Shown: piece after piece, positions 1 to 64,000 of the stretch
How positions within the stretch are numbered: position 1 is the stretch's first letter
Layout: each line of letters begins with the position of its first letter
NCBI RefSeq assembly: GCF_006345805.1
Contig: NC_043008.1
Span: 9,672,001 to 9,736,000, forward strand
DNA length: 64,000 bases
Reading direction: 5' to 3'
Origin: Octopus sinensis
Lineage: Eukaryota
Notes under the pieces: generated by a model
What the model saw: only the letters and a program-made list of their open reading frames with translations
The model's database searches: none
Told to the model about the DNA's origin: nothing
Translations under genes and position numbers: made by a program

Positions 1-10
1 TATTATTATT

Positions 11-71
<61 letters not shown>

Positions 72-72
72 T
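1..72. repeat. (AAT)n microsatellite
   Basis: Direct reading of tandem aat/att units. Confidence 0.95.
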
Positions 73-182
73 CTCCATTATTTATAATTATACACTACTA
101 CCTTTTGAATTTTGGCGCTAGCCTCTCAACAGTTTTAACAAGCTTGTACGAGGCGACTTACCGTTTAGCCCCAGGCAGCGAG

Positions 183-239
183 ACCCATTGAGGAGGACTA
201 AAAGAATTATCTCAGAGTTCGAAATCACGTGATATGGGT
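183..239 (+). ncRNA. Minimal type-I hammerhead ribozyme motif (U3 variant core)
   Basis: Helix I accca/tgggt; core TTGAGGA (188-194); helix II ggact/agttc; GAAA (221-224); palindromic helix III ATCACGTGAT followed by A. Lies in a ~400-bp segment between (AAT)n tracts. Confidence 0.75.
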
Positions 240-539
240 ATATTTGCAATTTCATTTGCGATTGTCCCTCGCTTTGGTATCTTGGCTATTTTTCTCGCTC
301 CCCCGATTTCGTCAGCTTGTTAACTTTCAGTGTTTGTGGCTAATTGAGTGGCATTTGACTCCTATTTCTAGCGAAATTGGTGCTATCTACTACCCTTGTT
401 TATTATTTGCCTTTTTTTGCTAGCTGGCCACAATGTTATCATTACTTAATAATAATAATATCTTCGATAGAGTGGTTGTATACTGTCACCCAATAAAATC
501 TTCATTATTTATAAATGTGTGTGTAAATAGATATAGAAA

Positions 540-935
<396 letters not shown>

Positions 936-1741
936 TGTTTCTTTATTAGCCACACAGGGCTGCACACAGATAGAACAAATTACAAGGTAGAGCTTTTCTT
1001 TTGAAGGTTTAAAAAAAAAAAAAAAAAGGAAGGGGAGTTTCGATCAAAAGGGATCGTAAAAGGAGAGAAAGAGGACAAAAAAAAAGGGGGGTTAAAAAAA
1101 AAGGGGGAGAGGAAAAAATGATCAATAGGGATCGTTATCACAGAAATGTCAATATGAAGTGTAAAGGGGAGGACAGGTGAGGTTTACCCGTGGAAAGAAA
1201 AGCCTACGGAAAAGACCACGGTAGCCTCGGTCAATGAAGTCACATTTTATATTTCTTTTTTTTTTTTTTTTTTTTGCAAATAAGCAACTCTCTGTTTTCG
1301 ATTTCTGGGTTCATAGGACTATGCTCAAGGTGGCTTCGTCATTCATACGTGCCATTCTTGCTACATTCACCCATCTTTTTTTAAAACATTCGCTAGACAA
1401 AACTTGCCTCTCTACTCTCACTTTCCTTTTCAAGTGGTACTTGAAGAAGTTGATGAGAGATTGACCAGAGAGGAAAGTGTTTGTCTCCAATCCTTTCAGA
1501 CGCGTCCACCAGATACATTCTTTCGCCATAGCCACAAGGATGATGAAAATAGCTCTTCCTTCCCGTTTGAAGGAAGGAGGCGTGACAATATTGACGATAG
1601 ACTCAGCTGATAAACCGACTCGTCCCACACGTGACAGCAGTTGTTCGACATAAGCCCACAGGTCGGAAATTGTTGGACACTGAACGAGTGCGTGCAGAAC
1701 GGTTTCGTCGCTCTGACCGCATCTCGGGCAGGTCGGCCCCG
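936..1741 (-). mobile_element. 5'-truncated L1/Tx1-like non-LTR retrotransposon (ORF2 C-terminal zinc-binding region plus 3' UTR) inside (GATA)n
   Basis: Frame 1740->1311 reads GPTCPRCGQSDETVLHALVQCPTISDLW... (CxxC...H...C, zf-RVT-like) and ends at a stop at 1311. The 3' UTR ends ...ggctAATAAAgaaaca. (GATA)n lies on both sides. Confidence 0.85.
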
Positions 1742-1815
<74 letters not shown>

Positions 1816-2355
1816 TACATATATACAATCACGTAGGACTGCACATTCAAATATACATGTGCATACATACACACACACGTGATACATATATGTGTGTGTG
1901 TGCGTATGTCTGTGGGTGGGCGTGCGTATGTGTGTGGGTGCGTGCGCGCTTTTGTGTATGTGTGTATGTGTGTTACTGGCAAGCAGGTAAAAAGGAAAAT
2001 AATTCAGGATAAGCGAAAATAAACTTCATTAAACCGCATAAAACATGCATGGTAGTGTTGCAAAATGTAGCAGACCACGTAAAATGGTGCAGTGAGGGGG
2101 AAAAATTGTAATTAAAAATGTTTGCATACTCTAAATTGCGAAAGAAACTAAAAATACACAAGGAAGCGAAGAAAGTAACAGAAAGCTCTGTAGATTTGCG
2201 GAACAGCTCGCTATATTTGCCTGAAGAATAGAAATTAGACGGTGAAATACTTACAAAGAGTGGCCGCCAGTTGAAAGCCTACTGTTGGCCGTAGAAGGAA
2301 AGAATCTCCGGAAAGTTAGGAGTAATTTGTCTTGTTGTTTTTGGTAATCAAAACC

Positions 2356-2727
2356 CCGTCGGTTACGACGACGAGGGTTCCAGTCGATCCGATCAACGGA
2401 ACGGCCTGCTCGTGAAATTAACGTGCAAGTGGCTGAGCACTCCACACACACATGTACCCCTAACGTAGTTCTCGGTGAGATTCAGCGTGACACAGAGTGT
2501 GACAAAGCTGGCCCTTTGAAATACAGGCACAACAGAAACAGGCAGAAAGAGTGAGAGAGAGAGTTGTGAAAGAGTACAGCAGGGTCCACCAGCACCTCCT
2601 GCCGGAGCCTCATGGAGCTTCAGGTGTTTTCGCTCAATAATACACACACAGCGCCCGGTCTGGGAATCGAAACCGTTATCCTATGTCCGCGAGTCCGCTA
2701 CCCTAACCAATGGGCCATTGCGCTTCC
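2356..2727 (-). mobile_element. tRNA-derived SINE, family C
   Basis: Head ggaagcgcaatggcccattggttagg...ggtttcgattccc (A/B boxes). Body matches the copies at 26225 and 43475. Confidence 0.85.
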
Positions 2728-3544
2728 ACAATGTGTCTTGTAGTAAAGTTTAAATAGACATATTAGTGAAACAGAATGGATTAAAGAGGTGCAAATATGA
2801 AGACGAAATGAGGGAGGAAATGTACAGCAGCTTCTAGCGAACCAGTTAGGTTTTAAAAGATACACGTAATACCCTAGTGCTCACCTAAGATGACAAGGCG
2901 TCCAAACGTTTCTGCCACCTCGCCACCCCTGTGAGTGTAAAATATATTATGGCAATCTTTGCATGAAGCGTGATGAGGCTTGCTGTTGTCAAAGGCTCGA
3001 TATATCAAAGAGCTACGGATATACTTGATGAAACTGAGAGCTACTCCTTTCAAATGAGGTTCAGATTGCCGACATGGAAACAGAATACTTCTCGAAAGGA
3101 ATTTCTCTTAATAATTCAAACAGTTATCATTACTAAATAGAAGGATTCTGATTTCGAAGACCTGTCTCTTTGGCAACTTATGCAATGAAAGTCTAGTAAA
3201 ATGCTCTCAGATTTCAGTAAAAAATACTTAATATTGCATTTACAATTGTTTTAGTGATCGGAGATACAATAGCTGCCTAGAAGTGAAACGATTATCACTA
3301 AATATTTCATCTGCAAAGCTTTATCGACTTTTAGAGGCTGATTACGAAACTAATCACCTACAATTAATATAGGTTGGTTGTCTCGTGAATTGGTTGTCAA
3401 CCTGCCGACATTATTTTTTCGCTTTACCTACTAATTATCATGTAATTATCATGTAATTTACCATCTAATTATCATGTCACAAAACTCCTCCTACACCCAA
3501 AAGACTACCCTAATCCTAACCCCAAAGACACGAATCCAAGCAGG

Positions 3545-3592
3545 TGGCGGTCTGATGAAGGAGAGAACACTGAAACTGCGAAGTCACTATCA
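3545..3592 (+). ncRNA. Type-I hammerhead ribozyme motif with canonical core
   Basis: tggcggt-CTGATGA(3552-3558)-ag..ct-GAAA(3572-3575)-ct-GCGA-ag-TC-actatca. GUC cleavage triplet; GNRA loop on helix III; helix II is weak. Confidence 0.65.
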
Positions 3593-3703
3593 ACTCTTCC
3601 CTTGTGAAAATGTAAGAAACGTACTCTACTAAGAAATATGGAATAGTCATCGGTTTCATGTTAAATTCTTTTTTACATAGCTTAACATAAACGGAAGCAT
3701 TAA

Positions 3704-3734
<31 letters not shown>

Positions 3735-3899
3735 GTGTGTAGTTTTAGAAAACTACATAGGCAAAGGGAAGAAGCTCAGAGAATGAAGGAAATTGAGCAG
3801 GGAAATTATGTAGCAATGAAATCGTGATTTGGTTTCGTTGCACTAATGAGCTCAGCGAAAGGAGAATCGGTCGACACCTGAGGGAAAAATGTAAAAGAG

Positions 3900-4432
3900 C
3901 AAGCGAAAGAAGAAGAAGAAGAAGAAGAAGAAGAAGAAGAAGAAGAAGAAGAAGAAGAAGAAAAGAAGAGGGGGAGAGGAGAAGAAGAAGAAGAAGAAGA
4001 AGAAGAAAAGAATAGGGGGAGGGGAGGAGAAGGAGAAGAAGAAGAAAAGATGAGGGGGGGGGGAGGAGAAGAAGAGAAGAAGAAGAAGAAGAAGAAGAAG
4101 AGGGGGAGGAGGAGGAGGAGGAGAAGGAGAAGAAGAAGAAGAAGAAGAAGAAGAAGATGAAGAAAAGAAGAGGGGGAGGAGAAGAAGAAGAAGAAGAAGA
4201 AAAGAAGAGGGGGAGGAGGAGGAGAAGAAGAAGAAGAAGAAGAAAGAAGAGAGGGAGGAGGAGGAGAAGAAGAAGAAGAAGAAGAAGATGAAGAAAAGAA
4301 GAGGGGAGGAGAAGAAGAGAAGAAGAAGAAGAAAAGAAGAGGGGGAGGAGAAGAAGAAGAAGAAGAAGAAGAAGAAGAAGAAGAAAAGAAGAGGGGAGGA
4401 GGAGGAGGAGAAGGAAAGAAGAAGAAGAAGAT
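3900..4432. repeat. (GAA)n/(GGA)n polypurine compound repeat
   Basis: Direct reading; almost purely purine on the + strand. Confidence 0.95.
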
Positions 4433-4764
4433 TGGAATACAGAGAAAGATGGTGGTGCAAACAAAGACGAAAAATGTGAGTTAATAATGTTTTACGACAA
4501 GATTAGAAGCATGTTTAATGAGTTGTAATCAAGGAAGCAAATGAATGGACAAGAAGAAGAAGAAGAAGAAGAAGAAGAAACGAAAAGGAAAAGGAGAAAG
4601 AAGAAAAACGAGTGAAAAAGACGGAAGGAAAAAACGGAGACTGAATCCAGAAGTACAAAGTAAAGAGAGAAAAGGAAGATGGGAGGGAGGAGATGGAGAG
4701 AGGAAGGGGGAGAGAGGGAGAGAATGTGATGGTAATAATAGGATATTACAACAGCTGATACATG

Positions 4765-4886
4765 GATGCATATACATATACATACATACATACATACATA
4801 TACTCACACACATACATACATATACATACATATGCATATATTCATATACATACATACATACATATACATACATACATACATATACA

Positions 4887-4918
<32 letters not shown>

Positions 4919-4924
4919 CATACA

Positions 4925-4956
<32 letters not shown>

Positions 4957-5280
4957 CATACATACATACATACAAACATACATACATATACATACATACA
5001 TATACATACATACATATACATACATACATATACATACATACATGCATACATACATACATACACACACACACATACATACATATACATACATATACATACA
5101 TATATACATATACATACATACATATGCATAGATACATATACATACATACATATACATACATACATGCATGCATACATACATACATACACATACATACATA
5201 CATACATGCATGCATACATACATACATACATACATACATACATACATACATACATACATACATACATAGCAGAATATACA
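4765..5280. repeat. (CATA)n/(CATATA)n microsatellite
   Basis: Direct reading; explains the overlapping HTYI/MYVC ORFs. Confidence 0.95.
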
Positions 5281-5828
5281 TACATATGTACGTATGTACG
5301 TAGATAAAACGCATGTTACAAATACAGTCTGGAAGCAGAACAGTAAAAATAAACAAGTTTTTTCTAAAGTTCGTTAACTTGTTTCATTGCTCTTCTTCTA
5401 AGACTAGACAACTCTGATCAAGCAGATCTATGTTCAAAATACATTTCAGCCTTGACCATCAAATTTTTTTTCTTCAGATTCAGTCTAATATTACTTACCC
5501 AGTGAAACCTTTTGTTTAGTACGGTAGCATATGATTTGGGAGAAATTTAGCTGATATTTCTGACATATCTGAACTGCTTGCAGCGCAACTATGTGCGAAT
5601 CTCTTCGGACACAATCTGTGAATTTTGGTTTTCTGTGGAATGTGGTAGACTATACTTTAGGAGTTGGCTTGAATCAACTATTTATGTTTCTGATGGGCCA
5701 TGAATAAAGCACGTGTGATACCATGAATAGTTAGCATAAACTTCAAACTGTTAATATAATAAAAATAAATATATATATATTATATATGTATTATGTATGT
5801 ATAGGCGCAGAAGTGGCTATGTGGTATA

Positions 5829-5995
5829 GGCGCAGGAGTGGCTGTGTGGTAAGTAGCTTGCTTACCACATGGTTCTGGGTTCAGTCCTACTGCGTGGCAC
5901 CTTGGGCAAGTGTCTTCTACGATAGCCTCGGGCCGACCAAAGCCTTGTCAGTGGATTTGGTAGACGGAAACTGAAAGAAGCTCGTCGTATATATG

Positions 5996-6030
<35 letters not shown>

Positions 6031-6240
6031 TTGTGTGTCTGTGTTTGTCTCCCCAACATCGCTTGACAACCGATGCTGGTGTGTTTATGTCCCCGTAACT
6101 TAGCGGTTCGGCAAAAGAGACCGATAGAATAAGTACTAGGTTAACAAAGAATAAGTCCTGGGGTCGATTTGCTCGACTAAAGGCGGTGCTCCAGCATGGC
6201 CGCAGTCAACTGACTGAAACAAGTAAAAGAGCGTAAAAGA
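5829..6240 (+). mobile_element. tRNA-derived SINE, family A (full length)
   Basis: Head ggcgcaggagtggctgtgtggtaag...gggttcagtcc; internal (GT)n; tail ...tgactgaaacaagtaaaaga. The first ~25 bp are duplicated at 5804-5828. Confidence 0.9.
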
Positions 6241-6312
6241 TATACGGGTAAGTGAATCACGTAGAAGCCATAGTCAAGGTGATACATCTCTGGCCAACAT
6301 ACTTATCCGTCG

Positions 6313-6560
6313 GGATCTTTTCTGTTGCTGTCACTGATTTTGAAATTTTAAAATTAAGTGAAAATTTTAAAATTTGGTATATTGAGTAATTTTTCACGCT
6401 GAATCTGATGTTGTTATTCACTTGTTGCTTTAAGTAGACAACAGCTTGACTTGTTACCATGGAAACTGGTATCAATGTGTCTGTAACTTTCGATCGGCTA
6501 AAATTACCTAAAATTTACAAATCTTACAAGCTGTTAATTTTTTTTAGTTATTAATTTATA
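6313..6560 (+). mobile_element. Left part of a GGATCTTTTC-ended MITE (relative of 57096-58250)
   Basis: Begins ggatcttttctgttgctgtcac. Internal sequence matches 57120-57185 and 58005-58095. Right end not found. Confidence 0.7.
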
Positions 6561-7523
6561 GTAAAAAAAAAAAAAACAAATGTAATTTCCATAATTAGTA
6601 TACAAAGCTATAACCCCGAAAGGGTGAAAGGCAAAGTGAACCTCGGCGGAATTTGAACTCAGAACGTAACGGCAGACGAAATAAACAAAGAAATAAACAA
6701 ACAAGCAAAAAAGTTAAATAAAACCATTACGTGTATTTATTATTGGCATAACGACTCTCCCAAGATACAACAAAACATGTTCAACACACGAGTTCCCATC
6801 AAGAATCTTGCAAACCAAATACAGAAAGAAAAAAATGGTATTATTATTTTAAAGGTGTTGGTGAGGCGGAACTTCGAAGTAAACACTAGACTGTTTTTAG
6901 TTCATTCTCTGTACATCTTATGCGAAGTTATTGTACCGGATGGCTTCGTTTTTACCCACTGCTCTCGCATAGTCGACCAGCGAAGTACCAGTCATATGCT
7001 TGGGTCAGTTCAGGTAATGACAGCTTTTGCTAACAATTTGTAGCCTTGTAGCAACTATTACCAGATATCGTATTGATGTCTTTTGATCAGCGACACGTCT
7101 AAGATTTAAAATATTGAAAAGATTTCTTGTTTTGTCTTCCGAGAGATTAACAGTAAAATCGGTGTCAGCAGAATTTGATCTGAGCAGAAATAAAGGGATG
7201 CATTCATACTGGCTTCTCTTCCTCACATCGTTGACCGGGGAGGATATCGACCGAACAAAGAGAATATCTGCGCAAGACTTGTACTTTTATTTCATCAGAT
7301 CTCGGAGCAATGAAACAACAATGAAAACCAAGTGTGTTATTATACGGTTGTATATATCTTATGTGTGTTTAAGTCATTATAATAGAATGTAGCCTCGTAG
7401 AACACTTCACATCTAACATTCAGAACAATAGTATATTTTAGTAGTATTTATGCTCCGTTTCGTAATTTACTTTCCTCTTCAAAATCTCGCATTCATCTGT
7501 TAACAGTATTTATCATTAGCAGA

Positions 7524-8103
7524 CGGCGAGCTGGCAGAATCGTTAGCACGCCGGGCGAAATGCTAACATTCTGAGTTCGTTGCGTTCTGAGTTCAAATTC
7601 CGCCGGGGTCGATTTTGCCTGTCATCCTTTCCGGGTCGATAAGTTAAGTACCAGTTATGCACTGGGGTCGATATAATCGACTTAATCCGTTTGTCTGTCC
7701 TTGTTAGTCCTCTCTGTGTTTAGCCCCTTGTGGGTAGTAAAGAAATAGGTATTTCGTCTGCTGTTACGTTCTGAGATCCAATTCCGCCGATGTCGGCTTT
7801 GCCTTTCATCCTTACGGAGTCGATTAAATAAGTACCAGTTACGCACTGGGGTCGATATAATCGACTTAATCCGTTTGTCTGTCCTTGTTTGTCCTCTCTA
7901 TGCTTAACCCCTTGTGGGTAGTAAAGAAATAGGTATTTCGTCTGTCTTTACGTTCTGAGTTCAAATTCCGCCGACGTCGACTTTGCCTTTCATACTTTCG
8001 GTTTCGGGGTCGATAATTTAAGGACCAGTTGCGTACCGGGGTCGATCTAATAGACTAGCGGCCCTCCCCCAAAATTTCGGGCCTTGTGCCTAGAATATAA
8101 AAG
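7524..8103 (+). mobile_element. SINE family B, tandem array of ~3 units
   Basis: Head ggcgagctggcagaatcgttagc; repeated gagttcaaattccgccg...gtcgat units. Two units end in ...agccccttgtgggtagtaaagaaata; the last ends in ...gggccttgtgcctagaa. Confidence 0.9.
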
Positions 8104-8695
8104 TATTTATCACTGTTTAAAATTCCATTGAACTAAATCTTATATAAACATAGTCATTAGTAATTAATTTGCACTTGTTAATTTTGTTTTCGTTTTGCTT
8201 TTCTCTCTTTGTTCGAAATAAGCCGCTATCTTCATTCTCTACTCTCCCCATCTTCTCTATTTACTTTTAATTGCTATGGAATGGTGCTGCTATTGTTATG
8301 TCACTGAATTCTTGATAATTTACACCTCTTTGAACTTGCTGTAGTTGAAATCGTGACATCAATAATGGCTGGAGAAGCGAATATGGATTCAGCAGAGCAA
8401 TTTAATAAAATGCGCGTTAATTATGTAGTTCTGGTAATGTTTGCAGTCAGTTAAATGTTTAATGGTGGACAGATTGCTGTACCAGGGACAGAATGCAAAC
8501 CATTTAGAAATATACGAGTGGTCCTTATGGACGGATACTTATTTACACATGCACACACACAATATGTGAATGTGTATATGTCTGTGTGGGAGTGTGTGTG
8601 CGTGTATGTGCGTACATATGTGTGTGTGTATGTTTGTGTGTGTTAAACAGAATATGTTAGCTATGCTGCTATTACTGCAATATTCCAGTGACGGT

Positions 8696-9008
8696 GAAGG
8701 CGAGTGTCTTAGTGGTTACAGTATTCGGCTCCCGATCGTAAAATCGTGAGTTCAATTCCCAGCGCCGCGTTGTGTCCTTGAGCAAAGCACTTTACTTCAC
8801 GTCGCTCCAGCTGGCAAAAGTGAGTTGTACCTGCAATTCAAAGGGCCAGCCTTGTGGCGTTCTGTGTCATACTGTATCTCCCTGAGAACTACGTTAAGGG
8901 TACGTGTGTCTGTGGGGTACTCAGCCACTTGCACATTCATTTCACGAGCAGGCTGTTCTGTTGATCCGGACAACTGGAACCCTCGTCATCGTAACTGACG
9001 GAGAGCCA
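8696..9008 (+). mobile_element. SINE family C variant
   Basis: tRNA-like head (gagttcaattccc) with the 3' half shared with family C. Confidence 0.75.
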
Positions 9009-9861
9009 CTTCGAGTGCCGTGTCTTATTCAAATGGAATTCATTGGACCTTTCTATGCGTGTTCGTCATCAACTTTAAACATTTAGGAAACCAACAAAGG
9101 AAGAAACTTCAGGATTTTTTTTCTTAACGAGGTCACCTGCACACAATTATATATACTTCTATCTAGTTTCCAACTACTAAAGAGATTGACAAGGCACTTG
9201 TCCAAGGTACTGTGCTTTGGGACTGAACCCAGAACCATGTGATTACAAAGCGAGCTTCAAAATACCACTCAGTGAGATAGAACCTCCGACCTCTTGATTG
9301 TGAGGCCTCCCGCTTACCGTACGGCAATCCTGTATCTGCTTCAGACATGACAACACATCAATAACATTGTTAACTCAAAATTGCTTGCACAAAACATTAT
9401 TCTAAATAGATATTTCATCGTTATCTGAGACAGTATTTAATATATAACAGTGTCATTGTGTGTTTAAGTCGTTATTGCCAAGCGTTAGTTTCTAACAGTT
9501 AGGATAAATACTATATTCATACGTCCAATATATTAGACATATTTATTTTCTCCTGGAATAAGTGACAGCGATATTTGATTAGCCTCAGATCGGTGTGGGC
9601 GAAAAATAGGATGTGTGACGATGCCAGTCACCACGGGAATCTTTCTTTTTCTTTTTTTACTTGTTTCAGTCATTAGAGCGCCACCATACAGGGGCATCGC
9701 CTTGGAGGATGTTTAATCCAATGAATCGACACCAGTACTTTTAGTATTATTATTATACATTATTATTATTATTATTATTATATTATTATTATTATTATTA
9801 TTATTATTATCATCATCATCATCATCATCATTATTATTATTATTATTATTATTATCATCAA

Positions 9862-9900
<39 letters not shown>

Positions 9901-10046
9901 TATTTTTTTTCTTCCTTTTTTTTCTTCTTTCAAATTTGCTTCCATTTCTTGCCGAGTGTCTTCCCGACTCCTAGGGCAAAGAAACTCATAGTATACATTG
10001 GTAGGCCATTAAACTAAACTCACTAGTTCGTTAATTTTTTAAAAAA

Positions 10047-10103
<57 letters not shown>

Positions 10104-10320
10104 CATATATTACCCTGCTACATATTCTATCAGTCTTTTGCAGAACCGCTAAGTTGCGGAGCCATAAACATCCCAACACCGGTTGTGAAGCTGTGGTTTT
10201 TGGAAGCACACTGATAAAAAGACACACACACTTACACACACACACACGCACACACACACATACACCATACACTCACACACACCACACATAAATATATATA
10301 CATATATATACATAAAAATA

Positions 10321-10840
10321 TATAGCAAGCAGTCTTATCGATAAAGGTACGAAACTGAGTATTAGTATTTTTGGTCGATAACTGATGAAGAATTAGAGTC
10401 TATCTCTGTCTGTCCTACTTGTACATTTTGTAGTATTTGATATATTTGCATATATATATATATATATAAGTGATTTTAATGATTCTAACAATTTATATTA
10501 ATGTTTTTTAATAACTATTTGTATTCTTATTTTAAATGTATTGAATTTCATACTGTATATATGTATGTTATTATGGTTCTAGTTTTGTTAATTAAATAAG
10601 ACAATATTCTAATACCCTAAAGCTGATAAACCAAGTAATGTGCTTCTCCATTTTCTTATTTGTAATATAAATTAATGGTAAAACATTTCTTTACCTTCAC
10701 CCACTTAATACAATAAGAGAGTTCATTGCATTGCAATTAAAGACACTTTTGTATTAATAATTTGGGTATTATACCAACAGTATATTGGATAAGCATTATC
10801 CCTTAGTGGGTTGGATCCACAACCCCTAACTTATTCGGTA
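10321..10840 (+). mobile_element. Penelope-like remnant with hammerhead-like motifs (GAAA half upstream of CTGATGA)
   Basis: GAAACTGAGTA at 10351, then tta...taa, then CTGATGA at 10382. Flanked by (TA)n. Helix II pairing not evident. Confidence 0.4.
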
Positions 10841-10861
10841 TATATATATATATATATATTT

Positions 10862-11288
10862 ATTCTTTTACTCTTTTACTTGTTTCAGTCATTTGACTGC
10901 GGCCATGCTGGAGCACCGCTTTTAGTCGAGCAAATCGACCCCAGGACTTAGTCTTTGTAAGTGTAGTACTTATTCTATCGGTCTCTTCTGCCGAACCGCT
11001 AAAGTTACAGGGACGTAAAAACACCAGCATCGGTTGTCAAGCGATGTTTGGGGGACAAACACACACATACAAACATACACACACACACAACCACACACAC
11101 ACACACAAATATATATATATATATACGACGCGCATCTTTCAGTTTCTGTCTACTGAATTCACTCACAAGGCTTTGGCCAGCCCGAGGCTCTTGTAGAAGA
11201 CACTTGCCCAAGGTGCCACGCAGTGGGAATGAACCCGGAACCATGTGGTTGGTAAGCAAGCTACTTACCATGCAGCAACTCCTGCGCC
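10862..11288 (-). mobile_element. SINE family A (full length)
   Basis: Reverse complement of the 5829-6240 family. Confidence 0.9.
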
Positions 11289-11504
11289 TATACGTACCAC
11301 ACACCCACACCTATATAATAAATAAACAAATAAATAATTAAGATTCCGTTGAATTTAGTACCTAAGTTGAGGCACCAAGTCAGACCGGTATTATCTGCAC
11401 AGCTCGAAACAAGTTGAATAAAAAGCAAATAAGTAACAAGGATTTGAAGGTAGTAGTGAACGGCCGTAATGCACTAATACCTAAATACCCTTATTATTTA
11501 TTTG

Positions 11505-11547
<43 letters not shown>

Positions 11548-11558
11548 ATATATATATT

Positions 11559-11785
11559 GTTATATTTCGGGAATGGTCATTTTGCCAGTTTAGCCAATAA
11601 AAAACACACGGCACTATATATTTGGTGTTATTTTGCATCAGTGTTATTTATTTTTTTACATTAATCTTAATCTTATTTCGGCCAGAGTTCTTTCGTCACA
11701 TCCTGTGATCGCATCAGTTGGTCCTTGTTTTCTTCTTCTTATTTTTATTGGCTAAACTGGCAAAATGACCATTCCGAAATATAAC
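11559..11785. mobile_element. Fold-back element in (TA)n with internal hammerhead-like motif
   Basis: Inverted arms gttatatttcgg(g)aatggtcattttgccagtttagccaataaaaa at both ends. Minus strand reads CTGATGC-gatcacaggatgtgac-GAAA-gaactc (11685-11717). Confidence 0.6.
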
Positions 11786-11843
11786 GATATCTGTTTCAAC
11801 ACACGACTTCACATAAAAAATCTTGCACAACAAATATTTAAAC

Positions 11844-11897
<54 letters not shown>

Positions 11898-12027
11898 ATA
11901 TATATTATATACGTAAATATATTTAGGGTAGCGAATATTTTTAGAAATTTCACTACCAGTAGCCTAGCATATATACATACTATGATACTGGTAATATGTT
12001 GTCGATATATATATATATATATATATA

Positions 12028-12457
12028 AAAGAAATAATTGAGATTCTGTTGAAGCACCAAATCAGTGCGGTATTATCTGTACAATTCAAAGTAAGATGAA
12101 TAAAATCAAAATAAGCAACAGGATATCAAGAAGTGATGCAGTACGACCGTTTCAAGCGGCTCCATTTAATTGAACAATCCAATTATTACTTCAATTTAAA
12201 TGCATGATTTATCCTCAGCTACATAAATAAATAAATAGAATTCTTAATCAGTCGGACACATTAATATAATTTTACTCAAATGCTCTATTTGAGGAAGAAG
12301 ACGGAAAGAGTCCATGTTGCCGCTAATGTAGCTAAGAATTATGCAGCTGAGGATAGCCCTATATTTAAATTGATGTAATGATTGCAATGTTCAATTAAAT
12401 GGAGCCGCTTAAAACGGTCCTACTGCATCACCTCTTGATATCCTGCTGCTCATTTTA

Positions 12458-12460
<3 letters not shown>
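12028..12460. mobile_element. Fold-back Penelope-like element with hammerhead motif (long helix II)
   Basis: Arms ~12110-12222 and ~12343-12455. Minus arm: gtag-CTGAGGA...GAAACGGTCGTA-ctgc. Plus arm: gcag-CTGAGGA(12347)...aaaacggtccta-ctgc. Partial relative at 11335-11480. Confidence 0.7.
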
Positions 12461-12495
<35 letters not shown>

Positions 12496-13107
12496 GACGG
12501 GCTTCTTTCAGTTTCTTCTAGCAAATTTACTCACAAAGCTTTGGTCAACAGAAGCTATAGTAGAAGACACTTTCCTAAGGTACCACGCAATGGGACTGAA
12601 ACCAACACCATGTAGTTGGGAAGCAATCTTCTTAACACACAACCACGTTTGAATATTAACTAATTGAATCAACTTAGAATTTCCAACCAAATATCAGAAA
12701 ATGTTTGCCAAATTCTCGATTCCTGTGATCTTACAATCAGATTTACCCCCTCATTATTACGTTTTAGATGATTAATAAGGTAAAAAAAAGTCTAAACAAT
12801 AGTATAATTATATATAAGAATGCAGAAAAAAAAAGGAAAATATAAACTGAATATACAGACGTAGACGTTACCTTAACAATTAAAAGACATTGATATTTCG
12901 AATCTTCTGGTGACTAACTCATCATTAGTAGTAAATTGTTTTGATTCACTAACCGGAAATTTATTTCTGAAATGAAAATCGAACGAAACTATCAGAATAA
13001 GAGATAACACACACACATGCGCATGCATATGTATGTATGTAGTATGTATGTATGTATGTATGTGTATGTAGTATGTATGTATGTATGTATGTATTTATGT
13101 ATGTAGT

Positions 13108-13300
13108 TAATCCAAACATGAAAGCACAAAAAAACACAGCAAAGCGAGGACGTGGAACAAATATAGTTATATGGACGCTCAGGAAGGAAGGAAAGAAGGA
13201 GGGAAACGTTTCGAGCGGAGCTCTTCGTCGGAAAACATAGGAGAAGAAAGATCCAGAGAAGGGAAGACAGAGGAAAAAAATCGCCAACGTACACACGCAT
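13108..13300 (-). mobile_element. Penelope-like short element with hammerhead-like motif
   Basis: Minus strand reads tt-CCGACGA-agagc-tcc-gctc-GAAA-cg-tt (13204-13231). Related to 40262-40464 and 63031-63400. Confidence 0.6.
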
Positions 13301-13303
13301 ATA

Positions 13304-13336
<33 letters not shown>

Positions 13337-13384
13337 TATCTATATATATATATATTATATATATGTATGTATATATATTATATG

Positions 13385-13415
<31 letters not shown>

Positions 13416-13418
13416 GTA

Positions 13419-13454
<36 letters not shown>

Positions 13455-14361
13455 TGTATGTATGTATGTATATATATATATACAAACACAATAACAGAAA
13501 GAGTATAAGAGAGGAGAGAGAGAAAGAGATACAGACATTGATAGATAATGTGTATATATTCCAGGCTTACATATGCGTGTGTATGTATGTGTGTGTGTTA
13601 GTCTGTTCGTGTGAATATGTATCAGTGTGTCAGGTGATGAAGTGGCGCAGTCGTTAGCACGCCGGTTAAAATGTTTTGCTGCATTTCGTCCGTCTTGACA
13701 CTTTAAGTTCAAATTACGCCGAGTTAGAGTTTTGCCTTTCATCCCTTCAGGGTCCATAAAATAAGTACCAGTTGAGCACTGATATTGATGTAAGCGACTT
13801 ACCCACTTTTCCGAAACGGCTGACCTTGTACCAAAATTTGAAACATACATATTACCGTAATGCACCCTCGTGCATTGACTACGTTGATGAACCCCTGAAA
13901 TGGCCACAGGCGACTGTAAATATGGTTTATTTTGCTTGGACATCGGCTTTCTTAAAATGTTTCCCTTTATCTTAAAAAGTAACATTTAATCGTAAAAAAT
14001 TCTTAATCGATGAACTTTTATCTATACCTTACGTATTTATATGTTTCGTATATATACATATTTTTATATTTTTATATATTTATTATTCTAAGTTTTATAT
14101 TGTAAATTTTTTTTAGACGCTGAAGTATAAAATTTTTTTATATTTGCGATAGACTGTACTGACATTTTTTTATGTTTGTCTAAATGAAATATTGTTACAT
14201 CTTCTGTGATTTTCTGCATCTGTATTCTATGTATAAGAAAAAACATTATCTTTCTTTATGTGTGATTAAATCTTCGAGATGTGATATGTTAGGTGGATGA
14301 CCTTAAATTTGTTGTTTGTTCTACTACCAAAGTTTGTTATATATATATATATATATATATA

Positions 14362-14569
14362 TTGGTAAAAACGGTAAGATAACAAAAGAAAGAAAGAGAC
14401 CTCAATATTATGAAAATAGAGGAAATTTATCTATAAAATAATATGTTACATTACTCAATAGTCAAGATAAAACTCTGAGTTTCAGATGCCGAAGAGATGG
14501 TGTTGTGGATTTCCACTTCGGCATATGAAACTCAGAGTTTTATCTTGACTATTGAGTAATGTAACATAT

Positions 14570-14609
<40 letters not shown>

Positions 14610-14799
14610 GTAAATGTAATATGTGACAATTATTTGGTAGACATGATAAAACTCCGAGTTTCGGATGCCGAGGTGGAAATCCACGCTGCCATCTCTTCAG
14701 TACCGAATAATTGTCGCATATTACATTTACAGAATAAACTCCTCTATTTACATAATATCGAGGTCTTTTCTTTCTTTTGTCATGTTACCGTTTTTATCA

Positions 14800-14800
<1 letters not shown>
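14362..14800. mobile_element. Nested fold-back Penelope-like element with hammerhead motif
   Basis: Outer arms 14362-14440 and 14715-14800 plus inner hairpins. Minus strand 14700->14646 reads CTGAAGA-gatg..gtggatttccac..catcc-GAAA-ctcggag-tt. Confidence 0.7.
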
Positions 14801-14851
<51 letters not shown>

Positions 14852-15604
14852 CTTTAAATACTTTTTTTTTGCACAAAATGGGTTTCTTTTCTAAATGGAA
14901 TCTAAATTCTCTTGGTTTTTTGCTTTATTATAACAGACCAACCCTAGCTTAGAGTGTGTGATGCACCAATCCTTTGAGTTGTAATGCTAGTGTGTGTGTG
15001 CGTCTCTTTGTGTATGTGTGTTTATATGTCTGTGGGTCCGTGTGCCTGTGAATCTGTGTGTCTCTTGTGTGTGCGGGATTTTATCTTAACGCAGTAGAGA
15101 TTGAAGCAAAGTTCCTAAAAGTTTTGATTTGCATTCAAACATTTTAGAAAGATCGAGTGAAAACTCTGATTTCGAGAAAGTCAACGATATCATCTTAATT
15201 TAGAATCTAGCTAATCCTAATCCTAATCAGCTTCAGAAGTCTTATCATAAAGAGACGATGACACTGGTGACTATATCCTAGTTAAGGTGGGAAAAGTTGT
15301 AAATAACCAAACATGAAATGATGCTTCAAATGTTTGTGCTGTTACTACAGAAATGGTAAAATGTGAAGAAAAATCTAACGTAATGGATATGAATTATTTG
15401 TAAGAAAATCAAGGATTCGAGAGACGTATTTGAAGACTTGCAGGAAGATAGGTTGTATTTAAGAGATTTTGTGTAAAATATAGAACTAAAAAGGGATTGC
15501 ATTTGTGCGCGCGCGCGTGTGTGTGTGTGTGTGTGTGTGTGAAAAACACTGGGTCGACATTGGGGTTAATTTATAATTTATAATTATATTTATCTCTAGA
15601 AAAA

Positions 15605-16010
15605 GGCGCAGGAGTGGCTGTGTGGTAAGTAGCTTGCCTACCAACCACATGGTTCCGGGTTCAGTCCCACTGCGTGGCACCTTGGGCAAGTGTCTTCTAC
15701 TATAGCCTCGGGCTGACCAAAGCCTTGTGAGTGGATTTGGTAGACGGAAACTGAAAGAAGCCTGTCGTATATATGTATATATGTGTGTGTGTGTGTGTAT
15801 GTTTGTGTGTCTGTTTGTCCCCCTAGCATTGCTTGACAACCGATGCTGGTGTGTTTATGTCCCCGTCACTTAGCGGTTCGGCAAAAGAGACCGATAGAAT
15901 AAGTACTGGGCTTACAAAAGAATAAGTCCCGGGGTCGAGTTGCTCGACTAAAAGGCGGTGCTCCAGCATGGCGGCGGTCAAAATGACTGAAACAAGGAAA
16001 AAGAAAAAAA
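15605..16010 (+). mobile_element. SINE family A (full length), inserted into a Helitron 5' end
   Basis: Same family as 5829. Flanked by tatctct (15591-15597) and atatataaacggcaaaatgt (~16025), the start of the Helitron family. Confidence 0.9.
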
Positions 16011-16040
16011 GAAAAAGAAAGAATATATATAAACGGCAAA

Positions 16041-16087
<47 letters not shown>

Positions 16088-16829
16088 CCAGGGAGTGTTT
16101 ATTGTTTCCTTATTAGGCACGAGATAGTCGTTACAAACAGTGACACCATTTTGTTGCCCAGTCAAGGCCTCAATCAAACATGTCCAACGGTGTGTCAACG
16201 AGAAAGAATCCTGCAACTTCTAAACTTCTCCTTTAATCATGTTTCAATGACTTGACTGCAGTACTTCATCCAAAGTCGTTCACCGTATTCAAGGAATTAT
16301 TCACACACATTATAAGAACTGCATAAAGGTTGATAAGAGGTAAAGGTACGAATATGAAGCGAAGAGGAAATTTCTGAAAGAGTTCTTACAGTCTGTATTT
16401 CAATTTGTATTGATAATTAATTAGGTTTTAGTTGGGAAACGTGAAGTAGCCGCATAGAATCGACAAAAGGATGACATTTGTAACGGAACAAAAGCGTAAA
16501 GTCTCTCATGAACGCAGCCATGTGTGATGAAAGGAGCAATGAACAGTGTTGCTGGTTGTCGTAAATTCAATTACCAGCCTAGAAAAATGTATACGTTTCG
16601 TTGACTGCCTGCACTGTTGGAATTTCTCTTAACAACAAAGAGGCTTTTGAAAAGTAAATAAGTTACAAGTTGTAAAACGTATCGGTCAACACAGCAGGTT
16701 TAACCCCTTAACGTATAAACTGACCACATCCGGCCCAAATATTCAAACCAACCATATTTGGCCTCTCATATTTACCTTACAATATCATATCATCAACATC
16801 TCGAAACTACGACATAATGTAGGATGGAT

Positions 16830-17151
16830 GGATCTTTTCTTTTTGAAGGCCAGATTTCAACACAATTTCTAGTTAACTAAACACTTTTAAACTTCGTATA
16901 CTGGTAGAATGTGTTTATAAAACATCATTTTTTCTTGGCTTTATTGAGAAAATTTTATATCTTATAACATATTTCCACTTTAAAATCGAGCATTTTCGCA
17001 ATTTTAACCAATCGATTACCTCCATTTAGGTAAACAACATAAGAGAAAAAAAAATGTTTTATTTTGACACATTCTACCAGTATACGAAGATTTAAAGTAT
17101 TTAGTTAACTAGAAATTGTGTTGAAATCTGGCCTTCAAAAGGAAAAGATCC
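16830..17151. mobile_element. MITE with ~85-bp TIRs and 8-bp TSD
   Basis: GGATCTTTTC...GAAAAGATCC ends; TSD ggatggat at 16822-16829 and 17152-17159. Confidence 0.9.
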
Positions 17152-17561
17152 GGATGGATTAATTCAAAAGAATGTGATTGAATAAGCATTACATTTGACA
17201 GAGTAATCTTAATTCTAAGGAGTTAGAATACAAACTACAAAGAAGCTTTTGCTAATTAACAAACAACAAACCTTCAGGTGAAATAATTTATCAAATTTGT
17301 ATAATCAGCGATCACTGGACAATGTGAAAAAGGTAATCACTTTTGTGCTTTACCTGTTTCAGTCATTAGACTTCAGCCATGCTGGGGCACCTTGAAGAAA
17401 TTTTAGTCGAAGGGGTCAACTCATGTTCTTCTTTTTTTTTATCGTTGTCTCTTGCCGAACCACTAAGTGATGGGAACGTAAACATACCAACAACGGTTTT
17501 CAAGCGGAAGTGGGTAACAAACACACATACACATACATACATACATACATACATACATACA

Positions 17562-17597
<36 letters not shown>

Positions 17598-17675
17598 TAT
17601 ATACATATATATTATATATATATATATATATATAACTTAGCGATTCGGCAAAAGTAAACGATATATTAATATATT

Positions 17676-18430
17676 CTTTTACTTGCTTCAGTCATTTGAC
17701 TGCGGCCATGCTGGAGCACTGCCTTTAGTCGAAGAAATCGACCCCAGGACTTATTCTTTGTAGGCCTAGTACTTATTCTATTGGTGTCTTTTGACGAACC
17801 ACTAAGTTACGGGGGATGTAAACACACGAGCACCGATTGTCAAGCGATGGCGGGAAAAAACACAGAAACACAAATACATGTGTGTGTGTGTGTTTATACA
17901 TACATACATACACACATACATACACACATACATACACATACATATACACATACATACATACATACACACACATACACACATACACACTTACACACATACG
18001 TACATACATACATACGTTCATACATGCATACATACATACATACATACATACATACATACATACATACATACATACATACATACATACATACATACACACA
18101 CATACACACATACACACTTACACACATACGTACATACATACATTCATACATACATGCATACATACATACATACATACATACATACATACATACATACATA
18201 CATACATTCATACATACATACATACATACATACATACATACATACATACATACATTCATTCATACATACATACATACATACATACATACACACACACACA
18301 TACACACATACATACATACATACATACATATGACCGACGGGCTTTTTTCAGTTTCGCTCTACCAAATCCACTCGCAAGGCTTTGGTTTTCTTGAGGCTAT
18401 AGTATAAATCACTTGACCAAGGTGCCACGC
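17676..18430 (-). mobile_element. SINE family A with expanded internal (CATA)n
   Basis: Family A 3' and 5' halves separated by ~450 bp of microsatellite. Confidence 0.85.
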
Positions 18431-18829
18431 AATTTTCTACCACACAGTCTCACCCACGCCTAATAATAGACATGTTTAACGGCAAATTCCCCCTTAGAAA
18501 TTTTTTCTCGACATTAGGTGATAAGAATTGTTCTCCGGCATTTAAACATAATTGATAGCTGAGTGCTTAATTAATGCGTTGATTAACCATTGATTAAATG
18601 TATTCATTAAAATACACAAACTGGAATTTAACATGTTTTACGCTAACCTCAAAATATTGGTTGCAAATTTTAACACAATACCGGTAAAGTGTAGTGAGGA
18701 GTTAAGTCGAATACATTGACCCCAGTGTCGATCCCAGTGTTCAACTGGTACTTATTTTATTGCCCCCGAAAGGTGTCAAAGGCAATGTCGACTCTCTACG
18801 CCTCTATTCCACTGTTTTCATTAAAAATA

Positions 18830-19310
18830 TATTTCTTTATTGCCCACAAGGGGCTAAACATAGAGGGGACAAACAAAGACAGACAAAGGGATTAAGTCAA
18901 CTACATCGACCCCAGTGCGCAACTGGTACTTTATTTATCGACCCCGAAAGGATGAAAGGCAAAGTCGACCTCGGCGGTGTTTGAACCCAGAACGTAACGA
19001 CAGATGAAATACTGCTGAGCATTTCGCCCGGCGTGCTAACGTTTCTGCCATTCATTAAAAATAATCTATTTAGCGTACATTGATAGGTTTCAAATTGGTT
19101 TCAAATTGGTTTCAAATTTTGGCACAAGGCCGGCAATCTTGGGAGGAGGGGTAAATCGGTTGCATCGACCCCAGTGCTAAACTGGTACATATTTTATCGA
19201 CCTCGGAAGGTTGAAAGGCAAAGTTGACCACAAAGGAATTTGAACTCAGACAGACGAAATGCCGCCAAGCATTTTGCCCGGCGTGCTAACGGGTTTTCCA
19301 ACTCGCCGCC
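18830..19310 (-). mobile_element. Two adjacent SINE family B copies
   Basis: Reverse complement of the family B body; the first has the Tx1-like tail, the second the alternative tail. Confidence 0.8.
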
Positions 19311-19400
19311 TTCACTCAACTCAAAAATATCAGAAATATTCAATGTAAGGAAAGAATAGAAGGAAAAGAAGCGGATGTTTACGAGGAATAAATAATAAAT

Positions 19401-19702
19401 AGCCTTGTGAGTTGTTTTAGTAGACGGAAACTGAAAGAAGCCCATCAGATATATGTATATATATGTATATGTATGTGTGTGTATATATGTTTCTGTGTCT
19501 GTGTTTGTCCCCCCAACATCACTTGACAACCGATGTTGGTGTGTTTACTTCCCTGTAACTTAGCAGTTCGGCAAAAAGAAATCGATAGTATAAGTACTAG
19601 GCTTACAAAGAATAAGTCCTGGGGTGGATTTGCTCGATTAAAGGTGGTGCTCCAGCATGGCTGCAGTCAAATGACTGAAACAAGTAAGAGAGTAAAAGAG
19701 TA
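19401..19702 (+). mobile_element. 5'-truncated SINE family A
   Basis: agccttgtgag...gactgaaacaagtaagagagtaaaagag. Confidence 0.85.
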
Positions 19703-20551
19703 AATAATCACTTTTCTGTGGGTTTTTTCTGTCTACTAATAATATCCTCAAACCGAAGTTAATGCTTGGGATCATCCAACAGTTTAGCCATTGGAATGAT
19801 ACATTAAGTCTTATGGATTCTGTCGGTTCAGTAAATTTCTAAGACAAATCATCTTAAAATGTAGCAGAAATTAAAGATATTAGTAACAGAAAGTATCAAA
19901 ACACTGAAACGGAATGTTCCAGTCGTCAAATATTTCTTAGTGGAAGTTTAAAGTTTACTCGAAGACCTATTTGGAATCGATTTTGGCAAATAGTCAATGT
20001 TTTCTGTCTCTTCCAATCTGTTCAAACAACTATTAAACTTGTTGGTAACTATAATAAATAAGATACTTTGTTTTTGGCTGACTTGCAAAGTTATATACGT
20101 ATGTTTATGTGTGGGTTGGCATGTATGATTATGCGTGTGTGTGTGTGTGTGTGTGTGGTGTGTGTGTATGTGTGTGTATCGTATAGTATAACTGAGCACT
20201 TGTTAGTATACACATATTATCTATCTATTTTGAAAAGGAGATATACATGTATACAAACAAGCAAGCAAGCACGCAAACACACATATACATACACACATAC
20301 ACAGACACACACACACACACGCGCGCGCGCGCGCGCACACACACACACACACGCACGCACACACGTACACACACGCACATACACATATACACACACACAT
20401 ACACATACTAGAGAGAACGAAAGGAAGTTGCACCAAACATAATACAAAAGTGGGCAGAAGGAATATTTACAAGTTATTCAAATTGCGTATGTTGTTAAGT
20501 AATTCTTCGTCTATAGAAACGCTTCTTCATGTTCTTCATTGCACGCAAATA

Positions 20552-20660
20552 ATGCGTTTCAAACAGAGGCAGCATGCTGTCAGTGAATTCTTCTCAAAGG
20601 AGGCGTGCAGACTGGCTGACAACCACAGAAAGTTACTGGTTGTTTACGGAGATAAAAGGA
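20552..20660 (+). mobile_element. Mariner transposase N-terminal relic
   Basis: MRFKQRQHAVSEFFSKEACRLADNHRKLLVVYGDK resembles the mariner N-terminal HTH pattern QRAVIEFL..EG...EIHRRL..VYGD. Confidence 0.6.
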
Positions 20661-20960
20661 AAGTGTTTTTAAAAGCTAAACGTAAAATAGTAGCTAAAAC
20701 GTTTAGGACCATTACATATGCAAATGTCATACACAGCATTGAGTGCAGCAATGGATTTTAACATCTTAACTAATCAATAAGGATCTCAATGTAGAAAATC
20801 AGGCCTGGGGTTATATAAAAACGAACGGACTAAAATGACAGATTTCTCAAACAAATTACTTCCGCGATGATCTCCACTTCCACACCTGCCTACAATATTA
20901 AGTAACACCTTATATATGAATTGGTGAACAAAGTTAATTTATAATTTATAATTATATTTA

Positions 20961-21341
20961 TCTCTCTATATATAAACGGCAAAATGTCTGTCTCTGTGCG
21001 TGCGTGTCCTATATACAAATCCACAATTTTTCAGTTAGAGGGCTTGCACTTTCCGCACTTTCTATGGTCATTCAAAACCGTCCAAGGGTGGTCGTGCACA
21101 TCTTTACATTTCCCCAGTCACCCCGCAAAGCCATTAAAAAATCAATAGAAGTGACCTTTTTGTGAATTTTCTATCCAAAACCCAATCAAAATGCCCGAAA
21201 CTTGATTCGCCAATTGAATGCCAGCTAGCTGTATGCGATTGGTCGGAGATTTGGAGAGTACTCGCGTGTATGTGCGCACGCACGCAGCTGTATATGCATG
21301 CACTAGCACTATGACACGGCGTTGTCGGGTTATATTGCTAG
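20961..21341 (+). mobile_element. Non-autonomous Helitron
   Basis: A|TC start and CTAG|T end; subterminal hairpin gcactatgacacggc-gtt-gtcgggttatattgc; no TSD. Second copy at 26682. Confidence 0.85.
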
Positions 21342-23534
21342 TAATTTATAAATGTTGTAACTTCTTTAAAGTGTCTGTTAATTTTGCCAAAATAAACGCA
21401 AGTGTACGTGTGTCTGTGAGTGCGCGAGCGTGTGTGTGTATCTCTGTGTGTGCAAAGATGTTTGTATATTCTTTGGTGAAAAGAAAAGGGCACAGAGAGA
21501 AGGGAAGATTTCTGCAAACAAACACTACACCGAACGAAATCGGACAGTCTATTAAAAATAAAAATTTTATATCTATATATTATTCGTAAATCAATTCCGG
21601 ATAAACGATTGTCCTAAATCATGTTTTATATATCAATTAGATACCCCAGTATGGCCGCAATACAACGACTGAAACAAGTAAAAGATTGAAGATAAAATAT
21701 ATATAGCTTTATATATATGTAAATGTATATGTAAATGTATGTATGTATGTATGTATGTGTGTGTGTGTATGTATGTATGTATGTATGTATGTATGTATGT
21801 ATGTATGTATGTATGTACATATGTATGTGTGTATGTGTATTTGTCAAATTCCCATACAGTCCTCTTTTCACATTTTGTTTTGGTAATTTTATAATTTTAC
21901 AATATTGCAAGTACTTTCATGTTTTGTAAATCTTCAGGTAAATGTTTAGGTAGGAGCTGAATTAACAAACAGCTAATGTGTCTCACGTTTGGCAACTGTA
22001 ACGAAATGATTGAAGTTTTCCTTTAAACTCCTTTCGATAGGTTCCAGCAGGCAGAAGCTTATAAACGCCATTTTAACCAATCGGTGTTCGGCTGAGGCGT
22101 CACAGATTGATGGACTTCATATGCACAGTTGACATTAACATTATAACCAATCGATGACATCAGCATCTTTTCTCTTATACTCCTTTTAATTTCACTTGAA
22201 TCGTAAAGTTTGTAAAATAGAAATATTAGAACATTTTCCAGTCGCATGTTTCTAAGTGATTGCTTAATAGTATTTGACGGACTTTACGGTTTCCAGCGGC
22301 GAGCTGACAGAATCGTTAGCATGCCGGACAAATGCTTAACGGCATTTCGTCCGTCTTTATGTTCTGAGTCCAAAAAAAGCCGAGATAGGTTTTACTTGTC
22401 ACCCTTTCGATGTTGATAAAAAAGGAAATCGATTTACCCCCCCCCCCTCCCGCTGAAATTACTGGCCATGCGAAATCAATAGTTTATTGAGTTCTTGATT
22501 AAATTTACGATTCTCCTTTGGATTTCAAAATTTACAACCAGGAATTTTGTTTGGAAAATGCAAAAAAATATACAAAAAAATCTGTGAAGCACCATTTCCA
22601 TTCTGGTAAAAACACATATCGGCAGTTTTCCAGAATAAACCATAACTATATATATTCCCCTGTTAAACTTAGGCTTTTTCCCAAACCTTGCAATCTCCTG
22701 AATATGGAAGGTCCATTATATATTCTGTTGTGTCTGGGGAGAGTCATTTTCTTTTTGTGCCTTATGATGTAACACACTCACCGGTAAAATTTCCACTTTT
22801 TTCTAATTTCTATTTTCCTAATATTTTCGTTGTGTCTTGCAACCTTTTCAATAGTCTTAACTCTCATTATATATTCTTAACCCGACTAAATTCTTTTTAA
22901 TTCGTAATTTCAGCACAATGTTTATTCTGTTCGTTTTATTTTAGTTTCATTTCGATTTAATAAAAGTGAAAATAAAAATAATATTTTAGAATTAGCCTCA
23001 GTGTATGAAGTGTCTATATTTTTACATTAAGTGCAAAACAAATCTTTAGGTAGTAATTTAATATTACAATTATTACGACATCACGTCTGGTACACTGATT
23101 CAAATGAGTACGTTTATGGAATAAACAGATATGAAAAAAAATGTTAATCAACACAGATGCTGCATGGTCGATATTTAAATCATTGATTTCTCTGTAGAAA
23201 TGTCTCTAACACTAAAAAATAAGAATCATTTAATCAAAAGTAACCGAATAATTAAGAATCGGAATTAGCAGCATATATATGTTATGTATGTATGCATGTC
23301 AGTGTGTATGTATGTATGTGTGTGTGTGTGTTTGTATATATGTGTGTGTGTGTGTATGTATGTATGTGTGTATGTATGTATTTTTGTGAAAGGCTTTCAC
23401 TCAGTTTCCGCCTTACAAACTCTCTAACAATTTTATAGTGGAAAACACTTGCTCGAGATGCTGCACCGTGAGATTGAACCTGAAACCACGGCACAAAAAG
23501 AGAACTTCTTAACCACACAGCCATGTCTACGCCT

Positions 23535-23535
23535 A

Positions 23536-23572
<37 letters not shown>

Positions 23573-23744
23573 ATCTATCTATCTATCTCTCTATTTACCT
23601 ACCTATCTACCTATCTATCTACTTATCTATCTATCTACCTACCTACCTATCTATCTATTTATCTGTCTGTATATCTATCTATCTATCTATCTATCTATCT
23701 AACTATCTATCCATCCATCCTTCCATCCAGTTATCCATCCATCC

Positions 23745-23803
<59 letters not shown>

Positions 23804-23850
23804 CATCTATCTATCTATCTACCTATCCATCTATCTATCTATCTATCTAG
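23535..23850. repeat. (TATC)n/(CATC)n microsatellite
   Basis: Direct reading. Confidence 0.9.
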
Positions 23851-24454
23851 GCATACCTAATATACATATCTCTGTGTCTTCTTTATCCTGCACTATTCAC
23901 AAATTCTATTATCGTTTACTTAACTCATCGGTTTTCAATACCTTTCCCCCATTGTCTCGCATCCCGTTCGGTTGCATATTCAGTATCTCATAGCTGTTTC
24001 ACGTAGAGACAGCCTAGCTCTAAACGCTACTGTATACTTCATATAAGGTGACACTAAGATATACATTGATTTAGTTTACATTTCATATGGGATTCTGGTG
24101 ACATAATGCAATCCAATTCTAGACATAATTTTCATTTGTTTAAGTCAGTGGATGTCAAATATTAATTAAAATAATTAATAAATTACTAACGTAAAATTAC
24201 CTAAACAATTATGGGATAGCATCTCCCAATATTTTTACTTTATTTTCTTTTTTATCCACATGTACAAATTCCAAACCACAAATTCTTTTATCGATTGAAC
24301 AAATTCGATTTTTCCACAGAAATCGAACATTTTAAAATAAATTTATTAACAACGAGAAAATTTCCTGTCGTTCATTTCCTTGTTATATTTCGAGGAAGAT
24401 TTCGATCATATATCGATTTCGTTCCGTATATCGATTTTGTCCACGACCGTCATT

Positions 24455-24582
24455 TTATCTCTGGACCTTAAACCTGTCCTTTTCCTTGATGACATGTCTT
24501 GGAGAAATTGGGTTTCTTGGGATTATTCCCACTTCAAGAGTGGAGTTGGTCTTTATAGCCTTTTGATGATTATGACGCATCC
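24455..24582 (-). CDS. Candidate terminal coding exon of an unidentified host gene
   Basis: Acceptor-like ttatctctgcttcttAG; open frame (gg)MRHNHQKAIKTNSTLEVGIIPRNPISPRHVIKEKDRFKVQR*. Followed by ~550 bp of non-repetitive AT-rich sequence containing AATAAA. No homolog recognised. Confidence 0.25.
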
Positions 24583-24669
24583 CTAAGAAGCAGAGATAAT
24601 TTTAATGAAGCAAGATTTTATGTTATTGGTAAACTGTTATTTCATTGAGACTGCATACACATATACGTG

Positions 24670-24718
<49 letters not shown>

Positions 24719-24741
24719 TATATATAATATATATATAAAAT

Positions 24742-25555
24742 ATTATTGGTGAATTGAAGAAATGGAGCTGAACGAAGATTGAACAGAAATCGTTTTATTT
24801 CATTCTACACGTGTTTCGAAAGGCACAATTTACCAAAATCCGATTGAATAATGAGACCATATTGTGTCTTTCTCTTCAGGAAGAAATAGGAAATCCGTTG
24901 GAAAAAACAAAAACAGAACAGAGGCGGAGCAAAACAAATCGAACTAGGCTCCTAAGAGCCCATGGCAAAACTGTTTATCAGTGTATGTTGAGAACCGGTG
25001 GTTGAAGATTTTAACGGGTCAGGCAGCGGTCATTCCTGTGGGTGAGGGTGTGTAGATGTTCTTTGTGACCGAGAATAAAGTTCTGACTATTTAAGGAATA
25101 TTGGATGTTTTATAAGGGGCGAGAAAAAATCTACTTAGAGACATGTGTGTGTTTACTGTTCTATATATTGTGTGCTGGCGCAGGTTGGCAAGACCTCCGT
25201 CAAGGGGTTAAAACATTTTTTGTGTACGTGTGTGCGTTTGATCGCTCGGCTGTCATGGGTTAAGCCGCTCTACACAATGGCTACTGCAGTAAGAACCGTT
25301 GGGTGGCAGAAAAAAAATATTATGTTTTATGTGTGCGTGTGTTCGTCTGAACCTGCCTTGTCAAGGAAACCCCCCGTCGTCAAAAAACAAAGCCCCGTTT
25401 ATCTTACAGGAGTAATTCCCCTTGCAGTGGTTAATCGTAATTATCTTAAAGGCTATTTCAGAATTTGTTACCAAGGCTATGGGTGCAGTATTATTTATAA
25501 ACGCTATTTAAAAGCCAGATAGTGTAACGCCGCCAATGGGGGCATCGAAAAGCCG

Positions 25556-25557
<2 letters not shown>
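24742..25557 (-). mobile_element. Non-coding Penelope-like/retrozyme-like element between (TA)n tracts
   Basis: ~815 bp bounded by (TA)n, with a complete hammerhead motif near its 3' end. Confidence 0.65.
24803..24882 (-). ncRNA. Type-I hammerhead ribozyme motif, canonical core
   Basis: ttc-CTGAAGA-gaaagacacaat...attgtgcctttc-GAAA-cacgtg-TA-gaa; palindromic helix III ACACGTGT. Confidence 0.8.
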
Positions 25558-25587
<30 letters not shown>

Positions 25588-25811
25588 TATATAATATATA
25601 TTATATATATATATACATATATAATACATATATATATACATATATACATATATATATACATATATATACACAAATATTTATATATATACATATACATGTA
25701 TAAATATATATATATATACATATATACATATATATATATATACACACACACACATATATATATATATATACATACATATATATATATATACATACATATA
25801 TACATATATAT

Positions 25812-25843
<32 letters not shown>

Positions 25844-25850
25844 CCCACAC

Positions 25851-25892
<42 letters not shown>

Positions 25893-26224
25893 AGTATGCA
25901 TGTATGTGATTGTGTGAATAAACAAATTAGATACATTAAATATATTGAATATATTAAGTATTAGTTTGGGTATGAACCCTTATATTTAATATATTTAATC
26001 TAATTAGTGTATCTAATTTGTTTATCTGCATAATTGCCTCTATACGCGCTCAAACTGATCCCTCTTGAAGCCTTTCTTTACCCTGTGGAATCGATCCCCT
26101 GTAAAGACCTTGGAGTCTAAGTTTGTATCTTTAGAGAAGATACGGAGAATCTCTGGTTCTCACTTGTAGACAATATATGTGTATGCGTATATGTTTGTAT
26201 GTATGTATGTATGTATGTATGTGT

Positions 26225-26568
26225 GGAGGCGTAACGACCCAGTGGTTAAGGCAGTGGACTCGCGGTTTCGATTCCCAGACCGAGTGTTTATTGAACGAAA
26301 ACACCTAAAGCTCAACGGGGCTCCGGCATGGGGTTGTGGCGAACCCTGCTGTACTCTTTCACCACAACTTTCTTTCACTCTTTCTTTCTGTTTCTGTTGT
26401 ACCTGTATTTCAAAGGTTCAGCCTTCTCACACACCATGTCCGCGAGAACTACGTTAAGGGTACACGTGTCAGTGGAGTGCTCAGCCACTTGCACGGTAAT
26501 TCCACGAGCAGGCTGTTCCGTTGATCGGATCAACTGGAACCCTCGTCGTCGTAACCGACGGAGTGCCA
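26225..26568 (+). mobile_element. SINE family C
   Basis: ggaggcgtaacgacccagtggttaagg...ggtttcgattccc...gtaaccgacggagtgcca; inserted in (TATG)n. Confidence 0.85.
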
Positions 26569-26681
26569 CGTATGTATGAATGTATTAAATTTCTGGAGTA
26601 CTTTCACTATATAAATCTGTTAGTCCTGTTCAAAACTAAAGGTTCTGATGAAATGCAGTTAGTCTGATATCATAAAAATCA

Positions 26682-27045
26682 TCTCTCTATATATAAACAG
26701 CAAAATGTGTGTCTGTGTCCTTTATACAAATCCACAATTTTTCAGTTAGAGGGCTCGCACTTTCTATGGTCATTCAAAACCGTCCAAGGGTGGTCGTGCA
26801 CATCTTTACATTTCCCCAGTCACACCGCAAAGCCATTTAAAAATCAATAGAAGTGATTTTTTTGTGAATTTTCTATCCAAAACCCAATCAAAATGCCTGA
26901 AACCTGATACGCCAATTGAATGCCAGCTAGCTGTATGTGATTGGTCGTAATTTGGACAGAACTCGCGTGTATGTGCGCACGCACACAGCTGTATATGCAT
27001 GCACTAGCACTATGACCCAGCGTTGCCGGGTCATAGTAGTGCTAG
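26682..27045 (+). mobile_element. Non-autonomous Helitron
   Basis: A|TC...CTAG|T; hairpin actatgacccagc-gtt-gccgggtcatagt; near-identical to 20961-21341. Confidence 0.85.
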
Positions 27046-28094
27046 TAAAAAATAATTTTGGTTTCAAATTTTGGCACAAGGCCAGTAATTTAAGAGGAGG
27101 TACCAAGTCGGTTACATTGAACTGGACCTTTTTTTACCGAGCCCCGAAAGTATGAAAGGCAGAGTTGAATGAAACTTGCTGAACGAATATCGTGAATGAA
27201 GCTTTGATGTGTAGTCCTGTCACCTTACCCACCCATGTCAGTTGAATACAGGTAAATTGTTTCACGTGGAAATTGTGGCATGTACTTAAAAGATATGGAT
27301 TGCTGGGCATCGATTTCCTAATTTAGAGCTGAATCTGTGTTCCAGTGTTGTCTGTAGCTGAGAATCCGCACAACTCCAATTAGAAAAAGCATTCCGAAAT
27401 ATGCCTTCATCTCTTCCGTTGATGTCATGAAGGTGGCGTAGCCTTGCTGATGTGTTTAAATTGTGCTTTCATCACTCGACCTGACAAAGATTTCTTCAGG
27501 GGAAAGTTGGAAAAATACTCAACGGTCTTTACTTCCAAGTTCAAAGGTTTTATAAGGCCCACATTACTAACGAAAGCATTGATGCAAGGATCACATGTTA
27601 TCACACCTGCTCAAAATCGATAAATGTCGATATGAATTCCATCTAGAATCACTTAAATCGCTGGTGTTTACGGATGATACTGACATATCAATGATTGTTT
27701 TCTCCAAGTCCAAAATCTCTTTCGTTAATTAAATTCTTAATGAATAATAATAAATAGTCATTACTAGTTAGATGTCTAACTCACTGTCGAATATATTAAC
27801 TGCCGCTATGCTCGGTGGAAGGAAAAATTCCGAGGAAATTTACTCAAAATTAAACCGCAAAATTCATGATGCTAACCAGAAGTCTTTTGGCTGGAGATTC
27901 TTTCTAAAGTGAAACTAAAATCTGTTTTTCACTCACAAGGGGGACTGATTACAACTTTTCAACCGCAAAAGATAACATTAAGCAAACTTACACTCTATCA
28001 ATTACGATGACGAGGGTTCCAGTTGATCCGAACAAGGAATACATACATACATACATACACACACATACATACAATAGATACATACATACATACA

Positions 28095-28128
<34 letters not shown>

Positions 28129-28164
28129 CATACATACACACATACATACATACATACATATCTG

Positions 28165-28386
28165 CGAGCTGGCAGAAACGTTAGCGCGCCGGGCGAAATG
28201 CTTAGCGGTATTTCGTCTGTCGTTACGTTCTGAGTTCAAATTCCGCCGAGGTCGACTTTGTCTTTCATCCTTTCGGGTCGATAAATAAAGTACCAGTTTC
28301 GCACTGGGGTCGATGTAATCGACTTAATCCCTTTGTCTGTCCTTGTTTGTCCCCTCTATGTTTAGCCCCTTGTGGGTAGTAATGAA

Positions 28387-28389
<3 letters not shown>
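28165..28389 (+). mobile_element. SINE family B (full length, Tx1-like tail)
   Basis: cgagctggcagaaacgttagc...gagttcaaattcc...agccccttgtgggtagtaatgaaata. Confidence 0.9.
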
Positions 28390-28420
<31 letters not shown>

Positions 28421-28486
28421 ATATGTACTGTATTGTTCCGTGATAGAAAATTGAACAAAAAGTACTGCATCTGTTTAGAGTAGAAT

Positions 28487-29047
28487 ATTGTTTATTTGAA
28501 GGGAACAATACATATATTTAAGTGCTACTAATAGTTTCATATGTTGAGAAATACTCAGACATATTCTTCGCAAACCACATATCGTAACGAACTAAAAAAA
28601 AAATTGAATAATAGAAGAAACGCGAAAAAATGAAAAGGCATCTTATAGAAAACGCAGAAAGTAAAAAAAAACGGAAAACGAAAAATCGAAGAACGCAGAT
28701 ACAAAAACTAAAATGTAAAAAATGAAAAAGTAAAAAGGTAAACGATCTATCCTCCTTAGACCGTAAATGATAAGGTTGGAAAGATATCAAGTTAGTCAGG
28801 AATAGACGGAATTTTCCAATTCTTCAAAATATATTGATACATATGGTTGCAACCGTTGCGTTTTGTATATGCTGCCTTCTTTTTTTCTTTCTTATCTTTT
28901 TAAGTGTTTCTTCTATTATTCAAATTTTTTTAGCTTGTTCTGAGATGCGTGGTTTGGTCCTGAAGAATATGTTTCAGTATTTCTCAACTTATGAAACTAT
29001 AAGTTGCGTTTAGATACATTTATTGTGCCCTTTAAGTAAATAAATAT
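28487..29047. mobile_element. Fold-back Penelope-like element with hammerhead motif
   Basis: Arms ~28487-28621 and ~28907-29047. Plus arm reads CTGAAGA(28960)-atatgtt...aacttat-GAAA(28993)-ctataag-tt. Confidence 0.7.
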
Positions 29048-29060
29048 CACACACACACAC

Positions 29061-29099
<39 letters not shown>

Positions 29100-29331
29100 G
29101 GTATGTAGAAAAATACAACATGGACAAGAACGTATAACTCTTAGAAGACGATACAATAAACACGGACAGGACATTCGAAACCCTCAGTCTTCAGTCAAGA
29201 TCATCGTAGTAATTTCGGCTGATTAATCTTGAGATTACTAGATCACGGCCAGCCCTCAAGAAAAACTAAGCAACGAGCATTAGAAAAACTAAGCTGGGAG
29301 CGTATATATATATATATTATATATATATATA

Positions 29332-29632
29332 TAACTTATAAATAAGGACAAACGAAAAAAATTTCTAATGCCAAATATGCCGAAAATTGGACATATTGTC
29401 CATTTACCATATAATTTTTTCCCAGTACGCACGCTACTCCGAAAAAGGTCGACAGAAGTCTCAAAAAAATCCATTATTACCATATTTTTTAGAAATTTTT
29501 TTAAAGATTTCTGTCGACCTATATTCGAGTAGCGTGCGTGCTGAAAAAAATTATATGGTAAATGGACAATATGTCCAATTTTCGGCATATTTGGCATTAG
29601 AAATTTTTTCGTTTGCCCTTATCTATAAGTTG
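29332..29632. mobile_element. Fold-back element with ~130-bp inverted arms next to (TA)n
   Basis: aacttataaataaggacaaacgaaaaaatttctaatgcc...gtcgacagaa and its reverse complement. Confidence 0.8.
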
Positions 29633-30399
29633 TTTATAATTTAACCTTTAAAGGTATTTTTTTAATATGCTGGCCATTGATAACATTTTTTTTTCGAAAA
29701 AATTCTATCCTACATTAGATATATATATATATATCCGTAAGCGTTTTCTATGTATATATGTATGCATGTATTACGTATGTATGTGTGTGTATGAGTGTAT
29801 GTGTGTGTGCCCGCGTGCGCAGCGTGTGTATAAATGCACACATATCTTTCCAGAAGGTTTTCTTTCACGATTGCCCTGATTTGCTCGAAACCCTAAATTT
29901 ATTTCGTATAAGATCATATTAATACCTATATCCATTGCTTCTATATCTCATCTGATGTATGTCGATGTATTTTTCAACAAAATTCTTGATATAACAATTA
30001 TTTGCTTGAGTCTGTAGTAGACTTTTCCTGCTTCAAATATGGATATAATAAAATTAGTAAATGATTAAAGCTGATGTAATGTGTTGCGAAGGGATAACAT
30101 AGGAATGAGATTGAGTTCGTTTTCTTATCTACTTCAAGCAATTCAAAGCACAAGATCTGTTTATCAGTTGAACAGATTAGTTTCCTCATAAGAAAAATGC
30201 ATCTCTTTCTTAATCAAACTTATATCAACAAGTAACATGATGCCGCTTACGTACCAACACACATTCACAAAGATATGTAGACGCCAGGTCGATAAATACG
30301 TCATATGTCGAATATATATGCACGCATACTTACATATCTATGTAAAGAGAATGAGAAAGAGAGAGCAATACCTACAGAGAGACTGACAGACAGACAGGC

Positions 30400-30439
30400 A
30401 AACAGACAGCAAGGCAGACAGAGAGACAGACAGACAGAG

Positions 30440-30481
<42 letters not shown>

Positions 30482-30553
30482 GTAGGTAGGTAGGTAGGTA
30501 GATAGGTAGATAGACAGACAGCTAAGTAGAAAGAAAGAAAATTAGATAGATAT

Positions 30554-30625
<72 letters not shown>

Positions 30626-30690
30626 CTAATAGGTAGGTAGGTAGGTAGGTAGGTAGGTAGGTAGGTAGGTAGGTAGGTGGGTAGATAGAC
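30400..30690. repeat. (GACA)/(GATA)/(GGTA)n compound microsatellite
   Basis: Direct reading. Confidence 0.9.
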
Positions 30691-30851
30691 AGAGAGAAAG
30701 ATTCGAATAAAGTCGTGTTTGACACGTTCAATTGTTATCAGCCGTGATAACACCTGACACTGCAAGAATATGTCCCGAGAGAAAATTCTGCATGTAGACA
30801 TTTTGCACACACACAAACACACACACACCCACACACACACACATATATATA

Positions 30852-30921
<70 letters not shown>

Positions 30922-31589
30922 TACATACGTAAATGTCGAACAATAAAAATGAGTGCTCGACACCGCATTGGTGGATATAATTTCTATATTTGTGAATTAA
31001 GGCTACCATTAGTTTCAAGCTAAGAAAAGTAGGAAAATATCCGAGTGTTTTAACAATTTTTCAAGCCGAACACATGAAGAAAGGCGTTCGCCTCCATTTT
31101 AGAAAACAGTCTCGTGTAACTCATGGGTGTTCTCGTGGATTCGCGTGAATGAAGGGACGTTACCCTTGTGTGGAATTTTTTGGATGTTTGTCTCCCTTGG
31201 GTTTGTTTTTTGGGAATTTCTTTTTTTGTGTGGTCAGTTTGTTGACATTATTTTGTTTTTGTTCTAGGCATGGTGTTCTTATACTTGTGTGCTGAGGTAG
31301 TTTGTCACTGGGGCATTTTTTCTTTGTGTGAGGTTTGTATACTATGTGTGTTCACGTTTAGGAGTGGAGTGCTTTACTGGTGGGATTACCGTTGCGGATA
31401 GTAGCTCTTCTTTGAAATATTTTAGTGTAATAAATATTGTTTGTGTATGTAGGGAGAGAAGGTTTCATCCCTGATGTTTATAATGTTATTTGTTGATTGT
31501 ATAATGTTTGGAATTCCATCATCTGTATTTTTTTAGCTTTAGCAATAATTTTCCAAGAAATTAACATTTTTACCATTAAGACTATTCTG

Positions 31590-31917
31590 CAGAGACCTAA
31601 ATAAGCGAAAATCCGAAGGAGCAATATTTGGTGAATATGGAGAGTGGGTGGTAACACATCTCAGCCGAGCTGCAGCAATTTTTGTCTGGTTCCCAAAGCA
31701 TCAAGTGCCGAAAATGAACTTTCTTATATTCCATTTTAAAGGGTTTACAGAATTAACACAGGTTATAGGTACATAAATCTTCTTCCACGAAAAGATAGCT
31801 TAAACTGTGCTCTAAATGGAGGTGTAGTCAAATCCTATTTTATGGACTCAACCATGTTCTAAAATAAGTCGAAAAGTAAGCTACTATAAATCGGCACGAA
31901 CTTTCCGGACAACCCAA
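31590..31917 (-). mobile_element. Internally deleted mariner relic with one TIR
   Basis: Ends cggcacgaactttccggacaacccaa, a mariner-like TIR (ttgggttgtccggaaagttcgtgccg). Confidence 0.5.
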
Positions 31918-32261
31918 CGCTTTTCTCTATTTCAAACTTTGTGGTTAGATATTTTGCTTCTATATAAATTGAATTATAAATAGATTTAGTTATATAAATA
32001 AATACGCAATAAACCTACACTCACACACACATATACACACTACACACACACACAAACATAATGATTCATGCAATGCGACATTTGTACACGCATACACGCA
32101 CAGAGAGGTGCGTATGCGTAAATATAGAAACCACCTTCCTTTCACACATGCGTATTCAGTAACCAAATATTAAAGAAAATAAAGACGTGATCAATCGATT
32201 TTCTTGAAAACTCAAATGGCTGTTGTTGTTGTTTTTGTTGTTGTTGCTGTTGTTGTTGTTG

Positions 32262-32301
<40 letters not shown>

Positions 32302-32656
32302 TGTAACCGTGTAGATACGCGTGTGATTATTTTGTTTCGTATAAAAACACAAGTCAATGATTTCTCAAGAGAAAACTTGTTGGAATGGAAAAAAAAAACA
32401 AAAAAAAACAGAAAGCAGCAAACTGATAGCAGAGATAGTCCACGACGCAATTCGAATACCCCCACTTACCCAAATAATCAATAAGGATCGTGATTGGGTG
32501 ATTGATATCTTAAAATATCTTTTACTTGATGACCATCTCTATACATATATATATATATATATATGGGAATGTCAAAGTAATTGACACACACACATATTTT
32601 TCTACATATATATATATGTATATTTATCAAAATAAAAACATAATGCAAAGGATTTA

Positions 32657-32743
32657 GCGGTACATATGTTTCGGGCCTTTATTAGACGGTTTATAACAAT
32701 GCATAATTGATGTAAATGTGTGTCTATAGCCTTCTTCAGCCGC
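32657..32743 (-). ncRNA. Type-I hammerhead ribozyme motif, canonical core, in a ~245-bp element (32628-32872) between (TA)n tracts
   Basis: gcgg-CTGAAGA-aggctatagac...gtctaataaaggccc-GAAA-catatg-TA-ccgc; palindromic helix III ACATATGT. Confidence 0.8.
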
Positions 32744-32899
32744 GTACAATTACTACTTCAAGGACATGTATTACATTATGAGTTTTACGTTGGGGTTGCA
32801 AATCCTGATAGTCGCGTACGACAGAGCGAGGCACCAGAACAAAATCAAAGCGCATTCGTTTTTCATTAATTTGTGTGTGGGTGTGTGTGTATATAGTAT

Positions 32900-32952
<53 letters not shown>

Positions 32953-32963
32953 ATATATAGATA

Positions 32964-33005
<42 letters not shown>

Positions 33006-33006
33006 C

Positions 33007-33058
<52 letters not shown>

Positions 33059-33153
33059 AATGATTAATATCAATTTCTACCCTTATTATTTAATTCATAT
33101 TATATATATATATATATATATGTGTGTTGTGTGTGGTGTGTGTGTGTGTGCGC

Positions 33154-33184
<31 letters not shown>

Positions 33185-33955
33185 TGTGTGTGTGTTTTAT
33201 TATCCTCCATTACGTTTTTGTTCCATTTTTATATTCATATACACATACAGTGGCGTACGTACACACTTGTGCTCACCTTATAGTAAGTATCTAAATTTTG
33301 TACGACTCTTACACTCTATCTTTTAGTCACCCTCATAATTTCCTCTTTTCTTTTTCTCGCTCTCTCTCTCTCTCTCTCTCTCATTTCTTGGCCTTCTTTT
33401 TCTTCAACTCCCACTTTTCCTCCTCCTTTATCTCCCTTGTACCTTTCCCTTTGTCTCTTTGATTTTTTTGCTAATCCTTCAACCCCGCTGCCTCCAAACC
33501 ATTATCTCCTCCTTCCACGTGACCGGTGTCCGACCAGCCACGAACTTTCTTTCTTGTCCTGACTGCCGAAGCCAACAACACCTCTTATGTCCATCTCCTA
33601 TGTTCTTGCCTTTGGGCTTTCACTTCATACACGCCAACTCAATTTGATTCGTTCTCAGTCGAAAGACACCTGTTGTTATATTCTTGTTGTTTGTATTTGC
33701 AATTGTGCATCATGCTCTCCACTTTTTTGTCTTTGTTGCCGTGACACATTCGCTAGCTTTCTTACAAAAAATCTAAAGCTCTTACCTTAGACTTTTATGA
33801 GTGCAGCCTGATCGAACTGTCTCCAGTGTAACTCCTTGAAATAGTAACTTGACTGAAGAAAGAAGGCCACGAATGAACCGTCCTAATTGTTTTTTCTCGT
33901 GTCCGCATTTGTATCATCTATCTGTTTCAATGTTTCATTGTCCTATATATATATA

Positions 33956-34037
<82 letters not shown>

Positions 34038-34884
34038 TATATATATACATACATACATACATGCATACATACATACATATATATATATATATTCTTTTAT
34101 TTGTTTCAGTCATTTGACTGCGGCCATGCCGGACCACCGCCTTTAGATGATGATGATGATGGTGATAATGATGATGATGATGATGATGATGATGAGGAGG
34201 AGGAGGAGGAGGAGGAGGAGAAAGTTGACTATTATGATATTGGTAACTTTGACTTGTTTTTTGATTACGTGACTTCCCCTCCCCACATGAACTTTTACGT
34301 GAATCGTGTGTGTGTTTATGTAGGTATTTATGTATGTGTGTATATTTCTTCATATTTGTATATGCATTTACAACTAAGCATGTGAATGTGACTGAGCACA
34401 TGTTTGTGTTTGTGTGTGTGTGTGTGAGTGTCTCTGTGTGTATATATGAGCATACAGTAAAGCATGAATGATGAATGTTAATTAAAAAGCTATTACTCTC
34501 TTCTTATTACAAGTCATGTGATATGATTCCCGGTAATCACCAATCAATACAATGAAATTATAAGAATCCGTAAAATATTCTGTTCCAATGCTACGGAATC
34601 AAATAATTAACCTTTATCCCGTCACAACTAATAACTTCTGCCGTCAACTCAAGGTTATGTATTTAGTAGTATTTGCTTAGATCGAGCATAGGACAAGTCT
34701 ACCAAGTTCGCTTAACATGCTGCGCTGCGCTGGAGAAACATTTAAGACATCGATTTGATTCTGGCTGAGCTGCAAACAACAAAAAGGAGACACTCAGAAA
34801 AATTTGCATGTATAGAACTCTGCACGTGATTTGTCACATGTGATTGTCGGAATATCTCGGAGTTGCCTTTCAGTGAGTAAATTC

Positions 34885-35285
34885 TCTTCTACTCTAGGCA
34901 TAAGTCCCGAAGTTTTGGGAAAGGGAGCCAGTCGATTAGATGTACTTAATTTATCGACCCCAAAAGGATGAAAGGCAAAGTCAACCTCGGTGGAATTTGA
35001 ACTCAGAACGTAAAGACAAACGAAATACCTCTAAGCATTTCGCCCGGCCTGCTAACGTTTCTTATTCTTTTATTGTCTACAAGGAGCTAAAAATAGAGGG
35101 GACAAACGAAGGTAGTAAGTTGATTACATCGAAGTCAGTGCGTAACTGGTACTTAATTTATCGACCCCGAAAGGATGAAAAGGCAAAGTCGATCTCGGCG
35201 GAATTTGAACTCAGAACGTAACGGCAGACGAAATACGGCTACGCAATTCGTCTGGCTTGCTAACGATTCTGCCAGCTCGCCGCCT
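34885..35285 (-). mobile_element. Tandem SINE family B copies
   Basis: Two family B bodies carrying the two alternative tails. Confidence 0.8.
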
Positions 35286-36854
35286 TAAAGTCAAGTGACT
35301 GCTTCTTATTATATCTACTCCATCTGGTGTACAAATAACACGATCTGGATTTATTTGATGTTATAACAAAGAGGAATAGAAGTCGATACTGTAATATAAT
35401 TCAGCAGCGTTTTAGTGGTTTTGCTATTTCACTGCCTTTTCAACTTCGAAATATTTATTGCATTCTTTAGTTGGAAATGAGATGTCTCGACATCTCATTC
35501 CAAGCTCTCAGCAGTTATAATTAGATCGCTACAAGGGTTAGCTGTGAGACAATATATTTTAAATTGTTCGCCAGAAATAATTATTGTATTAGTTAAAGTA
35601 TTACTGTGTAGTTACAATTATTCATAAATTCAATTAGAAATAGATTACCTGAGCCGTTGAGATTTCGCTATCTTGGCCATGGATATAGTGCCGTGTCAGC
35701 GATAGCCCAGCTCTCTCATTAAATCGACCAGCAATACGGTTTGTTGAGAGAGACGCAAGGCAGATTATAAATAATTATCCCACGACACTCAGATAATAAA
35801 TTTTATGATGAAAGTTCTGTATCTAATAAATGATTAAAGCCTATCGATTCCTGAAAATCGAAGTCTGGGAATTGTGTTGGGCATTAGAGAACTAAGATAA
35901 ATGCCTACCAGCAGGTTTGCTGGGAGCTAACTACTCACGCTACCATGCTCGTCACAAAGCGGATAATTAACAAAGAATTATGAGTGAGTCACTTCGGAAG
36001 TTATTTGCTGCTGGTTTTCATTATCCATTATTAAAGAATCACCGAAAGCAAACAAATATCAGAAGAAAATCAGATCGATATAAAACCAATATGTACTTCT
36101 GAAATCGTTTGAAATACACATTAAGAGTTCTAGGACTGTCAGTAAGATACATAAAGGTCATAAGTAAGACGGACATCGAAGGTATCGGATATAACTAATA
36201 TAAGGCTTTAGGAACATTATTCAAATAAATATTTTAATTACAATTTGCTAGTCATTCATGTCTGCCATAAAACACAGGTAACACATGTTTGCTTGTGTTA
36301 AATTATTCTGCTGCAACTGAAATCACAAAAACTACCCTATTTAAGGAAGCTGTTGGTTTCATCAGAGATTTTAATGATGTCAATTCGACTCTCAGATATT
36401 CCTTGAAAATATTCTTACTTGTCAGTCGATTATTAATTTTAATGCTTACTTATTATAGGCCGTTCCTTTTATCTGTTATAAGCACTGTACTGATGCCAAA
36501 AGTCTGGGATATCGATTCCCTTTCGCAACATTATTGGTGATAATAACGAAGTCTTATAATTATCAACTAGTCACTTTCTTCAGTTAGATTTTGGCCTCTA
36601 AGAGAAAACAGTCATCGTCAGTAAAGCGGTTTCGATCCCCAACAGCAGCCATTTCCATGAGGTAACATTGAACAATACTTTTAGCATTTGAGGTAAACAG
36701 GGATGACGGACCTGGTCGATACAAGGATCTGCACTGGACACTTTATCATAGATCCAACATATATGACATTCAATAAATATTTAGGTTCTCTTGAAGCCAG
36801 TTTCGCTTTATGAACATTTAAAATTATGACTTTTCATATTTTATTTATCATATC

Positions 36855-37836
36855 GGTTTAAAATTTTGGCGCAAAGTCAGCAATTTTGGGGAGAGAAGTG
36901 GTAGGGGGGATAAATCGATTACAACAACCCAGTGCTCAATTGGTACTTATTTTATCGATCACGAAGGATGAAAGGCAAAGTCGACCTCGGCGAAATTTGA
37001 ATTCAGAACGTAAAGACGGACGAAATGCTGCTCAGCATTTTGTCCGGCGCGGTAACAATTCTTTTCCACTATAGGCACAAGGCCTGCAATTTGAGGGAGG
37101 GGATAGTCGATTTCATCGACCCCAGTGCGTAACTGGTACTTTTTTCATTGACTCCGAAAGGATGAAAGGCAACTAAAGGCAGCTCGGTCCGGGAACCAAA
37201 CTCCCTACTTTATGATTATGAGCCCGACGCTCTAACCACTGTGCCACGCACCATCACTAACGTAAATATTGGAAAGTACAAACAACAGAAGTAAAATGTT
37301 TCGAACTTTTCGACTTCATCGCATTCATATCACGGTCGAAATCTTCTCGTTTTAACTTACTTCCTTTCTAGAGATCAATCAGCTAACGATAGTAATACAC
37401 AGGGAAAACAATCTAGTCATATTTTACCTATTTCTTTATTACCCACAAGGGGCTAAACACAGAGGAGACAAACAAGGACAGATAAACGGATGAAGTCGAT
37501 TAGATCGACCCCCGTGCGTAACTGGTACTTATTTAATCTACCCCGAAAAGATGAAAGGCAAAGTCGACCTCGGCGGAATTTGAACTCAGAACGTAACGGC
37601 AGACGAAATACCTATTTCTTTACTACCCACAAGGGGCTAAACACAGAGAGGACAAACAAGAATATACACACTGATTAAGACGATTATATCGGCCCCAGTG
37701 CGTAACTGGTACTTATTCAATCGACTCCGAAAGGATGAAAGGCAAAGTCGACCTCGGCGGAATTTGAACTCAGAACGTAACGGCAGACGAAATACGGCCA
37801 CGCATTTCGCCCGGCGTGCTAATGATTCTACCAGCC
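36855..37836 (-). mobile_element. Cluster of SINE family B copies (36855-37170 and tandem 37428-37836)
   Basis: Repeated gaaaggcaaagtcgacctcggcggaatttgaactcagaacgtaa. Confidence 0.85.
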
Positions 37837-38337
37837 CACCTTTCCTTTTCTAGTCATATTCTATCAAAACAATCACCCACTCCTCACGCACACACACACA
37901 CACACCAAACAAGTCATGTGACTTGCCAAATAGAAAAAAAAATATTTAGTTGAAGTCATTGACAAGTGACACCTTTACTGTATCTTTACATGCAAGAATC
38001 AAAAGATAGAAATCTCCAGCTTCATTACAAACCACGCAAAATTAAAAATTAAACTTGATAAAATATAATTTCTGACATGAAAAGTGTAGCAAGTATCGAT
38101 ACAAAATTTAAACATTACTTATTGATTCTATCTAATATCAGTTAATGAATATTCATAAATTTAATTTTCCTCTTCTTTTTTTCTTTATTAATCATCTTAA
38201 CTTATTTAAATTCTATCTTTTAATTTCCCAATGTTTTCTTTTGGTTTTCTTGTTGTTTTGGTGTATATTTGTTTATAAATTTTGCTAATATATTAATGTA
38301 TCTGTTTTGGGGGTTGTATGATTGCATACATACATAT

Positions 38338-38371
<34 letters not shown>

Positions 38372-38521
38372 CGCACACATACACAAATAGGCGCACGTGC
38401 GCACACAGTACACATACACACACACATACATACATATATATACATACATAGATAACTACATATATGCATAATGTATACACACAAGTATATATATATATAT
38501 ATGTGGGTGTATATATGTATG

Positions 38522-38600
<79 letters not shown>

Positions 38601-38683
38601 GAGACAGAGAAATAGAGAGAGAGAGAGAAAGAGAGAGAAAGACAGAGAGAGAAAGACAGAGAGAAAGACAGGGAGAAAGACAA

Positions 38684-38714
<31 letters not shown>

Positions 38715-39407
38715 GAGGAGGAGGAGGAGGAAATATACAGACTCGCACTTGATGAATTTGCAAGTGAAGAATGAAAAAGAACTTTTAGTTTCATACGCAT
38801 TTTTTTTTCTTTTAAAGATGATTGATAAATAGCTTTCATCTTCAAATATAATTAATTGGTTATGATGATGAGGATGAGAGGGTGAGAAGGGGGAGGAGGA
38901 GGAGGAGGAGGAGGAGGAGGGAGGGGAGGGGAGGAGGAAGGGAGGAGGGGAGGAGGAGGAGGAGGTGTAGGAGGAGGGTCGCAGCAGCATCATCATCAGC
39001 AGCAAGAACATCATAATAACATAAAGCCGAGTTTTGAATATAAAAAAATATTTGTATAATTTGTGTTTACTGATAACCCTGAACTTAATCCAAGAGGAAC
39101 GTCTGAGAGCCATTCGGATTCCATAAATTTACCAATTAACTGCGCCAGATAATAACAGCATCAGCTGAATGCTTTTGTTTTCACATACAACTGCACACAA
39201 ACACAAACACATTATTTCTGTTAGCTTGGCATAATTGTTAGAATTGGTCCAGAACCGTTACATTTCTGAGTTCAAAGCCTGCTGAACTCTCTTCCGTACT
39301 TCGTTATTGTAGAGTCGATAAGCTAACGTACCAGTTAATTACTGGGATCCATGTAATCAACTAATTCGCTTCCCTAAAATTGCTGGCCAAAATTATTATT
39401 ATTATTA

Positions 39408-39439
<32 letters not shown>

Positions 39440-39455
39440 TATTATTATTATTATT

Positions 39456-40260
39456 CAGTAGTTTTATTTTTATAGCGTGCTTTCACTTTACTACCGAGCG
39501 CAGCTCTGTGTGCCTTAGGTATGTGCTGTGGTTTGCTGTGATGCTCTTATGGTTACTGAATTGAAAGTGTTTTGCATAGGATGTGTGCAGTGCCTAGTAG
39601 TGCAATTTTCTGTATGTTATATATCTTCTTGTTATGTATTTGAATATTTTTTATCATACCTAATGTTTCTGTTTTTAGATTCCACATTCGAGTTAGCTCC
39701 ATTTCCAGGTCTTTGTATTTTGAAAGTTTCTCCATTTAAAGAAACGTTGTTGTCTGCTGGTATTGATACATCAGTTAGAAAGCATTTTTTCTTCATGATC
39801 TCTGACAACTATATCTGGTCTATTAGCCTTAATTTCTCTGTCTGTCTGTATTAGCATATCCCAGAGTATGGCTGCTTTCTCGTTTTCTGTAACCTTTTCT
39901 GGCATGTGCCTATACCATCTTTTTTCTGTTGTTATTCCATAGTGTTGGCATAGCTTCCAGTGTATGTAGGCCCCCACTCTGTCGTGTCTGTGAATATATT
40001 CCTTCTTAGCCTCTGGGCAGGAAGAGATAATATGATTTATTGTTTCTTGTCCATCACATATTCTGCAGTTACTTGTTATGTTTCTCTTCATTATACGTTT
40101 TTGGTAATTTCTGGTGGGGAGTCTTTGGTCTTGTGCTGCAATAAAAAATTCTTCAGTCTCTGCTTTGAGTCCTGAGCTCCTCAACCATTGCTGGGATTTT
40201 TCTCTGTCTATTTCTTTTGCATTTAGTTTAGCCCAGTATTTGCCATGAAGGGGCTTTTCT
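39456..40260 (-). mobile_element. 5'-truncated R4/Dong-like non-LTR retrotransposon (CCHC finger + RLE endonuclease + 3' UTR) abutting (TAA)n
   Basis: KPLHGKY...LKAETE..IAAQDQ..TRNY...CRIC..ETINHIISSCP...RHDRV...ILWD..IQTDREIKANRPDIVV...EKLSKYKDL; frameshifted. The 3' end joins (TAA)n at 39391-39455. Confidence 0.9.
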
Positions 40261-40261
40261 A

Positions 40262-40464
40262 GCGTTGGTCTAATAGGGAAAAGCAGGAAAGTCCAAAGGG
40301 AAGGAGGACGAAGCAAGAAATAAATCGCCAATAGTCCACATGCTGTTACATTCTTGAAGTGCTTCTTCTTTCTTCCCTTTGGAATTTCCTGTTTTTCCTG
40401 TTTCCGAAGAAGAGCTATGCTCGAAACGTAAATTAACTACTCTTTTCCTTCTCCGAGCGTCCAA
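40262..40464 (+). mobile_element. Penelope-like short element with hammerhead-like motif
   Basis: tt-CCGAAGA(40404)-agagc-tat-gctc-GAAA-cg-TA-aa; followed by ...gagcgtcca as in the 13108 copy. Confidence 0.6.
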
Positions 40465-40467
40465 TTT

Positions 40468-40650
40468 ATTTCTTTAATGCACACAGGGGCTAAACAGAGA
40501 GGGGACAAACAAGACAAAGACAGACAAAAGATTAAGCCGATTACATCGACCCCAGTGCGCAACTGGTACTTATTTAATCAGACCCGAAAGGATAAAAGAC
40601 AAAGTCGACCTCGGCAGAATTTGAACTAACGATTCTGCCACCTCGCCGCC
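40468..40650 (-). mobile_element. SINE family B (internally deleted)
   Basis: Family B body with the Tx1-like tail. Confidence 0.75.
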
Positions 40651-41196
40651 CTTCTCCTAGCGTCATTTCAATACTTTGCTTGTGCTACGTATTCACGTAT
40701 CCTTGTTTTTTCTTTCTTTATCCCTGTTTTCTTTTCTCTTTTTTTTAATTTACTATTTACTGCACGCTCACACGCACCCACCATCTTTCCGACTGTTTTG
40801 GAGTATCTGATTCTTAGCCTTCACTCTACCATTGGATTACGTCACTTTATTCAATCGGAGTACGCAATTTCTGGACCTTTGATTTTATATGTGTGTGTAT
40901 ATACATATATATATATGAACTATATATAATTTAATACTGGTGAAGACGAGATTGTATGGTTAAGAATGTCATTTTGTAACCAAGTATTATCCTGAACCAT
41001 CACTATGTGCTAACATAGTTTTTCGCAAATATGTATGAGACACTTAAAAATGGTTTGAAACATCAATGTCTCCAAGGTTCACATCTGTGTGTGGATGTGT
41101 GTGTGGGTGTCAGTGTGTTTGTTTGTATTTTTGAAGCGCATACATGCATATACATAAAATTATATAATACGCATACACACACACACATATACATAT

Positions 41197-41228
<32 letters not shown>

Positions 41229-41921
41229 CAGTATAATATACATATAATATAGCATATATAAATAAATATATACATATATATATATAACAGAGTATTATAT
41301 ATATTTACATATATAATAGTATATAATATAATATATACATAAACACACACACAGACACACATATATATATATACATATATATATGTATGTATGTAGGCAC
41401 ATACGTACACACATACACACGCACGCCTATATATGTATACACGCATATATGCACATGTAGTATAACAGGATGTGTGTATGTCTATATATGTGAGCGTATA
41501 ACATTGACGCAGTTTTAGTTTTATATATATATATAATGCATGTATGCATGTATGTATGTATGTACGTATATATGAGTAAATGTATTTGTCTAAATTGGCT
41601 AAATCTAATTTTTCATTCATTCTCTTCTTCATATTCTCCTTTAATGTTCCGCGTGTGTGTGTATGTGTGTGTGTGCATTGCGTTTATAGTTGTTGGTTAT
41701 GTTTCCGTTGAAGGTGTCTATAATAAACCTTGTCCTTCTTTCGTGTAAATGTGTGCATGTGTGTACGTATGTTAACACACACAAACACACACACACACAC
41801 AAACACATACACACATACACACACATCACATTTATCGTATAAATTTGCGAGCATGTATTGCTATAGCTGAAGCCATACAAATGCACACACACACACACAC
41901 ACACAGACACACACACACACA

Positions 41922-41964
<43 letters not shown>

Positions 41965-42101
41965 CAAAAAGAGAGACAGTGTGAGAGAGCGAGGTAGGTA
42001 GATAGATAGATATGAATGTATGCGTATATGTATATTATGTATATATATATATATTAACACAAATATGTTTATATTATATATATATAATATAATATATATA
42101 A

Positions 42102-42147
<46 letters not shown>

Positions 42148-42449
42148 TATTGTAACAAATATGACTGTGTGATTGTGTCTGTATTTATAAAAGTGCGTGC
42201 ATATATATAGATATACTCATGTACTATATATATATATATAGATAGAGAGAGAGAGAGAGAGAGGCGGGGTAGATAGATGTATAACCACATCTCTTTGCTT
42301 ATTTAACGTTCGCACGTGTGTCTGGCCGTAGGAAAATATGCATGGAATTGTGTTTCTGTTCACATAACGTTTAAATACATTTCCATATTAATATATGACT
42401 ATATTCTTAAGTGCAAATTGATGTTAATATAAACATGAGTGTCATGCTG

Positions 42450-42486
42450 TACATACATACATACATATATATATATATATATGTAT

Positions 42487-42520
<34 letters not shown>

Positions 42521-42603
42521 ATATTATATATATATATATGTATGTATTATATATATATATGTATTATATATATATACATATATATATATAATATATATAT
42601 ATG

Positions 42604-42639
<36 letters not shown>

Positions 42640-42675
42640 TATATATATATACATATAATATATATATATATGTAT

Positions 42676-42717
<42 letters not shown>

Positions 42718-42731
42718 GTATTATATATATA

Positions 42732-42771
<40 letters not shown>

Positions 42772-42939
42772 TATATATATATATATATATGTATTATATA
42801 TATACATATAATATGTATATATATATAATATATATTATATATATATGTATGTATGTATTATATATATATATATAATATATGTATGTATTATATATATATA
42901 TATATATATATGCATGTATGTATATATATATATATGCAT

Positions 42940-42972
<33 letters not shown>

Positions 42973-43000
42973 GCATGTATGTATATATATATATTTACAC
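42450..43000. repeat. Long degenerate (TA)n/(TATG)n tract
   Basis: Direct reading. Confidence 0.95.
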
Positions 43001-43474
43001 ACACATACAATTGTATGTATGTGTGTGTCTGTGTGTTCATGCAGGTTTATGTTTATGTATGTACGCATGTATGATGAATTTATATGTTTTAATTTGTGCT
43101 TAACGGAGAGGTTACTTTAAAATATTTGCAATTTTTATGTGACCCACCAAAAGCAATTTTCAGTCGAACATTTCGGGAGAAATTTTAATTCAGTGTACAT
43201 AATAAACAAGATTTGAAGCAAGTTTGATATGTGCTATGCTTGAAAATCTCGGCAGTGGAGTCAATTTTGTAAGTTTCTGCCAATTAAAAATAATACAAAT
43301 ATATATATATATATTCACATTTGTAGTATATTTCTCCTACGCGTTGTACCATATGTATACATGCATACGTCTAGATATGCAACAATATGCATGAGAATAC
43401 ATACATAAAACATACAAATCTGCACATACATACATATATACACACATACATATATGCATACATTAGTACGGCTC

Positions 43475-43802
43475 TCTGTCGGTTATGGCGATGAGGGTTC
43501 CAATTGATCCGATCAATGGAACAGCCTGCTCGTGAAATTAACGTGCAAGTGGCTGAGTAGTCCGCAGACACGTGTACCCTTAACGCAGTTCTCGAGGCAG
43601 ATTCAGTGTGACACAGAGTGTGACAAGGCTGGCCCTTTGAAATACAGATATGACAGAAGCAGGAAGAAAGAGTGAGAGAAAGTTGTGGTGAAAGAGTACA
43701 GCAGGGTTCGCCACCCCACGCCGCAGAAGCCTTATGGAGTTTTAGGTGTTTTCGCTCAATAAACACTCACAACGACCGGTGTAGGAATCGAAACCGCGAT
43801 CC
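43475..43802 (-). mobile_element. SINE family C (5'-truncated)
   Basis: Reverse complement of the 26225 family. Confidence 0.85.
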
Positions 43803-44552
43803 TACTGCCACGCAGTGAGTAGAAAATGCTAAGCCAAAAGTGAACGCCCATCCATCAATAACGCTCATTTTTGGCACGAGATCACTTCGGGGTAGAGGAC
43901 AGGCAGTTATCACCAAAATTGCGAAGTGGCATAACTGAAAAGTCCTCACCTAAGGAGAGAATTCAAAATCCCCATCAAGCAGTCGAGCTCCTACCCATGA
44001 AAATATCCTTCCGGCGCTCTCAACAACCCTAGATGTGTGTATCTGTGCATATATACGTATTTCTACACATAGTATTTCTCTATATTTATATTCACAGGTG
44101 TGTATACTCATAATCCACTCACCCATTCATATTCCACTGCTTTATATATGTGTGTATCTATATTTATCATTGCACACCCATCCGCCTCTATCATTGGCCA
44201 TCGTTTCTAACACATAAACTGACTTCATTCAATAAACTACACACATATGAAAACTTTTTTGTCTACAGACATAAATAACTTTATGTATTTGCACAAGTTT
44301 GTCTCTGTATGTATATCTATATATCTATATTGGCGAATATACATTTGAGTATATTTATATATAAATGTGTGTGTATATACGTTTCTGTGTCTGTGTATCT
44401 GTGGTGTTCAGACGTACGTTTCTATATGAACTGCTCTCCCGCTGCTGTCAACACCGCCTTTCTCCTCCGACATTCTCTTTACCCACATCTCTTACAAACA
44501 AACGGACATATAATTTTCGGCTCTACAACCCAACGTACCTTATACACACACA

Positions 44553-44597
<45 letters not shown>

Positions 44598-47217
44598 ACA
44601 AGCACAGTCACCTTCTCTCATAAATAAACCATTTAAGTAATCAATTTGAACACCGGGACTTTTCTCGCCCAACACACACCCTCTTTCAGATTTTGTTTTA
44701 ACGCTGTCATCTTCATTATTTCCAAAACAAATCTATCCATCTTAAAACCTATTATTCACAAACAAACCACACACCCACATCATTTCCCCCACAAGCACCA
44801 CTTAATTTTGTCCAGTTCTCTCACCATAATCGCTTCTAAAACAATTTCATGCATCCAAAAGTTCTTCCTCATGAATAGCCTTCATATTTATCCTTTCTCT
44901 CGAGTCTTCCCTGTCACATCAACCGTCCCAGTCAATATAATCTCATTGGCTAAAAATGACTTTCCAACCTTTATTTTCTGATGGATTTTGAAAAAAAACC
45001 ATGTGTTCAAAAAGATGTTGGACCTACTATCCTCCGGATCTTACCCGGCCACGGTTACATGCAGTTACACTGACCACTATTTTCAAATAACCCTTTCTAA
45101 TATAGGCTCAAAGCTTGGAATTTGGGATGAGAGGTTACATCAATCCCAGTGATGAACTGGTACTTATTTTACCGATTTGGAAAGGATAAAAGGCAAAGAT
45201 AAACTCGGTAGAATTTGAACTCAAAACGTAAAGACGGCGGAACGCCGCTAAGCATTTTGTCCGGCGTACCAACGATTCTGCTAGCACGCCGCCTTTATTA
45301 TTTTCAAATGATAAAAAGGAAATCCGTAGCACATTCTCATCGTGTTCTGAATGAATGAAACTTATTCTCTATAAGTACAAGCTCCATTCTCTATTTCTCA
45401 AAACTTCAAAGGCGAAATATTTCCACCTGGGGTAAAAACTATTATTCACTGTACAAAATTGGTTTCAAATTTTGAAACAAGGCCAGCAATTTCGAAAGAG
45501 GGGCTAAGTCGACTGAATCAACTCCAGTGATCAACTGCTACTTATTTTATCGACCCTGAAATAATGAAGGGTAAAGTCGAATCTCGGTGGTATTTGAACT
45601 CAGAATGTGAAGTCGGTAGAAAAGCCGCTAGGCATTTTCGCGGCCTCCCAACGATTCTGCCATCTCGCTACCTTAATGACTGAGCAAAATTAAATCTTCT
45701 CCAAGCTTCCAAATCAAATTCCTACTTTGTAAATGTTTTGAGTTTTCACTTCCTTAGATGTAGCCTTATCAAATACATTATAAATAGCATTTTACGCGCG
45801 TGGCAACTGTATATCACAAAAAGATTAAACTTTGAAGGCTTCGGTAACCCAGAAAATTTTAAATTGGCTGCAACCTTCAAATCAATTGCTGCTAAGTATA
45901 GCCAGGAATTAACTGACATATCTCTGAATCTGAGATTCCATGTCTAGATGTCTCCTCATCAATTACTAGACTTCCGGTCTTCCTTGGATACATTAGTAGT
46001 TACGGACTTGATTTATAGCAATCAATAAGTAAATGTATATAAAACAAGCCATCAAATTACTAGAAATATTTTTGGCTTGTACGAAGTCACAATCTTATTT
46101 GCGTGAGATACAATTACTGTGAAGGTAAGGATTATATAGTCATAATTTCAAAACCTACCACTCGATCATCATCGTCAGATCGATCCCTACAAGGTAGCAT
46201 GGGCCACCATGATAGCCTTTCGACAGTGAAAATAAAGTATAGGGTGGTCACTACTACTTCGCTTGAAGATTCCCCTTCGTCGGGGAGACATTCTAATGTA
46301 AAAGTAACACTTGATGATTCTGAACTCATTTTCAGAGTAGTGAATTGGAGCAAGGTGAAAAGATTCGCCTTCCTCAAGGATACAAGGTACCGTCTAGTCC
46401 TAGAATCGAACCCAGGACCTTACGAAAGTAAGCCCAATAATCTAATCACGAAAATATTTAGCTTGTACATTTATTATTTTTACCCTGTCAATCCAGAGAT
46501 GCTTTACGTAGTCACACGATCTGTTAAAAATAGCAGGTAAATCTCTCTTAATTCAGGCCCCTGCCGTTTAAAAAAATGAATAACAAAGTTTCTAATGCTA
46601 TCCTAGAAACACTACCGGTAGAAAAGACGTGACGGTCACAGCTGGATTACCTGAGATCATAGGATTGTTCAATAAAGTTGTCATGAGGCTATGCAGCGAT
46701 AGCAACAGTAACATATTCTAGTGTCAATGTGACAGGCCTGTTTTAGGAGCCCTTACTTTGCCTCCTGCGGTGTGAGTTCAAATTCCGTTGAAGCCAATCA
46801 GCTTTGCTTTTCATCCTTTTTTTTGGTCGTTAAGTAAAGAACCAATTCAATAAACAAACACCGCAAAGTAATCTCTCCGACCCGGTAGCATTTTTGCCAA
46901 TTCGTTGCGTCCACAGAAATGAAAATAGCCCAACGCTCAAACATTTCTCATTGAAGGATCCTTGACTGTGTTATATATTTCTTTGAAATAGATGGTCACA
47001 CAAAAATGGCTGAACAGTGAAGAAGTTTATTTTTCGAAAATCATTTATAACGGAATAATAAACTCTAATAGTATACGTACATTCTCACCACCACACCACA
47101 TGTATGTATAGGCACGCACACTCATATATTTTTCTATGTATATGTATATATATATATATATAAAGAGAGAGAGATTTAAAGAGATTTTTGTGTAAATATA
47201 TGTGTGTACACATATAA

Positions 47218-47259
<42 letters not shown>

Positions 47260-47945
47260 TCCTAGCTGTAAATACTACACCAGAACATTTTTCGCATATT
47301 TTTCGTAAACCAGAAATAATAGAAATTAAAGAAAACATTCTAAATATTATTTACGCTGCTTGTTTGTAAAAATTGTTATTTTACTGTACTCTTACTTGAA
47401 TTATATGTAATAAAATATTCAGTGTTCCAAAATAGTTTCTCAGCAGTTGTCAAATTAAATAACATACATTTTTAAATAATTTTCTCTTTTCCTGAATTTC
47501 AAATAATTAATTAGTATTAAGTGGTCACTAATTCATAACAAACACTGTGAAAAGCTTCTGAAACTTTTGTTATTTTATTATTTCAAATTGTAGTCTACAT
47601 GAGTATAATGTTTCGTGTACTATATAGAAAGAATTTTATAGAAAGAATTTTCCTTTTCATAAAAGAGAGAGCGGGGAGGATAATTTGGTTTCTTCCACTT
47701 TTATTGTCTCTCAAACATTTGTACACTATATATTGGTCTCACATTGTCGCACAAGGCCAGCAATTTTCGAGAAGAAGGGCTAAGTCGATTGTGCAACTGG
47801 TACTTATTTTAACGACCTGGAAAAGATGAAATGCAAAGTTGATCTCGGTGGAATTCGAACTCTGAACGTAAAGACGGACGAAATGTTACAAAGCATTTTG
47901 CCCTGAATGCTAACGATTCTGCCAACCCTCGCCTTATTTATATAT

Positions 47946-48450
47946 TATGTATGGACATTATTTACATTATTTATATTTGGCGTATATTTGTCCTCATCTT
48001 GTTTGTTGTTAACACAACGCTTCGGTTGATATACCCTCCAGCCTTCATCAGGTGTCTTGGGGAAATTTCGAACCTGGGTTCTCATTCCTGAGGTACTTTT
48101 TGATGTTGTTGTTGTTGTTGTTATTATTATTATTATTGTTATTATTATTATTATCATTATTATTTAGGTCCCTGCCTGGAATCGAACTCGGAATCTTAGG
48201 GTTAGTAGCCCGCGCTCTTAACCTCTACGCCATAGGCGAGTTCGATTCCAGGCAGTGACCTGAATAATAATTATAACAGCATCGAAAAATACCTTAGGAA
48301 TGAGAACCCAGGTTCGAAATTTCCCCAAGGCACCTGATGAAGGCTGGAGAGTATATCAGCCGAAACGTTGTGTTAACAACAAACAGGATGAAGGCAAATG
48401 TAAATAATGTAAATAATGTACATAATTCCTCATCTCTTAAATATAAAATT
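47946..48450. mobile_element. Head-to-head inverted pair: tRNA-like Pol III head + (AAT)n linker + hammerhead ribozyme
   Basis: Minus arm: A box tggcgtagagg (48222-48232), B box gagttcgattcc (48178-48189), (aat/aac)n, then CTGATGA...GAAG. Plus arm starts at the B box (48237) and carries an intact motif. Confidence 0.8.
48329..48374 (+). ncRNA. Minimal type-I hammerhead ribozyme motif, canonical core
   Basis: ggcac-CTGATGA(48334)-aggctgg-agagtata-tcagcc-GAAA(48362)-cg-TT-gtgtt; palindromic helix III ACGT. Confidence 0.8.
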
Positions 48451-48849
48451 ATATTATATATAGTTTCAAATTTTCGTACAAGGCCAGATAGTTCAAGAGA
48501 GGGGATAAACTGAATGCATGAACCCAAGTGTTCAACTGGTATTTATTTTATTGACCCTGAAAGTATGAAAGGCATAGTCGACCTCGGTGGCATTAGAACT
48601 CAGAATTTAGAGACAGACGAAATGCCGCTAAGCGTTTCACCCGGTGTGTTCACGATCGTGCCAGCTCGCCGCCTTTTTTTGTATATTATATATTAACACT
48701 TTCATTGGTCTAAAGAAGTAAATATTTATTCGCAGCACAATCATAGATCAGCCACTGCCAAGCATGTGTGCGAGTAAGTGTGTGTGTGGTGTGTGTGCAC
48801 GTGTGTAAATAAAATGATGATGAAAATGCACAACACAGTTGTAATAATT

Positions 48850-49420
48850 GTTAGCTTTGTTAAATATATTGAAAAGTTTCAAATTTTATAGGCATTTTAG
48901 ATTTAATACCAACCGGTTTCCACTCTTTGAGCTATTTGAAGAAGATGAATATTTTGCTTTTTAAATATCTTAAAAAGTTGTCAGAGTTTGCAATGTTTTG
49001 AAATGAAAGTTTTCTTGATTTATTTGTTACTGCTCTGAGGTTGAATCGGAAAATTTATGAATTGCAAATACTTTAGAAGTATACGAATTAGTTCCTATAT
49101 ATGTCGTCATGCGTCAGTTTCAATGAATTTTTCGATTTTATTTTTCATTATTAATTTGTTATCTGTGTACTTCCAGTTCTTAGCAGTCTTCCAAACATCC
49201 ACAATGTCTTATCACATAGATTAAGTTCTGAGAATTGCAAGTAAAATTCTCTTTTATTTTAAAGATTTTTAAAACTTGATCACTGAGTCCTCAGTAAAAT
49301 TATAGTCATTTGGTATTTTGCATTTTCTAAAAGTAGAGTTGGAAAGTTCTTTATGTATTTTATTTCTAATTAGCATTTTTTATAATTTCCTGTTTTCTCT
49401 GTTATAATTGAAAACAGCAC
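48850..49420 (-). mobile_element. Decayed Penelope-like element: GIY-YIG endonuclease relic and 3' end
   Basis: Minus 49245->49195 translates FTCNSQNLIYVIRHCGC, then ..EVHR*QINNEK, matching the PLE pattern FTCxSxNLIYxIxCxxC...YIGET...VHRQQI. Downstream GAAA-CCGG-TT half-motif at ~48908-48918. Confidence 0.65.
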
Positions 49421-49549
49421 AGCCAGAGGACTGTGAAGTCTTGTATTAAAATAAATGGAGAACTGGACTTTTTTCCCTTAAAATAACGAAAAAAAGAAGA
49501 AAGAATATAATAAAATAAAAAAGACTACATATTCACTCGCCAATCACTC

Positions 49550-51040
49550 ATAAAATTTGATATTGTTATAATATGTTCTTGTGGTTCCACAAGAAGTTAC
49601 AATAGAGGGTTACTTCACATTTACAAACTCATGGCAGACCATCCACTTTTTATAAAACTCATCTTGCTTACTTTTGTTGTAAGATATATTTTTCCCAAAT
49701 AAGATACAAGTCCTGAAGAAAGTATCTAAAATGTTTGAGGCTAAGGGTGGTGTTTTTGATACTTTGCTTTTATATATAAAAAAATTTTGCTCGTAATACC
49801 AGCAGGTCAAGGATACCATTAATATATGTATTCTTTCTTAACCCGAACACAATAAGCTGTGGATCAAAGTTTATGTTGCAAACATATAGGCATTTTTCAT
49901 ACAGCACATCTAGGAAGAATTGCCAAAAGGCCCGTTCGTGTTCACAATATCAAAACAGGTGTGATATTGTCTCTACTTCATGTTGAAAAATGTGCACAGG
50001 TTGCTTTTAGCTAATTTGATCTTAAATAGGGAAGAATTAGTTGTTGAAATATTATGTATAATTCTTAACTGAAATCACCGCAATTTAGTACCCGTTATCC
50101 GTTGTCGTCTTTACAGGTGGTATGAATATATTTTCCCATTCCAGTTCAGCAAGCACACACTCTTCCCATTTATGTTTGAACTTTAAACAAATATCAACTG
50201 TGCTTAAGACATAGTGATACCGTTTGGCTGCTTTCTGAACAGACACGAGCCTTCAGATAGCTGTATTATCATTTAATTGCTGAAAAGAAGTAGGTTTATT
50301 TATATTTAACCTTGCTTGGTAGCCTTTAATGGCCCTGATAAGACCACTATACAATAGAAAATTTGTACCTAGTTCAAACACATTCCGGAATTCTCCAAGA
50401 GTGCGATATGATCCATCTAAGTTGACAAAATCACGAACCTGACTAATACCTCTCTCAAGCCACGCAGAAAAAAGATTTGCTCTTTACCGACATTTAAGTG
50501 TTTATTATAGTAAATTGGTTCTGTTATGAATTCATCAAATGAATTAGGCTCTGTCTTATTTGTAAACCTATCAAAAGCAGAAATATAATTATGCCAAAAA
50601 TCATTCTTGATATCCTTGGCGAGTTTACTCGGTAAAACGTTACCAAACACAGCTAAATTTTCCAGTTTTGAGGGGGAGGCATAGCACAAGGGTTTCCATC
50701 TGGATTCGTAATTAATATCTAACAACTTTCTCATCTAGGATAGCTTTAAAGAGATGACAAAAACAGAAGCTTCCACCATACCAAGTCCACTTTCTTTAAC
50801 AGGATTACAAGCAACAACTCTTAATTTTATTGGGTTTTCCACTCCAGAGAAATTGAAATATTTTATTTAATCCCGGGAGAAATTTACCCGGCGGATTTGG
50901 GAGAGAAAGGAAGAGAGAGTTCAATTTTGAAAGGAACAGTGACTTCATAGCAGCAATTCTAACAGGTGGTGTAATTATTCTTTTTATCCATTTGTTGATT
51001 ATTACTTGGTGGCTTGTAGTACTGCAATACTATTTTCTAG
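49550..51040 (-). mobile_element. Decayed L1/Tx1-like ORF2 3' half
   Basis: Broken frames: INKWIKRIITPPVRIAAMKSLFLSKLNSLFLSLPNPP; FQFLWSGKPNKI; ESGLGMVEASVFVISLKLS*MRKLL; CTFFQHEVETISHLF*YCEH. Confidence 0.8.
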
Positions 51041-51080
51041 GTTCAATAGGACAGCTGCCACGAGCCTCACCACATCTACT

Positions 51081-52140
51081 TTTTTTTATTACCCACAAGG
51101 GGGCCAACAAAGAGGGGACAACACAATCTGATATGGGGTCAGATGAACGAATGATTACACAAAAAGGATGACATTAAAAATTTACACATAAATACGAAAA
51201 TATAATGAAATCGGATTATGAAATCGAATGATAAGACAGACCGGAAGACATTACGGATGGAGTGGAGGGCGGGGTTTAATTCGGACCCCACGAGCCCCGC
51301 CTCGCCACTGATACCTGGGTTACAACCTATGTTGCATTCATGAGGTTCCATCCACACGCAACATCAATTTCTTGTAGGATCTTCCCAATTTTTATTTTTG
51401 ATGTTCTTTTTCCCATGTAAGTAGGAAGGAGAACTAGTTCGTCGGTTTTTAGAGTCACTGTGGATAGTTCTTTGGCTTCGTCTTCTGAGTCAAATCGAAC
51501 TTCCCCAGTGCCAAATTTCTTCCCTCTACCCACGAAGGAGGTTTTATCCCCAAATGGGCTGAAGACATTTTTCAATTACTTCTTTGGATATATGCTCAAT
51601 TTTTTTGTCCTTTATCGAAGGAGTTTTGTTAATAATTGTTCTATGTGTGGTGTTTAACATAATTTCACTGTTACCGTCCGTCTCTCTCTATCAGGCATTT
51701 AAATTTTAAAAAATTTTCCATACTTAGGTTGATTTTTCGTGTTTAACTTTAGCGACCATCGCGAAGCCGCGACTGGCGCTTTTAGTGTTTATTAGACATT
51801 TGTTAATATCGTGGCTAGCGTTTGCAATATTAAAATTCGTAATACACGCGTATTTTTCCATAATTATTGTGTGTTCCACCTCCTCCTCTATCTCTCTATT
51901 TGAGGTAGAGGCGGGAAAGCCTCTTCGTAACATTTTGGTAAGGGGGCGTTCTTTTCTTTTGCTTTGGTCCCATATTAGCGCGGGCAATGTGTTCTTCGCG
52001 ACAAGTCGGTCTGTCCCTCTGACTGGTGTATGGTAGGTCGTTAAGAGAGGGGTCAGTTTCAAAAAAACCCCAAAAAAACAAGAGTACACACAGGTTCATA
52101 AATATCGAGGGAAGTCTTAAAGTGACACCGGCGGTGTATC
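51081..52140 (-). mobile_element. Internally deleted Tx1-like element: ORF1-like fragments joined to the shared 3' tail
   Basis: FVGRGKKFGTGEVRFDSEDEAKELSTVTLKTDELVLLPTYMGKRTSKIKIG (RRM-like ORF1, by inference). The 3' end ttgtcccctctttgttggcccccttgtgggtAATAAA resembles the Tx1 and SINE B tails. Confidence 0.55.
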
Positions 52141-52621
52141 GCGAAAAAAAGGATATTTAACCCCTTTATGTATTTTTACCCTGCTTAGTATATTTTTAAA
52201 TGTTTCAAGCTACCTCTTCTTTTTCATGACTTGTTTTTACAAAACTTCGTTCTTTTGTTGATTTCAAATGAAATAAGTGAGTTTTTTCAAAACAGCTCAA
52301 ATATTTTGATATTTCTAGAGTTAAACATAGCAACAAACACAAAAAAAACATTTTTTCTCGGTTTTGCTTTTTTAACCTTTTTAGAACTCGAATGTTTATG
52401 GTTTGCCCTTTATATTTCATTTGTAATTAGATTAAGTGGAAATATTTATTGAATAAAATTGTTTTTCAAGTCGTTCGTCACGTTTTTCGGGATTCGATAC
52501 TATTGTGAAACTATTTTTGCAAAGTTGAACGTATGTATATATTGTAAAATACAAGTTAGACCCCTCTCTCTCTCTCTCCTCCCTCTCCTTCCATCCCTTT
52601 TTCTCTCTACACACACACACT

Positions 52622-52664
<43 letters not shown>

Positions 52665-52671
52665 CGGAGAT

Positions 52672-53008
52672 ATACTTGTATAGCAAGTAAGTTGATCTGA
52701 GATCGTGTGCTGAAAGAAAAACAATTGCAGCGTGGAAGATATTTGTAAGCCATTTAAGCACACGCAAAAACCGTAAGTTTCACTTCAACATTTAAATTTA
52801 ATTTGTGTCAAAATATTTTCGTCGCTTTGAAACCGCGACCTGTTCATTCAGAAAACTTCATGCTGCACGAAGTTTTATCAGTGAACAAGTCGCGGTTACA
52901 AAGCAACGAAAATATATTGACACAAATTAAATTTAAATGGTGAAGTGAAACTAACGTTTTTTGTGTGTTCTTAAATGGCTTACAAATATCTTCCACGCTT
53001 CAATTGTA
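52672..53008. mobile_element. Fold-back element in (TA)n with hammerhead-architecture motif (G3-C8 core)
   Basis: ~130-bp inverted arms centred near 52862. Plus arm: atca-GTGAACA(52881)-agtcgc..gcaac-GAAA. Minus arm: ATGAACA-ggtcgc..gcgac-GAAA-atat-TT-tgac. Confidence 0.7.
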
Positions 53009-53022
53009 CGTATGTATGTATG

Positions 53023-53098
<76 letters not shown>

Positions 53099-53102
<4 letters not shown>

Positions 53103-53877
53103 GCAATAAAAATGGTAAATAATTTTCCTGTGGTTTTTCATGTAACCAACAATTATTTACCGGTAAATTTCGGTATGTAAATACGACAAATTAATTGTCA
53201 GGACCTTTGTAAGGTTCAGTATATAGTAAAGAAAATAAGTTGGCTAGCAGCAAGCTGTTTTGCCTCATACCGAAGGAATTAGAAATGGCAGTCAAAGACC
53301 GTTTTTTCCATTTCTATAAGTGGAGATTCCAAAAACGAAGGCCCTTGCGGCTCACATACACAAAATCGGAGTGGCAAATATACGAAGGTAGTCACTTACC
53401 GTTAATAGCGAACACCGTGTTTCTGGATCACAAACATATAAAAAAGGGAGTTTGAATTCCGTCATCAGCGCTATATTCGATAGCTTTATCAAATGCCACC
53501 AGCCCTCACTTCTGACCCAGCGACATCAGATAGTGGGGGGAAGTGCGCAGATGTTAAAACCAAGTAACGACTGGGAACGTAAATTTTCCCTCAAAAATTC
53601 TGCCACGCGCGCCTTCTGGGTAATCGTAATGGAATGAGGAATCCACATGGTAATGCAATAAAAATGGTAAATAATTTTCCTGTGGTTTTTCATGTAACCA
53701 ACAATTATTTACCGGTAAATTTCGGTATGTAAATACGACAAATTAATTGTCAGGACATAGAAATGGAAAAAACGGTCTTTGACTGCCATTTCTAATTCCT
53801 TCGGTATGAGGCAAAACAGCTTGCTGCTAGCCAACTTATTTTCTTTACTATATACTGAACCGTACAAAGGTCCTGAC
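53099..53877. mobile_element. Penelope-like partial tandem plus inverted arrangement next to (TA)n
   Basis: Direct repeat 53099-53203 / 53652-53756; 53757-53877 is the inverted copy of ~53198-53317. Confidence 0.75.
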
Positions 53878-54667
53878 TTAATTTATCGACCCCGAAAGGA
53901 TGAAAAGCAAAGTCGACCTCGACGGAATTTGAACTCAGAACGTAACGGCAGACGAAATACGGCTACGCATTTCGCCCAGCATGCTAACGTTTCTGCCAGC
54001 TCACCGCCATCAGAAGTGCATATATATTGGAGATATCTCAATAGTTGTGATTTTGTATTATTTTTAAACAATAATTTTATATGTGACACATAAACATATC
54101 ATTATCCAAATTGTTAGTTTTATCACCATGGTAAGACAATACGAAGTGTAATTATAAAGCCGGTGGTTGTAGGTACTTGTATTTACTGACTTGAGATATC
54201 TGGTAGTGATTAAGATAATGTTACATAGAATATTTCACATCGGTCAAATTAGCGAGCCAAGAGCTGCCGCTCCAATTGTTCGAGCGTCGAGGGAGGCAGG
54301 GATGAAATCCGTCGTTCCGTGTAGTTCCATAGTAGTAACTTTCCTTAGTCAATCTGTTTATTTCAGGACAATTGTGCTTATACAGAAGTTGTAGAACAAG
54401 TCATTAATTTAACTGACAGATTCTATTGATTGAGTTTAATTGGAACAGGAATACCTCACTTCAGGTTGTTATTTATATTGCTTTCCCTCTAAGAGGTGTA
54501 GCAGATATGTAACGTTGCAGTTTCATCTCGGGTTTCACGTATTAACTATCCAGATAGGTAGATTTCAATTTAGTGCTTATTAATTAAACACACATTCTCG
54601 CATTCAATGCAAGGACAATTAGTCACTTAGAATTAATAGCTTTTTCCAAGAACCAAATATAAATACC

Positions 54668-54899
54668 TATTTCTTTACTAGCCACAAGGGGCTAAACACA
54701 GAGAGGACAAACAAGGACAGACAAACGGATTAAGTCGATTACATCGACCCCAGTGCATAACTGGTACTTTAATTTATCGACCCCCGAAAGGATGAAAGCA
54801 AAGTCGACCTCGGCGGAATTTGAACTCAGAACGTAATGGCAGACGAAATATGGCTACGCATTTCGCTCGGCGTGCTAATGTTTCTGCCAGCTCGCCGCC
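54668..54899 (-). mobile_element. SINE family B (full length, Tx1-like tail)
   Basis: Near-consensus copy. Confidence 0.9.
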
Positions 54900-54963
54900 T
54901 TTCAAATATAAATACCGCTGTTGTTTTAAGTGTTGTTGTTATTGTAATAATAATAATAATAAC

Positions 54964-55015
<52 letters not shown>

Positions 55016-55791
55016 GCGGCGGCGGCTTATCTCAGGTTAACTTTATCGGAAAGATATTTTTCTTATCAACCTTACAACGGGAAAAACTAGTGAAATGCTT
55101 AGTGGGACCCGCAATAAGAACGTTCCCTTCTTGGCCCATTCAAAGTAGCCGAATCAGAAAGAGCATAGGAAACTATCTCAGTACTTAAGTAGTCTGCGGT
55201 TATCGACACCGAGGGACGGGGTGAAAAAACTAAGTCGACGGAATGAGATTTGAACTCGAGTCACAAAAGCAAAACCCGCGAACCTATTTGCGGCCGACAA
55301 CGACGACAACGAGCAGATTTATGATTCATGATCGACTTAGTTACAATATAAGACTGTGTAAGCCTGTATAACACACATAGATCTATATCTGCACCACGTC
55401 TTCAGTTGGGGGAGGATCAAGCTGTGTATTCCAAAGTGCAGAAGTAAATCTTATATTGTACAGTATATTAGTGTTAATATGTAGTAGCTTAAAGGTGAAA
55501 TGGAATTGTTAGTGGCAGGATAATGTATCGTTGCCTCTTCAGACAGCAATCAACCATTTTAACGATTGCAAAGGTCAACGTTTTAATCATGTTGCTGAAT
55601 ATTTATTAGAATTGTATAAACAACGAGTTTACAACTGTTAACCGTTGAAGTTCAGATAAGTAAATATATCATCGCAGTTAGAAGAAGAACGAGATGTTTC
55701 TAGGCTGATCCTTCATTTCACTAAATAAATAAATAGATAAATAAATAAATAGGTAAACAAATTTAAAGAATTCAACAGTTGGACATTTCTC

Positions 55792-56193
55792 GGATCGTTT
55801 TCGGTTTGAACGGCAGTTTTTAACATAATTTCTAGGTAACTAAAAAATGTTATACTTCGTATACTGGTAGAATGTGTTTATAAAACATCTTTTTCTCTTG
55901 GCTTTATTGAGAAAATACTATAGTTTGTAAGATATTTGGTCTTTAATTTCTTGCATTTCGGCAATTTCAACCAATCAATGACATCCATTGAGGTAAACAA
56001 CATTATGTTCCGTATGAATATGTCCCTCGTTTAAGAAACTGATTGGGTTTGTTTACATTTGTGAAGAAAAAAAGATACCCTTCCCCTCACCCCTAACCCT
56101 AAAACAGATTGAAATGCAATAGATCGATAATTATGGGTGACAATTTCATATGACACCGCGAGAAAAAAACTGCCGTTCAAACCGAAAAGATCC
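55792..56193. mobile_element. MITE with ~30-bp TIRs and 8-bp TSD
   Basis: ggatcgttttcggtttgaacggcagttttt...aaaaactgccgttcaaaccgaaaagatcc; TSD catttctc at 55784-55791 and 56194-56201. Confidence 0.9.
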
Positions 56194-57095
56194 CATTTCT
56201 CTTCTCTCAAACAAAGGTCATCAGCGAAGGCTGAAAAATCAGATTGATTTTCATTATATAATTTTTGTAGACTCAGGTACCGACATCAGTTTATCGAGAT
56301 TCTGTCTTCATAAGTCTTACCCACTAATATCCAATAATAAAGACATACACAGGGCTGTTAAGTTACATAATAGAATGCTTACTCATCAACTATGTTGAAT
56401 AGCTTGATAATCTTGTCCGAGTATATTTAGTCCAGAGTTGATTACAGATAAAGTAGAAGCAGATGTTTTATTTTTACTAAAACCAGTAAGTAAATTGCAC
56501 AATTATTTATAGCCTATCAATAATAAACTCTTCTTCTCCTTAGTTAAGTATCTCTTCACACGTCTGTTAAACACAGAATAAGACGTTTTAGACTTTCAGG
56601 TCTACCTTTGCTCGTCCTTGTTTTGAATTCATTCTTCTTGGTTTATATTTGTTTTCTTTATCAATTAATTTATTTCTGAACTCATCTCAGATTGGCTCCA
56701 GATTTTCTTGAAGCATTAAAGAATTAAAGAAACAATTGTAATTTGAAATCGAAGTGCTTGTTGTTCTCGGCAATATACCCGTGTTGGTAAATATAGCTAA
56801 TGTTGACGTACGTCAGTTGGTGTGAATATATATAAATAACTACAAGTGCGTGCGTGCACACACAGACATATATTTGTGTGTGCGAACTTGAGTGTTTATA
56901 TATGTATGTGTGCGTCCGTGTCTGTGTCTGTGTGTGCGCGCGCGTCATTGTGTATGTGTTTGTGTACTAATATTTAAATTTATTTTTATTTCTAGAGAAA
57001 GGCTCAGATTCTCACCTAGATCCAAGCCTCCTTAATTGACTTTTTTATGTGATACCTGTGACATTCTTATCATGTGACTTTTTCTTTTAGACTCG

Positions 57096-58250
57096 GAGTC
57101 TTTTCCATTGTTGTCATAGATCTTGAAATTTTAAAATTAAGTGAAAACGTTCAAATTTGGTATAGTGATGTAATTTTTCACGCTGTCCCAGAAAAATTGT
57201 AGAAAAGTGTTAATGATTTTTAAGTCTAATAATTTTTATCCAATCAGAAAGCATGATTTGGAAGCTAGCATTTTCTGCGTGGTTGCTGTCTATCAGAAAA
57301 CGAGAGTAAGAAGTTTTGAAGTTCCAATAAGTTTTAATGGATAAAACCATGTAAAACAATCGAACAGAAATGTAAATAATTTAAAAACGAAAAAATTCTC
57401 AACGAACTCTTTTGCGAAAAGTTACAAAAAATTGTAAATTTGGCTTTAAGACTAGGGGTAAATTTACAGTTTAGGGTTAAGGTTACGGTTTATGGCTAGG
57501 CTTAATGATAGGGTTTAGCGTTAGACTTAAGGTTAAGCTTTAGGGTTATAGTCAGGGTTTACGGTTAGGGTTAGGGTTAAGGTGAAGGTTTGGGTTAGAT
57601 TAGGATTTAGGATTAGGTTTAGAGTTTAAGCTTATGGTTAGGGTTGACTCGTCATCAAAGAAATTACAAACGCTAAAATGATATACTCGTGGTGGTGGGT
57701 CTCTTTACACAATTTTATTTTAGGGATAGCACCATTCTCTTGAAAGTAAGAAACCACATCCTACTCTATCATACTCTAAAGGTTAAGCGTGTTGGCTGTG
57801 GTCATACATGTATTTAGGTTGAAATAGTCCATGAAAATGCATAGTTCAAAATTATGGAAATGAGGGAGTGACATGACAGCAACCGGAAATATCCGTTTCT
57901 CAAAAGGAAAGCAGGGGTGAAAATGAGAAAAATGAAGTACAAAGGCCAAGAAAATAAGTACACGCCAGAGAAAATACACAGCAAGAAAATATACGTGGTG
58001 ATGGTCTAAGTAGACTACAACTTTGCTTGTTACTATGGAAACAAGTATCAACATGTCTGTGGCTTTCGATTGGCTAAAATTATCCAAATTTTTCAAGTTA
58101 AAAAGACTTAACTTTTCATTTATTGATTTATGATAAAAGTGAATTTCATTTTCATAATTATCATAAAAATGTAAACCAGTACACCAAATTTAAAGCATTT
58201 GGAACAAAACACAAAAAAATAGAAAGTTGTGACAGCAACAGAAAAGATTC
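57096..58250. mobile_element. Longer, older member of the GGATCTTTTC MITE group, containing a telomere-like array
   Basis: Ends gagtcttttccattgttgtca / tgacagcaacagaaaagattc; diverged TSD tagactcg / tggacttg. Confidence 0.7.
57452..57645 (+). repeat. Degenerate (TTAGGG)n-like array
   Basis: ttagggttaaggttacggtttatggctagg...ttagggttagggttaagg... Confidence 0.85.
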
Positions 58251-59329
58251 TGGACTTGTTTAGTGATCATGCAACCAGTGTACTTTGTTGGGGAGAGTAC
58301 AGAACAGAAGGTATATTTCGTAAAATCTATTGTTTCCTGAATTCTAAGGATTGGTTTCATTGGCGCGTGTGCAACGGTAATTAATTTAGGTCGCTCTTGA
58401 TGAATTCGCTATTATCGTTTCGTGTATTCTTAATTCTAACAATGTACTGTGTGATTCATAGTAATTAGTAATAAATTGCACTTAACACTTTTATAAATCA
58501 TGTTTTATAATGAAGTCTTCTGATCGAGATTGGCATTTTTGTTTTACTTTCCTATTACATGTAAAGTCATGTTGTCTATTTGTTGTTGTTGTTATTTTTT
58601 CTGTTGTTTTTTTTTATCCTTTGAGGCTCTCTAACGATTGCTAGAACAATTCTAGTTCGACTTTCTCCTAGTTTTCGATCTTTTCTTCTTTAAGTGAAAA
58701 TTTGTTTCCTAGATAGAAAAATTAATTTGATCTGCTCTGAATCTACAGTACGAGAAATCAAAGAACGACCTTCTTATATTACTGCCATTATCTTACTGCC
58801 TAGACCCTATTGTTTCTCATTCAGTGGCTGAATTGACCGCAATACATGACTGATATCTATTTAATAAGTATATTCGTAAATTTGATAACACCCTTCCCAA
58901 TAATTTGTGGTCTTGTCCTTATACTAGAAAGCGACTATATGTTTGAGAAAGTTTGTGTCCATCTTTTCATCTTTTAAAGCTTGAAGCATCTTTCCATCTT
59001 CCTCATCATCTTCTTTTCCCATCTTTTTCTTTCGTTTATCACTAACGACTTCCCTATTTCCACAGCCTTGAAGTATTATCTTTTAATTTTCTGTGTCTTT
59101 CCGTTATTATTGTAAACTTTGCCGCTTCTGCCGCAGTGACCTTCCCCATTAATTCTTCATTTATTGCTCTGGAATAATTTTTACTTCGTTTAATTCTCTC
59201 TGATACGCTTATCATGATGGTTCTACAGAAAGCAATGCAAGGTGGGTATAATTTTTATTAACTTACATAAATCATTGAAATTGCGCATGTTAATAGAGCG
59301 CCTCTTCCACTATACAAAAGTTCTATCCA

Positions 59330-59820
59330 TCTCAATCTCTACCAGAAGCGATGCATTTGTGCCATTGTTGAAATCAACTCTTGAATCCGCTTTGGAAAAT
59401 TCAACGGTGTACTACTGCGATTGTTTGTTTACAGTCCATTCCATGGATTAATCCTTTGATTCCCGATCGTAAAAATACAGTCACGTTTATTCCATGTGAC
59501 TAAATAAAAAAACAGCGTGTTTTCATTGGATTAAAAAACTTCCAGTAGGTCAGAGCAGACTTCCACCCTTCTCGCATTTAGATTAGACAGCAATGGCCGA
59601 GGTACACACTTTTCGATATCCAAAGTCTCCCATCAATTTCTGTAATGCATTGTAACCACATTCCATTTATGCTGTAAGCTCAAAAATTGTGAGTCGCCTG
59701 AAATTAATTCGTTCACGTTTTGGAGATTACGCGTCAATGGTCACAGTTGATGGTATCTCACTCTGTGGTTTGTCTTCCATATTAGTTTTCCTTCCTTTAA
59801 ACTTTTTCATCCATCTGTTC
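59330..59820 (-). mobile_element. Decayed mariner transposase
   Basis: Minus strand WMKKFKGRKTNMEDKPQSEIPSTVT resembles the mariner W.++FK.G...++D..RSGRP.T pattern; many stops downstream. Confidence 0.65.
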
Positions 59821-60699
59821 ACTTTTGTTCTTGTAAATAATGTTATCTCTTTTACTTGTTTCAGTCACTTGACTGTGGTCATGCTGGAGCACTGCCTTTA
59901 GTTGAGCAAATCGAGTGCTGTGAACATGAGTTTATTAGTCTGTGAGTGACCCTCATATCCAAAGCATTCGTTTATAAACGATGTCGAATACTAACAAGGA
60001 CAAAAGAAGAGACAAGAAGAATCTCATCCCTTGCGCACACACGCATGAACAAGCAAAGAACATGGGCTACAGTCAGCTTTTGCAGAGAGATAAGCAAAGT
60101 CTTTTACCCGCTTCTTCCCACCTGCATTGATTAATGAAATATGCAGTTAATTATGAAGATATTTTTCGATCCTTCTTTAAAACATAAACTTATTCCTTTA
60201 TTACGACTCTTTCTTTAAGTTTAATCCTTTCCATCACTACTCTCACTCAAAGTAAACACTCAACACTCACATATGCAAATCATATCTTTCTTTCTTTCCT
60301 TTGCTTTTGTAGTTCTGTTTAAAAATCACATTTCTTCAATTTCTCTCACTTAAATTTTTCTAATAGCGTGTCAAGCACCAATAATACGGAACATATACCC
60401 CATATTTACAATGCCTTCTGTTACCAATTGCGAGAATGCTATGAAGGCAGGAATAGCAGCTAATGTCAGGAATGAAGCTTGAAGAATGACTGAGACTGAT
60501 AGATTGAAAAGAGTCAACTGGAGTTGATTGATGAACGACGGATTCACATTTAACCGGAAAGTGTCAGTCAAGTTACACGGGGTTATCATGGCAAACAACT
60601 ACAGCTGCAGAGCAGACGGAAGTCTCAAACAGCAAGACGAGTTTTGACTAGACCTCAGCCATACACACACTAGTAGTAGACATGATGTAATTACTAACG

Positions 60700-61290
60700 A
60701 TGTAGCCAGAGGAGAGGTTAGTCAGCTTTGCATTCGTCCAACAAGTTTTACTAATAGTCCTCGACATCTGTACAAACAAACGGAGGATGCGATGGCATAT
60801 GTTCACTGCTTTATACAGCGGCACCTTATCATTACTTTCATCTGCAATTTCAGATGGAAAGAAATTCAAGAAGAGATCATGCCAAGTTAAAAATATGCCC
60901 ACAGTCATGAGCTGCTTAAAACTGAAGTATATAGTAATATTTGGATCAATCAGATAAATATCGTAGAATGGGGGAAAGAGACCTGTCAAATGCATACACG
61001 CCATTGATTATTAAAGATACTCCATCACTGAACAGTTTGTTTTCTATTAGGAAAATGGTTAGCGAATGTGCATCGCTGCACCAGCTGCTATAAGTATAAC
61101 AAGCGTGACATCAAAGACAAAACAATCATAGCATTTTTCAAGCTGTTCCAGTATGGTTTCTTCGAAAGACATTGATGTGCCATCAGGTCCCTTCATCCTA
61201 TAAATGAAACAAGAAGGACAAAAACGAAGAAAGCAAAATATCTGATATAAGGTTTGGCAGAATCGTTGAAAGACTCCAACTGACTTGAAT
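60700..61290 (+). mobile_element. Decayed Helitron Rep (HUH) coding relic
   Basis: GEVSQLCIRPTSFTNSPRHLYKQTEDAMAYVHCFIQRHLIITFICNFRWKEIQEEIMP resembles Helitron ILPxxFxGSPRHM...DAMxYVR.YG.PDLFITFTCNP.W.EI. A frameshifted IVEWGK/RDLSNAY resembles VEWQKRGLPHAH. Confidence 0.75.
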
Positions 61291-61443
61291 CGTTACTGTT
61301 ATTGATTCTCTATAAAATACGAATTTCCAAATTCATTTAAAGATCTTCAGTAGTGAAGTTTGCATCACCAACAGAGAGAAATGCTTTGAACTTGCATCTT
61401 TATAATATTGTGTCTCGCGGGATGTAACAGTGTTAGAAACTAT

Positions 61444-61858
61444 GGATCTTTTCAGTTTGAACGGCAGTTTTTAACATAATTTCTAGGTAACTAAAAAATT
61501 TTAAACTTCGTATACTGGTAGAATGTGTTTATAAAACATCTTTTTCTCTTGGTTTTATTGAGAAAATTCTATAGTTTGTAAGATATTTGTTGTTTTTTCT
61601 TCAATTTCTGCAATTTCAACCAATCACTGACGTCCATTCAGGTAAAAAACATTATGTGCCATATGAATATGTCCCTCGTTTAAGAAACAGATTGGGTTTA
61701 TTTACATTTCTGAAGAAAAAAAGATACCCTTCCTTCCACCCCTAACCCTAACCCTAAAATAGATTGAAATGCAATAGATCGATACTAGGGTCATAATTAT
61801 GGGTGACAATTTCATATGATACCGCTAGAAAAAACTGCCGTTCAAAGCGAAAAGATTC
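61444..61858. mobile_element. MITE, same family as 55792-56193, with 8-bp TSD
   Basis: TSD gaaactat at 61436-61443 and 61859-61866; internal ccctaaccctaaccctaa. Confidence 0.9.
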
Positions 61859-62793
61859 GAAACTATCGTATCTTTCGAATTCTCAGTGAAAAAATATTGG
61901 AATTGAATTTTTCGGTGTGATTTGAACTCGGAATGTGCACATCACAAAAAAAAAACTGTAAGGTGTATTACCGATTCTAAAAAAGTTATTTCTTGTGTTA
62001 CAATGGAATGCATTTTTAAAACTTGGAATAAGATTTGTAATTAGGCTTACGCATGTGAGTGAATTAATGTAGTTTTACCTCTGTGGGAAGTTGGCACAAG
62101 TAACAGGTGGATACAATCCTTCACAAATAGTCTTTCGTCTTTCGGAAACGGGATATGTTAATTGAAAAAAATATATATAGAAACCAAAGGAAAATTAATG
62201 ACAAAACGAATCTTTCGCGAACAGACACACAGAAGAAAACAAGATGCGAAAAAAAAAACAGTTACTGAGAATTAAATAGAGATTTATTCAAATATCACGA
62301 AAGAAAAGAACTAATTTATTTATAATTGTGTATGTATGTATGTATGTGTGTGCGTGTGCGTGCGCGTGTGTGTTGATTTTATAGAATGACTCGATTCAAT
62401 CTAAAACTTTTTTTCCGAAAAGAACGATTACAGATTAGTTTCTATTCTCATTAGGCACTTTTACTGCCTCTTTTAAGAGTAGAATTGGTAGAGCTTCAAG
62501 CACAATACTGTGTGTTTCATCTCCTTACGTTCTGTGTTCAACTCCCAATAAGCTCAACTTTCCTTTTCATTCTTCTGGCATCGACAAAATAAAGTTCCAG
62601 TCGATGCTATTGACTAACCTTCTTTCTCCAAATTTAAAGCTTTTTTTTTTATCTACATTAGAAACTTTCATTACTGATAGCAGAAATACTTCCCTCCGGG
62701 CGGTTTTCTACTGGGGTATCTCCTGCTTACTTGTAGGAAAGTGCAATAATGTGCATTTCTGCGTACATATAAACATACATACATACATAAATT

Positions 62794-63030
<237 letters not shown>

Positions 63031-63400
63031 AGAAAAACAAAAGACGAAGAACGTTGTACGAACAACAAACAAGTATATTAGTTTGATGCTCAGGAAAAAA
63101 TGAAAAGTCTTTTATGTTTCGAGCCTACGCTCTTCAACAGAAAGGAATTAGAGAAAATAAACAGAGAGAGAATGAAAAAATTTGTTGTGTTCAGCGGTCC
63201 GACATCGCGAATTTTAGATCGCTAGCCACTACACATTCTTTATTTTCTCTCCTTGTTTCTTTCTGTGTTCATTTCTGTGGAAGAGCGTAGGCTCGAAACG
63301 TTAAAGACATTTTCACTTCCCGAACATTATACTAATACATCAGTTTGTTGTCTACACCTCCAGTCTTCGTCTTTTGTTTTCTTTTTTGTGAATTCTCCCT
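63031..63400. mobile_element. Fold-back Penelope-like element with hammerhead-like motif in both arms
   Basis: Plus arm: ttt-CTGTGGA(63275)-agagc-gtag-gctc-GAAA-cg-TT-aaa. Minus arm: CTGTTGA-agagcgtaggctc-GAAA-cata. Confidence 0.65.
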
Positions 63401-63410
63401 ATATATATAT

Positions 63411-63570
63411 TATTTACATTTTTTACATTATTTACATTTGACGGATATTTGTCCTCATCTTGTTTTTTTACTAACACAACGTTTCGGCTGATATACCCTC
63501 CAGCCTTCATCAGATATCTTGGGGGAAATTTCGAAACTGGGTTCTCATTCCTAAGGTATTTTTCGATATT
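63411..63570 (-). mobile_element. Third, 5'-truncated copy of the 47946-48450 hammerhead family
   Basis: Minus strand reads gatat-CTGATGA-aggctgg-agggtata-tcagcc-GAAA-cg-TT-gtgtt (63474-63518). Confidence 0.8.
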
Positions 63571-64000
63571 TTTCTTTCTATAAATACAGTAGGCCTTTTT
63601 ATAAATGCACTAGGCCATGTGCCTACACTGTTATGCATGAAGATTTCGGTAATTTTCAAACCAAACACTATTAGCTTTTGTTTGAATTCACTGGAGTTCA
63701 GTTCCCTTTCCTCTGTTATTTCAGTATGATGCCAAACCGCAAATTATTACCCATGGCAACAGTACAACAAGTGCACAATTCAGTCTCTCAGCTGACAGCT
63801 ATTTCGCAATGCACACATACCCGCAACGTTTTTTTTTTTCTTTTTCCATTCAATGACATTAAATGTCTCCGTTCGTTATTTCTTTGGCCTTTTAGCGAGC
63901 TCCCGCGGCGAGAAACTCAGTAAAATGAATCACCATATGACAATAATCTTTGTCACAGGTATTGAGTTCTTGTCAATTTTTGTAATCCCAAACACAGTTA

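What the first reader, a model, noticed from the sequence alone, without database searches (positions are those of the whole stretch)
52672..53008. Hammerhead-architecture motif with a swapped G3-C8 core pair
Seen: combining the two arms gives (g)tca-GTGAACA-ggtcgc-ggtttcaaa-gcgac-GAAA-atat-TT-tgac. All three helices and the palindromic helix III (AATATT) are present, but the core is GUGAACA rather than CUGANGA. Established: C3 and G8 form a tertiary Watson-Crick pair, and compensatory G3-C8 variants retain activity. Inference: a natural covariant family that CUGANGA-based searches would miss, suggesting past selection for catalysis. Each arm also carries private mutations, so the local copies may be inactive.
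Basis: partly seen in the sequence, partly recalled or inferred. Interest (0 to 1): 0.72.

Follow-up and report, generated by a model that had tools for sequence, protein, structure and literature searches.

The report
Swapped-core hammerhead in abundant Penelope-like repeat
A very abundant repeat in this animal genome, likely the end piece of a Penelope-like jumping gene, carries a small hammerhead-shaped RNA motif whose two paired core letters are swapped (G3-C8 instead of C3-G8) in most copies, which suggests the pair was kept by selection, although cutting is untested and both local copies are likely dead.

Summary
52721-53007 is a 143-nt inverted repeat between (TA)n tracts; each arm carries a minimal type I hammerhead fold pointing outward. 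Contigs of four public runs (four organism labels, four studies; 3,450-8,455 laid each) show a high-copy family whose majority letter at core position 3 is G (86-95% of depth), with C8 unchanged. Five of six pair-breaking letters of the two local arms are replaced by the pair-restoring letter in most laid depth (one of them at 47% in one run). Variable inversion points, a one-sided tail and the (TA)n target fit a PLE 3' end; the RT gene was not found. Natural U3-A8 is published, also in PLEs; engineered G3-C8 partly rescues a PLE hammerhead; I found no published natural G3-C8, but 2 of 63 phage pattern hits are clean G3-C8 hammerheads. Two-sided helix covariation and cleavage were not shown; helix III is weak. 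Verdict: new variant of a known kind, a useful natural test of whether PLE ribozymes are under selection. Interest 0.5.

The parts
52633..52662 (.). (TA)n tract, likely insertion target, left
   Evidence: TRF
52663..52720 (-). 3' 'tail' of the unit, present only on the left copy (49-58 nt); part of the repeat family
   Evidence: outside the inverted repeat but deeply covered by family contigs from about 52675, some to 52663 (tables 2, 8)
52721..52863 (-). left arm: 5'-truncated 3'-end copy of the element
52800..52857 (-). left hammerhead fold: helix I 52857-52848 / 52810-52800, core 52847-52841 (local A3, family G3), extra base 52840, helix II 52839-52835 / 52825-52821, GAAA 52820-52817, palindromic helix III 52817-52812, U17 52811
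   Evidence: family letters
52861..52867 (.). inversion point, a 7-nt quasi-palindrome centred on 52864; fold-back priming site (inferred)
   Evidence: sequence
52865..53007 (+). right arm: inverted copy without tail, ending 119 nt after the start of helix II
52871..52928 (+). right hammerhead fold: core GUGAACA 52881-52887, extra base 52888, helix II 52889-52893 / 52903-52907, GAAA 52908-52911, position 16.1 at 52916 (local A, family U), U17 52917
   Evidence: family letters
52663..52753 (-). ATG-started open frame of about 30 codons through arm and tail; possibly the start of the parent element's ORF (unverified)
   Evidence: no credible protein relative
53011..53100 (.). (TATG)n/(TA)n tract, likely insertion target, right
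   Evidence: TRF

Best explanation
This is an inverted pair of truncated copies of a high-copy repeat, likely the 3' end (pseudo-LTR) of a Penelope-like retroelement, and its family-majority sequence has a minimal type I hammerhead fold with the 3-8 core pair swapped to G3-C8, which would likely still self-cleave slowly as a dimer or with protein help, while the two local copies are predicted to be inactive. Shown: the inverted repeat, the (TA)n flanks, the one-sided tail, thousands of related contigs in four runs, G3 as majority letter, and the minimal-hammerhead hallmarks. Inferred: target-primed reverse transcription into (TA)n, started internally about 120 and 170 nt past the ribozyme, then fold-back at a short quasi-palindrome to give the inverted arm; cleavage after U17 (52811/52917) in the parent RNA; origin of G3-C8 by two substitutions through a mismatched intermediate, kept because the Watson-Crick 3-8 pair positions the 2'-OH of nucleotide 8; U17 rather than C17 would avoid a G3-C17 trap. 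At this locus a read-through RNA would fold into a 143-bp hairpin that buries the motif.
For: G3 at 86-95% of depth in 4 of 4 runs laid; of the six pair-breaking local letters, four are replaced by the pair-restoring letter at 70-98% in all runs, one at 47-81%, one at only 9-37%. Shuffle test 0-1 of 20,000. Hallmarks listed in PMC4209133 (base between 9 and 10.1, G10.1-C11.1, palindromic 15.2-16.2) are met. Two frequent family variants in helix I keep pairing by inspection: a 2-nt deletion (30-40% of depth) gives 7 contiguous pairs, and a change at 52806 (11-14%) gives U-G. Two random changes among 11-13 core positions would hit the 3-8 pair and restore Watson-Crick pairing with p about 0.004-0.006 (post hoc). 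Inverted 5'-truncated copy, one-sided 30-40-bp tail and (TA)n bias are PLE traits (PMC8557442). Arm end 119 nt after helix II start matches RT starts 111-118 nt after stem II in the anole PLE (PMC11167929). Other inverted pairs in the window carry canonical hammerheads of the same build. C3G/G8C partly rescues a PLE hammerhead (PMC11167929).
Against: No RT or GIY-YIG ORF was linked. No cleavage data. No two-sided helix covariation could be read from laid contigs. Helix III is all A-U: self-duplex -0.2 kcal/mol against -3.5 for the canonical family in this window. The inserted base is mostly G, where the published consensus has H. Monomer folds of the local arms are not unusual (z -0.9 to +1.0). 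Cleavage was dispensable for insertion in vitro (PMC11167929), and another motif pair in the window carries an uncompensated U at position 6, so core changes may be tolerated. Contigs had to be 80% alike, so a diverged canonical sister family would be missed; 37 variant rows were hidden.
Confidence: 0.7

Rival explanations
1. Catalytically dead relic: the motif descends from a PLE hammerhead, but G3-C8 was fixed by founder effect in a master copy that spread without needing to cleave; the fold may serve only as a protein-binding or RT-positioning structure.
For: Cleavage mutants insert normally in vitro (PMC11167929); Naiads reach huge copy numbers without canonical hammerheads (PMC8557442); weak helix III; an uncompensated U6 core in another inverted pair of this window.
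Against: The only two core changes hit the one Watson-Crick pair and restore it (p about 0.005); all other core positions and helices are intact in the family majority.
Confidence: 0.22
2. Same ribozyme, but the carrier is a short non-autonomous PLE derivative (retrozyme- or SINE-like, about 200 nt) and not the end of a coding element. Compatible with the best explanation as to the ribozyme.
For: Contigs continue heterogeneously just upstream of 52867 (61 contigs, agreement 0.45, run X3); no ORF relative found; animal retrozymes are proposed to derive from PLE pLTRs (10.64898/2026.07.22.740005, part 1).
Against: No head-to-tail tandem here; heavy 5' truncation gives the same picture for coding PLEs; open frame in arm and tail; minimal rather than canonical type I build.
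Confidence: 0.3
3. A MITE-like palindromic DNA element in which the hammerhead shape is chance.
For: At this locus it looks like a near-perfect 287-nt foldback; Rfam finds no hammerhead.
Against: No listed contig spans the palindrome, depth near the centre falls to about 1% of peak, joints show many different inversion and truncation points; one-sided tail; shuffle test 0-1 of 20,000; three hallmarks met.
Confidence: 0.03

Closest known systems
Minimal hammerheads (min-HHR) of metazoan Penelope-like elements (Cervera and de la Pena 2014, PMC4209133)
   Same: Type I order, extra base between 9 and 10.1, G10.1-C11.1, palindromic helix III, short proximal helix I, mostly in truncated copies, pairs on opposite strands 100-700 bp apart.
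   Different: Core is GUGAACA (G3-C8), not CUGANGA; the inserted base is mostly G; helix II 5 bp; helix I likely extends to about 10 bp.
U3-A8 covariant hammerheads (S. mansoni Cercyon PLEs, about 1,300 motifs, PMC4209133; several examples in PMC3088659)
   Same: Natural compensatory change of the same 3-8 pair, in the same class of element.
   Different: G-C reversal and not U-A; roughly 10^4 copies by a crude depth ratio.
Engineered C3G/G8C hammerheads (anole Poseidon PAc, PMC11167929; review PMC8495972)
   Same: Identical core swap; partial rescue of cleavage; similar distance from ribozyme to insertion end; tail.
   Different: Here natural and the family majority; activity untested.
Phage G3-C8 hammerheads (L008, L028; earlier scan notes)
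   Same: Same swapped core in a complete three-helix fold.
   Different: Closed, stable helix III, no extra base after A9, phage context; an independent origin is likely.
Octopus Naiad elements (PMC8557442 supplement)
   Same: (TA)n target, inverted 5'-truncated copies, tail.
   Different: Lack canonical hammerheads; the 3' end of Naiad_Obim and all of Naiad_Ovul and Naiad_Omin, read by eye, do not resemble this unit, and motif searches of the file gave no match.

Membership tests
PLE minimal hammerhead (type I) | Core box CUGANGA with C3-G8 | tested here: not met
   Family majority is GUGAACA; the pair is kept as G3-C8
PLE minimal hammerhead (type I) | Watson-Crick pair between positions 3 and 8; U4, G5, A6, A9 | tested here: met
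   Right arm directly; family majority for left arm
PLE minimal hammerhead (type I) | G12 A13 A14 A15.1, U16.1, H17 | tested here: met
   Left arm directly (U16.1, U17); right arm A16.1 is U in 70-92% of depth
PLE minimal hammerhead (type I) | Unpaired base between 9 and 10.1; G10.1-C11.1 | tested here: met
   52840/52888 and pair II.1; base is mostly G, published consensus H
PLE minimal hammerhead (type I) | Palindromic 15.2-16.2 region for dimer helix III | tested here: met
   6-nt A/U palindrome 52817-52812, but self-duplex only -0.2 kcal/mol
PLE minimal hammerhead (type I) | Helices I and II with compensatory changes across copies | tested here: inconclusive
   Majority letters pair; a deletion and a one-sided change keep pairing; no two-sided change readable; no full copies retrieved
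PLE minimal hammerhead (type I) | Self-cleavage after H17 as dimer or with protein | not testable with these tools
   Needs an in vitro assay
Penelope-like element | pLTR copies as partial tandem or inverted 5'-truncated pair, with tail at one end | tested here: met
   definition from PMC8557442
Penelope-like element | AT-rich or (TA)n insertion target | tested here: met
Penelope-like element | ORF with telomerase-like RT and GIY-YIG endonuclease | tested here: inconclusive
   None at the locus (10 of 46 long frames scanned); N-terminal frame has no credible relative; truncated copies would lack it
Non-LTR retrozyme | Head-to-tail tandem units each with a type I hammerhead | tested here: not met
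   No tandem at this locus; other loci not testable
MITE / foldback DNA element | Fixed terminal inverted repeats shared by all copies | tested here: not met
   Variable inversion points, no listed spanning contig, one-sided tail

The most novel reading that the evidence does not exclude
A PLE family of tens of thousands of copies, shared by several related animal species, spread with a catalytically active hammerhead whose 3-8 pair is reversed: the first natural G3-C8 hammerhead family in an animal and in-genome evidence that PLE ribozyme cleavage is under selection, against in vitro data that it is dispensable. It would also mean that some PLE clades called 'hammerhead-less' were missed by CUGANGA descriptors.
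Probability: 0.4. Interest if true: 0.68.

Novelty: new variant of a known kind. Interest (0 to 1): 0.5.

Why it matters
Whether the hammerheads of Penelope-like elements do anything is open: they cleave poorly in vitro, and cleavage-dead mutants still insert. A compensated swap has to pass through a mismatched state that is dead in vitro. Finding it as the majority form of a very large family points to selection on the active-site geometry, and gives a ready test set (family majority, canonical revertant, two mismatches, thousands of decaying copies). In practice, ribozyme descriptors and Rfam models need G3-C8 added, since a whole high-copy family is invisible to them. It is not a new ribozyme class, and 3-8 covariation is already known as U3-A8.

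Tried and rejected
No genome is held, so no genome-wide alignment. No third copy in the window. Two metagenome scans found 0 copies. Rfam: 0 at gathering over the window; 24 weak matches at E<=10 around the locus, none a hammerhead, mostly hairpin or microsatellite look-alikes. 4 of 24 listed runs were laid; the best holder may be the source sample. Search for the parent ORF: 117 candidates, none at E<=10; 1 hit at E 2e-4 among 1.84 billion, rejected as a repeat-inflated Gar1/Naf1-domain protein. Pfam on 10 of 46 long frames: 2 weak zf-RVT hits elsewhere, no PLE domain. Octopus Naiad consensus sequences and two cephalopod repeat papers' supplements held no match to short motifs (line breaks can hide matches); a 17-nt Naiad motif is absent from the window. 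Phage pattern counts alone were uninformative (63 swapped, 33 and 66 mismatched); only the three-helix filter separated them (2 of 63, 1 of 33, 0 of 66), too few for a rate; the canonical pattern was not run. MFE folding of local arms did not give the hammerhead fold. Pair counting on the two-row alignment was dropped; pairs were checked per arm. Considered and rejected: a shifted core reading of the left arm (CUGAAUGA), because those letters are private to this copy.

Full report
Setting. The window is about 35% G+C, rich in microsatellites, with no Rfam match at gathering score and no clear gene. It is animal repeat DNA. I take it for an octopus-like cephalopod from recalled resemblance of its 184-bp repeat; no call confirms this (one search was blank). 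No genome is held.

Observation. 52721-52863 and 52865-53007 form a 143-nt inverted repeat, 90% complementary, centred on 52864, between (TA)n tracts at 52633-52662 and 53011-53100. The left copy has a further 49-58 nt with no partner on the right. Each arm holds, pointing outward, helix I 5' strand, a 7-nt core, one extra base, a 5-bp helix II with a 9-nt loop, GAAA, a 6-nt A/U palindrome, U17 and helix I 3' strand. The right arm has G3-C8 but breaks helix I pair 4, helix II pair 3 and A15.1-U16.1. The left arm has A3-C8 and breaks helix I pairs 2 and 4. Neither is likely to cleave, and a transcript across both would form a -177.6 kcal/mol hairpin.

Family. Twenty of 24 listed runs, from 12 studies, hold part of the stretch. 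I laid four (four organism labels, four studies) at 80% likeness: 8,455, 3,450, 7,238 and 5,122 contigs. Peak summed depth divided by the depth of long single-locus pieces gives 23,000-54,000; the tool warns this is no copy number, so I read it only as order 10^4. At 52847 the majority letter gives G3 in 94.7, 93.2, 92.8 and 86.0% of depth. The other local defects behave alike: 52849 93-98%, 52851 90-96%, 52916 70-92%, 52877 47-81% towards the pairing letter. 52905 reaches only 9-37%; contigs with the pairing letter probably sort to the left arm, which has it (inference). No change is listed at C8. Frequent variants fall in loop II (52829, 52831) or keep helix I paired by inspection (2-nt deletion, 30-40%; U-A to U-G, 11-14%). 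No two-sided compensatory change could be read from these tables, so helix covariation is open.

Chance. A descriptor accepting any Watson-Crick 3-8 pair matched 1 of 20,000 shuffles of the unit when loose and 0 when strict. If two of 11-13 core positions changed at random, they would hit the 3-8 pair and restore pairing with p 0.004-0.006 (post hoc).

What carries it. PLE insertions are 5'-truncated, often with an inverted truncated copy and a 30-40-bp tail at one end, and some clades target (TA)n (PMC8557442, passages). In the anole PLE the ORF starts at stem II and reverse transcription starts 111-118 nt further on, the tail lying between two start sites (PMC11167929, passages). Here the tail-less arm ends 119 nt after the start of helix II and the tail ends at 168 nt or a little further. 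Joints show many different inversion and truncation points and no listed contig spans the palindrome, which argues against a MITE. The window holds other inverted pairs with hammerheads of the same build and canonical core (48334 +; also a copy at 63513 -; 14700 -). An ATG-started frame runs through arm and tail but found no credible relative, and no RT was linked, so coding PLE versus non-autonomous derivative is unsettled.

Mechanism. Shown steps: structure, family majority, context. Inferred steps: insertion by PLE machinery; fold-back at the quasi-palindrome 52861-52867; slow cleavage after U17 in tandem RNA by dimer formation or protein help, as for other minimal hammerheads (PMC4209133; PMC11167929). 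A G3-C8 variant was noted to be more active with G17 than C17 (PMC3884650, passage, data not shown there); the family's U17 would avoid a G3-C17 trap (inference). Against activity: helix III self-duplex is -0.2 kcal/mol versus -3.5 for the canonical family; rescue by the double mutant is partial; cleavage was not needed for insertion in vitro; a motif pair at 63034-63380 has an uncompensated U6 in both arms. I put the chance that the family-majority RNA cleaves above mismatch controls at about 0.6.

Known versus new. Three hallmarks named in PMC4209133 are met; the defining CUGANGA box is not, so this works like a PLE minimal hammerhead and is a core variant of it. Natural U3-A8 is published (PMC3088659 section 8; PMC4209133). 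Searches for hammerhead with G3-C8, C3G plus G8C, GUGANCA, G3C8, GUGAUCA and GUGAACA returned only engineered cases. The library lacks most subscription papers, and Lunse et al. 2016 on PLE hammerhead variants was not held, nor was one supplementary file of PMC4209133; either may already show G3-C8. Earlier scan notes report G3-C8 in phages. I tested this in part: 2 of 63 swapped-pattern phage hits pass a three-helix filter (L008, L028), against 1 of 33 and 0 of 66 for mismatched patterns. So the swap occurs elsewhere in nature; what is special here is its fixation in a very large animal repeat family.

Papers seen. PMC3088659: outline, sections 8-9. PMC4209133: parts 1-2 of 4, supplement search. 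PMC8557442: passages, two supplement searches, part 24 of 59 of the supplement. PMC11167929, PMC8495972, PMC6765202, PMC3884650, PMC6155905: passages. PMC13282606: passages and supplement search. PMC8967140: supplement search only. 10.64898/2026.07.22.740005: part 1 of 5. Lunse et al. 2016: title in a reference list only. Hammerhead numbering and the role of the 2'-OH at position 8 are from established knowledge and PMC8495972.

Verdict. Observation confirmed, interpretation partly supported, new variant of a known kind, interest 0.5.

Noticed in passing
window 48334 (+, in inverted pair 47957-48426) and 63513 (-): Two copies of a canonical-core (CUGAUGA) minimal hammerhead with the extra base after A9 and a palindromic helix III; a second PLE-type family.
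   Followed up: partly
window 63034-63380 (motif at 63275 +, and its inverted partner near 63140 -): Inverted pair whose hammerhead-like motif has U at core position 6 in both arms; a similar motif with C at position 4 lies at 40404 (+). Possibly another core-variant family.
   Followed up: partly
window 14338-14824 (core at 14700, - strand): Nested inverted copies between (TA)n tracts with a canonical CUGAAGA core, long bulged helix II and a quasi-palindromic helix III.
   Followed up: partly
window 12108-12456, 16830-17151, 28488-29043, 29326-29638: Further inverted-repeat insertions, some beside (TA)n, with no hammerhead found by the relaxed scan.
   Followed up: no
window 53101-53888: Young complex duplication next to the finding: about 105-nt direct repeats (53101-53205 and 53652-53757) and a 134-nt inverted copy at 97% identity; element unidentified.
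   Followed up: no
L008 and L028 (IMG/VR contigs 3300032397_001285 and 3300019776_000919): Phage hammerheads with a complete three-helix fold and a G3-C8 core; L095 has a G3-G8 mismatch in an otherwise complete fold.
   Followed up: partly
family contigs over window 52806-52819: A minor set of contigs (4-7 per run in X1, X2) changes A13 to G together with the 2-nt deletion; one contig shows G3 with G8 (tables 5c, 7). Possibly dead offshoots.
   Followed up: no
window 1314-2003 and 39774-40436 (-): Weak zf-RVT Pfam matches, below cut-off, probably LINE remnants.
   Followed up: no
window 7579-8056, 37425-37795 and many more: Very abundant 184-bp SINE-like repeat, in tandem at two places.
   Followed up: no
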